Part shown: in pieces, positions 1 through 64,000 of the stretch
How the letters are laid out: each line of letters opens with the position of its first letter
Numbering within the stretch: position 1 is the stretch's first letter
Source of the DNA: Octopus vulgaris
Lineage: Eukaryota
Assembly (NCBI GenBank): GCA_951406725.2
Contig: OX597828.1
Location: 26,660,001-26,724,000, forward strand
Reading direction: 5' to 3'
DNA length: 64,000 bases
Position numbers and translations under genes: made by a program
Notes under the pieces: model-generated
Databases searched by the model: none
What the model was told of the DNA's origin: nothing
What the model saw: the letters and a program-made list of their open reading frames with translations, nothing else

Positions 1-44
<44 letters not shown>

Positions 45-55
45 TAATAATAATA

Positions 56-86
<31 letters not shown>

Positions 87-128
87 TAATAATGATAATA
101 ATAATAATGATGATAATAATAATAATAA
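1..128. repeat. (TAA)n/(TGA)n trinucleotide microsatellite
   Basis: Direct reading of taataataa... with interspersed gat units. Confidence 0.97.
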
Positions 129-750
129 CCAACTACATAACTACATAATATATGATGACAGCATAGATTAGGAAGAGGTTTTGGAAATGACAAATGACTT
201 ATTTCAATGGAATAATTAAAAACTTTTATAAGTGATCAAATTGTAAAAAAAAAAAATCAAAAGCGCCAACAGTTGATCCCCGGATTGGTGAGTTCACAGA
301 CGGTTCTTTTTAGAAAAGCTTGATGGAGGCAACTTCCATGCTTATCTGAAAATAATATAGAATTAGTGTTATTATTATTATTTCTTTTATTAAAATGTTA
401 CAGAGGTTTTTTTCTAAGAAACTACGTGGTTCTTTTGTTGCTCTCTAACCATAACAAATATAATGAATTTGGCTTCGCTCTTTCGTTCCCAGTTTTTTTC
501 TTCTTTTTTTTCAATCAGGTCTCAAAAGAAATACATCAGTTATCTTTTGCTGAGATGTATATAAGTATGTGTGTATGTATGTGTGTGTGTACACACATAC
601 TCATATATATATATATATATATGTAAGCATTAGGTACATGTACCAATACATATATGCACACATACGTGTATATATCTGTCTATCAATATAAATAGATAGA
701 TCCAAATACATATATCCATATCTATCTATACAGACACACACACACACATA

Positions 751-784
<34 letters not shown>

Positions 785-909
785 CATGCCTCTGTGTATG
801 TGTGTGTTTGTGTACATAATTTAAAAAATTCTTTAATACATATATATATATATATATATATATAGGGAGATGTATATAGCAAGTGATTTGATCTGAGATC
901 GTGTTTTTG

Positions 910-953
<44 letters not shown>

Positions 954-1245
954 GCGCACGTGGGCACACACACACACACGCACACGTTGTCAAAATGCAA
1001 AGTTAACGAGTGAGACGTGTTTAATTTGTCTTAACCAATCAAAATAATACATTTTAATTAAGCCGCGCTTCCGATTTCTTCTTATTCTTCTTCTTCTTCT
1101 TCTTTCTGTTATGAATTTTTACAACCCAACATAAAAACGCTAAGTGAATAAACGAATGATAATTTATTTAGACAAACCGAACAGAATCACACAAATATCG
1201 TGGCAATATTTCGCTTTCGCTGTGACTAACAGCGAACGAACTCAC

Positions 1246-1264
1246 CGCTGTGATGTGAAACTGG
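1246..1264 (-). other. Candidate micro-exon (19 nt, or 15 nt using the downstream AG)
   Basis: Minus strand reads aatgcattattttacgttacag|CCAGTTTCACATCACAGCG|gtgagt: pyrimidine-rich acceptor and consensus donor. No partner exon identified. Confidence 0.25.
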
Positions 1265-1481
1265 CTGTAACGTAAAATAATGCATTATATAAACATACAT
1301 GCATACATACTTAAACACACACACACAGACACACATATAAAAGGTAAACAAATGCTAGCAAGGAATTTGTAAGCTGATGTTCCAGTTTCGATTCCCGATA
1401 CAATTCACTTCACCTCACTTGATCAATCATTGATGTTTTTTTTTGTTGAAAAAGAATAAATTAATAAAATAAGGCGGCGGC

Positions 1482-1522
1482 GGTGGTGGTGGTGGTGGTG
1501 GTGGTGGTGGTGGTGGTGGTGG
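1482..1522. repeat. (GGT)n microsatellite
   Basis: Direct reading. Confidence 0.95.
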
Positions 1523-1937
1523 GGATATTACATAAACTTTTTTTTTCCCGCTTGCCTTGACTCAGAGACGTGACACCGTAGTACCTATGTGAGAAGTGGT
1601 TACTATTTAATACCGGCGACTCGTCCCTTAATTTCATCATCACCATCATTAGCCTCATCATCATAATCATCGTCGTCGCTGTACGGGTCGTGGGTTTTAC
1701 TATCATTCTATTCACACATCCGTGACACACGCAAGCACATACACACACACATACACACACACACACACGCACATGTATATTATTTTTAATTAGCAGAACT
1801 CACACAGTGACTCAAGAGTCAAGAGTTTCGTGTATTTCATTCAATATTATCAAAGTGGCAGGCACGAAGCAGTCGGCCCTTCGTAATCTGCCGAGTAAAA
1901 AATAGAAATTTATATACATACACACATATAAACGTAC

Positions 1938-2021
1938 CTACATACATACGTACATACATACATACATACATACATACATACATACATACATACATACATA
2001 CATACATACATACATACATAC
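1938..2021. repeat. (TACA)n microsatellite
   Basis: Direct reading; a second long array lies at about 3648-3802. Confidence 0.95.
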
Positions 2022-2408
2022 AAACGTACATACATATATGCATGCATACATACACACACACAAACGTACATAAATACACACACACATATATGCGTGTATA
2101 AATGTGTGTATATATGTAAATATGCAAAAATAGGTTATATACATACATACACACACATTCATATATAAAATCCACACATATGTATATACGTCGTATGATA
2201 TATGTGTATATATGTGTACACACACATCAAGTTAACATTTTGTTTTAATCTCTGAAAACTTGTTTTGCTAGAGAGATCGAATGGGGTGGGAGCTAAAGGT
2301 AAACCAGGGTGACGCTCCAGAAATGAAGAAATGATTTTTTAAAAATATTCTAGTGTCTTTAAAATCTTTCTCTGATTTGCCAAAAACCGAATGGTAAAAG
2401 TTCAACTT

Positions 2409-2747
2409 AGTGTCTTCTACTATAGCCTCGGGCCGACCAAAGCCTTGTGAGTGGATTTGATAGACGGAAACTGAAAGAAGCCCGTCGTATATATGTATAT
2501 ATATATGTATATATGTGTGCGTATATGTTTGTGTGTCTGTGTTTGTCCCCCTCCTAGCATTGCTTGACCACCGATGCTGGTGTGTTTATGTCCCCGTCAC
2601 TTAGCGGTTCGGCAAAAAGAGACGGATAGAATAAGTACTGGGCTTACAAAAAGAATAAGTTTCGGGGTCGAGTTGCTCAATTAAAGGCGGTGCTTCCAGC
2701 ATGGCCGCAGTCAAATGACTGAAACAAGTAAAAGAGTAAAAGAGTAA
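2409..2747 (+). mobile_element. tRNA-derived SINE family A, 5'-truncated copy
   Basis: Closely matches the reverse complement of the copies at 29611, 31067 and 43531; internal (TA)n/(TG)n spacer; gtaaaagagtaaaagagt tail. Confidence 0.9.
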
Positions 2748-2935
2748 TTCCTGATGTTAGACCGAAAAAAAAAGTAGTCAGGTAAATAAAAAGATATATA
2801 AAAAAATTAAAAAGAAGAAAGGAACCACACGTTTTTTTTTTTTTGCTTTCCATTTGGAAAACTACTCGTGTGCGATTCAAGTGTTTATATTTATTTCTAG
2901 GCATCAAATAACAAACAGACGGGGTAGTTTTCTGT

Positions 2936-2937
<2 letters not shown>

Positions 2938-2968
<31 letters not shown>

Positions 2969-3125
2969 TGTGTACAGTGCTCAGGTGCACTACAACTCAT
3001 CTAAAGTGTATATATAATCAGGTGTAGTTTCGGCGGATTTCGGAAAGCATGAGGGCCTTAAAGGATGCAGTGTCATGGCAGTCAACAACTGACGCAGGCA
3101 GTTTATTCCATGCTTCAGCAACTCT
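2938..3125 (-). mobile_element. 5'-truncated CR1/L2-type LINE 3' end with (TTA)n tail
   Basis: Minus frame 3125-3018 reads RVAEAWNKLPASVVDCHDTASFKALMLSEIRRNYT*, matching the RV..WN.LP..VV....FK C-terminal motif of CR1/L2 ORF2; short 3' UTR then a trinucleotide tail. Confidence 0.8.
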
Positions 3126-3928
3126 TTGTACTTTATGGGGTTTTCCCTACATTTTTTTGCAAACTGGATTGAAACTAGTTGCGAAAAGTGAGCCGGGCAC
3201 TTGTGAAAGTCAGTCTTGCCCCGTATTATGAATGAACAAGAAACACGTATTAATACATATTTATTAATGTAAACACGAGGAGAGGAGAGTGCGCGCACAC
3301 GTTTAAGCTTTCTCAGTCCCACGAACCAAACGCACTCTCTCGATTCGTAAGCGTGTCTGTGTGTAAGTGTGTAACAGGGATCGTCTGAGTGGCGATTGAT
3401 GTGATGTTGATGTGTGTATGTGCTACCGAATCCTATGTAAGTATGTATGTATTAATGTACGGTTCAATAATGAGATGGTTCTCGTTATTATTGCGTTTCT
3501 CTACAGTTAAAAAAAATTTTTTTGGTGGGGTGTATTTGTGTATGTCGGCGCGAGGAAAATATATGGACGTAAAGAATGAAGTTACGGATGTATAGGTGAT
3601 TCATAGTCTTTTAATACGTGCATAGATATACAGACATTAACCCACGCATACATACATACATACATACATACATACATACATACATACATACATACATACA
3701 TACATACATACATACATACGTAAATACATACATACATACATACATACATACATACATACGTACATACATGCATACATACATACATACATACATACATACA
3801 TACAGACATGCACACATCCACACAAATATTCTTTCTCTTTATATATATACAGACATATGCATATATATACAAATATATACATGAACGTATGAGTGTGTAT
3901 ACGTATATATATATATATATACATAAAC

Positions 3929-3973
<45 letters not shown>

Positions 3974-4339
3974 CACATTTATTTATCTATATATACGCAT
4001 ATATATATATATACATACATACATACATGCATACATAAACATATACATATACACACACACATATATATATATATAAATATATATCTAGCAGGTGATGACA
4101 AATGAGAAACGATCACACTATAGCCAGTGCTCCAGCATAGCCACAGCCTCTAATTAAAACAAGTAGAGGTATAAGTATATACACACTCTCAAATATATAC
4201 ACTTGATTGCATTTTTATAATATACAAGTATGCACTTGTAAATATCTATCTATCTCTCTGTCTGTCTGTCAGTATATCTATCTATAATTATATATATGTA
4301 TATATATGTATATGTATGAATGTATATATATGTATGTAT

Positions 4340-4372
<33 letters not shown>

Positions 4373-5080
4373 CATAGATGCACATAGATGTGTGTGTGTC
4401 CTTCTATATTCACATAAATATACACCCTATTAACTTGTGTACTCAGGTATAAGCTACACCCGACACTTGGCATATCGTACCAAAACTCAAAACTGAACTG
4501 TTATCGTGCATGATTTCTTAGAACGGAGTATAAGTCAACACCCAGTCGTATCTTACTGAAGTCATGCATAAAAGGGGCAACATGTTCTCAAAAATACTTT
4601 ATTCAATAAATGCATCCCAGTCGTCATAAGTGTGGGTGGTACATAAAATACATCTATTGACAGATACCCCAGCTCTTACCCCCAAAATTGCTCATTATTG
4701 CTAAGTGTAGAGATTTATATACAAAATTATCAACAATAATGACCAGTCTATGTTTGCTTATATATATATATATATAAATATATATACACACACACACAAA
4801 TACATGAATTATCAAGTTCCCACTTGCGCATACACAAATGGTTGTAGGTGTGTGTAGGTGAGTGTATGCAAAGTGTATGCAGATGTTTACTTATGTGTAT
4901 ATCATCATCATCATCATCATCATAGATATATAGATATATATATATATAAATGTCTACATACAGATGTATACATACTTGTATAATTTATTGCATATATATC
5001 AAAATATATACACTTACTAGTTTAAGTTTAGGATTCTGAGTTTATAAATAAAAATATAGACTTAGGCATATTTATACATA

Positions 5081-5114
<34 letters not shown>

Positions 5115-5513
5115 CATAAATATATATGAATATATGTATATATATATACATGTATTTATATATATAGATATATATATATAGATATATATATGCATAAATA
5201 TACATGTATGTGTGCATATATATAAGTGCGAATTTATATATATATAAGTATATTTATATATATATATAAACAGTGTGGGGTTTTAGTACACCAGGTGATA
5301 CAAACAAATAGGTAAGTCTATGCATGTATTTACAGATGTATATGCATATACATATACACATCATTATATATAAATATGCATATTTAAAATACACACACAT
5401 ATATATATATGTAAATGTATACATTTGTTCAATACTTATATCATGCGAGCAAGTAAATATGTATATATAAGCATATATATATATATATTAAGCATAACTG
5501 TTCTATATTGTAT

Positions 5514-5544
<31 letters not shown>

Positions 5545-5610
5545 TGTGTGTTTATGTATATATATATATAAACACATACATATATAATATACATATATAA
5601 AAAATATATA

Positions 5611-5664
<54 letters not shown>

Positions 5665-5701
5665 CATGTAAAAAAATTATATGACACATGTTTGCCGAGT
5701 A

Positions 5702-5750
<49 letters not shown>

Positions 5751-5880
5751 AAGTGTGGATTGTACATATACATATGTATATCAATCAATCTATTTCTCTG
5801 CCAATATATCAACATGCATATTATCATTATTTTACTATCTGTTGTCCATAAGGACAATTATATGTATGTATGCATGTATG

Positions 5881-5924
<44 letters not shown>

Positions 5925-5944
5925 TACATATATATATATAAATA

Positions 5945-6025
<81 letters not shown>

Positions 6026-6060
6026 ATTTACGTGGAAAAGGGTGTGTGGCGTTCGATGAT

Positions 6061-6100
<40 letters not shown>

Positions 6101-6367
6101 AAAACATATATGTATAAGTATATAATATGTATATGTACATAAGTATATATGTATATATATATGTATGTATATATGTACACATATATATCCACCTACTATC
6201 TATATAAGTATAGACACAAACATACACAATAATAAAAACACACAAATTTACATACTACTAAAGTGAAATATATATATATATATAAATACATGTATATATA
6301 TATGTATATATGCATGTATAATTTTATATATATATATGAGGATATATAATATACACACATATCTATA

Positions 6368-6427
<60 letters not shown>

Positions 6428-6744
6428 GATTTTCTAATGTAGATTAAAATATCAACAAGTTGAAAGTAAATATGTGTTTGCACATATAGAAGATAACCAC
6501 AAGACATTATATATATATGCGTATCATCTATTGGCAATCAATAATATGTAGATATACAACCACACAAACACAGACACACATAAACACATATATACATATG
6601 TATGTATGTATAAATGTATCTTGGTCAGTATATACACATGTGTACATATAGAGATTAATAGCGTTATAGATATTCATACCAGCATAGACATCAATATAAA
6701 GTTATAAATATATAAATGTGTGTGTGTGTATGTGTGTGTGTGTA

Positions 6745-6775
<31 letters not shown>

Positions 6776-6917
6776 GTACATATATATATATGTATGTATA
6801 CATATACATAGACATATGTATATATAGAAATGTATGTATATATACACAATATATATATGTATATATATACATGTATATATATATATATATTTATACATGT
6901 ATATATATATATATGTA

Positions 6918-6983
<66 letters not shown>

Positions 6984-7099
6984 TATATCTTTGTATGTAT
7001 ATATAGATTTATTTTCATAAGATTCAATCAGTGCCACTACATGAATCTCCTAGCATTTCAGGCACTCTGTAACTTCTGCTAATGAATAAAAAGCCTCAA

Positions 7100-7143
<44 letters not shown>

Positions 7144-7336
7144 TATATATGCATATATATATATATACACATATAGATATATATATGTATATATATATAT
7201 ATATATATACATAGATGTATATATAAAGCAAAACAACAGTATGCATTTCGAATATGTCAATATATATCTAAATTAATCTATTTATCTACATAAGTATATA
7301 CATATATGAAAGATATATATATGTTTACATATGTAT

Positions 7337-7416
<80 letters not shown>

Positions 7417-7454
7417 TTCTTTGCATAAACAAATATATATATACTTTATATAGT

Positions 7455-7499
<45 letters not shown>

Positions 7500-7532
7500 G
7501 TATGGGTCTGTATTTGTGTCTCTGAAGGCACA

Positions 7533-7582
<50 letters not shown>

Positions 7583-7818
7583 TACATAAACACACATGCT
7601 CATACCCATACACAGACACATACATATAGCTGTTACCTATTGCAAATATATGTCTTGTATATTTGTATTTCAGAATGTTTGTCAGACACAAACACTTTCA
7701 AGTTGTTGATACATTTTAATCTACATTAAATATGCAGATGTTATATATTTCCTGTATGTTATACATGCATGGGGTGTGGAGGTTGTGGTGTGTGTAAATA
7801 TATATGTATATATGTATG

Positions 7819-7852
<34 letters not shown>

Positions 7853-7941
7853 TACATAGATACTGGACATGAACTGGATCCTGTCCTTGAATGCATATAT
7901 ATATATATATCTATATCTGTAATTATCTATCTATCTATCTA

Positions 7942-8021
<80 letters not shown>

Positions 8022-8079
8022 CATATATAAATATGTATATATACATATATTCATATATATACACACACGCATAAATAGG

Positions 8080-8120
<41 letters not shown>

Positions 8121-8218
8121 CCACCCACACACACATAGGTATATATATATATATCTGTGGACACAGTAAAAAGGACAAAAAGGCTGTGAGATGTAAAAAA
8201 GTACATACAGATAGGTGC

Positions 8219-8251
<33 letters not shown>

Positions 8252-8650
8252 GTGTGTGTGGTTATATATATAAAAGTATGCATACATACATATATGTACT
8301 CATATATACATATGCACATATATACAAACAAATTTACATACTTACAAGTACATATGAATGTGTGCGTGTGTACATATATATATATATATATATATGCATG
8401 TATATATGCATATATATATATGCATATATATATACATATACATATACATATATATCCATGCACAAACACATACATGTATATATACATGTATATCCACACA
8501 CATACATATTTATATACACTCACATGAATACATGAATAGCATATATATACATAAGAAGCTATAATATTCAAGTATAATTTTGTATATCAATATACATAGA
8601 AATATATATGTATCCATGCATAAACATTTATACATGTGTATATGTGTGTA

Positions 8651-8701
<51 letters not shown>

Positions 8702-8790
8702 TGTTGTATATGTTTATTCGAATGTATATACATATGTATTGAAATTAAGTGAGTGTTTATATGCATATATATATATATCATATGCTTGTG

Positions 8791-8821
<31 letters not shown>

Positions 8822-8852
8822 GTGTGTGTGTTTGTGTAAGTGTGTGTAGATT

Positions 8853-8909
<57 letters not shown>

Positions 8910-9074
8910 TTATTAACACATGGTCATGTAAATATAACCAGGCAAAGTTCATTGCATTTCATATGCTTCATCTTGCATTTCAAAGCAAGAACTTTCTGAT
9001 ACATACTTTCGAAGACATTTCTTATAAATATTGTTCATATCAAGATTATGAACTTATATATGCACATATATATA

Positions 9075-9110
<36 letters not shown>

Positions 9111-9138
9111 TACATATACATATATATATATACATATA

Positions 9139-9209
<71 letters not shown>

Positions 9210-9238
9210 ATGTGTATTCACATATCATATATATATGT

Positions 9239-9457
9239 CAGTACTTTTCAAACTTTTTGCTGAAGCGGAACCCCAAGGAAACATTCCTTTGGCTCGAGGA
9301 ACCCCTGTGCAATAATTTAATAGTCTTATGCACACATATCTGCATAGGAAAATTTAAAATTACTATCGATTTTAGCAGTTTTGTAACTTCTTGCGGAACT
9401 CCATGACTGTACTGGCGGAACCCTAAGATTTCACGGAACCCTGGTTGAAAACCACTG
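9239..9457. mobile_element. hAT-type non-autonomous DNA transposon (MITE), 219 bp
   Basis: Termini CAGTACTTTTCAAAC ... GGTTGAAAACCACTG (imperfect TIR beginning CAG), perfect 8-bp TSD ATATATGT at 9231-9238 and 9458-9465, repeated subterminal GGAACC motifs. Confidence 0.85.
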
Positions 9458-9496
9458 ATATATGTGTTTGGATTTGTGAGTGCCTGTTTACATATA

Positions 9497-9537
<41 letters not shown>

Positions 9538-9788
9538 ATATCTATATCCATATCTATATATATGTAAGTACACATTTGTGTGCACGGAAATTGCAAAACA
9601 AGGTGGGAAAAATAGTACTGGAATACCAAATGCAGAGCAATGTAGGTTTTTTTGAAAGCATGCAAATTATCACAGCACTGTCAGTCAGATTTATACATTG
9701 CCATTTGTTTGACTGTGACTGTCCGATGAACATGGATGGGTCACTCTGAGTAACGGTTCTATGAAAATTTTGCAGATTTATTAAAAAG

Positions 9789-9831
<43 letters not shown>

Positions 9832-9850
9832 TCGTGTATGTACACATGTG

Positions 9851-9890
<40 letters not shown>

Positions 9891-9899
9891 TATATATAC

Positions 9900-9935
<36 letters not shown>

Positions 9936-10081
9936 ATTTACATATATATATACAGAAATGTATGTATCTTAATGATAAGTATACATGCAGAAACATGTTG
10001 CATATTTTCACTAACACATGTATTGTTATATATATAGAGAGAGAGTTAGGATGAGTGATAGCAATAAATGTATATACATAC

Positions 10082-10120
<39 letters not shown>

Positions 10121-10419
10121 TGTGTGTGTGTGTACATATACATACATAGCTATGCACATTTATACATATATATGTATGTGTTTTATCATTTACCTTGATA
10201 AGAATCAATACACAACTCATGTATGTATATACATGCATACACATACACCTACAAACATATATGTGTATACAAGCTTACATGTTTAGAGTTTATATATCTG
10301 TCTGTTCATATACATATAAATGCATTTATACACACAATTCTATATACATTGTGTGTGTCTATATATATATTAGAAGGTTTGGAGATGATGTACAGGTATT
10401 ATATATTAGAAGAAATTTC

Positions 10420-10474
<55 letters not shown>

Positions 10475-10563
10475 TTAATACATGTATGCATGTGTATAAA
10501 GAACTTGTGTTTCACGTGTTTCTGAATTTATATTTACATACACGTATATAATTAAGTGATATA

Positions 10564-10615
<52 letters not shown>

Positions 10616-11111
10616 CGTGTGAGAGTGTTCACATAGGTATAGTGTGTAGAACTGATAGAGAGATAGGTAGATAAAGAGATGTCGATTTAGATATTCTCAT
10701 ATACAACTTAATAACTATAATATGATTTTATATACTTTTATATAATATTAAATATTTTATGAAATATAAAATAATTTTATATACTTTCACATACATATAC
10801 ATAAATTTTTATGCATCCACACATCCCTTTATCTACAGACTATTTCCAAAATGTCACACAAAATCTATACATACACCCACACAGACATAAGCAATCATGC
10901 ATACACATCTTATATAAAGATTTGCATATCTATATTGCTTTGGGTTATATGTTTAAAGGTTATATATATAAACATGCAGTCTCATATATACCCATTCATA
11001 CACAAATAAGTATGTACTCACATACATACATATATATATATATAGATAAATATACATACATGCACTCACATACATACATATATATAGATAAATATACATA
11101 CTTATATATAT

Positions 11112-11155
<44 letters not shown>

Positions 11156-11416
11156 CTTATAAATGAGGGCTAAAGAAAATTATATATTATATATATATGT
11201 ATGCATTTATGTATGTATGTATGTATGTATGTATATATACACTTATATGCATGTGCATGTCAATACATGTATACATGTCCATGTTACCCTAATACTGATA
11301 ATTACATATATATATTAAGTGCCCTCTGTACACCTAAACATCCTTCCATACTTAGATGATTTTTGGAAATTAATTCTTCATCTCCAAGACCAATAAAGTT
11401 GTTTTGTGAATATATA

Positions 11417-11840
<424 letters not shown>

Positions 11841-11863
11841 TATATATATATATATATATATAT

Positions 11864-12130
11864 GGAGGCGCAATGGCCTAGTGGTTAGGGCAGCGGACTC
11901 GCGGTCGCAGGATCGCGGTTTCGATTCTCAGACCGGGCGTTGTGTGTGTTTATTGAGCGAAAACACCTAAAAGCTCTACGAGGCTCCGGCAGGGGGTGGT
12001 GATCCCTGCTGTACTCTTTCACCACAATGGCGGTGCCCCAGCATGGCCACAGCTCAACAGCTGAAACTGGAAAAACAAAAACAAAAACAAAAAAAATATG
12101 GAGCATGGAAAATAGATGTTAAATGATGAT
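11864..12130 (+). mobile_element. Chimeric SINE: family B 5' half, family A-like 3' end, RTE-type (GAT)n tail fragment
   Basis: 11864-12027 repeats the head at 11528; 12029-12096 ggcggtgccccagcatggccacagc...gaaact resembles family A 3' ends; 12102-12130 matches the RTE-tail family terminus. Confidence 0.7.
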
Positions 12131-12237
12131 AATGTTCATACATATATACATATATATGTGTATATGTATACATATGCATATTTGTGTATATATATATATT
12201 TATATATATATAAAACACATACACACATACATGTACA

Positions 12238-12277
<40 letters not shown>

Positions 12278-12364
12278 TGTATATTCATATATGCATATGA
12301 TTACTATGAAAATACTATATATGTATGTATGTATATTTAGCTATAAACATATAATTTTATACAT

Positions 12365-12408
<44 letters not shown>

Positions 12409-12808
12409 TAGATATGTACATATGTATGTATATGTATGTATGTTTACAAGGATATAGAGATAAGTTTAAATTTGTGCAAATATGTGTGTGTATAGGGACA
12501 TAAAGCTTCGGACAGTTAGATAAGTTTCAGCCAGAACTAGCCATACCCGTTTTCTTTGGTCATTTTGAACCATACCATGCTCTTGTGGCCTATTCATGTG
12601 CATTCATAAGAAATCTACGTCACATTGTTCATTCTTACGTACATAAACTCTTAAATGTAGACACACACACACACATATATATGTATGTATATTTATGTGT
12701 ATATATATGTGTATATATGTGTATGTATATATATATATATCTATATCTATTTGTATGAAGCTACCTGTCTATCAATATATATGAGTATATGTTTACTCAC
12801 ATGTATAC

Positions 12809-12868
<60 letters not shown>

Positions 12869-13232
12869 CACATATAAATAGATAGACAGTCAAGCAGATA
12901 GATAGATAGATAGATTCATGTACTATGTACATACATACATACATACATACATACACCTATAGGTAGAAGCACAGTCACACTCAACTGCATACATCCATGT
13001 ACATGTGTTTATTGTGTGTGTGAGTGTGTGTGTGTATCTATGTATGTATGTATGTGTATGCGTGTGCATGTATGTAGTCGTGTGTGTGTATTTATAAATA
13101 TATGTTTATAAATATATACACTCAAATACGTGCACGCACGCTAATACACATATACATACATACATATATATGTATGTATGTACGTATGCATTTGTGTGTG
13201 TGTGTATATATACATATATGTGTGTGTGTGTG

Positions 13233-13271
<39 letters not shown>

Positions 13272-14265
13272 CACACACACATATATATATATATATAAAC
13301 ACACACACATACATATATGTATGGAAATATGCATGTACGTGTGTATATATATATATATATATATACATACTGCGTGCCGTAGTTATGCAAAATCTACAAC
13401 TCATGCCAAGACATAAAACGGATGCAAAAAAAGAATAAAAAAGAACAAAACAGAAAAGTCCAGTTGTTATGGAAATCGTTCGTTTATATGAAAACCAGAT
13501 ATATGAAAATCTCTCTGAAGGGTACATGGTAAATATGTACCCTACTCGAATTTCATGGGTTGAGCATTAATAAAATACCAAAATGTGTTTTAAGTACATG
13601 GCATGGCCTACACATTTATTCATGTATACATATGCTTATGTATATATGTATATGTGTATACACACACACACACTTTATAAATATCATATATACATGTATA
13701 CACACACGAATAAAGACACATACACTTATATATATACATTGACAGACAAACACTAAGAAAAGCATGCCGGACTGAGAAAGTTTTCCTTCAGGGTTTCAGG
13801 CAGGCCCCTTTTATAAATTGCCTCGAGTCGGCCGAAGCTGTCCTGTTTGCAGGCAATCGAGTGGAAAAACTCGTCTTATGGACCCTACCTATAATTTCAA
13901 TGCCCACCCTCTCGCCACACGTATAGAGAGCCCTGCTGATGATGTCGGGGATTACGTTTTTAAGGGTGCATGCCTCTATAGAATCGAGTAAGCGGAATAA
14001 AAAAAAAAATAAATAAAACTACGAAGAATTATTCCAATTTTCGTAATTTTCTTCGGATAAATATACAAACACATACTTGAACATAAACCAACACAATCAT
14101 CTATATATGCATGTATATATACGCTCAGGCGTATATTGTGTTGTGGAGGACCATGCATACCTTTCTTGTCAAATACATGTCAAGAAGCACTGGGCTCTCG
14201 TATTTCTGTGCATACACTTATACACATGCAGCTTTCTACGAGTGGATGTATATATATACATACGT

Positions 14266-14350
14266 CTGTCTATCTATCTATCTATCTATCTATCTGTCTG
14301 TCTGTCCTTCTATCTATCTATCTATCTATCTATATATATATATCTATCCG

Positions 14351-14425
<75 letters not shown>

Positions 14426-14452
14426 GTCTATCTATATATCTATCTATCTATC
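14266..14452. repeat. (TATC)n microsatellite
   Basis: Direct reading. Confidence 0.95.
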
Positions 14453-15481
14453 AACACAGCTACGTATGCATTCATATAAGCATGTAGGTAGGTACGTATG
14501 TGAATATGTATAGTGTACGATTTATCTATTACCGTATATTTTCACTCATTTACGCTTACACACGCTCTCTCGCACGCGCACACTCCCAGGCAGACACGCA
14601 CGCACGCGAACTCTCTCTGTCTCGCTCTCTCACGCACACACACACACACACACACACACAGAGTTAAGATGCAAACATACATGAAAACTAAATATGTCCC
14701 AATCGATAAAGAAAAGTAAAAATATGTCAAAGACATGCATGCATATAACGAGCGCGTATATACAAATGCAGCATATATATTTATAAGTGTATATGTGTGT
14801 ATGTGTATATATATATATATGTATCTATGTGCGTGAGCTCGTATGCTAAACGTGCGTATGTATGAAATAACTCATGCAAATAGTTACTGAAAGCAATATG
14901 CATTATTCATACATGTAGAGAAGTGGCTATTCATTGTTACACTACACTAACACATGTATACATACATGCATACACACATATATATACCAATATAGGATTT
15001 ATATAAATATATATATATATAGATACGAATGTATGCTTGTATAAATATATATATATTTATATATATGTACGAATGTATGTATGTATGTACGTATATATAT
15101 ATGTAGGAATGTATGTATGCCTAACACACATGTATATATATGCATATATTTATGTATGTATATGTGAGCGTATGTATGAATGTAGGTAGATGGCAATGTA
15201 CATCCCGAGACACACGACTATATGCAATATACTGCTTAAAGTGTAAAGTTTTTCAAGTTTCTAATGTTTTGAAAAAACATTATCATATTCAAGTGAATTC
15301 GTACATAAAGGTTTTCATACACATAGGCATATCATACATACATACATACATAGATGCATACATACATACATAAATTACATAACGTACATACATATGTATA
15401 TGTGTATGGATAAAGTAGGTATTACTCAGGTACGAATCTATGAGATCGTATACTTTTCCAAAAGCTTAGAAAGTTAAAATG

Positions 15482-15621
<140 letters not shown>

Positions 15622-15801
15622 CTTTATGCTTTGTAGATGCCCAAATGACATTTTCCCATATATATTAAAGTCACATATATGCGTACGTGTATGCTTTTTA
15701 TATTATTTATATTTGTATACCGGCTGACGAGAAACTTAGGTGTCTCCAGAAACAATGTTGACAATAAACATATATGTGTGCGTGCCTCTGTGTGTGCGTG
15801 T

Positions 15802-15847
<46 letters not shown>

Positions 15848-16299
15848 GGATTAAAAAAAAAACTTTTTCTGAAGTACAGCAGATAATTTTAATGATTACA
15901 TACCTAGTTTATATTAATTAACAAGCTAGTCATTTACGAAACATAAATTGTGGGATTGGGGAAATCTTGGCCGAGAGACAGAGGTGGATAGGAAAATGAA
16001 TGAATGAATGAATGAATGAGAGAAAAAAAAATGTGAAAATGAAACTGAAAAAAGAGAAAGAAAAAAAAGAGAGACGCGGGTGCGAATGTGAACAATTAAA
16101 AAATATTTCGAAATCCAACCAAAATTCTTTAATAATAACGAATTCTTTTCTTAGTAGCAAAAAAGTCCAAGTTCGTTCAGAGCAGTGTGTATCCTCAAAT
16201 TGAACCGGTTTCATAATGTTACTGAGTCTTATTTTACCGTCCCTGGGTAGAATTGTAAGGCGAGGTTAATCCCTGATGGAATAGTTGTCATAATTATCA

Positions 16300-16847
16300 T
16301 TTCTTTCCAAAGAATTGAAGTGGAGTTTGACCGTTGTTTGTAATTACGCAAAGAACAAGGTGTAATATTTACGTTTTTTTTTCTTCTCAACGGCTTTCGT
16401 TGGTAAGCTAGCAAGCGAAGTGAAGTAAAAGTAGCATCGAGAATCGAAACCTTAGCTAGCAGACGAAACAGCTAAGGAAGCCTCTAAGTCGTAACAAGGT
16501 TTGCTAAAAATAACAGCAATATTTCCTCCATATCACACCATACTTTCTTAGAGAAGGAAGGGCACATTAGATATAATTCACGCTTTAGATTCAGAATGTC
16601 TGAGGAAAAAAATCGAATGGATGGTCTTGACGGGAACGTCAATGATGATAAGTCTTGTTGGTCCAGTGCTGACCTCCTGGGGTTATATAACATCAACATG
16701 GCGTGTGGATTCGTTGATAGGGAATTCATTAAATAAATAGAATTTGTTTGTTTACATCAGCATGAAATGAAAACTGCGATTCTTAAAGGGAAACGGGGGA
16801 CTTTGTGATGCACGTGCCTTTTCTTACAGACGACGTTAACGATATGT
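16300..16847 (+). promoter_or_regulatory. Putative promoter / 5' leader of a + strand gene
   Basis: Repeat-free, visibly CpG-retaining block just upstream of a strong donor (CCG|gtaagt at 16906/16907); contains short upstream ORFs. Confidence 0.35.
16596..16736 (+). other. Short ORF / candidate uORF, 46 aa (MSEEKNRMDGLDGNVNDDKSCWSSADLLGLYNINMACGFVDREFIK)
   Basis: ATG...TAA in unique sequence upstream of the candidate first coding exon; no homology recognised. Confidence 0.25.
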
Positions 16848-16906
16848 ATGAAGGGAAATAGTTTCGATCGAGAATCGATACCGTGTCGTGATAGATCGGT
16901 TCGCCG
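16848..16906 (+). CDS. Candidate first coding exon (MKGNSFDRESIPCRDRSVR + 2 nt, phase 2)
   Basis: Open frame ending at consensus donor CCG|gtaagt; an acceptor-like ccttttcttacag also ends at 16829; joins in frame to the exon at 50115. Confidence 0.4.
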
Positions 16907-18375
16907 GTAAGTAATGTCTTTTAGTTCTTCTTCCTCTTCTTTCTTTCTTGCTTCTTTTTTTTTCCCTCTTTGCCAAATTATAACGATTCAGATATTTAGC
17001 GTGTGTATGTGTGTGTTTCTGTAGTATTGTGCGTGGCTCTATGTTTGGTAGTGTGTGTATGTATTGGGGAAGCCGATAAATGCTAAGCAGTGGTGTTCAT
17101 ACCTATCCCAAGGGCATTTATAACGACGTAGTTATGAAGTGCTTTCGAAAATGAATCGAAACCGGCTCGCTTATTATTGTTGTTGTTGTTGTTATTGTGG
17201 TGATGGTGGTGGTGGTAATAGTTGTTTAGCCCCGGGTCTGTTCTGCTGAAGACATATCCATGATGAAAGCTTTCCAGCTATTTATAAATAACTCGTTCCC
17301 TCTAATTTAAAGACAATGGTTCCAGGACAAAATTTTCCAAAGTGTGCCCTTCCTTTTGATAAGGTGTTAGTCGAGAGGAATTTAGCTGCTATTTCTAGCA
17401 TCTCGAGCGACTACGCACTCGTCGAACATGCTAATTGACTTACGATAAATAAATACATACACAAACAGTGCTCACCAGCTTTCATAAGACGAAACACAAT
17501 ACTACTCATTAGATATTTATTTTTTATGCAAAAAAAAAAAAAAAAATTAAATAATTACCAGTAATACGTTGAGGTTTTTTAGTACCCCGGCGTTTATCAC
17601 GGAAATTTATTTTATACACAAAGAAGATTTGAACCCAGTGCCAGAGCGTCTTTAATTTCAAGGCGACCCACTGTTACCGGCATTCAATATAAATTTGCGT
17701 AAATGACAATGTTTTGAATTCACTCGTCACAAATAAAGAAATTTCATATATTTTTTGGGGAATGGGACTAGGGTAGTAGTTTTGACGTTCATGCCTTTCC
17801 AAAGGACACCGGGAAATAATGATGCTACTACTAATAATAATGATGAATAATAATGATGAATAATAATGGTTATTGATGGTAGCGATAAAATAAAGACCTA
17901 ATCAAAATAATCGATCCTTAATTTCAGTACTTGACTGGTAATTTTACTATCGACCCTAGATATTTGATAGGTAAAATTGGTTTAGGCAGGATTCGAACTC
18001 AGAATGTTGAGGGATACAACTAAATGCAGTTTACGTACATTGACAGTCAAGCACTTCACCGATTCCTAGAAATTTGACAGGCAAACTTGGGTCGACTGAA
18101 ATCGAATTAAATGCAGTTTATTTATTATTTGTTTGCAGAACTTTCATTCCTTTGCGAAGGTTAGGCATGATTGTCAAAACATCCCATAATTTTCTTATGA
18201 ATACGATGTATTGTGCCTCGTCAAAATAACAGAATTACTGTCAAGTGGAAAAAAAGATAACAACGAAAATAAACAAAAAATAAAAAAACAATGTTATTAA
18301 ATCATAATAAGAATTAGGACAAAGTGAAATAAGTTTTAATAAGTTTTTTACTGGGCAGATTATCTGACATGTTTC

Positions 18376-19180
<805 letters not shown>

Positions 19181-21945
19181 GCGTATATACGAACAGGCAT
19201 GAAATATACAAAAATGCAAATCACAAACCCATATATTTCACTACTGCCTCTCGTGCCATGTAAAACATTTCCATTTTGTCTTCTGCTGCCAATAAATTCG
19301 CCCAGCTGTTGCAAGTTGCTTCGTTCCGGCCTGCACGGTGGAAGCGCTCCATGTTTTGGTATCAACCCATGCTAAAGTACCTATTTATTATGTATGACCA
19401 TATGATAAACATTGCTTCCGCCCCATTGGCTATAACTAACACGACGCGATTGAGAAAAACGCCAATTATCTTTTCTTATTTCGCAGCCTTCGCCAAGAAA
19501 CTTACGCGAAAAAAGGAGGGTAAAAATCAGAGGCAAAAATTACAAAAAGAAAAACAAACAATACATATATATATTCTTTGAGAGAAACAAGTTATAGAAG
19601 AAAAATAGAAAACCAGAAATAAAATGAGAAAATAAAATGGCATAAAAATATTAACAAAAATTAACTTTTGCGCTTATAAAGAGTGAAAAAAAAAATAGAT
19701 AATTGACGTGTTTGTTTGTACGTGTGCGTGTGTGTGGAATTGAGAAGGGTGTGTGTTGATAAGACACTGGAAAAGTATATATGCGCACATTCATTCATAC
19801 ATACATACATACACACATATATCAACGTATACCTATTATATAACTGTATGTGTGTATTTGTATTATATGACCAGACATTAACTTTATTTCTTTCATATAT
19901 ATAATTACATACATGTATGTATTGCATTCATACATGCACACATGCATAAATGTACAGGTAATTTTTGCATGCATACTACATGAATATGTATGTTAACATA
20001 CAGGTAACATGAATGAATGAAGGTATATGACTACATTTATTGGTGTGCATAGATAACGTGTGTATGTAAACATTCACATCTTAATAGACTGTAACGTATT
20101 TGTAAACAAGGACGGTTTTCGAATGAAAATATGCAATCTCTACACGTATGCGTTACTATAAGTTTTCATTTCTCTTTCTTACAAATATGTGTATGTATGC
20201 ATTTTTACATATATATAAAGCGCACTTGTGTGATAAAATGTCAGCACGGAAATCTATTTGTATTCTTTAATTAAACTGATATTTACAGTGTTTGTTCCTT
20301 TATTAGAATCCTTTGAAACATCGTTGTTACTTTTAATAATATCAATGTTAATATTAACATTGAATGGCATTTAGTTTAAGTCATCCTACGATAGTTTATT
20401 TATTCTTTCTCTCTCTCTCTCTTAAAAGAAATAATTTTATAGTAACTCTAGTATTGTAATTTTACTACGTTCATTTTATTATCAATCAGTAGTATTTATT
20501 ACTCGTCAATGAAACAAAATCTTCCAACTCCGCAGCAGTGTTTTGGATAAGAGAACATTTTTCACAACTCACATGTGAGATAGTATTGTTATTATCCGAA
20601 CAGTAAGCGGCCGAGTTCCTAATGTGGGAGGGTACAAATTTACGGAAAAATGAAAATAAATACGGTTGTAATTTTGATTATATATATATATTTTTTATTT
20701 TAGTTGAATTTTTTAGTTACAAGTAATTGCCATATCACCATTTTTTTTTTCAGTAAACTAATGCGAAAATAATCATACAACAAGAACAATTAATCATTTA
20801 AGTGTTAGGCGACTGTTTATCACTATTTAAGCGGCCCCACAACCCCTGTGACCCCACTAACCGAAAACATGGCCTCCATCAAGACATGTGAAAATTCAAT
20901 TGCTGTTCTAAGCGGAAAACAAATTAAGCTGTTCGATATTCGGTAATTATTACAACATTTACTCATTTTTAGTTCAATTTGCAATTTGAATTTTTAAGTA
21001 TGATACTCCATGCCTGTTATTGGAGAAGACCAGTTGTGTTCTTTACACGCTTTCACCGTACACCACGTGCTTATGTGATGACGTTCTTTTGTCAAACGCA
21101 CATGTCTGTTGTTTAGTTTCTCATCTCCCTACGTCTATTGACTAATATCGATCTCCGGCTTGTGAGCGATAAATCAATAAAGATTATCTTCACCGGGAAA
21201 ATACTTTAAGGACACCCCTAGATACTTGTATCATCTTTATTATTATTATTTTTCTACCTTTCTTATGAACTGTTAACGTTGGAATTTTTTAATTTTACTG
21301 TATTCAAAACTCTCAACGCAATTTACATATTTATTGAATTACTTTATTACGCTTTGGCTTCGCTGTTCTATTTGGTTTTACAGGTGTGCACACATTTGTT
21401 TTCTTTTCGTTTACTCTTCAAAGATTTTGGCTTCGCAAAATACCACGTGTATCGACTCACTCCTTGCCGGTATTTATAGTATCAAAACATTACCCTCACA
21501 GCACGCGTATTATGTTTTCACGTTTACATTTATGAACCTCGTTTGCCACAAAGCGACCAAGTTTTACAAAAAACAATTTTAGTCCACGTTACCATAACTG
21601 TTCTCTTCTAAAATTTCTGTGGGTTTTTTTTTTCTTCTATATTTCCACAAAGAAGAAAACTAAATTTGTTATTGGATTATAATGAGGAATTTTTATCGTT
21701 TTATAATAAGGATGTTATAGGGTACACTGTTTTGCTAATTATGGCATATGTAGTAATTTCTAATTATGGAATGTAATTTTTTGAAGTTCGGTATTTATCT
21801 TTTTCTCTCTCTCTCTCTCTAATATATATGTACGTGTGTGTGTGTGTGAGCAGGGCCGGATTAACAGGGTGGCGGTGCAGACAATTGACCCGGGCCCCGC
21901 TAGATACGAAGGGCATGTAGCACTCAATACGGGGGACACCCCACC

Positions 21946-22157
21946 GGTACTATTTCAGAAGAGTGGTCCCGGTGTGCGTACTCCCGTGTCTAGTCAATCC
22001 TTACTCTGTTTTTGTTTTATTTACTCTGTGTAAAAAAATTTATTTATTTTGTGTTTTATTTACTTTGCTAGGTAGTCGTTGTAGGATCAACTAGTCACGA
22101 CTAGCTAGCGTGAATGTGCGAGTGCGCGCACCGGGACCACTCTTCTTAAATAGTACC
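21946..22157. mobile_element. MITE, 212 bp, ~40-bp TIRs, 4-bp TSD CACC, superfamily unassigned
   Basis: Left GGTACTATTTCAGAAGAGTGGTCCCGGTGTGCGTACTC versus right reverse complement GGTACTATTTAAGAAGAGTGGTCCCGGTGCGCGCACTC; CACC at 21942-21945 and 22158-22161. Confidence 0.85.
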
Positions 22158-22890
22158 CACCCAACTATCAGGCGTGAACTTCTTTAGAATTGTAACGGCT
22201 TCTCTTTTATGAGAAATAAGCATAGATTTTGACACCTTAGAGACACCAATTCAATTAAAAACCCAGACGGTAGAGAAAAAGGAAAACAACAGAACACACC
22301 TGAAAATGTATGTATAAAGATGAAGATAGTGACAGAAAGAAGTTATTGTCTCTAGCTCAAATTCCTTCTTCCAACGCATGACTGAGCAAATAACCTTGGC
22401 TTGACCACAGGCATACACACATACATTCCTACTTTTAAACTTATTTCAGTTGAAAGCTGGTCTTATTTTATGAATCATGTTCCAAAATTAAAATTTTGAA
22501 TTTAGTTTTAATATTAAAAACACCAGTTTTCAACCATTACATTGCAAGTATTGTATTCCTATTTGGTACCATTTCATCTTCTTTGGGTGTAAAAATTGGT
22601 CCGTATAGTTTATGTAGTTGTTGTTGAAGTTCAGAAAGTTTGAAACGTAGGTGACTGGTACATTTTTTTTCAAGAAAGCTTTCCTCAACTTTGACCCAAT
22701 AAATATCTGGATAATTTTTGGTGTTTAACCATTAATATTCTTTTCTCTATTGGATTCTACATACAGTTTTTTGCCCACACTAATATCTAATTTGATAATT
22801 CTTCAAGTTTCACAAAAAAAAAAAAAGTTTCAATTGGAACAAAATGTGTGAAGACTACTTTTAATTTCTCCTCTTTAACTTTGTGATGCA

Positions 22891-23027
22891 CACTCTCCTA
22901 CCCTGATGTAATCTCCAGGGATACAGGCATCCAGCAACAGGACCTCCGTAATGCTATGATGGACCGTGAAGTCTGGCGTAACATAGTAAATTCCATTGTC
23001 TCGACCACAGTCGAACAATGATGATGA
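22891..23027 (+). mobile_element. 5'-truncated RTE-group LINE 3' end with 10-bp TSD
   Basis: Frame LSYPDVISRDTGIQQQDLRNAMMDREVWRNIVNSIVSTTVEQ* (DTG..L..M.DR..WR motif) runs into (TGA)n; TSD TTGTGATGCA at 22881-22890 and 23028-23037. Confidence 0.85.
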
Positions 23028-24206
23028 TTGTGATGCATAAAATATATCAGGAAGAAAAACCACTCTGGCCGCTCATGAAGAGAATATTTTATGTTGAATT
23101 TCTAGATTTAGTCGCGTTTCATTAATTTTGTATCCTATGCTATTTTTCCATGCTCCTCTTTCATTTGAATAAGGTATTTAAAATGTTTGTTGCCTTTCTC
23201 ATCTTTCTGATGGCTGTTTATGTGTATGAGTCTTTATTCAAATTATTTGAATACAGACACACACACACTGTGTGGGTGTGTAAACAAATAATTTATCATG
23301 AGCAAATGCATTTTATTGTTGCATGCCCTCAGTCGGATTTCATGACAAATCTTTGAATTATTTGGTGAAGGGAGAACAAGTTGTATTATTTGATATGGAG
23401 TGTTCAACATCTAGTTGCTGAGATACAGAAATTGTGTTTCAAATGTGTGAATGATTTTTCCTTATCAGATTTATTATGAGCAACGGTCAATGGACCTTTC
23501 TCAGTACTCGTAACCTTATCACTAAATGGCACAACGTAATGTTATCTCTGACTGACCACAAATAATTCTTCTTTCGTCCACAGGGGACGGATGCTCTTTC
23601 CACACCATTCAAGTTCTTTCTTCAGACAATTTATGGCTTTTCATGGTTACTTTTGTACGGAAACGCATCAACAAATGGTTCCGTTATTGCCATAAATTTT
23701 ATGACCGATTTTTCTCTTCAACTTTGTGATGCCTTGTATTTTTAGATAAGTTTAAATGGGGTAAATATTGAGCTGAACCTACTGTCAAATTCATGTTTCA
23801 TTAAATATCGTTTTGAAGCAAATATTTAAAGAATTTAATGGAATTGTCAGTTAAATAAATTTCCCCTTCACCAGAAAAACGATTTTGTTGAAAATACTCC
23901 AATATCTTATGAGCAAGTATGCCGGTATTTTAACTGTATGTTCTGACCAAAGACAAACCAATAAATTCTTTGTAATATTTGTGTCTTTGAAACTGAACCG
24001 AACCACATGCATTCCTCAACCCAAGTCATTTCCATTTAATTTTTTTTCAACTTTACACTGTTGTTTTAAAGAAAATTGTGGAGAAAAACTCAACTGAAGT
24101 TGAACGTTTTTTAAAAGCATACAAATATAAAAAAGAAAAAAATGCCTAAAATCCAATACTGGAGTGCAAAGTCGAATCAAATACTAGTGAAAATATGTGC
24201 AGACCA

Positions 24207-24635
24207 GGCAGCGAGCTGGCAGAAATGCTTAGCGGTATTTTGCGGCAAGCTGGCAGAATCGTGAGCACGCCGGGCAAAATGCGTAGCGCGGCACTTTGTC
24301 CGAGTTCAAATTCCGCTGAGGTTGACTTTTCCTTTCATCCTTTTGGGGTCGATAAATTAAGTACCAGTTCTGCACTGGGGTCGATGTAATCGACTTAATA
24401 CCTATGTCTGTCCTTGTTTGTCCCCTCTATGTTTAGCCCCTTGTGGGTAATAAAGAAATAGGTATTTTGTCTTTATATTCTGAGTTCAAATTCTGCTGTG
24501 GTCGACTTTGTCTTTCATCCTTTTGGGGGTCAATAAGTTAAGTACCAGTTGCATACTGGGGTTGATCTAATTGACTAGTCACCCCCCCTTTCTTCCCCAA
24601 ATTTTTGTGCCTAAAGTAGGTAAGTAGAAAAGAAT
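24207..24635 (+). mobile_element. SINE family C (Nin-domain-like), one full and one partial tandem copy
   Basis: Head ggcagcgagctggcagaa...gagttcaaattcc and core gactttgcctttcatccttttggggtcgataaattaagtacc, which resembles the Nin SINE domain; many other copies in the window. Confidence 0.8.
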
Positions 24636-24777
24636 ATGTACAGACCATTTGTTCAAACAGATATAAATAAATTTAAAATATTTTTCTGTGTTACATCGTT
24701 TTTTGAGTTCTTACGGAAAACCGAATTCCGATGTAAGCTGAGGTATGCCTGTATTTTTCCTGCATCTATAGTAAAAA

Positions 24778-25048
24778 TCATCATCATCATCGTTTAACGT
24801 CCGTTCTCCATGCTAGCATGGGTTGGACGGTTCGACCGGGGATCTGGGAAGCCAGAAGGCTGCTCCAGTCTTATCTGGCAATGTTTCTACAGCTGGATGC
24901 CCTTCCTAATGCCAACCACTCCGTGAGTGTAGTGGGTGCTTTTTACGTGCCATCTGCACAGGTGCCAGGCGAGGCTGGCAACGGCCACGGTCGGATTGGT
25001 GTATTTTATGTGCCACCGGCACGGAAGCCAGTCGAGGCAGTGCTGGCA
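24778..25048 (-). mobile_element. RTE-tail repeat (family R), truncated copy with (GAT)n tail
   Basis: Matches 45900-46311 and 63526-63853 in reverse orientation. Confidence 0.85.
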
Positions 25049-25196
25049 TATGAACAAAATAGTATGGAACAAAATGGATCTTTTCTGTTTGGCTTTCACT
25101 TTTTTTGAAATTTTAAAATCAAGTGAAAATTTTCTGTGATGAAAGTTGTATGAAGTTTTGAGGAATAATAATTGAATGAAACGTTAGAAGAGGCAA

Positions 25197-25950
25197 TCAT
25201 CATCATCATTTAACATCCATTTTCAATGCTGGTGTGGGTTGGACGGTTTGACAGGAACTGGTCAGCTGAAGAGCTGCTCGGGCTCCAATTGCCTGTTTTT
25301 GGCGTGGTTTCTGTGGCTGGATGCCCTTCCTAACACCAACCACCTTACAGAAAGTACTGGGTGCTTTTATGCAGTACTGGCACAGGTGCTCCACCACTCG
25401 CAAGCCTGCAAGATTAGGAATGCTTAGCTGGAGAGGGTTACAGGGGACAAGCCTGTATGCAAGGACAACCACACTTAGCTTGGCATGTTTTCTCAAGCGC
25501 AGCAAACTGCCAGTAGTCTCAGTCTCTTGTCATCCCCTCTGTGAGTCCCAATGTCTGTAGATCTTTTCTCACTACTTCATTCCACATGTTCCTTCTACCT
25601 ACGATTAGAGATCAGCACCTTGATGCAACTGTCTTCATATGCATTGACTGCACCAGTGCAGTCTTCTCTTGCACACTACATCTGAAGCTTCGTATACCCA
25701 GCTTTTCTCTCAAATCACACTCTGTTGTATATGCACACTGACATTACTCATCCTGGGAAGCATACTGGCTTCATTTCTTTCAAGCCTTCGCATCTCCTCA
25801 GTATTCACAGCCCATGTCTCTTTGCCATGTATCATAGCTGTTTGTACACAGGCATCATACAACCTGACTTTCATTCTGATGGATAAGCCCTTCACTACTA
25901 ACACAGGTAGTAGCTCGCTAAACATCGCCCAGCCTGTTCTTATTCTAGTA
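25197..25950 (-). mobile_element. Decayed RTE-clade LINE: ORF2 C-terminus, 3' UTR and (GAT)n tail
   Basis: ORF 25710-25925 FSELLPVLVVKGLSIRMKVRLYDACVQTAMIHGKETW...RRLERNEASML is the typical post-RT region of RTE ORF2; continues with frameshifts into the family R 3' sequence. Confidence 0.88.
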
Positions 25951-28900
25951 ACTATGCTAGAAAGGAAAAAATTATCAATGAAAAGAAATTTTATTTTTTA
26001 TGTGTAAAACTAAAGAAAAAAGAATGCCCCAAAATCTCTTACATTATATGACTGCTGTTCAGTTTATGTAAACAATTAATTGCAGAAATTCAAAAACAAA
26101 AGTTTGAGATGCACCTAGGTTGATGGTTAGAATTAAGATTTAGTGTTAGGGTCAGTCTGACCAGTGGATGACCTGGGGTTAATCAATTAGTAGCATATTT
26201 TTAGTGAACAAAAGGCCAAATTTGAAAAAACAAATTAATACGTTTATGTAGCGAAAATTAAAAAATGAAAATTCACAATATAGGTACAGTGGCTTTAAGC
26301 AGACTGCAGCTTAGCTTATTACTATGAAAATGGACACAAATGTGTCTCTGTGGATTATGATTGGCTAAAATTACCCAAAATCTGCAAATTTTAAAAGCTA
26401 TTAACTTTTTATTTATTAATTTATAGCAAAAATGAATTTCGGTTCCATAATTAGCACAGAAAACTACATCAATATACCAAATTTGAAAAGAATTGGAACA
26501 AAATTTGAGGAATTGGAAAGTGAAAACCAAACAGAAAAATACCCATTATCTAAATGGTGTTTGAATCTCTTATCATAGATTCCTAAGAATGCTTCTGATT
26601 AAAGTGACTCAAGTCATGCCATGCTCTTAATATTATTTGCACCTCCAAGGAGCTTGTATTTGATCATTCAGCTTGGTAAAAATAAAAACTAAGTCTCACT
26701 TGAATAGCACTTAAAAGAGGACACATTAATTGGGCAGGCTTGATAGTAGGCTACTGTAGATTGATGAGGTCCAATGAACTGAAACCTGTTTGTTGTTCTG
26801 TCCCTTGCCTGCAATGATCAAATTTCCCTCTAAGCAGGTGAACTTTGTAAAATTAATTTTTAATTTCTTGATATTTTCTTCTCTTTGAGTTACTAATAAT
26901 TGTTGCAAAGAAAAGATTTTTCTAATATTATTTTTGCATGGCATTTGAGCCACCATCCCATAATTTAATATAGTATGAGGTACCCTCCCACTAAAACAAT
27001 TGGCGTGAGTGGCTGTGTGGTAAGAAGTTTGCTTCCCAACCACATGGTTCTGGGTTCAGTCCCATGTGTCTGTGGAGTGCTCAACCACTTGCATATTAAT
27101 TTCACAAGTAGGCTGTCCCATTGGTGACATCAACTCGAACCCTTGTGTCAATTATGTATTATACATGTAATAATATATTGTGCACTTTTTGTTATATATG
27201 TAATCTCCCCAGTCCATGGGCCCAATAAATGTTGGGCTGCTAATTTAAGCAACTGCATCATTTCAGCTGTTATTCATTCCAGCTGAAATTTTAGAAATAA
27301 TAACAGGGCAATCTTTTTAAAGTTTTTCAATAGCTGTAATACAGCTAATTTCGCTGATCGTCTTTTGCCTTCTGATAAACACAACAACAGCAATTTATCG
27401 TTTTGTTTTATTGGCTTAGCAAGAGTTTATTTCTGCTTTCTTCTTTAAAATTTTACATTCTAGAGTAATTTCTAATGACTGAATCACTGTCTTGATCTAG
27501 AAGTAGAATTTACTGGAGTAAACCATTATTATTATTATTATTAAGATGTGTTGTTTATGAGTTAGTTGTTAATTACATTAAGTTCAGTTTTGTTATTGTT
27601 GTGTAACTCTTCGTCTGCCTTCATTGTGCAGATCTTAGAATCAATATTCCAGTTGTGACCATCCCATCTGTGTGTTCGTGTGTATCTCTCTCTCTTTCTC
27701 GTATACACACACACACACACAGACTAGACTACACGTGACCTGTTGGATTATTATTACTAATTGGCTGAAATTAGTTTCTCATGGGACCAACCAATGCATG
27801 AAACTATTGACCCTTGAGTCACTCTGTAAGTTCTGATTAATAATAATAATAAATTTTCTTAGTTTAAAAAAAAAAAAGTTTTGTGGAAAGCCCTTTCCTC
27901 AGGGGGAAGGAATATATTATAGATGTATCTAAGTTTGTAAAGGCAAAAGAATCTTAGGGGTTGAAAATTTTGATGTCTCCCTAAAATTTAGAGTGGGATC
28001 AGGATCAGAAATGACATACATATAAACCTAAGTTGGAAAATATGTCTACTGATTGTCAGATTCTCTTGATTTTTATAAGTAAATCCAATAAACTATTGCA
28101 TGTAACCGGGTTTCTCAATGTTAAAAGCAAACTTGCTGTGTTCTGTGATGCTGTTTCATAAGAAACTTGGTGGTGGTGGTGGAAGGAACATTCATCACAA
28201 ATTCAAGAGGAGTGGGGTTTTTTTTTTTTTTTTTTTTTTTGTTCATAGCTTTCACCTTCTCTATTTTTTTCTCTTGATATTGAATTTGCTTGCTTGCTGC
28301 TATTCCATTCCCTTGCTACCACTGGGGCAATATTTAAACTGAAGGATTCTTCAAACTAAAGCTAGTTTTAAATAAATCCTTATTCTCGACTCCTTTTGTG
28401 AAAAAAAAAATAAGAAAAGATTAAATAAAATAAAATCTAGAACTTACAAAACTAAAAAAAAAAAAAACAACTAAAATGTTTTTCTCCAAAAAGGATTGTC
28501 ATGTTGGAAGTGATATGAAAAGGACCAGGTTTTATTTACCATATTTTGTTGTTTTGTTTTGAAGTTCTGTAGCTTGTAAAGAAGCGTCACACAGAAAAAA
28601 AAACATTGTCTTGTCAAAGTTTTAATGTTGTCAGCTCTATAAGTTTAAGGTTAGGGATGTTGTTGTTTTTACTTTCAAGTGAGAATAGATAGCCTCCTTG
28701 CCATTTTTTATTTCTTTATTTCTGTTTTTTAAAACCTGATTCTCTCAATATTAGTCTTCAGAAAAAAAGAAGCTTAAGTTACTTTTGTGAAAAGTCAATA
28801 TTTAGTCTATGGGTTGAATAACTGAAAATAAAGCATAAATATATGGTATTTGAACAACTTTCTTTAGAAAGTTGTGTGTTGTTTTGTTTGTGTTATTTTC

Positions 28901-29010
28901 ATGGACCCACAACCATTCATAATTTTGGTTGCTGTTAACCAGGTTTGAACTTAACCCACCCAAAACTGCCCAACACCACCCCTGATTTTAATGTATAAAC
29001 TTCCCCCTTT

Positions 29011-29208
29011 TTAACCCTTCGGCATTCACATTCTGTCAAAATTAATGCTTATTTATTCACATTGATTTATTATATAGCTTTGAGATTTCAGTGTTGTGAT
29101 TATTTTTAGAATGATATTTGGTATGAGTAACTGGAAATGGCCAGTTTGAACATAGAACCACTAGAATATTTTGGCTGGATATGGTCAGTTTAAAACCTAA
29201 AGAGTCAA
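29011..29208. mobile_element. piggyBac-like MITE family P1, decayed copy
   Basis: Begins ttaaccctt..gcatt; related copies at about 37457-37657, 38470-38640, 43940-44130 and 45849-46453. Confidence 0.6.
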
Positions 29209-29610
29209 GTAATTTAAATTAAAAATTCCTTTTAAAATTTCATCTTGGTTTATATTCCGAAAATGTCAGCTTAATTATGATAAATATTTTAGCATATTCT
29301 TTACTACTTTTAAAACTAACGGAAAGAAAAAAAGAAAACTGTATTTCAGTGTGACTGTTAACAATCTTTAATTCCAAACTTTTGTAATTTCATGTAAGAG
29401 CCTTTTCTGGTAATTTACATTCCAAATACCAATATAACATCAAAACTATCAAGTTATTTTAGTAAATCCCTTCCACGTTTCATCTTTGTAAGAATTGAGT
29501 TGGTGCATTTCATTTGACAAATAATCATAGAAAAGTCTTGATATTTTGAATTGGCATGTGTGTCTTGTTCTTTGGCAAATTTTTTAATTAAGAAAAGTTT
29601 TCTGAAATCT

Positions 29611-30010
29611 TCTCTCTCTTTTACTTGTTTCAGTCATTTGATTGTGGCCATGCTGGAGCACTGCCTTTAGTCGAGCAAATCGACCCCGGGACTTATTCTT
29701 TGTAAGCCCAGTACTTATTCTATCGGTCTCTTTTGCCAAACCGCTAAGTGACGGGGACGTAAACACACCAGCATCAGTTTTCAAGCAATGCTAGGGGGAC
29801 AAACACAGACACACATACATATATATCTATATATATATACATATATACGACAGGCTTCTTTCAGTTTCCGTCTACCAAATCCACTCACAAGGCATTGGTC
29901 AGCCTGAGGCTATAGCAGAAGACACTTGCCCAAGGTGCCACGCAGTGGGACTGAACCCGGAACCATGTGGTTGGTAAGCAAGCTACTTACCACACAGCCA
30001 CTCCTGCGCC
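29611..30010 (-). mobile_element. tRNA-derived SINE family A, full-length
   Basis: Minus strand starts ggcgcaggagtggctgtgtggtaag (A box) ... gggttcagtccc (B box-like), CORE-like gcaccttgggcaagtgtctt, internal (TA)n, gtaaaagagaga tail. Confidence 0.92.
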
Positions 30011-30470
30011 TATGAATATAGATTATATTAATGATTAGCAAAGGCAGCAAGGTGACAGACAAAATACTTTGCTGCATTTCTTCTGGTTTTACATTCTGAT
30101 TTCAAAGACTGCCAAGATAGACTTTACCTTTTATCCTTTCAGTGTCAATAAAATAAGTACCAGTCAGGCGACACTGGGGCTGATCTAATCAACTGGTTTC
30201 CTCCCACAATGTATTCGGCCATATGCGTAGAGTTGAAAGAATACTAATGATATAACATAGGATGGATGACAAAGAAAATTCTGCAAGTTCTACTATAAGT
30301 TTTATGGAGATTACCCACTCAAAAACATCCCCAAAGAGCTAGCTTAAACCATTAATTGACATGGCTGCAGTCTATTGACTGAAACAAGTGAAGAATAGGA
30401 GATAAAGACACACATATTAAGACTTCTTCTCTACAAAAATCTATCATTTGAACATATACAGGTAACACAT

Positions 30471-31067
30471 TAATAGTTATCGCCAAGCTAACATGGCAGT
30501 CCAGAAAAATAGGACGAATGCTGCCGTTGATTAGCTCTAAGAGGCTATTGCCTCGAGCTAGCTATGTGACACATGAACCTGTGTCCATTATAACCTTCGA
30601 ACAGGGGAGGTCAGCCGCTTCCCCTTGCTAGTCTGGCATCTACAGACTAGTTTCAGGGTATTTACCCCTTATCAATGTAGAGCAGCCGAACCCACTAGGT
30701 TCGAAGGATCATTTACCTAAAATTCAGTGGAATACATCCACTGGTTTTCAAAAGTAGAAATATTAATATATCTAAGTCTCTCTAGAGGATACTACGGCAG
30801 CAGTACTGGATACTAATAGTTATCACCAAGCTAAAATGGCAATCCAGAAAAATAGGACGAGTCCAGCAAGAGGAAGCGGCTGACCTCCCCTGTTTGAAGG
30901 TTATAATGGACACAGGTTCATGTGTCACATAGCTAATTAGAGGCGATGGCCTCTTGGAGCTAATCAACAGCAGCATTTGTCCTATTTTTCTGGACTGCCA
31001 TGTTAGCTTGGTGATAACTTAATATCCAGTACCGCTGCCGTAGTCTCCTTTAGAGAGACTTAGATAT
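30471..31067. mobile_element. Penelope-like pseudo-LTR cluster with direct and inverted partial copies
   Basis: 30814-30860 directly repeats 30471-30517; 30865-31019 inverts 30476-30630; 31021-31067 inverts 30768-30813; carries a minimal hammerhead motif. Confidence 0.7.
30639..30681 (-). ncRNA. Minimal type I hammerhead ribozyme motif (U3-A8 core variant)
   Basis: Minus strand TCTACA-TTGATAA-GGGGTA-AA-TACCCT-GAAAC-TA-GTC-TGTAGA: 6-bp stem I, 6-bp stem II, very short stem III with palindromic CTAG, GUC site. Confidence 0.7.
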
Positions 31068-31440
31068 CTCTCTCTTTTACTTGTTTCAGTCATTTGACTG
31101 CGGCCATGCTGGAGCACCACCTTTAGTTGAACACATCGACCCCGGGACTTATTCTTTGTAAGCCTAGTACTTATTCTATCGGTCTCTTTTGCCGAACCGC
31201 TAAGTGACGGGGACATAAACACACCAGCATCAGTTGTCAAGCAATGCTAGGCGGACAAACACACACACATATATGTACATATATACGACAGGCTTCTTTC
31301 AGTTTCCATCTACCAAATCCACTCACAAGGCTTTGGTCAGCCCAAGGCTATAGTAGAAGACACTTGCCCAAGGTGCCACGCAGTGGGACTGAACCTGGAA
31401 CCATGTGGTTGGTAAGCAAGCTACTTACCACACAGCCACT
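31067..31440 (-). mobile_element. tRNA-derived SINE family A, near full-length
   Basis: High similarity to 29611-30010. Confidence 0.92.
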
Positions 31441-32144
31441 GGGAACAACATTGTTTTAGCAGAATCTTTGGTTTCACAGGCTTTTGCTGTTAACTGATTT
31501 TTTTGAACTAGGGTTGGTCACTTTGGTCAACACACAAAATTCAACAAACTAGTAGAACCCATGTAAATTCCACAGAATGGAAAAAATTAAGAGGACCTAT
31601 TTTTTTTTTATAGCATTCATTGTTTAGCTTTCTTTTGAATATTCTTGACATTCATCTACTTTCGTTTCCTCATGTATCCGTCGGTGTTGTCTTTTTTTCC
31701 TATTTTTATTATATCTTCTTGCTGTTCCTCTATATCTGTGCATCCTTTCTTGGGCAGCTTGCAATCATGTTTCTTGGGAATCCAGAGTTTAGGCTAAGTT
31801 AACCCTTATAAACAAGTATCAATTTTTTGAGTAGACTACAAACAATTGCACTTATGCATTAAGCAATGGTTGCAAAAAAAAGATGTTGGATGAATAAAAA
31901 AAATTTTCACATCACCCCCACGACCTACCTCTCTCTTTCTTTCTCTCTCCCCCTCTCTGCCTCCCCTATCCACCTCTCCACTTTTCCTTTCAGCTAACTT
32001 TTTAATCACAGAAGTATTCCTTCCCCTCCTCATTGCACATCATTACCTCTTCTCTCTTCCTCTTTTCCTCTCTCCCTCTTTTTCTCTCATTCTTCACCTC
32101 TATTTTCAGCTGACCACATGACACATTTGGCCTAAGTGTATTAA

Positions 32145-32350
32145 CCCTTTCATTACTGTATTTATTTTGAGATGCTCTGTGTTTCTTTCAATTATTTTAA
32201 ATATAACAAAGAATTTAGTAAATTAACTTCGTTATCATTAAGCTAGTGTTAGGAACACAAATTTTAACTAAGATTTGGAGGAAGATTTGAATTCAAAACA
32301 TTTATACTAAAGAGCCAGAGCCGGTTTCAGCTGGGTTGGTAACGAAAGGG
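32145..32350. mobile_element. piggyBac-like MITE family P2, 206 bp
   Basis: TTAA|CCCTTTCATTAC ... GTAACGAAAGGG|TTAA: 11/12 TIR match, CCC/GGG termini, TTAA TSD. Confidence 0.85.
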
Positions 32351-33639
32351 TTAATATTAATCACTTTTCTACTTCTTCCTCTCCTTTCTTTACTCCTCTC
32401 ACTCACTCCACCTCCACCTCTCTAATGTATAACAAGCTAATGTTATATAATATTATATAAAAATTAAATTTATTTGAAGAATTAAATGAAATACAGGTAC
32501 CTGTACATTAGTATAAATGAAACGAGTTTATTAAAACTGTATTACTTTTGGTACCAGTGAAATAGCCAGGTAACCTGACGTTTCTGCTCATAAACTGGAG
32601 CAGATTATAAGAGTTTCCAGACCATCCGTGTCCAGGGAGTTGGTGTTGTACCTGTATAATTTTTAAAAGAAATTAAGAACAGTTATTAATTTTAAATATT
32701 GATCTCTAATGATTTCTATATTGATTTTTAGTCTTCCTTTTAGAACAAAAGTAACCTGGTTCCATCCTTTTCTCTTGAAATAATTGCTTTGTTTGTTTCT
32801 AATGAAGCAGCTCTATGATCAAAGATGTTCCAGAAATGGCCAACTTGTCTTATTTTCAAAGTGCATTACTATCACACATTATCCATCAGATTTTTATATT
32901 TTATTTTTTTAAGTAGTGAAAAGGATTTGGTTTGGAAATATTCTTCTTGCTCTTTCTAGTGGCAAAATTTACCACATAGATGCCCTCGTTAGCTGAACAT
33001 TTAGATGAAGTCTTCAATGATAAAATCATTTTGTGTGGTGATGTTGATGATTCAAGAGTGGTAGAAAGAGGACTAGATATGATAGTGGTATACACTTGCA
33101 AAGAGAAAGTAGCAGAAAGTGTGGTAGGTTTAAGGTACACTTGCAAAGAGAGAGTAGGAGAAAGTGTGGTAATAGCATGAGTAAAGCATTTGAAATGAGA
33201 GAGGCAAATCGTAAAATATTTACTTTTCTTGAATTTTTGCTTAATTGGGGGTCAAATTGAAAAAACTTTATATGCCATGACCCAATTGAATCTACTTCGA
33301 AAAATCATAGGTAAATTCCAATTGAAGAAATTCTATATTGTAGAATTGTATTAAAAACGAACATGGTAACTGTTCGTTTTTATCATAAGAGATACAAACA
33401 AATGTGAAGGGTTTTGTAAAAAAAAGCTTTTGAGTGCTGAAATGTTTACGATTGCAAGTTTGTTATATGGAATTTTTAAAATAATTATTTCCAACTCCCA
33501 CAATATTTTTGTTTTTTTTATATTTATAATCTTTGAAATTTTTAGAATATTTCTGAACAGGTTGATTGTTAACACTTAGAAAAAGAATTTATGCATATGT
33601 GTGTGTATATATTTTATCTATTTATATACACATGCATAA

Positions 33640-33808
33640 AAGTGCCCATGCAGTGCCATGTAAAAAGCACCCAGCATACTCTGTAAAGTGGTTGGCATGT
33701 TAGGAAGGGCATCAGATTGGAGCCTGGTGCAGCTCCCCAGCTGACTTGCTCTGGTCACACCATCCAACCCATGTCAGCATGGACAACAGATGTTAAACGA
33801 TGATGATA
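33640..33808 (+). mobile_element. RTE-tail repeat (family R), decayed
   Basis: gtaaaaagcacc...ttaggaagggcatc...ccaacccatg..agcatgga...gatgatgat; further decayed copies at about 41490-41670 (-), 44428-44628 (+), 47331-47468 (-) and 53093-53243 (-). Confidence 0.75.
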
Positions 33809-34912
33809 TATAATTATCTTTTAATGTCTGTTTTCCTTGCTATCCCCCTCCTATGCATTATATACGTTTGTGTCTCCTCAATGCATACCTATCGTATATA
33901 AATGAATATAGATAACAAATCAGATTTTAATAGATACCCTTTGTTTTTTGAGACAACTGCAAAGAGGGGACATACATTCTAAATGTACCCTAGTTTGGTC
34001 ATGTAGTGTTAATAAACACTACATGCACCACTTGCTTCAGCACTAGGTGTCACCTCTCATATTTGTATGTGTGAAGTTGCATGGCTTAAAGATTCGGGCA
34101 TTCAACTCCTGATTATAAAGTCATGAATTTGATATGGTGACACATTGTGTCTATGAATGGGATGCTTTTATTTCACTTTGCTCCCATCCACTCAGCTGGC
34201 AAAAATGAATAGTACTTGTATTTTAAAGGGCTAGCCTTGTTGTATTCTGTCAGCCTAGAATCGAATAAGTTATAGACTTGAAAAGAAAAAGGAAGAAAAA
34301 GTAGGGTCTGATGTTAATTTGTTTATCCTTCAAAGTGGTGCCCCAGCATGGCCACAGTCCAATGACTGAAACCAGTAAAAGATAAACAGTTGCTATGAAA
34401 TTCACATTTTCTCTACAAATGAGATGGAGATTGACTATTCTGACCCAGGTTACAATCTTTTTACTTGTTTCAGTCATTGGTCTGTGGCCATGCTGGGGCA
34501 CTGCCTTGAATTGTTTTAGTTGAACAAATCAATCTCGATGTTTATTTTTAAAGCGTGGTACTTATTTTGTTAGCCTCTTTCATTGAACTGCCAGGTTGTG
34601 AGGACATCAACATACCAAATTCAGTTACAAGGCTTCGGTTGGTCTGTGGCTATAGCAGAAGATATTTGCTCAAGATGTCTCATAGTGGGATGGAACTCAA
34701 AAGCTTCTTAACCACACAGCCATCGTATGTGTGTATGTGTGCATGTATAGACATGTATCTTTATGCAAGGTGCTAAGCTTGCAGAATCGTTAGCACACTG
34801 GACAAAATGTTTCGTGGTGTTTCTCCTGGCATTCTAAGTTGAAATAACACCAAGGTCAACTTTCATCCTTTTGGAGTCAATAAAATAAGTACCAGTTATA
34901 TATAAATAAAAA

Positions 34913-35155
34913 TGTTCCTTCTCGAGCCATGCCAGGCTCATAAGGGCTGGTTTCAGTGGCGTAGAAAATCCCCACCTGGACGGGGCACCGGTCCGTCACA
35001 GGATTACTTATTTTTGCCAGCCAAGTAAGTGGACTGGAGCAACATGAAATGAAGTGTTTTGCTCAAGAACACAATGCATTGCCCGGTCCAGGAATCGAAA
35101 CCACAACCTTACAATCGTGAGTTCAACACCCTAACCACTAAACCACGCGCTTCCA
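34913..35155 (-). mobile_element. tRNA-derived SINE family D inserted into a family C copy
   Basis: Minus strand tggaagcgcgtggtttagtggttagggtgttgaactcacgattgtaaggttgtggtttcgattcc (tRNA-like head); family C sequence lies before (34775-34897) and resumes after (35156-35237). Relatives at about 34070-34250 (+), 41170-41480 (+) and 62670-62960 (-). Confidence 0.78.
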
Positions 35156-36199
35156 TACCAGGTATATACTTGGATCAATGTAATCAAGTATCCCCCTACT
35201 CTAAAAATTTCAGGCCTTGCCTTTATAGTAGAAAGATTAGTTGTAGGGATCGTGTGTGTGACATAGTTTCAGGTTAATTTCTGCTGCATGACATCTGGAG
35301 CATGCATCTTTTACTGTAGAACTAGGGCCACCCAAAGCCATGTGAGTGAGTTTGATAGACAAAAACTGAAGGAAGCCCTTATAAATGTGTGTGTGTGTGT
35401 GCGTCACATTGTGTTCCCATCTCAAACAAAACGTCACTTTCAGAGAAGCAGTGTTGTTGGCTTGTAGTCTTTCTTATGCCTGTCCGTTGTGTTGTTCATA
35501 TCCAACAAACAAGTTTGGGAAATATTACCTAATTTGGAAACACGAGAAGGTTGGTGATGGGAAGAGCACCCCATCGAAGAAAGATCTTCCTCAAAGATTT
35601 TTGCCTCAGCCATGCAAGTGTGGGACATCTAATCAGATATTACCTAATTAAGATCTTAGTAACTAATTATTCCATGTGAATAGAGCAAACTTGTAAAACC
35701 TACTATTGGTGTCATTCTGTTGTAAACCACTGTAGAAGAAAACTTAGCTTATTATAAAGCATAGTTTAGAAGACAGATTCATTTACAATTCTTCAGATTA
35801 TTTTTGCTCTCTCTCTGTGTGTGCGTGTGTATATGTATTCAGTTTCAACTTTATATTAACTGAATATCGTTTCCAATCCTGCAGGCAACTGTCTAGACTA
35901 TTCCAACTGCATTTTAATTAACTCATAATTGATTGCTACGGCATGCAGTGGATATTCTATATGGACTTGCATTCTTTGACTGGTTTCACTTGCATAACTA
36001 TAGACATGTTGAGACAAGCTTCAAGGGTTTTTGTTGATTCTATCAACCTTAGGATTTCCTCTGATACTTTCTATTCCGATCAGATTTCCTGTTTTCATTT
36101 ATCTTTTCACACTGTACAGAATTCAAAATAGGAACTTCTGTCGTATAGCTTTCCATCCATTTTTGCTGCCTGCTGTTCCTGAAAGGGTCATGGGAGTAG

Positions 36200-36440
36200 A
36201 GTTTTCTTTGGGGACCTATCTGAAGCAACCCACATTACACCTTGTTGCTGGATTTCCAAGCATGACCAACTAACACTATGGATGTTTATCCAACCATCTC
36301 ATTCTTGGTCTGCCCATAGGTCCCCTGCCAGTTGGCTAGGCATGAAGAATCGACCTTGTGATTTTTTTTTTTCCTGAGGCAGTCTTAGCAAATATGTGTT
36401 ATTACTGGAGCTGCGACCCCAATCAGGAGAACCGGATTGA
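36200..36440 (-). mobile_element. Old RTE-type LINE C-terminal fragment
   Basis: Minus strand gives RLPQEK..ITRSILHA*PTGRGPMGRPRMRWLD, the G.R..GRP..RW.D motif at the end of RTE ORF2, with stops and frameshifts. Confidence 0.7.
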
Positions 36441-37148
36441 TGTGTGCAACCATTGTGGAAATGCTATCACAATCTGTGGTTGTGTGATCAGCTCACTGAT
36501 ATTGGCAGACATAGTGCTACTTGACTCATTAGAAGATTATCTCTAGCATGTACTGAATAGATCACAGCATTGACTCTGAAAATAATAGTCAAATCCCCCT
36601 CATCGCTCTACATTTTACTTCTAGTTTTTGCTTTTTATTTTGTAAATGACTTGTGCTAATTTCCTTTTAGGTCCCTAAATCTTAACGGGTGGCAGTATGA
36701 GAGAGGGGTGTGAGTCATGGATGGAAATGTCAATCAATCAACTCTCTGCTGTTATTGAATATAGGTTTTTGATTGCTCCATTTTATTTACTTTCTGAAAA
36801 GGACTCAATCAAATTAACTGACCCTCTTCTTTTGTGGTTCATGATAACACATTCATCATTTTTTACATTCAACATCTGCTTAGCTAAGTTGAAGTAGTTT
36901 ATGGGACTCACCCTAACCACATGTCACCATGCCAACAGTGTTTTTTTTCCTCTTTTTCTTTGCTTTTTTTTTTTTTTGACCATATATTTACTGCCCTGTT
37001 TGCTGAGTTTATCCTTCTTTATTCACTGATATTGTCCCTGCAAGAAATGAAAGCAATGAAACTATAGCATATCTCGAGCTCTGAAGCATACAAGGTATGG
37101 ATACATGGTTGTGATTTATGTAGCTTCAGGTACCATCTCATGGAATAA

Positions 37149-37323
37149 GATCCGTGGAATAAGCTGCCGGACAAGATAGTGAAGATGCTGACGACCGCTC
37201 GGTTCAAAGTTTCTCTTGACCAGAAATGGCCTGAACTCTTTGCATGAACACCCCTGTACATAACTCCATGTCCCCCTACATGGCCTTGCTTTTTGCTTTA
37301 TGAGCTAAAAAATTAACTTAACT
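37149..37323 (+). mobile_element. 5'-truncated CR1-type LINE 3' end
   Basis: Frame 37149-37247 DPWNKLPDKIVKMLTTARFKVSLDQKWPELFA* matches the WN.LP..V....FK..LD..W motif; short 3' UTR ending in taact-like repeats. Confidence 0.82.
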
Positions 37324-39328
37324 ATGGTATGATTCTTTGGGCAACTTGCCATCTATCATAGCAATCTTAGATTGACCAAAGAACCTGTTAGTGAAATTTT
37401 GTTGATGGATACTGTATGAAAACTCATTAGGACTTGATGTTTTTGGTTTGTAGGCTCAACCCTTTAGCATTTAAACCAGCTATATCTACCACAAATATGC
37501 CATCTGTATTATGCTGAAATTGACCAAATCTGGCCTCTCACCCACTCCCAATAATTACATTATAATTTGGAAGCTACAAGATAATGCAAGATTAATTCAA
37601 AACCATATGGTTAAATACACATTGCATTTGAGTGTTATCTGTATGCTTATGGGTTAATCCACTGTCCACCATATCACTGCTACAAAGACCTTGGTTGGGA
37701 CAAATAACTGGACTGAGGTTCACTTCCACCCTTCTTATCAGCCTTAAAAAAAATGGCTTTGTGGGGTGTCATTATTTCTCATTTTGAGCTATTTAGAGGA
37801 ATAGATACTGTAAAATGGCTATTGCAGGCAACATTCTCAGACAACTTGTAATATTAATAATGAAAGAAAATGGAATTTTTATTCCCTAAGGAATAAAATG
37901 ATAAACCCTTTCATTGAAAGATTCTATCATTTAAGATATAACCCTTCTTTTACAGACTCCTTCATTGGAGGGAGAAATGTGACATATGAAAGCATGCACA
38001 TTCAGACACCTACATACATACACACACACATGTATGCACACCTACAAGCTACACTCAAAGCTCCATGAAGTTGTAATTGAAGACAAAAGCCAAACTTCAC
38101 TGAAAATGAATGCTAACCTCTTAAACCCTGAGGGCTGCATCATCCTGGGGGTAGGGAAAAACAGGAAAAGGATTGATGAGGTTGAAGTCTCTTTGTCAAC
38201 AGGTCTACTCAGTCAAGGTTGACTTGGAACTAAGCAACTACAAAACTAGGTACAAGTAAATACTTACATATATCAAAGACTCTATTTTCCCTGAGTGTCA
38301 AACTAATACACTTTGTTGTTCCCTCACCTGTCTCTTTTTTTTTTTTTTTTTTTTTTTTGTACGATTTGATGTAAAATTGAATAAATACCCCAAAGATAAA
38401 AGTTGGTTCAGGGCACCAATAATACAAACCCACCTGAAACTACTTTTGATCCCATGAAAAAAAATTGTAATGCTTATTTATTCACATTGTTTTTGAATTA
38501 ATCATGCATTATCTTCTACCTTAGAGATTTTTATGGCGCATTTATTTTCAGGATGGCATTGTGAAGTAGGTATGATAGGCCAGATCTAGTCAGTTGAACA
38601 AAAAACAGGTAGAGAGGCTGGTTTATATGTTAAAGGATTAAAATGATAAAAATTCATACCAGCCATCAAAATTTCATGCTAATTTATGTTTCAATTAGTA
38701 TTTAATTAAAAAACAAAAAAATTGAAATAACGACTATTTCAATAGACTATGGTAATATAAGGATTAAGTAGTTAACAAATTGGTAATTTACGAGTGAAAA
38801 TGGTCTTTGCATTTTCAGCCCTTATTAAGAGGCTTGTTTGTTGTTTCACTTTTGTTGTTGTGTTGGGAATGGCTTGAACACCACGACATCTGATTATTAT
38901 TTTTATTTATTTTTTTTTTTTTGAAATAAATAAAATGCAAAGTCTTTTGTACTTTGTTGAAACAAGTACTCTATCTCGGCTATTAATTCCAGCAACTTAT
39001 TACCTTTTGCAAAGAACAAGAACATGAACAAAAAAAAAAAAAAAGATTCTTAGAAATTAGGTTAAAGAAAAACCAGCAGAAAGAAAATGGATGTCTATGT
39101 TGTGGATGGATCATTTACATACAATTGTAGCATATTTATTCAATGTAATAATTATATTCCACACACACACACACACACACAATGAAGCAGAATTGGTTTC
39201 CTTGTTTATTTAATTCTATAGGCTCATTTATGTCCTACTTTTACGATCTTGTTTTTATTTTAAACTTTAATTATTTAGTTCTGTTTTCTATGATCATCCA
39301 TACATAATATATATATACATATATATAT

Positions 39329-39359
<31 letters not shown>

Positions 39360-39556
39360 CCATCCATCCACATCCACACACCCACGTATGTACTTGAGTT
39401 TATATGTGAGTGTATGTGATATTTATGTATTGTCTGTAATATATTTGAATAATGCATGAAATATTCTCTTGATACCATTCATTGTTTCCCCCCCACCCCT
39501 TCTGTATATCCCCCGTTCCCCCACCTTTCAACCCTTTCCTATCCTTTTTTTTGCTT

Positions 39557-39587
<31 letters not shown>

Positions 39588-40343
39588 TTTCCCCAACTCC
39601 ATCCTTTCTGTTTCCACAGGAAATCATTAATATGTATGGATGTGCAATAACATTCATTGACTTTCTCCTTAATCTGCCAACAGGCTTTTGAAAATACCAT
39701 AATTTGTCATTTTTAACCATTTTTGCCACCCACCTTCTCACAGTTTTTGGGAGGTAAAAATATCTTCCTTTTTAAAGAAAAAGAAAAGGTCTATCTACCA
39801 TTTCATTTTCCCCTCTTTTCCCGCCTTTGTCTCTCCATCTATTTCTCTCCCCGCTCCTTAAATTTTCACAGACGCTGCTTGCAATGAAGGTGGTGGTAGG
39901 AGTGTCAAATATTAAAAATTATTTAACAAGTTGTTCCATCGTTCGCACCAATATAATTCTTGTGACATCTACGTACTAATTTTCTTCTCGTTTACTGTAA
40001 AAGAAATTTAATAAACACTTAAAAAAAAAAAGTCAATACATTTCTTAACATTTATCTGATGCGTGTATTTATGTGCAATGATACACACACATTTATGTAT
40101 GTGCATGTTTGTAATTATATACCCAATTATACACATAAATATGCATTGTGTGCACATAAAGGAATTTTATGTGCATAGATGTGTATGTATGTATGTTTGA
40201 GAGATAATGTCCATTTGTGTATCTGTATATATAAGTATGAGTTAATGTGTGTTTTTGTGTGAAATAGGAACTGTTTGTGTGTGTGTGTGTATGTAAAATA
40301 GGCCTATTTGTAATTGCCTCTATGAAGCTGTGTATATGTGCTT

Positions 40344-40380
<37 letters not shown>

Positions 40381-42190
40381 AATATACATGCATATATTAT
40401 GGACAAAATCCATCTCCTACATAAATAGGTATGTGTAATTTGACATTCCACCTTGTTTGTGTATATATGTGTGGGGTGGGGTGGGGTAGCTGGATTATTT
40501 TCTGCCAACAATTTAAAAAAAAAACAAAAAAAACTCCCAAAAATATGAATTATTTTTATCATGTTTTCTGCAGAAAAACAAAAACCTTAGTGAAAACTAA
40601 AAGTGACTTAATTTGAATATTCAGGAATTCAATAATAATAATAATAATAATAATAATAATTGTAGATGTTAGAATTAAGTATCCATTTTCTTTCATAGTT
40701 TAAAAATTTCATTTTAAATGCATACAATGCTTGTGTGTTTGGAACTTTTCGCATTTGTATTATTTCAACGCTTTTTTTTTTTTATATTATTGTTTTTATT
40801 TAATGACTAATAGCAATTTTATTAATTAATATTTCATATATTTACACTGTTATTCTTGTATTATATTTATTCTAGTCTTTTTTTTTTTTTTTTTACTTCA
40901 CTTATAAATCTATTTTTCATCTGTTCCAAATTTTGAACATCACTTAAATATTATCAGGTAACACACACACATCCACTCTCTCTCTCTCTCTCTCTCTCTC
41001 GTATGCATGTTTACTGATCCTCATGTGCACGCATTTATTCACAAGCACATTCATGCATGATCATTTGGGTAGACACTTCATACATTCATCAGGCGTTACA
41101 TGTACAAAGTCTCTGGGGTGTTTGCTTACAAAGTCATACATATATATACACACCTCATTGTTTAGTCAAAGCACATAGCTTAGTGATTAGGGTTTTTGGG
41201 TCACATTTGTAAGGTGAGTACGATACCCAATGGCACATTCTGTCCTTGAGCAAGACACTTTATTTCATTGTTTCGGTCCACTCAGCTGGTGAAAATGAGT
41301 TGTAATTCAAAAGGCCCAGCCCTGTCACATTGTGTCCTGCTGAATATACTTGAGAACTACATTAGCAATATGTATGTCCGAGGAGTGCTTAGACACTTGC
41401 ATGTTAATTCAGTGAGCAGGCTGTTGCGCTGATTGGATCTACTGGAACCCCTTTATTGTTGTAACTGACCCAGTGTCAGTTGATACACCACTTTAATGTG
41501 TTATCCATGCTGGTATGGGTTGGACATTTCAGCAGGAGCTGATGAGCCAGAGGACTGTATCAAACCCTAATGTCTCCTTCAGCATGGTTTTTACAGCTGG
41601 ATGCCCTTCCTGCTGCCAACCACTTTACAATGTTTTGGGTGCTCTTTGACATGGTACTAACACCAGAGATATAGAGTTACTTACTTGACAAGACCCCTCC
41701 CTCACCCCGGGTGTGAGATAGTATTGATTAGAGATGGCTTTATGCCAGGGAATAAGAGGGACAGCTGTAGGAAGACATATAATTGTTATTACCTGTTGGA
41801 AAAAAAAAAGATGGGGGTGAAAATGTCTGGTTGCACCCTTAAGTTACATGAATGTGAATATAAGTGAAACGGGATGGGTAAATATGGTCGTGGAAGGGTG
41901 AGGGACAGATATTATTTTTGTTCTTTTTCCTTGTTTTCAGTCTGTGGCCATGTTGGAGCATGTCTTGAAAAGTTTAGTCAGATTGGTCCCAGTACTTAGT
42001 TTAAAGCCTGCTGTTTATTCTTTGCATTTCTCTTTACTGAACGCTCCAAGTTGCAGAATGTAAACAAACCAACACCACTTGTGAAGTAATGGTGGAGGGC
42101 AAACACATATATACACAACGGGCCTCTTTCAGTTTCCATCTGTCCAATCTTCATGAGACTTTGGTTGGCTTGGGTCTTTAGCAGAAGATA

Positions 42191-42416
42191 CTTATTTCTT
42201 TACTACCCACAAGGGGCTAAACATAGAGGGGACAGACAAACAGATTAAGTCGATTACATCCATCCCCAGTGCATAACTGGTACTTAATTTATCGACCCCG
42301 AAAGGATGAAAAGCAAAGTCGACCTCAGTGGAATTTGAACTCAGAACATAACAGCAGACAAAATACGGCTACACATTTCGCCCAGCGTGCTAACGTTTCT
42401 GCCAGTTCGCCGCCTT
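42191..42416 (-). mobile_element. SINE family C (Nin-domain-like), well-preserved copy
   Basis: Reverse complement of the 24207 element; lies next to a decayed family A copy (41925-42190). Confidence 0.85.
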
Positions 42417-43530
42417 CAGTAATCTTTAGTAGGAGATACTTGCTGAAGGTAAAGTTCTTCTACTTGGATATCTTGGCATTTTACTTGACTGTCTTTGCCC
42501 TCCACCACCTTTACCTGTCCATGTCAATGTTATGTCCTCTCTCTCTCTCTCTCTCTCTCATGCAGTACATTACGCTGTCAGGTTCCTCTAAGAAAAGCAT
42601 CGTCAGAGTTCCTTGGTAAGGTTGGGGTAGTTGTTATTTAATTTGAACTGTTGTATGACTTGAACTAGCTGGTTGTGCGTTGGAAAGCCACCAGTTGCTC
42701 TGTAGAAGGGTATGAACGCCTGACACACATTTACTACAGCCGACAAAAGACCCTATACATTGTTGCTCAAAACCTGCAAGAAATGGTAGTCAAATCTCCC
42801 TCAGCACCTCATTACCTACTGTCTTAAAGGCAAGACAGATTGGGCTGTGTGAACTAGTGGCATGCTGTTTGTCATAAGGTCTGTTCAAAGAAAGTGGACT
42901 TAGGGGGCTAAACTACCGTTATTTACTGAACCACCACTTTTACTTTAGATACAGTATTGACTGTGAGAGAGGTTAACTCTGATAAAGGTTTTCCTCTTGC
43001 GTTCTTTTAAAATTTTTTTTGTCTTAGCTCGATAACTTTTATCTATCTTTACCTAATCTTGCTTATCTTGATGTTTTGCAATCGTTTTGTCAATATTGTC
43101 ATGGATTTAGATAAATCATTGAACACCTCTATCAATTTACTGAACTGCAGAAGGAGGAGGCAAAAGGCAAAAAAGAAAACAAAAAAAAATTAAGGTCCTG
43201 TAACCATTGATTTCATGGTTGAGGGGTTAACATTAGAAAGAATACCATGCAGTAAAAAGAGGAAATTCTGTAGCAATATTTGATATGCAGAGACCCTTGT
43301 ATCAGTTTTCTTGCTTTATACTGCCTATTTTTTTTTTAATCCGTTAGTTTTTTTTTTTGTGATGGTGGGTATTCTAGATAACTGGAAGTGAATTGCAACT
43401 TGCATGTTTTACACTCACCCCCTGGATTAGATAAGTTGCTTTGTGTAATGCCAAAAATAGTAGGATATTGGACCTTGGTGGCATTTGCTTATGTTCTGAG
43501 TTCAAATCCTCCTGTTTAGGTCTTTCATAT

Positions 43531-43925
43531 TACTCTTTTATTTGTTTCAGTCATTTGACTGCGGCCATGCTGGAGCACCGCCTTTAGTCGAGCAAATCGA
43601 CCCCGGGACTTATTCTTTGTAAGCCCAGTACTTATTCTATCGGTCTCTTTTTTGCCGAACCGCTAAGTGACGGAGACGTAAACACACCAGCATCGGTTGT
43701 CAAGCAATGCTAGGGGGACAAACAGACACACAAACACACACACATATATATATATATATACATATATACGACAGGCTTCTTTCAGTTTCCGTCTACCAAA
43801 TCCACTCACAAGGCATTGGTCGGCCCGGAGCTATAGCAGAAGTCTCTTGCCCAAGATGCCACGCAGTGGGACTGAACCCGGAACCATGTGGTTGGTTAGC
43901 AAGTTACTTACCACACAGCCACTCC
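43531..43925 (-). mobile_element. tRNA-derived SINE family A, full-length, CpG-rich (young)
   Basis: High similarity to the 29611 and 31067 copies; retains CpGs that they have lost. Confidence 0.92.
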
Positions 43926-45848
43926 GAGTCTGTCACATGTAATCCTTATTTATTTACATTGTCCTGATTCAATCCTGCATTATCTCATAGCTTTGAGGTT
44001 TCAGTGATGTGTTTGTATTAGAATGACATTGAGGGGTAAGTGTGAGAGGCTGGATCTGGTCAATTTGAACATAAAACAGGTCAAATATTTGGGGCTGGAT
44101 TATGGCCAGTTAAAATACTAAAGGGCTAATAGTTGATAAAAATAAGTTGTGAAAGAGAGAGATCTGTTTTAGTCCTTGGACTTGGGTCCCTGAGCAAGGT
44201 AGGTGGAGAAAATATCAAAGCCTGTTCCATATGTATATTTTTGTTTATGTTCTCTATCACCACTTGGCAACCGGTGTGTGTTTGTTTACATTCCCCCAAC
44301 TTAGCAATCCAGTAAAAGAGACTGCTGGATTAAATACCAGGTTTATAAATAGATACTGAGGCCAATTTGTTTGGCCTTCAAGGGGATGCCCCAGCATGGC
44401 CTCAGTCCAATGATTCTTTTTTGTCTTGGTGACCCTGTCAATGCAGGTGCCACTTGAAAGTACCCAGTCCACACTGTGGGGTGGTTGGTGTTTGGAAGGG
44501 CATCCAGCTGTAAAAATCCTGCCAAAACAGTTCCAGGAAGTCCGGTGCAGGCTCCTGCCTGGCCAGCTCTTGTCAAACCATCCCACCCATGCCAGCATGG
44601 AAGGAAGATGTTAAGTGATGATGGTGATATCTCATCATATGTTTGTGCAAAACCGATGCTTCATTCCATTACTGTTCAGTTTGTGTATGTATATACATTC
44701 TACACTTTGGGTGTAGAATGTAGAAAATCCCAAGTAGCAAAGGTGTGTATAATGTTTCACATCACCGTCGTCCTTTTTGTTTTCGTCTTTCTATATCTGG
44801 CTTCTCCATTGATTAAACTACTTTTTACTTTCTAATGGTTCCAACCATGGCTCTCTCTGCTGGGACATTTTTGCCTTCAAGAGTTTACTCAAATTACCCC
44901 CACCCCACCACGACTTTTAAGTATGGGACTTCTGTTGGTCTCTTTTGCCAAACTACTAAGTTGATGCAATATAAACAAACCAACACCGGTTGTCAGGCGG
45001 TATGGGGGGGGGGGGGGGCAAGTGCATACACACACACACACACAGGCTTCTACACAGTTTCTATCTATTGAATTCACTCACTGGGAGTTGGCTGGTCCAA
45101 GGCTGTAGTAAATGACCCTTGCCCAAGGTGTTGCACATTGGGACTGAACATGAAACGACATGGTTGTAAAGCAACCCTCTTAACCACTTATCTGCCTTTT
45201 TTTTTTTTTTTATTATTATTCTATTTCTAAGTGTATATCTGTCTGTATTTATATATGCATGTATAAAATTATTTATATTTATATAATGTGAGGTTAGATT
45301 GGACTTCTGCAGAAATAAATATTTTCCCTTTTTGTTTTACTAGCCAATTTATTGTTCCACCTTTTGACATAACTTGTTTTAAATTCCTTCTCTGCAAAAG
45401 ATGTTCAGTAGTGAGATTTTGAGTTGGTGTTGCTGGCACAGATACCTTCAAGATCAATTAAGGTGATAAAACACTAAATTATCTGACTTGTTTACTAGGT
45501 TTGGCTCGGCATCAAAACTGTGATTTTTCTCAAATAAATTTGATAACTGGATACTAATAAACTGCTCTAGTCATACTTAGTGGTTGGGCTTTTTAAGAAT
45601 TATAAATTATAATTTTCCTGGTTGTTTGTATGAGACATACATACACATACATGTACTAATGACTTAATGAGGAATGTGTGTTTGTATGTGTTCACACACA
45701 CAGTAGAACTTAGATGAATCTGTTCTGAAGAAGTCTGGTGCACATGACAGCATTCCAGTGACCTAGAATCATTATTTTCCTTTTGCTTTTTGCTGCCAAA
45801 GAAGATAGCGTGTGTTCCTTCACACAAATTTAGCTGATTTTGCTTTAA

Positions 45849-46453
45849 CCTTTTTGCATTCAGATTTTTCTGTCAAATGCTATGCTTATACATTCACAAA
45901 TCCAAATCCAAAATCGAAATCGATCAACATCAATGGAAATTGTAGCTGTGATACCAGTGCTGGTGGCACGTAAGAGAGCCATCCAAACGTGGCCGTTGCT
46001 AGCGCTGCCCCGACTGGCACGTAAAAAGCCCCATCCGATCGTGACCGTTGCCAGCCTCGCCTGGCCCTGGTGCTGGTGGTATGTAAAAAGCACCATCCGA
46101 TTGTGGCCATTGCCAGCCTCATGTGGCACGTAAAAAGCACCCACTACACTCATGGAGTGGTTGGCGTTAGGAAGGGCATCCAGCCGTAGAACCATTGCCA
46201 GATCAGACTGGGCCTGGTGCAGCCTTCTGGCTTCCCAGACCCCAGTTGAACCGTCCAACCCGTGCTAGCATGGAAAGCGGATGCTAAACAATTTTGATGA
46301 TGATGATGATGATTCACAATGTTTTGAATTAATCCTGTATTATCTCCTAGCTGTGAGATTTTAATATAATCTATAGATAGGTATGGAAATCTGTATCTGA
46401 GCAGTTTGAACATGAAACCTGCAGAATATTTTGGCCAGGTAAATGCTAAATGG
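45849..46453. mobile_element. piggyBac-like MITE (P1) interrupted by a family R retrocopy
   Basis: TTAA|CCTTTTTGCATT ... AATGCTAAATGG|TTAA termini around a 412-bp insertion. Confidence 0.7.
45900..46311 (+). mobile_element. RTE-tail repeat (family R) with internal tandem subrepeats and 8-bp TSD
   Basis: TSD ATTCACAA at 45892-45899 and 46312-46319; four ggcacgtaaaaagcacc-type units; (GAT)n tail. Confidence 0.88.
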
Positions 46454-47919
46454 TTAAAATTCTTATTGAATTGACTCTCCCATTCTTCCTAAATAATATT
46501 CAAATTGAATTTCTGTTGTGGCTACCGATTCCATTTCATAATAACGGTTACTAATAAAGGCACATGGCTGGCAAATTTTGATGGCAAGAAATTTGTAAAT
46601 GATATTAATCAACCCAAGTACTGGTGGAAGAGAAAGTTGGTTTTGGTAGGATTTGAACTCAGAGCATAAAGTGCCAGAACAAATAGTACGAAACATCTTA
46701 TCTAATGCTCTGACAATTAATAATTCTTTCCACTTTAGGCACAAAGCCTGAAATTTAGGTGGAGTGTCCTTTCATATCCTTTTGCCGTTAATGAAATAAG
46801 TACCTTTTGAGCACCAAGGTCATACCTGATCTTGATGCAATTTGAACTCAGAACATAAAACCAGAAATGCCACTGAGCATTTTGTCTGGCATAGTAATGA
46901 TTCTGTCATCTCACTGCCTTTCTAACAATAATAATGGTTTCCATGTCTTTAATAATAAACAAAGTTAAGATTAATCCTACACCATATTTGCAACTTAGAG
47001 CAAGCAATATACTCTCTGTACATAGCATCGGTTTACAGGTGGATGGGCTGAGCTGATAATCTCCCTTTTGCTGGATGGATACCTGTGTTTAAGCTAGCCA
47101 TCACCCTGCCATTATATTCAGAAAACAATAGAATCCCTTGAACTATAACTTGTTTTTATTTCCTAGAATCTATGGTTCTGGACCTAAAACCTTGGGCTTT
47201 GACAAACATCCTAACCACACTACCATGCTGTTGTCTATAATTCGCCTTAACTTTGGAAACTTGGAAGGAAACCAAATGAAATAATTAAAAGTAAAGAAAT
47301 GATCTTCATATTTAAACACAGGTTCGTGTTCATCATCATCGTTTAACATCAGTTTTCCATGCTAGCATGGGTTGGACAGTTCGACCGGGATCTGGGAAGC
47401 CAGAAGGCTGCACCAGGCTCCAGTCTGATCTGGCAGTGTTTCTACAGCTGGATGCCCTTCCTAACGCTGTTCTTAACAAGAATGATCATCATTGTCTTAA
47501 TGTCCTCTTTTCATGCTTGGGTCAGACGGAATTTGAGGCGAACTTTCTAAGGCTGGATGCCCTTCCTGTCACCAACTCTCGCTTGTTTCCAAATAAGTTT
47601 AATATTTCCCCATGGCCAGACATGATTTTTGCTGAATATCAAAGGAATGATGTTGTTTGGGAAGATAGTGATACTCATTTATGAATATCACAGGATGCCA
47701 AGATGCAGAGACACACATGCGTGCATGTGTAAATGCGTGCACACACACACAGGTTTCTTTCAATTTCTGTCTACCAAATTCACGCAACAACACTAGTTAG
47801 CTTGGAGTTTTTGTAAAAGGAACTTGCCTAAGGTGAAAGCATATGTTTGTGAAGCACACTTTTCAACAGTGTAACCCCATACCTGCACCCTGATACCAAC
47901 CAGGTTTTGCTTTCAAACA

Positions 47920-48019
47920 NNNNNNNNNNNNNNNNNNNNNNNNNNNNNNNNNNNNNNNNNNNNNNNNNNNNNNNNNNNNNNNNNNNNNNNNNNNNNNNNN
48001 NNNNNNNNNNNNNNNNNNN
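47920..48019. other. Assembly gap (100 N)
   Basis: Run of exactly 100 N, probably a gap of unknown size. Confidence 0.99.
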
Positions 48020-48329
48020 CACCTCCATATTTCTCCTATTTTGTCTGCTAATAATGGTCCATTTGATTCTGAAGACTTGGGGGGCTTTTGCATGAATTTC
48101 TCAAACAGCTCTTTTATAACTAAATGATGTCATTTCTTTATGCCCGTCTCTTAAAGAGTGAATGGGAGTAGTGTATAGGAGGGTGGTGCTAAAACATGGA
48201 ATGCTTCTGGCTGATAGGCACCAGATAACTTTTTGAGGACTCAGTCTGAGTCTGAATAGTTGAGTTAAATACTTATTCATAAGAATAAGTTGAAAGTAAA
48301 ATATGTAAAAACAATTCTATATTATTATT

Positions 48330-49390
48330 ATTAAGGTGGGTAGCTGGTAGAATTGCGCTGGGTGAAATGCTTAGAGGTATTTCATCTGTGTGAATGTTCT
48401 GAGTTCATATTCCATCAAGGTCGACTTTGCCTTTCATCCTTTTGGGGTCAATAAAGTACCAGTGAAACTCTGGGATCGATGTAATCGACTAGTCCCCTCC
48501 CCTAAATTTTTGAGTTTTGTACCTTTAGTAGAAAGGATTATTATTATTAAGGTAATAAGCTGGCAGAATTCTCAGCACACCAAACAAGATGCTTAGCATT
48601 TTTTATGTTGTGAATGATTCTGCCAGCTTGTCATCTTAGCAATAATGATAATAATGGTTTCATTTATTTTGGCACAAGGCCAGCAATTTCAGGGGAGGGG
48701 GCTAGTGGATTACATTGACTCCCAGTACACAACTGGTACTTATTTTATCAACCCCGAAAGGATGAAAGGCAATGTCAACCTTGGTTGGTATTTGAACTCA
48801 ACATAAAAACGGATGAAATACTGCTTAGCATTTTCCCTGGTGGTGGTGGGGGCTAATAATTCTGTCAGTTCACCACCATAACAATAATGATGATGGTTTG
48901 AAATTTTGGCACAAAGGCCAGCAATTTTAAGGGAAGGGGCTGGTCAATTATGTCCAACCCCAGTACTTTGCTGCTACTTTATTTTACTGACCCTGAAAGA
49001 ATGAAAAGACAAATTTGACCTCAACTGAATTTGAACCCAGAAGATAAAAAGCCAGAATAAATGTATTTGATGTTTTAAGGATTCTTGCCAGCTCACTGCT
49101 ATTGCATTGTCTCACATTTTGGCATAAAGCCAGGAATTTTAATGGGAAGGGCTCACTCAAGTGGTCATTTGCATCAATCTCAGTTCTTGATTGGTATTTT
49201 GTTATCAACCTTCAATGTTTGACTGAGATTCGTTTTACTAACCCCCGAAAGAATGAAAGACAGCTGACCTGAATTGAATTTGAACTCAAAATGTACTGAA
49301 TTTTACCTTCTTTGCCCTCTCCTTCACCTCTAAGAATGAAAGACAAAATCAGCCCAAGGAAACTGAACTCCAAACGTAAAGGGTAATAAT
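48330..49390. mobile_element. Cluster of decayed family C SINEs, first +, then several - copies
   Basis: Recurrent gaaaggatgaaaggcaaagtcaacc...atttgaactc cores separated by (ATT)/(AAT)/(GAT) runs. Confidence 0.75.
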
Positions 49391-49524
49391 TGATATTAAT
49401 AATTTAAGTTTGATTTGGAACAAGATAGCTTCATAGTAAATACTACCATATTTTCTGGCAGACCAATTGCCAAAGTTGTGTAAGCATTTATCCATCATCA
49501 GAATCTTTCCAAATCCTGTTGCAT

Positions 49525-49895
49525 TTTCTTTTTACTTGGTTCAGGCTTTATAGAGTGTGGCCATGCTGGGGCACCACCTCGAAGAATTTTAATTCCTGTT
49601 TTTTATTCTTTTTCTTTGAAGCCTGGTACTTGTTTTATTGGTTTCTTTTTTACCAAACTACTAAATTACTGGGATATAAACGCATCAATACTAGTTGCAA
49701 CCAGTGGTGGGGAACAAACACACTCAAAGACACATACACAATACGGGCTTCTTTTAGTTTTTATCTACCAAATCCACTCACAAGTCTTTGGTCAAGGCTA
49801 TAGTAGAAGACACTTGTCCAAAGTGCCATGCAGTGGAACTGAACCTGGAACCATGTGATTGAAAAGCAAACTTTTTACCACTCGCTATGTCTGCT
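49525..49895 (-). mobile_element. SINE family A, old diverged copy
   Basis: ggccatgctggggcaccacc...caaatccactcacaag...agacacttgtccaaagtgccatgcagtgg; other decayed copies at about 34457-34722, 44920-45190, 59595-59940 and 63095-63280. Confidence 0.8.
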
Positions 49896-50114
49896 CTTAA
49901 AATTTTGCATACTCCAAAGAAGTCTTGGTGTCTAAGTCAACCTACTACTTTTTACTGTAAAGTTTCTCTGAAAATCCTTAATATTTCCATGTAAGAATAT
50001 TTAAAAATTACTTTTGAAACACCCCACTTTTGCTTTCTCTCTCTCAATCACAGAACATAAGTATCTGTGTTTGTATGTGTTTTTTTTTTTTTTTTTTTTT
50101 TCTTCTCTTCACAG

Positions 50115-50199
50115 GAATTACCGAAAACTACACATGTTGATCTTCATCCTTCATGTTTGCATTTCGCTTCTGCTGTCTGCTGCTCTGTCGCAGCTCATG
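50115..50199 (+). CDS. Candidate coding exon encoding a signal-peptide-like segment ((R)NYRKLHMLIFILHVCISLLLSAALSQLM)
   Basis: Very strong acceptor (long T tract then cttctcttcacag); basic, hydrophobic, small-residue pattern; possible weak donor ATG|gtttgg at 50199/50200; phase-compatible with 16848-16906. Confidence 0.45.
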
Positions 50200-50729
50200 G
50201 TTTGGATTTTTTATCATTGGTCATGGTGTTACGATTATGATATCGATTGAGTCCTTTATGCTGAAAGTTGACAGATGACAGCCAATCTTTAAACAACATT
50301 CACTGATCATAACTCTAGCTGGTGTCATTTCCATTACAGATATTACCATCACATTTCTCTTGACTTCTTTACTGACAGCTTCTTACTGTGTAACAGAATA
50401 AAGCAGCAGCTCAGTACCACATTTTTTTTGTTTTCTTTTTGTTTTTGCATCTCTTTATCTCTGTGATCTGTGGAAGAAGCTTATAATATCTAACAAGCCA
50501 ATACATGATATGCTACCTGCATAGTGACATAAGGATTTTCTTTTTATTATTTCCACAAGGCCCGTTCTTATATCTTTATTTATGTGTGTAAGTGTGTGTG
50601 TGTGTGTGTTATGAATTAAAATATAGCCTCACCTTCACTAGATTGACAAAGTCCTTCTCAAAGTCTTTGAATAAAAGAACTTGGAATCTGTTTTTTGATT
50701 GTTGCTATTTCTTTTTATTATATATCATA

Positions 50730-50792
50730 TAATATATATATATATATATGTGTGCGTGTGTGTGTGTGTATATATATGTGTGTGTGTGTGTG

Positions 50793-50856
<64 letters not shown>

Positions 50857-51044
50857 TGTGTGTGTGTGTATATATGTGTGTGTGTGTGTATATATGTGTG
50901 TGTATGTATATATATGTGTGTGTGTGTATATGTGTGTGTGTGTATATATATGTGTGTGTATATATATGTGTGTGTGTGTATATATGTGTGTGTGTGTATG
51001 TATATATATGTGTGTGTGTGTGTATATATATGTGTGTGTGTGTG

Positions 51045-51089
<45 letters not shown>

Positions 51090-51105
51090 TGGTGTGTGTG
51101 TATGT
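50730..51105. repeat. Compound (TG)n(TA)n microsatellite
   Basis: Direct reading. Confidence 0.95.
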
Positions 51106-51387
51106 GTATTTTTTTCTTTTAAGTATCTAGGTAAAATAAATATAATTTTTAAAAAAATGTTTTTGTAAATAAATCTTTTTCAAAATATTTGACTAAAGTA
51201 GCTTGGAGTTTACTAATGCTTTGTAAATATCAAAACCAAAGAATTGGTACGGAATATAAGTATGCGCAAGGTCTTCAGAAAAAGGAAAACAACAACAATA
51301 TAGCAAGAAAGATTGCTTAATGGTCTCATTTAAAATATGTAAATGATAGATTATTGCTCAGTGTGTGCATGTGTGTTGCTATTCTGG

Positions 51388-51420
<33 letters not shown>

Positions 51421-51421
<1 letters not shown>

Positions 51422-51775
51422 TCATTGGACACAGTGCGAGATGACTGGTGTTATCGCTAGGCCTAACTCATCGTTAAGTCAATACCACCATGACCGATAT
51501 CCAATCTACAGTGGAGAAGGCTAGCCACTGGATTTGGTTAAAAAGGGACGATGAGCGATGGCTAGAAGAATATTGAGCTTTATTTGATAACCAGCTGATC
51601 TAGCAAGCGGGGCCTCATATCAGTGAGGGGTGGGGTGCCGGTGCGCATTGATGCCGTCGAGAGGTAGGCCCCGAAACGGCATGCATTCTCTCCTGATGAC
51701 CCCATACACTTGCTGGCCTCCGGTATGCAGAGTTTTTGACTGGTAGCACTTGCTTGTGCAAGTTGTTTGCAAGAC
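51421..51775 (+). mobile_element. 5'-truncated HERO-like (RLE-type) non-LTR retrotransposon 3' end inserted in (ATT)n
   Basis: Frame 51421-51576 FIGHSAR*LVLSLGLTHR*VNTTMTDIQSTVEKASHWIWLKRDDERWLEEY* fits the HERO C-terminal F.G.S...L..LG...EKAS.W.W.KR...W pattern; (ATT)n on both flanks (51388-51419, 51776-51785); ~200-nt GC-rich 3' UTR. Confidence 0.75.
51609..51699 (+). ncRNA. Candidate rearranged hammerhead-like ribozyme, copy 1
   Basis: GGGGCCT(51609-15)/AGGCCCC(51666-72) next to GAAA(51673-76); ATGCCGT(51651-57)/ACGGCAT(51676-82); C51658 site; GAGAGG(51659-64)/TCTCTC(51687-92); CTGATGA(51693-99). Confidence 0.6.
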
Positions 51776-51789
51776 ATTATTATTAATAG

Positions 51790-52606
51790 TTTCAACTTTG
51801 GGTACAGGTCCAGCAATTTTAGGAGTTGGGTAAGTGAAGTACATCAGCCCCAGTACTCAACTGGTACTTGATCAGCTCCCAAAAGGATGAAAGGCAAAGT
51901 CAACATGAATGGCATTTAAATAATAATAATAATAATTTCAAATTTGAGCCACAAGAGCAGCTTGGGGTCAGTGGGAAGGAGCTGATTACATTGGACCCCC
52001 CCCACCAATGTTCAACTGGTACCTATTTTATCAATCCCAAAAGGATGAAAGGCAAAGTCAACCATGGCAGAATTTGAACTTGGGACCTACTGAATTTGAA
52101 TGAAACTGCTTAGCATTTTGTCCGACTCTATGGTGATTCTGTCGGCTTGTCATCTTTAATTGGTTCAAATTTCAGCAGAAGCTCTGCAATTTTCAAGGTA
52201 GGTGGAGGTTAGTTGATTACATCAACCCTAGCGTACAACTGGTTCACCTTTCCTCAACCCTGAAAGAATGAAGGACAAACTTGTTTCAGCGGGTTTTGAA
52301 CTCGGAACATAAAGATCTGGAAGTAAGCCTTGCTAAGCATTTTGTCCAACATTCCTACGAGTCTACCACCTTAATAATAATAATAATAATAATAATAATC
52401 CTTTCTACTGTCACACAAAGATTGAAATTTTGTGGAGAGGAGGTAAGTCAATTGCACCAAGCTCAGCACTCAACTGCTTGGTATTTCACTGACCTTAAAA
52501 GGATGAAAGGCAAAGTTGATCTTGGCAGAATTTCAATTCGGATGATAAAATTGGATGAAATGCCGCTGAGCATTTTGTACTCTATGCTAACAATTCTGCC
52601 AGCTTG
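51790..52606 (-). mobile_element. Head-to-tail array of about four decayed family C SINEs
   Basis: Core aaggatgaaaggcaaagtcaac recurs near 51883, 52041, 52265 and 52499, with (AAT)n spacers. Confidence 0.78.
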
Positions 52607-52805
52607 CCATCATCATCATCATCGTTTAGCATCCGCTTTCCATGCTGGCATGGGTTGGACAGTGCAACTGGGGTCTGGGAAGCCAGAAGGCTGCACCAGG
52701 CCCAGTCTGATCTGGCAATGTTTCTACGGCTGGATGCCCTTCCTAACGCCAACCACTCCATGAGTGTAGTGGGTGTTTTTTACGTGCCACCAGCACAGGT
52801 GCCAT
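52607..52805 (-). mobile_element. RTE-tail repeat (family R), young copy
   Basis: Nearly identical to 63660-63853 and 46120-46311 in reverse. Confidence 0.88.
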
Positions 52806-53256
52806 ACGATAAGAATAAGAATATGGGGTTTATACTGAAAGTAATGCAAAAGTACGCATAATTTATTCTCTATTAAATGTCATGGGTCTTCTGTATAGAT
52901 ATTTGTATGTGATAAGCAAAGAATAAAAGGTATGCACCTTCCCGCAATGCCATGCTGGGGGTAACCAAACACTAAACCATACCCATAACCTCATATCTTT
53001 CCTTGTCGGTTATTTTATGTTTTTTATTTTTTTTTAGAGGGAAATTGGCAGAGAAGCTAGAGTGTAGTTTATGAGAGGTATTTGCCAGATAATCATCATC
53101 ATCATCATCATGGAACTATGTTCCATGCTGACATGAGTTTGATGGTTCGTCTGAATCGGATGGCTCCAAGAACTGCATTGAGTTCTAGTTTATACTTTGC
53201 ATTGGTTTCTATGGCTGGATGCCTTTCCTAACACCAACCACTTAACATATAGTGAA

Positions 53257-54085
53257 CTCTCTCTCTCTTTACTCTTTTACTTGTTTCAGTCATTTTAACT
53301 GCGGCCATGCTGGAGCACCGCCTTTAATCGAGCAATTTGGCCCCGGGATTTATTCTTTGTAAGCCTAGTACTTATTCTATCGGTCTCTTTTGCCGAACCG
53401 CTAAGTGACGGCGACATAAACACACCAGCATCGGTTATCAAGCAATGCAAGGGGGACAAACACAGACACACAAACATACACGCACATATATATATATATA
53501 TGGCCACAGCTCGTGAGCTGAAACTAGATAAAATAAAATAAAAAATAAAATAAAATATGTAAAAGTAAAAAAATACACAAACTGGGACAAGAACGTGAAA
53601 CATTTAGAAGACAACACAAAAAACACGGACGGGACTTTCCAAAGCTCTCGGTCATCAGTCAAGAACCGGATCATCTTCGCAATTTCGGCTGATTAATCTT
53701 GAGATTGCTCCGATCTGGGCAGCCCCCAAGGGAAATCTAAGCCAAGCGCATTAGATTCCTTGGAAGAAAGCCTCGAAAGTATACAACACAGGGACGGAAA
53801 ACGGACGATGTTACACGAATAAAAATACAAAAATACGTAAAAACAATAATGATAGCATGAATAAGAATACAAAATACGTAAAAACAATAACAAAACCAGG
53901 ACGTCAGGACAAGCGTCTTTTCGACAGGACGAGTTAAGTTTCAGTTTTCGTCTACCAAATCCACTCACAAGTCTTTGGTTGGCCCAAGGCTATAGTAGAA
54001 GACACTTGCCCAAGGTGCCATGCAGTGGGACTGAACGGAACCATGTGGTTGGTAAACAAGCTACTTACAACACAGCCACTCCTGA
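53257..54085 (-). mobile_element. SINE family A split by a ~440-bp insertion (53501-53938)
   Basis: 3' half at 53257-53500 ends in the internal (TA)n; 5' half resumes at about 53939 (ttcagttttcgtctaccaaatcc) and ends cacagccactcctg. Confidence 0.85.
53652..53724 (-). ncRNA. Candidate rearranged hammerhead-like ribozyme, copy 2
   Basis: Minus strand GGCTG-cccagatcgga-GCAA-T-C-TCAAGA-ttaat-CAGCC-GAAA-TTGC-gaagatgatccggt-TCTTGA-CTGATGA; all three helices Watson-Crick paired. Confidence 0.62.
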
Positions 54086-54808
54086 ACTGGGTACTTTTTT
54101 GTGCCACTTTCACTTGTGAGGTTGTCATGTAACTCACAAGACTCTGAAACTCAGTGAGTGGGGAGTTGGTTTTATGTTGGGGGATGGATGGTTAGAATAG
54201 GATGAGAAAAGGTGCTGAACAGGCTCTTGTGGTAGAGGACCTACATAGTTACTCAAATTTAGAAGAGAGAGAGAGAGAGAGCAAGAGTAATCAGTCGAAA
54301 ATATTGAGTGAGACAAACTCCTTTGTTGGTTCACTTATGATGATTGTGATGGTGTTGGTTGAATGACTCGAAAGTCTAGTTTTAACCCCTGAATTGTTTT
54401 GGTTTTTATTTTGGTAAATAAAATTGATAGCCAAGGAGAAAAAAAAGCCAATCAAAATAACACCTACACACACATAAGTATTAATATAAGATATCAAGAA
54501 GAAAAAAAACACTACAAAATGAATAAATAAAATGAATAAATGAATTTGTAAAGAAGAGGTTGTTTCTTTTGGGGTTTTTTTGGTGTTTTTTTTTCATATG
54601 AAAGAAATTTCTGCAGATTATCCAAATGAAATATGTGTAAATGACATGTATGCAGAGAAAAATTCGTTTCTTAGGAAACGGTTGTCTTTTTTTGTTTTGT
54701 ATTTTTGGTTCTCAACCTTCCCCCATCTCTGGACTTGTTAGCAACTATTTAACCTCACCTGTTACCACCATGTCAACACACACACACATAGATGTGTTTA
54801 TGTATACA

Positions 54809-54856
<48 letters not shown>

Positions 54857-55619
54857 CAAAAACAGTTTTGTCTTAGGAATTGCACAGTGACCAATGCCAC
54901 CTTAATAAAGTTAGTCATATATATGGGTGGAGAGTGGGGGTGGGGAGATTAACTTAGTGGGTGGTGCTATTTATATTGGTATTTATTTTGAATAAATATA
55001 AAGAATGAATATACTTAGATAAACAAATTCTTGAAAAAATACGGGGGGAAAAAAAGACTCCAAAAAATGGGCATAAGAAATATAGTATTCTGGTAATTTC
55101 TTTCAGGTTGTCTGTTATTCTTCTGTTGATGGTGATGGTAGTAGTCTTGGTGTTGGTGTAGCAGAAACCCCAAATATGAAAAAAAAAAGAGTAAAACAAA
55201 AAAAAAATTTAGTAAAATAATTAAATATAAATATATGAATGAAGATAGCTTTTTAACAAAGAAGCAACAAAAAATACAAAAGACTGCAGGAATTGCAAGT
55301 TTCCTCAGTGTTTAGGTAGCTGTCTGTCTATCTGTAAAAAAAAAAAAAAAAGATATGATTCGAAAAAGTGAAGAACAAGAGGAATAGAATAAATATTTTG
55401 GTAAAGTCTGTCTTTCTCTGTCTGTCTTTCTCTCTCCCTCTCATTTCATTTGTGTTGATGATTCAATTGTTACAAGTCCAATGCCTGGCTGTGATGGATG
55501 GGGAGAGGTTAAGTATGCCTTTGTGTGTGTGTGTGTGTGCGTGTGTGTGTATTTTTGTCCATGTATATATATGGATGTTAAAGGATGATGATATATGTAT
55601 GTATATAAATGCTTTAATA

Positions 55620-55900
55620 TGTGTGTATGCACAAAATATATATATATATACATACAAAGATATATATATATATATGCATACACACACATAAATATATATA
55701 TGCATACATACACATGCATATATATATATATATATATATGCATACATACACATGCATATATATATATATATATATATATGCATACACACACATAAATATA
55801 TATATGCATACATACTCATGCATATATATATATATATGCATACACACACATAAATATATATATGCATACATACACATGCATATATATATATATATATACA
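55620..55900. repeat. Microsatellite-derived minisatellite (tatatatgcatacacacacataaa / tatatatgcatacatacacatgca units)
   Basis: Alternating higher-order units visible directly. Confidence 0.85.
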
Positions 55901-56271
55901 TGCATTAACTAATATGCATATACATACTAGTATGCCTTAGCAGAATATTGCATTGTTAAGAAACAAGGTTAAGCCTAACACACATACACACACCCACTTC
56001 TTACTTATACATATTTATATACACATTATACACATCAATGTATAGAATATTCTATATGTATGTATTCATAGCATTCTTTATACTTCTGTTTATTGTTTGA
56101 TTTGTATATTGCTACGCTCACACATTTGTAGACATGCGTATGTATGTTTGTTCAGGTATATTGTATGTATGTGTAATCTCATACGCACATATATGGATGT
56201 ACGCGTATGTGATTCTTTGTGTGAAGTTGTGTGTACACACTGATGTGCATACTCTCACATATTCAAGCGTG

Positions 56272-56810
56272 TGTATATATATGTTGATATATATATATGT
56301 ATATATGTGTGTATATATATATATGTATATATGTGTGTGTATATATATATGTATATGTGTGTGTATATATATGTGTGTGTATATATATATGTATATGTGT
56401 GTGTATATATATATGTATATATGTGTGTATATATATATGTATATATGTGTGTATATATATATGTATATATGTGTGTATATATATATGTATATATGTGTGT
56501 ATATATATATGTATATATGTGTGTGTATATATATATGTATATATGTGTGTGTATATATATATGTATATATGTGTGTGTATATATATATGTATATATGTGT
56601 GTGTATATATATATGTATATATGTGTGTGTATATATATTTGTATATATGTGTGTGTATATATATATGTATATATGTGTGTGTATATATATATGTATATGT
56701 GTGTGTGTATATATATATGTATATGTGTGTGTATATATATATGTATATATGTGTGTGTATATATATATATGTATATGTGTGTGTATACATGTGTGTATAT
56801 ATATATATAC
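56272..56810. repeat. ~24-26-bp minisatellite gtatatatatatgtatatatgtgt(gt)
   Basis: About 20 tandem units by eye. Confidence 0.9.
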
Positions 56811-58246
56811 ACATACATGTGTGCATAAATATCCACATGTTTGAGCACATAATGGCACATGCACAAGAAAAGGTTGATATTGTCATGCGAATAGTAAGAG
56901 AGTCCATCTGCACACATTCACATACCTTCTCAAACATACACACACACACACACACATGAATGCACATATGCTCATCACTGCATCACAGATGTTGTTGTAT
57001 ATCTACTCACACACACACACACACGTGCACACACACATGCCATTCTATTCTTCTTCTTCAGGTTTCATTGTTTATTTCAAATATGTGTGTATGGGTGTGA
57101 AACTGTGCCTGATATTCATTGTTCATATCTCTCGAGATGACCCGATTAGCAGCTTTGCTCTTTGCGGGGTCCCAAAATGGCTCATTAGGCCAATATTGGC
57201 ATAAAATTCATGGTTATAACAGGGCCATTTGTTAGCAGAATCAGGACCCGGTAGGACTCTTGCTTTCTATGCAGTCCCTTTCTGATTCTGAGTACTGTAC
57301 TCCAAAGTCCACAGCCCTATGCCACAGCGAGCAAGATGTTCTCAGACTGTTCCCAGTTGCTCTATTTTGAGGTTGTCTTGATAGTGTCTCTCTATCTCTT
57401 TTTAGGTCCAACACAGGACTGCAAACCAACTGCTAGTCTCCTGAAGAAAATCTGTATAGGGAATTTGGAGTTAGGTACGCTACATGTCCATTCTGCCATA
57501 GCCGGAAGTTCCCAATACAAGTGTGCTCTCTCTCTCTCTCTCTCTCTAGCGCATTTGTATTGGGAACATCATTTGCCTCTTTATGTTGAGAATTTCATGC
57601 AAACCTGTTAGATGAAAGCAGTTAAGCAATTTTGCATGTCTTTGGTAAACTGCCAGAGTTTCATATCCATGAAATAGTGTAAACACCACAACAGATTTGT
57701 ATACGTCTTTTTAATACCAGTTACCTGAACGTAAGGAGTAAGACTAGAAGCATGACCACAAGAAAGCTCCCCATTGTGGTTGATTGGGCTCACAACAGGG
57801 TGTAGACAACTTTACTAGAACTTGTGATCACTTTGGTCTCACAATATCAAAAGGACCAAAGTCACAAACCAGCCTGTTCCTGGAAAACTTTGCATAAAAC
57901 CACTCCTGGCAATCAACAATCAGCCTCTCCAAGCTGTTGAGAGATGCACCTGCCTTAGGAACACACTGTCGAGGACTGTTCACACCGACAAAGATTGCAA
58001 AAGCCAACTCCACCTTTGGAGATTTTCAACACAAGGCTTGGAAAAGACCTGGTTTGGCTATAAGGACAAATCCTGACGTGTGTATATATATATATAAAAT
58101 AAATGTGAAAAAATATATATATATATAGATATATATAATATATTAATTATATATATATTATTTATTTATGTATTGGTTTATGCCTATCACTGTTTGAGTT
58201 GCATGATCGTGGTTTTATCTCTAATTCATATTTTATATATATATAT

Positions 58247-58409
58247 TAAAAGTGGGGAAAGCCGGTTTATAGGATTACCTTGGGTTTCCCATCCATACAA
58301 CGTTTAGCTAGGCCAACAGGTTTTGGGGTCTGACAATACGACATAAAGCTAAACCCTTTATGGACGGGATATCCAAGGTAATCCCATAAACCGGCCTTAC
58401 CCGCTTTTA
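58247..58409. mobile_element. Fold-back element (~65-bp imperfect inverted arms) in (TA)n
   Basis: taaaagtggggaaagccggtttataggattaccttggg...tttagct versus agctaaa...ccaaggtaatcccataaaccggccttacccgctttta. Confidence 0.8.
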
Positions 58410-58933
58410 ATATATACTGCTCTACATCTTAGAGTGTGCTTCTTCTTTTGGATTTATGTTTTCTACAGACTGTATAATATATTGCAAATATATTCTGTTT
58501 TTATTGTTATATTGGTCTAGAAGAAAAGGCTTTTCCTCAGCTTCAAGAATTTGGTCAATCATATTGATCCCGATGCTTATTTTACCAACCTCCATTTATT
58601 GAATATTTATTGAATGGTACAAGTCCTGAGTTGATGATAAGAGGGGCCAAGTTACACTTTAATATGAATACACACGCACACATAAACAAACGGGTGTGGC
58701 TGAGTGGTAAGAGTTTCCTGTTCACCTCTAGGAACAGAGAACAGCCCCCATACTTGTTCCATACCTGCCACCTCTGAGGAGAACAGTTTACTGCTGTGTT
58801 ACCTAACATCTGGTTATCTAATACCCAGTGTGAAACTGATTGGTGAGATTGGCTGAAATGGATCATAATACTCTATACTTCGATTTTATATGCTTACACA
58901 ATTATAGGTAACTCTGTGTCTCTCATATATTTA

Positions 58934-59207
58934 TATTGTATTGTGTCTGAGGAGAGTAATTTTCTTTTAGTGCCTTATTAATTTAACACACTCACTGGTC
59001 TGATTTCCACTCATTAACTTATTTATTTTTACTAAACTTTTTCTTGTGTCTTGCAACCTTTTCAATAGTCATTGACTATTGAAAAGGTTGCTAGTTGCAA
59101 TGAAAATTTTAGTAAAAATAAGTTAATGAGTGGAAATCAGACCAATGACTGTGTTAAATTAATAAGACACTAAAAGAGAATGACTCTCCCCACACACAAT
59201 AAAATAT
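58934..59207. repeat. ~270-bp near-perfect palindrome centred on 59072
   Basis: Centre gcaaccttttcaatagtca-t-tgactattgaaaaggttgc; arms continue to match out to attgtgt / acacaat. Confidence 0.9.
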
Positions 59208-60410
59208 GCTTCAACACACGAACTCACATAAAGAATCTTGTAAACCAAATGCAAAAATGAAATTATATATATACATATATATATATTTATACACACACAC
59301 ACACACACAATTATAGTTAGCTATAACTCTGAGTATTTGTATTATGTGTATAGTACAACTATATGATTTAAAGAAGAAAGATTTTGGTCAAACTGCTGTC
59401 TAAACACTTTCTGAATCTTTATACTCATTTTGCCAACTGTAAGGGCTGGAAGAAAATGAAACAAAGTCTCTTGCACAAGGACACATGTCTTTCAGTGTGA
59501 GAATTGAACCTAAGACTTTATGATTAGAAACCTAGCTGTGAGTCCCCCACCACCATCACACCTTTACTGGAATGTAAAGAGACTTTAGTAGACCTGGGTT
59601 GCAGGAGCTTCCTTTGCAAGACTAGTTTCAAGTTCTGTCCTGCTACAAGACACTTTTGGTAAGTGTCTTCTACTGCCACTGGTTGACCAATGTCTTGGGA
59701 GTGAATTTGGTTGATGGAATCTGTATGGGAACCTGTCTTCAATATGTGTATGTTCCTCACCACCACTTGACAACCAATGTTGGTTTGTTTACATCCCTGT
59801 AATTTTGCTGTTCAGCAAAAAAGATTGATAGAACAAGTACCAGACTTTAAAAATAATTACTCTTATCAATATGATCAACAGAACCCTTTCAAGGTGGTGC
59901 TCCAGTCTGACAACAAGTCCAGAGACTGAAGCATGTAAACCACAAAAGATTTGTTAGCAAGCAACCCCTTACAGGCTGTAAGGCAAAGTCAGCCTCAGCA
60001 AGATTTGAACTCTGAACAGTAGGGAACGTCGCTTAACTGTATTTATATAATAAGGCATTTCGTTCATTCCGACACTCTGCAGATTATTTCCAGCATCCGA
60101 TGCTATCCTGTGCTGTCCAAAATAATAAGGGTGTTGATAACGAGCAGGTAAATATCAACATTGACAGTAACATTAGCAACAAGAACAACAACAATTTTAA
60201 GAAACAATTTGAGAAGAAACAACAGAAGGGAAGCGGGGAGAAGCAGGGGTGATGTAGCGGGGGGTGGGGGTTGATTGTTTCTGTGATTAAGACTACAGAA
60301 TAAAAAAAAATCAAAATAAATTTTAAAAAAAAGGGTTCTGTAAGGCTCTTCATTTTGTTTGTTATCAATATATATATACTTTTACAAATATACATGTATG
60401 TATGTGTGTG

Positions 60411-60444
<34 letters not shown>

Positions 60445-60494
60445 CTTTTACTAATATATATCTGTGTGTGTGTATATATGTGTATATATGTATA

Positions 60495-60525
<31 letters not shown>

Positions 60526-60662
60526 ATATATGTATATGTGTGTGTGTGTGTATATATATGTATATATGTGTATATATGTATATATACTTTTAAAAATATA
60601 CATACATTCATTTGTATGTGCTCACATACATTCACAAACTTATATGTAGATGTGTACATATA

Positions 60663-60696
<34 letters not shown>

Positions 60697-60837
60697 CATA
60701 TTTATACACATAAACACTCAACCTCCATACACACACACATACATACGTACACATATATGAGTGTATAGATTTATATACATACACGTTACATGCCCATATA
60801 TACTCAGTGATTTTTGTGTATATTATGTAGGTGTCTT

Positions 60838-60882
<45 letters not shown>

Positions 60883-61896
60883 GCACAGAAATACACTCCC
60901 TCTCTCATACACACATAGTTGAACATATATATAAAATTCGAGATGTCTTTCACAGCTTGTATGCATATTACACACACACACACACACACATCATTCCTTC
61001 AATTCTTTCAAATGCTATTTGTCTACATAGTTTTGATGTTTTCTACAGAAAAAAAAAAAAAAAGGGTTTAGGGATTTTTCACCTTTTTTCTCTCTTTCCA
61101 TCTTTCAAAATTTCTCTCTCTCTTTGTTAGAATTTAAAAAAATAAAAAAAAAATAACAGCAACAACAATACCAAACATACAAAACATGAAAAACAAATAA
61201 AAAAAAATCAGACAAAAACATCAAATAAAAGAAAACAGCACTTCTGGAAATAAGAAAAAAAAAAAAAATTAAAAAAAAAATTAAATTGTTAAAATATTAA
61301 CAAAAAAGAAAAGACCTGCATTACTCTGTTTCTTTTTTCTTTCTGTCTCTTTCATGCACTTGCATTTTTTTTTAGTTTTATATCTTATATTTACATGTTT
61401 GTTTGTTTGTTTTTCTATGTATGTGTAAGGGAGGTGGATGAACAAAAGGGAGGGGGTAATGTTATGGTTGTAACAAGGAATACTTTATTTTATTTTTATT
61501 TTCTTTTGTTTCTGCTAATTTTTTTTTTTTTTCCTTAGTGTTGTTGTTAGTATTGTTGTTGCTATATTCTTACCCTTTGGGATTTGTGCCATCTGCAAAT
61601 TATTACGATAAGACCGTTTCCAGGATTGTTTACTTTTTCTTCCTGCCACAACGATGTTTCCTTATTTCGCTCTTGAACTCTAACCCCCACCCCTCCGCCT
61701 CCTTCCCACAGCTTTTCTTTGAAATTTCTTTTGTTTTGGGGATTTTATTTTCTTGTTTTGGTGATTTGGTTCGTTCCATTCCGTTTAGTTTTAAGTTTAG
61801 CTTCAGTTTGCTTTTTGGTTTTGGTGTGTCTTGGAGATTTTTTTTTCTTATTTCTTAGTTTGTTTTGTATATGTGTGTGTATATATATATATGTGT

Positions 61897-62316
61897 GTAG
61901 GTATATTTGTAAATGTACAAGTGTGTGTGTATAGGTATATATATAAATATACAAGTGTGTGTGTGTATAGGTATATATATAAATATACAAGTGTGTGTGT
62001 GTATAGGTATATATGTAAATATACAAGTGTGTGTGTATAGGTATATATATAAATATACAAGTGTGTGTGTGTATAGGTATATATATAAATATACAAGTGT
62101 GTGTGTGTATAGGTATATATGTAAATATACAAGTGTGTGTGTGTATAGGTATATATGTAAATATACAAGTGTGTGTGTGTGTATAGGTATATATGTAAAT
62201 ATACAAGTGTGTGTGTGTGTATAGGTATATATGTAAATATACAAGTGTGTATAGGTATATATGTAAATATACAAGTGTGTGTGTGTGTGTGTAGGTATAT
62301 ATGTAAATATACAAGT
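61897..62316. repeat. Minisatellite, ~12 copies of gtataggtatatat(g/a)taaatatacaa(gt)n
   Basis: Constant core with a variable-length (GT)n spacer. Confidence 0.93.
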
Positions 62317-62339
62317 ATATGTGATACGTTTGTCTGTAT

Positions 62340-62379
<40 letters not shown>

Positions 62380-63525
62380 CTGAGAGATACAGGCATCAGA
62401 TATCTATGCATGCTCAAACATACATACATTCATGTGTATCTATGTGCACCAAAAAATCTATTCATTCATTCATTCATACATACATTCACTAATTCATACA
62501 TACACCTGTTCAGTTTGAAGGTAGAGTTGCTGCATGTCCTTTGCTCTGATTGCTAAAGCAAACTATATACATATACGCATACTCTCATTCCTAGTTTTAT
62601 GTCTCTTAATATACATACACACGCACCCACACATGTGATCATTAAAGAAGGTGTATCAGTTATGAGAAGGGTGCCAGTTGACCCGATCACCAGAACACCC
62701 TGCTCTTGAAATTAACATGCATGTGACTGAGCACTCCACAGACACGCATACCCTCAATGTAGTTCCGAGGGAGATTCAGCATGACACAGTGTGACAAGGT
62801 TGTTTTTTTTTTAATTGTGGGTACAATTCATTCTTGCTAGCTGGGTGGACTGGAGCAAAGTAAAGTAAAGTGTCTTGCCCAAGGACACAATGCAATGCTA
62901 GGAATTGAACTCTTCAACTATATGATCCTTGAGCTGGATACTTTAGTCACTAAGCTCATAAACAAGGTTGAAACGGTCGGGGTAAATATGAAGATAGGAG
63001 CCTCTGCAGAAAACAATGGTGAACTATGTTGCTTGGAATTGCACGAATCCTCTGCAGAGTTCTCAAAATCAGAATGAAGTGAATTACCTTAGTCCAAACA
63101 CACACACACACAAACACAAGCTTGTACGTAGGTTCTGACTACCAAATCCACTGACAAGGTTCTGTGGTTGGCCTGGGGCTATAGTGGAGGACAGTAGCCC
63201 AAGATACTGCACAGTGGGACTGTACCTAAACAGGTGGTTGGGAGGCCAGCTTCTCAACCACACAGCCATGCCTGCACCTCTTTTATACATGCTAATGTGG
63301 AAGTTACATACATTGCATTTCCAGAATCGTTAAGGTACCAGGTGTCTAGTTGTGGCCCTTGCTTTTCTCTTGACTACAGCTGTTTTCTTCTTTCAAAATT
63401 TCTGCCCAAGTTGTGCTTATGTTAGGAATTATTGTTGAGCCTGGACCTTAGGATTCTATTTAACCTTTATGACACCAACCCACATGAGACCACCCCTACT
63501 TGTTTTATGATACAAGTTTCCTGTT

Positions 63526-63853
63526 GACTGGCCTCTGTGCTGGTAGCACGTAAAAAGCACCATCCGATCATGGCCGTTTGCCAGCCTGGCCTGGCCTCCG
63601 TGCCAGTGGCATGTAAAAGGCTCCATCCGATCGTGGCCATTTGCCAGCCTGGCACATGTGTCGGTGGCACGTAAAAAGTACCCACTACACTCATGGAGTG
63701 GTTGGTGTTAGGAAGGGCATCCAGCCGTAGAAACATTGCCAGATCAGACTGGGCCTGGTGCAGCCTTCTGGCTTCCCAGACCCCAGTTGAACCGTCCAAC
63801 CCATGCCAACATGGAAAGCGGATGCTAAACGATGATGATGATGATGATGATGA
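63526..63853 (+). mobile_element. RTE-tail repeat (family R) inserted in a P2-like MITE remnant
   Basis: Three tandem subrepeats, conserved 3' body and (GAT)n tail; flanks 63461-63525 and 63854-64000 resemble the reverse complement of 32145-32350. Confidence 0.85.
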
Positions 63854-64000
63854 TCTAGTTTAAAACCTTCCATCAACATTTCATATTCATGTTCCAGACA
63901 CCAGCTTGATAATGACAGTGTTATTTTAGTAAATTCTTCATTAACTTCAATACTAATTAAAGCAGAAGGAGTCTATTTCAACAGAAATAGGGGAAGGAAA

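Follow-up and report, generated by a model that had tools for sequence, protein, structure and literature searches.

The question raised by this locus is how a retrotransposon could be copied across the very site at which a ribozyme-like motif within it is predicted to cut. Within the window (the whole 64-kb stretch of Octopus vulgaris DNA analysed), the first-pass annotation had noted an RLE-type C-terminal peptide with (ATT)n on both sides and a hammerhead-like motif 33–123 nt after the stop codon, and had reasoned that cleavage must either be conditional or give way to a protein-binding role for the fold. The components of the copy and its junctions are as follows:

51388–51419, forward strand: (ATT)10.7 microsatellite in the host flank, at the 5′ junction of the window copy
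51421–51777, forward strand: 5′-truncated copy of a HERO RLE non-LTR retrotransposon, about 357 nt of a 3738-nt unit
51421–51576, forward strand: end of the ORF (last 51 codons, interrupted in this copy by two in-frame stops; stop codon at 51574–76)
51769–51777, forward strand: usual 3′ end of family insertions and presumed site of internal priming, from which long copies continue into the ORF start
51776–51787, forward strand: short run of about three ATT units at the 3′ junction, its AT shared with the element end

Family copies scored in the same genome (40 of 2686 first-look candidates) were 92–95% identical to the window copy, a second comparison with other copies giving 91–94%, and the longest open frame of the 3738-nt family unit, found at locus L061, encodes 1175 aa. 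The family is young, near-identical copies with an open ORF being present. The window copy itself is a dead, 5′-truncated product with a damaged stem II strand, and its reading frame contains two in-frame stops, that of copy L002 none.

Recovery of the full-length ORF bore out the reading of the peptide as HERO/RLE. Pfam assigned only RVT_1 to the 1175-aa protein of L061, leaving the nuclease without a profile match; a motif search located a CCHC knuckle at residue 954 and a PD..E signature at 1063. Protein relatives at 38–64% identity include those of fish and lancelet, and R2 proteins provide the nearest solved structures. Over one stretch of the RT domain, counted by eye against the rows available from the PMC7650587 supplement, 34 of 52 residues were identical to HERO-1_BF and about 18 of 52 to Utopia-1_LV, and signatures of the HERO rows (HERO-1_BF, HEROTn and HERO-1_SP) were present in the RT of the element. 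A single ORF comprising the RT, C-terminal CCHC and PD..E nuclease, with no APE, is likewise the architecture of HERO, a clade characterised in the available portion of PMC4640811 as RLE elements of mostly non-specific insertion with some families biased towards microsatellites. The element is filed here as HERO on the by-eye RT comparison, the quick RT tree holding no named HERO reference; in that tree the motif occurs in most branches and is absent from a few. A scan of viral contigs for relatives returned a single unrelated match at 24%.

The ATT repeats on either side of the copy, which had been taken as an (ATT)n target, are very unequal: the left-hand run is as described (10.7 units), while that on the right amounts to only some three units overlapping the last AT of the element. 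Examination of the 3′ flanks of 87 family copies did not uphold the proposed target, three or more ATT units being present in one and two or more in four (background in nearby DNA 0.1% and 0.6%, respectively), whilst (AT)n stood at the start of the flank in 17 of the 87 (background 5.5%). Target-site duplications were recorded for 7 of 58 copies, mostly within AT repeats, and no rule emerged. The family thus inserts with a mild, loose preference for AT-rich repeats and has no (ATT)n target, and its varied flanks agree with the mostly non-specific insertion by which HERO is defined. Dong/R4-like targeting, the (ATT)n-specific class used for comparison, was ruled out by the same family flanks (three or more ATT in 1/87).

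Two abundant families of short interspersed repeats have several copies beside the window copy (51778–52600 and 52620–52810, also 45860–46260 and 47316–47500), some of which adjoin (TAA)n or (CAT)n runs, and the ATT run on the right may be part of the target of a neighbouring short repeat. A run of N in the 47913–48035 region, approximately 3.4 kb upstream of the window copy, may be an assembly gap or a withheld stretch.

The hammerhead-like motif was found where it had been placed, with GUC at 51656–58, and the element continues past the predicted cut to 51777, that is for 119 nt as compared with the 115 or so estimated beforehand. Its parts in the window copy are these:

51609–51699, forward strand: whole motif, +33 to +123 nt after the stop codon
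51600–51612, forward strand: predicted 5′ strand of closing helix P0 (51609–12 pairs with 51700–03, 51600–07 with 51709–16)
51613–51628, forward strand: predicted hairpin P4, flanked by P0 and the stem II 5′ strand; a hairpin is found at the same place in most relatives
51629–51639, forward strand: stem II 5′ strand (G10.1 side) in its displaced position, here damaged because the G run is longer and includes two T
51642–51652, forward strand: distal stem III 5′ strand (51642–46) and 6-nt bulge (51647–52); a k-turn-like internal loop in many relatives
51653–51663, forward strand: block S, comprising a stem III strand, the GUC triplet and a stem I strand; predicted cut after C51658
51664–51666, forward strand: 3-nt linker from stem I to stem II, type-SGC-like
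51667–51685, forward strand: block G, comprising the stem II 3′ strand (51667–72), GAAA (51673–76), the stem III 3′ strand (51677–80) and distal stem III (51681–85)
51688–51699, forward strand: block C without its stem II strand, comprising the stem I 3′ strand (51688–92) and CUGAUGA (51693–99)
51700–51716, forward strand: 3′ strand of P0, directly after A9

The blocks follow one another in the order S-G-C, a non-circular permutation in which stems I, II and III cross, and the motif consequently falls outside hammerhead types I, II and III, which are circularly permuted forms of one nested three-way junction. Although the stem II strand is damaged, all three core blocks are intact in the window copy; among 30 aligned family copies the majority letter was the right one at every core position, though the three blocks were letter-perfect in only 7. 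Shuffling the 358-nt copy produced the motif in none of 5000 sequences, and a descriptor search over the 64-kb window gave one match on the forward strand (51658) and one other on the reverse strand. Rfam scans of the window copy returned no ribozyme and no hammerhead, and its nested minimum-energy fold was unremarkable (z 0.35); both methods miss the motif because its helices cross.

An initial reading in which stem II was formed with 51608–14 was replaced by the register that follows the hairpin, on the pattern of L077 and other relatives. The rejected register is a possible decoy in the host family alone, where this upstream 8-bp partner for stem II was calculated at −16.6 kcal/mol as against −11.4 kcal/mol for the conserved register. 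A related suggestion, that alternative pairings might act as a switch, held only in so far as the hairpin at 51613–28 and the words CCCCA and TGGGG are indeed present; the pairing between them is not conserved. TGGGG at 51631–35 is a copy-specific change of the G run, the conserved partner of CCCC being the upstream GGGG (13 bp in L077), and an alternative partner for stem II occurred in 8 of 26 families (null mean 5.9, p 0.21).

Relatives of the element were then drawn from metagenomes as 68 loci (the best 80 of 267 stretches), in 43 of which the C-terminus was reached. The descriptor specified NUH, GAAA and CUGANGA in S-G-C order together with 4 bp in stem I and 4 bp in stem III, its accepted core variants being set after they had been seen in the UTRs. 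It matched 31 of 45 UTRs, namely 29 of the 43 metagenome loci plus L061 and the window, as compared with 3 of 8400 shuffles, which supports a real motif present throughout the family. The 14 misses comprised four contigs that stop inside the motif, four in which the anchors are present with a mismatch, and six without the motif, those in which it was absent from a reasonable UTR among the 43 being L084, L087, L088, L109, L126 and L127.

Removal of five near-duplicates (L096, L124, L125, L130 and the window) left 26 rows. On their MAFFT alignment stems I and III were 96.9% paired, both sides changed in 9 of 10 pairs, and covariation amounted to 0.844 as compared with 0.228 after shuffling; when the partner strand was slid along the alignment, pairing fell to 37–50%. 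Since the rows had been selected by 4 + 4 bp of pairing in those same stems, this evidence is partly circular, and the weight accordingly lies on the fraction of UTRs matched and on the helices that played no part in selection. Of these, stem II paired at G10.1–C11.1 in 25 of 26 rows and formed five perfect base pairs in 22 (null mean 5.1, maximum 12 over 1000 null runs), its partner strand lying 18–26 nt upstream of the cut. The canonical SGC arrangement, with the stem II strand placed right after CUGAUGA, was ruled out: C11.1 is partnered by the base that follows A9 in one of the 26 rows, and positions 2–5 pair at chance level (11–13 of 26). Two extra helices fill the resultant gap between A9 and G10.1, P0 reaching at least 8 bp in 10 of the 26 families, as against a null mean of 1.0, and a P4-type hairpin usually being found between P0 and stem II. 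Compensatory pairs were found in all three stems.

The core was equally well retained. CUGANGA, GAAA and NUH were kept along with the stems in 26 non-redundant families, the cleavage triplet conforming to NUH in 26 of 26 and U3 variants occurring in three; stems of 5 bp were accompanied by a stem I-to-II linker of 3–7 nt. Core positions 3 and 8 were jointly changed to U and A in two of the 26 rows, and as the C3–G8 pair belongs to the active hammerhead fold, the joint change keeps the pairing. The catalytic letters and the NUH rule persist among elements whose proteins are 32–60% identical. A loose pattern for a k-turn-like loop in stem III was matched in 17 of 26 rows; such a loop or bulge could bend stem III back, letting 2–3 nt reach stem I. 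The hammerhead fold itself is judged very probable.

Some loci depart from this pattern. L084, L109, L126 and L127 have HERO-like ORFs followed by a 3′ UTR without the motif, and as L126 and L127 are sisters of the motif-bearing L117 and L122 in the quick tree, the motif has there been lost or has moved. L087 and L088, at about 30–60 nt after the stop, and L084 carry CUGAUG and GAAA close together and in the usual order; this may be a minimal hammerhead of conventional type belonging to a sister lineage.

A search using the first 306 nt of the unit as query gave 30 loci from 40 scored of 99 candidates, including six already known loci and two that share a flank. Base 1 of the unit was reached in 24 of the 30, and in all 24 it was preceded through one seamless junction by tail sequence of the element, the length of which ranged from 6 to more than 1494 nt. 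Of these upstream tails 18 continue past the predicted cut, and none ends within 4 nt of it. Conversely, 3′ ends that overshoot into the unit start by at least seven matched letters numbered 14 of 63 (1 expected). On the evidence of its genomic copies, then, the element has no fixed 5′ end. A run-through of stop, motif and ORF start was present in 7 of 43 distant contigs, with terminal overlaps in two more, and from this head-to-tail order it follows that the nominal 3′ UTR is also the leader of the next unit. In L061 (1436–4960) the open frame starts 15 nt downstream of the junction, with its first ATG at codon 61; the ORF stop and start would be about 210 nt apart on a circle, and the ribozyme-bearing spacer may serve for cap-independent initiation.

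Among 13 long loci, six consist of a 5′-truncated partial copy joined to a full copy via the same junction, and none contains two full units, the longest being 5712 nt. Letters private to a locus were common to its partial and full copies in three of the six (L062, L069 and L070; 1, 5 and 4 such letters) and in none of L061, L066 and L073; the two copies in L070 differ at nine places. Gene conversion is another way in which neighbouring copies could become alike, and two of the upstream partial copies share a G run shorter by one base, which is what descent from a tandem source would produce.

Other rearranged loci were also recorded. L065 (G000:C11:84626500-84636400) is inverted and rearranged, a 3.5-kb copy adjoining a 1.76-kb 3′ portion in opposite orientation and a further piece of 1.9 kb also being present, for which twin priming or strand switching is possible. 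L074 and L075 (G000:C17:79703000-79722900) are truncated copies that recur about every 7.3 kb and belong to a larger segmental tandem array, as distinct from a tandem of the element. Internally deleted units (L182, L186, L188, L196, L199, L202 and L203) mostly retain some 700–850 nt of the start and some 350–620 nt of the end, ribozyme included; their independent breakpoints suggest non-autonomous derivatives of 1.1–1.5 kb.

Traces of cutting in vivo were sought with a search pattern that barred intact upstream letters; it gave 30 matches, of which 15 were 5′ truncations and 15 continuing copies. Of the truncations, distributed between −11 and +6 of the cut, seven start exactly there and eight are spread over seven other positions (Bonferroni p 1.3e-4 for 18 positions); an eighth, L211, probably begins at the cut too. 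A T precedes six of the seven, and 4 of the 15 continuing copies show an indel or a jump between 0 and +2. The upstream control window yielded five truncations at four positions, and the downstream control, which was mis-set (the first 30 of 185 matches, from a pattern that also admitted CpG-decayed intact copies), five at five positions. Copies that span the cut number at least 657, and 99 of the 100 listed show no length change between the anchors. Taken together, seven starts at the cut and at least 657 copies across it indicate that the RNA sometimes ends there and that most templates were continuous across the site. The pile-up rests on seven copies and falls on the single predicted base; cutting in vivo at that base is considered very likely.

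None of the sequencing runs found to hold the element is recorded as RNA. A 1254-nt internally deleted unit (L062, 5918 to 4665) closes on itself across both cut and junction at a depth of 76–144 in contigs assembled from X1, X3 and X4, runs of a single study presumed to be RNA, a joint not listed for X14 or X16; the closure fits a circle and a tandem alike, and contigs cannot separate the two.

From features legible in the genome (the motif and its covariation, the head-to-tail junction, the lack of a fixed 5′ end, the pile-up at the cut, and the private letters shared by the partial and full copies of one locus) we infer a cycle of catalysis, ligation, internal priming and second-round strand displacement. 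A read-through RNA of a partial plus a full copy would be cleaved at both motifs to free a 3738-nt unit, which would be ligated to a circle by an RtcB-type activity, by analogy with animal retrozymes. The element protein would then prime inside the circle, approximately 119 nt past the join, and the RT would copy round it with the usual 5′ truncation and occasionally for more than one round, the second entailing strand displacement; monomers left unligated would give rise to 119-nt fragments. Over-unit insertions would rebuild the arrangement of two ribozymes, making the cycle self-sustaining. If the cut RNA is rejoined, copies that span the site would be explained without conditional cleavage, and the choice originally posed between conditional cleavage and a protein-binding fold would lapse, the nominal 3′ UTR being a spacer between one ORF stop and the next ORF start. 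That the RNA is cut after C51658, ligated to a circle, primed internally and reverse transcribed in rolling fashion is probable, the circle being the weakest step.

The nearest competing account accepts cleavage as predicted and dispenses with ligation: a linear template would be primed internally, 119 nt from its 5′-OH end, and after run-off the RT would jump exactly end to end onto the 3′ end of a unit RNA, whether the one just copied or a different one. Precise jumping would yield the same DNA as a circle, template jumping by R2 RT is established, the T before six of the seven copies that start at the cut is what non-templated run-off additions would give (seven of the 15 truncations lying there), and the four scars at 0 to +2 fit run-off followed by a jump. 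The difficulty is that an exact jump would be needed for nearly every insertion, given the 99 of 100 spanning copies of unchanged length and an estimated 15 or so copies stopping at the cut as against at least 657 passing it, whereas R2 jumps usually add letters. A linear template is for these reasons held to be unlikely.

Slow or conditional cutting, with most templates being uncut read-through of tandem loci and the over-unit copies inherited from a tandem master, would equally account for the preponderance of copies that span the site; it gains from the stronger decoy of the host family and from the G-run variant common to two partial copies. However, that decoy partner is not conserved across families, an uncut template predicts a pile-up at the upstream cut where 0 of 24 tails end, none of the 13 long loci holds the two full units of a master, and under such a reading each round could do no more than shorten the upstream part. 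The private letters common to partial and full copies and the recurrence of the head-to-tail order in distant lineages also tell against it, and it is regarded as improbable. As RLE elements bind structured 3′ UTR RNA and a split core may be inactive, it might instead be supposed that the fold does not cut at all, being a hammerhead-derived structure bound by the ORF protein for template choice and at which the RT pauses; retention of the catalytic letters and NUH rule at 32–60% protein identity, and a pile-up on the predicted base and not at a helix edge, make this very improbable. Cleavage with rejoining to a circle is therefore the reading retained in what follows.

Penelope-like elements combine a type I hammerhead and tandem copies with a GIY-YIG nuclease. 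HERO shares with them and with retrozymes a hammerhead in each tandem unit, and differs from both as a 3.7-kb coding RLE LINE with a permuted, split hammerhead; the short non-coding unit and type I hammerhead that define a retrozyme are not those of a 3738-nt coding unit. In the available text of PMC7229834 and bioRxiv 10.64898/2026.07.22.740005, retrozymes are 170–400 nt, non-coding and equipped with type I hammerheads, and the non-LTR retrozymes carry one hammerhead per tandem unit, double cleavage giving monomers and the genomic copies being in tandem; the former source also has RtcB circularising monomers of animal non-LTR retrozymes in vitro. The HERO element might work like a retrozyme.

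What HERO shares with R2, likewise an RLE retrotransposon, is a self-cleaving RNA (predicted in HERO) that lies ahead of the ORF start. In R2 the HDV fold occurs once, the 5′ end is fixed, and the template is linear and primed at its 3′ end, whereas HERO has no fixed 5′ end and its copies pass through the cut. The 5′ HDV-like ribozyme of R2 frees the element from its read-through transcript, as stated in the accessible part of PMC13580325.

The closest structural counterparts are the type-SGC hammerheads (HRIMA-1 and variants; Eckert et al. 2023), which cleave in vitro at 0.007–0.19 per min and which the available text of PMC10085705 describes as derived from metatranscriptomes and as present in no known organism's genome. 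The S-G-C order, crossing helices, short linker (3 nt in the window copy) and full catalytic core are common to both. They differ in that block C of type-SGC is unbroken, while that of HERO is split, with its stem II strand upstream and P0 and P4 in the gap, in that stem III of HERO has a bulge or k-turn-like loop, and in that the HERO motif sits in an autonomous animal LINE. Type-SGC ribozymes are further marked by an additional helix that connects stems I and II at their free sides; the additional helices of the HERO motif are P0, P4 and distal stem III. According to the same portion of PMC10085705, CUGAnGA and its stem II strand are assumed inseparable, with no insertion of more than 1–2 nt known there; core insertions elsewhere in hammerheads can slow cleavage (PMC3088659). 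The split A9/G10.1 backbone has no tested precedent. No description of a hammerhead, a split SGC wiring, a head-to-tail structure or a circular template in HERO was found in the literature searched, where an earlier mention is possible.

A non-circularly permuted hammerhead variant in a known LINE clade is accordingly new and real, and the replication route is likely to be unusual. On balance we lean towards the broader proposal that HERO LINEs, an autonomous RLE clade across animals, replicate via a coding circular RNA made by a seventh hammerhead wiring, of S-G-C order and with its core opened into a junction of several helices between A9 and G10.1, by rolling-circle TPRT primed within the circle and without true ends. 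If that is true, it could no longer be assumed that none of the three hammerhead blocks tolerates interruption, and this would be the first non-circular permutation in animal genomes, the accessible text of PMC10085705 reporting none in known organisms. HERO would moreover be a LINE whose template is a protein-coding circle primed from within, in contrast to the R2/L1 model, in which a linear RNA is primed at its 3′ end, and would connect the RLE LINEs to the lifestyle of retrozymes and Penelope elements. With near-identical, open-ORF copies of a young family to hand, both the wiring and the circular template would be directly testable, and reverse transcriptase priming inside a circular RNA would be of interest for R2-type gene insertion.

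Follow-up and report, generated by a model that had tools for sequence, protein, structure and literature searches.

A predicted hammerhead ribozyme with an interrupted catalytic strand near the 3' ends of mobile elements in the Octopus vulgaris genome

Results

Two motif copies and their host elements

The stretch of DNA studied here (the window) comprises 64,000 nucleotides of the Octopus vulgaris genome, contig OX597828.1. A sequence check showed that it holds two copies of a hammerhead core, copy 1 at 51609-51699 on the plus strand and copy 2 at 53724-53652 on the minus strand, and each strand of the core was found where the first-pass annotation had placed it. The sole word common to the two copies is 9 nt long and lies at the core.

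Copy 1 belongs to the 5'-truncated 3' end of an R2-like LINE of the restriction-like endonuclease (RLE) type (family 1). According to the family alignments this element extends over 51421-51777 (+) and includes the last ORF codons, a stop codon at 51575-77 and a 3' UTR that holds the motif. The 3' UTRs of RLE-type LINEs had been suggested as hosts beforehand, and for copy 1 the suggestion is borne out. In a full-length member of the family (L479) the reverse transcriptase domain RVT_1 was detected with E=3.9e-19; R2 proteins are its best PDB matches, with LINE-1 close behind, so that the element has the R2-like reverse transcriptase of an RLE-type non-LTR retrotransposon. It may be a member of the HERO clade, judging by its C-terminal motifs. 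Searches of Pfam and PDB with one C-terminal stretch from a LINE gave no family. Family 1 comprises 2,218 first-look candidates and 1,019 exact matches to the core pattern in the genome. The LINE occurs in partial tandems: a motif-bearing 3'-end copy directly precedes the full element in L479 (positions 493-4229, period 3,736 nt), and the same head-to-tail, pseudo-LTR-like junction is present at a second locus (L027). A third LINE pair, 3,738 nt apart, was seen among the exact pattern matches. At three further loci (L140, L163, L164) a different RLE-like ORF (zf-RVT) is followed downstream by the motif of a second LINE family, which suggests a chimeric subfamily.

Copy 2 belongs to a 5'-truncated copy of a non-coding tandem element (family 2), delimited by family alignments at 53555-53947 (-). 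The unit of about 720-800 nt has no ORF; 2,726 first-look candidates and 1,168 exact pattern matches were found. Members have a fixed 3' end in (TA)n and form head-to-tail arrays with inverted 5'-truncated partner copies. In the available part of PMC8557442, (TA)n targets, partial tandems and inverted partner copies are traits of Naiad Penelope-like elements, and the host of copy 2 thus shows the traits of a Naiad-dependent non-autonomous Penelope-like element. The predicted cut precedes the 3' end by about 120-150 nt in both element classes. Short interspersed repeats and microsatellites make up the interval between the two motifs (51780-53500) in a patchwork. In view of the copy numbers of the motifs, their proximity looks like chance.

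Layout of the motif

Both copies contain the core strands CUGANGA and GAAA. Non-circular permutations of the hammerhead core, named SGC, CSG and GCS, were described by Eckert, Friedrich, Weinberg and Weinberg in 2023 (PMC10085705); in the accessible text of that work block C (Ib-CUGAnGA-IIa) is assumed to be uninterruptible. Here block S contains strands IIIb and Ia on the two sides of the cut site, and block G contains IIb, GAAA and IIIa. The full layout is 5'-IVa-[hairpin V]-IIa-interaction strand-IIIb-UH|Ia-short link-IIb-GAAA-IIIa-interaction strand-Ib-CUGANGA-IVb-3'. Comparison across families established six helices together with the core positions. Helix IV is formed between the strand that follows A9 and the strand nearest the 5' end; IVa abuts V, and V abuts IIa.

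In copy 1 (all coordinates on the plus strand) the 5' strand of helix IV has a distal part at 51600-07 and a junction-proximal GGGG at 51609-12, which pair with 51709-16 and 51700-03, respectively (duplex energy -15.1 kcal/mol). Hairpin V follows at 51613-51628 (6 bp, 4-nt loop, -6.2 kcal/mol), and then IIa at 51629-51636 in the family-wide register, with 51632-36 able to pair; its G-run is longer than usual and is broken by a T. The 5' strand of the stem I-II interaction helix (51641-51644) pairs with 51683-86, and the helix reaches 5 bp in one family 1 copy (L024). Block S consists of IIIb at 51651-57 (including U16.1), C17 at 51658 and Ia at 51659-64, and the predicted cut is after C17, 51658. 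A 1-nt link joins Ia to block G (IIb 51666-72, GAAA 51673-76, IIIa 51676-82). Block C, without its IIa, consists of Ib at 51687-92 and CUGAUGA at 51693-99, and the 3' strand of helix IV (51700-51716) begins directly after A9.

Copy 2 has the same order on the minus strand. The 5' strand of helix IV at 53766-53777 pairs with 53649-37, hairpin V at 53725-53764 consists of two stacked 7-bp segments, and IIa at 53724-20 is followed by the 5' strand of the interaction helix at 53718-12, which pairs with 53672-66. Block S includes IIIb at 53708-04 (with U16.1), C17 at 53703, where the cut is predicted, and Ia at 53702-697; a 5-nt link leads to block G (IIb 53691-87, GAAA 53686-83, IIIa 53683-79). 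Then come the 3' strand of the interaction helix (53672-66), Ib (53664-59) and CUGAUGA (53658-52). Two unpaired bases after A9 and the 3' strand of helix IV occupy 53637-53651. For the helix that follows A9 we had also considered pairing with 51630-35 or with 53713-10; both were dropped in favor of helix IV after viewing other families.

The core has the U16.1-A15.1 pair, H17 between stems III and I, and the G10.1-C11.1 pair, and stems I, II and III abut it with covariation, as in the hammerhead class. It differs from Types I, II and III, which have a circular C-G-S order and a three-way junction: the order is S-G-C, and no Rfam match was obtained. The block order S, G, C, the short link between stems I and II and the interaction helix are those of type-SGC. 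However, an uninterrupted block C, with IIa within 0-2 nt 3' of A9, is absent: IIa lies upstream of block S, and in both window copies the base next after A9 is C. The first-pass annotation thus described the core strands correctly, including the upstream origin of the stem II partner and the multi-pseudoknot fold that the strand layout supports. Its description was incomplete, without helix IV, hairpin V or the stem I-II interaction helix. It had also proposed that the short link replaces the tertiary contact between stems I and II. This idea has to be given up because an interaction helix of the tertiary type is present.

Conservation of the layout

The first-pass annotation had proposed to compare a strand-order descriptor with shuffled sequence and to look for covariation across copies. 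A descriptor of the S-G-C order with at least 4 bp in each of helices I, II and III, applied to both strands of the 64-kb window, found exactly two sites, copies 1 and 2, and had no match on either strand in 60 dinucleotide shuffles of the window. An Rfam search of the motif region gave five matches, all with E above 1 and none a ribozyme; among the 150 matches listed for the whole window were microsatellite-driven matches to miRNAs.

In the 2.8-Gb genome, the pattern CGAAAC-N10-26-CTGATGA has 8,288 matches versus 570 for its reversed control. The first 100 of the 8,288 matches, which fall into 18 clusters, were scored for the full layout, and 48 of 100 loci passed the anchored score; the corresponding counts in the controls were 22 of 7,674 for cross-cluster chimeras and 2 of 2,000 for upstream shuffles. 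Perfect helices IV and V were found in 28 of the 48 passing natives versus 122 of 1,578 tail swaps. Among the 52 loci that failed, many are 5'-truncated inside the motif or decayed, and a few are unrelated. Two other patterns were rejected. The first one (1,821 matches versus 1,597 in the control) had a spacing too long for most families, and 0 of 30 loci passed. The matches of the second one (20,921 versus 2,573) were not counted, being mostly one repeat whose sequence has the form of a canonical type I hammerhead. At L068, L080 and L178 this abundant repeat shows CUGAUGA, a hairpin and then GAAAC, beside (TAA)n.

CUGANGA and GAAA were chosen by the search patterns, and therefore their constancy is no independent evidence. 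When stem I alone defined the register, 20/20 hand-picked representatives had U16.1 together with a non-G at position 17, versus U in 73 of 300 other registers; three further stem III pairs form in 14/20 versus 10/300. Two MAFFT alignments of 22 and 12 sequences were not fitted to the structure, and structures were read from the member sequences; 19 members of the larger alignment were chosen by a score of at least 19 and three were added by eye. Two-sided changes occur at 25/36 pairs of the 22-sequence alignment and at 20/43 pairs of the 12-sequence alignment, which is the covariation that had been looked for, and 0 of 500 shuffles reached these counts; the aligned sequences are related, which inflates the counts, and therefore the shuffle counts are not probabilities. 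Pairing is 81-89% in the proposed structure versus 26-47% in slid registers. Compensatory changes are seen in every helix, including all five pairs of helix IV (22-sequence alignment). Stem II pairs in only 70% of cells of the 12-sequence alignment.

The automatic picker of helices IV and V was wrong in 9 of 16 representatives, and its count of 14/16 was set aside. For the 7 of 16 with an unambiguous pick, unpaired bases are absent from the junction, and A9 is followed first by a G-C, A-U, U-A or C-G pair. The junction of family 2 has 2+1 unpaired bases.

Judged by sequence comparison, the motif is a real, widespread and covarying hammerhead variant that resembles type-SGC but fails to keep its intact block C. 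The earlier claim of a hammerhead core in a non-standard order that is missed by standard searches is thereby upheld across families.

5' ends of element copies

If cut RNAs are copied, 5' ends of truncated copies should gather just past H17. Such a pile-up, an indirect sign of cleavage, was found in two of the three families examined. The family 2 sample consisted of 88 loci from the first 100 of 1,168 matches (90 alignments), of which 84 alignments were kept after five duplicates and one mis-anchored row had been dropped. In this sample 22 ends lie at +1..+21 (three exactly at +1), three at +22..+36 and three at -20..0. This is 5.4 times the flanking rate, with a nominal P of 5e-5 for an interval chosen after viewing family 2. 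In another family (30 of 1,478 matches) 11 ends lie at +1..+21, none at +22..+37 and one at -20..0. An AT-richer stretch further upstream has a lower rate, and therefore TA microhomology alone is no explanation. Stalling of the reverse transcriptase at the folded core, a rival cause, would give a similar pile-up. Family 1, the LINE, showed no pile-up among 30 copies (0 ends at +1..+30 and two at -20..0).

Occurrence outside the octopus genome

The available part of PMC8557442 reports Naiads without canonical hammerheads and flags eight 'half cores'. We read the 3' ends of Naiad consensus sequences from its supplement S5 by eye, with names inferred from the sequence order. The split layout was recognised in nine such ends from five phyla, in ctenophore, cnidarian, acanthocephalan, crustacean and cephalopod Naiads. 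Six of them (Bfor, with a stem I of only 2 bp, Chem-3, Movir-2, Plae, Dst-4 and Esco) belong to a set of 18 ends, six of which had been chosen for the half-core flag; Aacu, Obim and Ovul are the other three. By eye, the Octopus Naiad ends are nearly identical to one cluster of the genome studied here.

The same 18 consensus ends include four that read by eye as type-CSG, with the interaction helix, from nematode and spider (Parc, Nbra-3, Hpol and Smim, which precede Naiad-1_Nbra, Naiad_Hcon, Naiad_Asuum and Naiad_Lpol in the supplement). Two others (Movir-1 and Chem-4, preceding Naiad-2_Movir and Naiad_Amil) carry the P4-hairpin hallmark of twister; one of these two has a GAGGG-like strand upstream of the hallmark. 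No ribozyme was recognised by eye in the remaining six of the 18 ends. The Dst-2, Dst-3 and Ppla ends share a conserved CUGACGA-containing stretch; by eye it matches neither of the two layouts and is possibly another variant.

Among the metagenome matches listed, 2 of 119 pass the full layout, one convincing (L504, score 22/22) and one doubtful (L483). None of the viral-contig matches listed and scored pass (0/119 and 0/133, in total 0/252). Several of them are type II hammerheads of the canonical kind, and the descriptor was right to ignore these. At L608, L622, L650 and L661 clusters of canonical-looking type II hammerheads lie between phage genes.

Discussion

Proposed architecture and alternatives

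We interpret the motif as a predicted hammerhead that cleaves itself within one molecule. It would belong to the non-circularly permuted group (SGC/CSG/GCS), with the opening at a position within the core that is new, and we give this reading a probability of about 0.7. Helices IV, V and II and the A9.G12 arm would form a four-way junction. We argue that IV is stacked on V and II on the core, and that the junction may hold A9 beside G10.1 without a covalent link, so that a normal active site could form and cut after H17. According to its primer sequences, a cleaving SGC construct has a single inserted base at the A9-G10.1 position (PMC10085705, accessible part). In partial tandems, cuts in the upstream and downstream copies might free an RNA of unit length, which may become circular, or define where its 5' end lies; the reverse transcriptase of the element would then prime about 120-150 nt downstream of the cut site.

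The pairing partners of stem II can be assigned in other ways. The stem II strand that had been proposed for copy 1 is GGGGCCU at 51609-15 (+), i.e., the first of two G-runs. If it holds for family 1, the second G-run pairs after A9 and there is no hairpin V, or else two RNAs or tandem copies combine to build the core; in a variant of this reading the two G-runs could act as an on/off switch. This register is possible by sequence and locally more stable in window copy 1, where crude duplex energies are -14.1 and -8.8 versus -7.8, -5.8 and -6.2 kcal/mol, and the first G-run pairs 4/4 in 40 of 44 family 1 copies versus 27 of 44 for the one that immediately follows V. Tandem copies do exist. But in other families the strands are not interchangeable, with IVa, V and IIa abutting in that order, and these families fit the second G-run. 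The homologous stem II strand of copy 1 is thus probably the second G-run (about 51629-36), with 51609-12 in helix IV. A dimer, which had been offered as an alternative, is not needed: the helices all have sufficient length to form within a monomer, and cleavage during transcription is reported for type-SGC RNAs, which have this order. We regard the first-G-run and two-RNA readings as improbable. Still less credible is the reading as an ordinary type-SGC ribozyme, in which the strand following A9 would supply a stem II that is weak or decayed, and helices IV and V would be incidental. Of 100 loci, 27 (23 from a single family) allow a 4/4 pairing of that strand with IIb (0-2 nt insert), yet none of the 27 is all Watson-Crick, and helix IV has two-sided changes at 5/5 pairs. 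Such a stem II is impossible in both window copies, where A9 is followed by C and G12 is preceded by C, and for them this reading is already largely refuted.

Another possibility concerns the function rather than the fold. The fold may be real and kept mainly as a structured 3' signal, for binding of the element's own protein or as a stall of reverse transcription, with cleavage lost, very slow or gated by a protein because A9 is uncoupled from G10.1. The motif is always near the 3' end of the element, the LINE family lacks a pile-up, and stalling is able to explain the pile-ups elsewhere; moreover, the hammerhead of a Penelope element is dispensable for insertion in vitro, where its PAc mutants still insert. 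On the other hand, U16.1 and H17 are kept in all 20 representatives though they were not selected for, and other Naiads carry a type-CSG hammerhead or the twister hallmark at the same place, which suggests interchangeable self-cleavage under selection. We consider this explanation unlikely, albeit the most plausible of the three. For the self-cleaving split core, we lean, with only modest odds in favor, to the view that it is an active, ancient and common 3' processing module of Penelope-like elements and R2-like LINEs.

Implications

The motif breaks a stated assumption of the six-permutation hammerhead scheme, that block C is uninterruptible. Non-circular permutations, until now a matter of rare environmental contigs, are here present in thousands of copies in the genome of an animal, and the motif offers a candidate answer to how Naiads thrive seemingly without hammerheads, including the 'half cores' that PMC8557442, in its available part, could not fit. 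For an R2-like LINE whose 3' UTR holds the ribozyme, it suggests that tandem units are processed by a ribozyme. If a four-way junction can open the core, this would be a new insertion site for engineered switches. If the proposed architecture is true, there is a fourth way to open a non-circular hammerhead, with the catalytic strand cut between A9 and G10.1; a common 3' module serves tandem or circular RNA templates; and non-circularly permuted ribozymes are among the most abundant of invertebrate genomes, missed by all published descriptors.

Comparison with known systems

A full-text literature search, with subscription journals, bioRxiv supplements, most supplementary figures and Repbase/Dfam notes outside its scope, found no description of the layout and none of permuted hammerheads in Naiads or LINEs. 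In its accessible part PMC13725137 mentions hammerhead variants 'containing additional helices' and cites three papers for them, its reference 13 being one. The first-pass annotation had called the architecture new. This is true only in part, since the S-G-C order with a short link is published and cleaves (PMC10085705); what looks new by sequence is the broken A9-G10.1 link, replaced by a predicted four-way junction with closing helix IV and hairpin V.

Type I hammerheads of Penelope-like pseudo-LTRs and of non-LTR retrozymes also lie near the 3' end in partial tandems (accessible parts of PMC8557442, PMC11167929 and bioRxiv 10.64898/2026.07.22.740005), and family 2, like retrozyme-type elements, is a tandem non-coding unit of similar size. 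Those hammerheads, however, have the standard circular order and a three-way junction, and the motif described here occurs also in 3' UTRs of R2-like LINEs. The PK hammerhead (PDB 8YDC; Zhan 2024, PMC11300833, as far as available) likewise combines a hammerhead core with an added helix and a pseudoknot, but its A9 is still linked to the G10.1-C11.1 pair and its order is standard.

Type-CSG, represented in the accessible part of PMC10085705 by two sequences, has the same circular strand order and four of the helices, and by eye it takes the equivalent 3' position in four Naiad consensus sequences. Its block C is intact, the chain being opened between G and C, whereas here it is opened inside block C.

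The closest relative is type-SGC (HRIMA-1 and variants), with the same S-G-C order, short covalent link between Ia and IIb, interaction helix, full core and two core pseudoknots. According to the same part of PMC10085705, type-SGC RNAs cleave during transcription at 0.007-0.19 per min, the descriptors require CUGAUGA(U)G and then stem II, and the genomes of known organisms yielded no example except a single weak GCS candidate. The published IIa follows CUGAUGA directly or after one U, whereas here it precedes block S, and the A9-G10.1 link gives way to helices IV and V. Type-SGC is published there only from metatranscriptome or metagenome contigs; the variant described here resides in an animal genome at high copy number.
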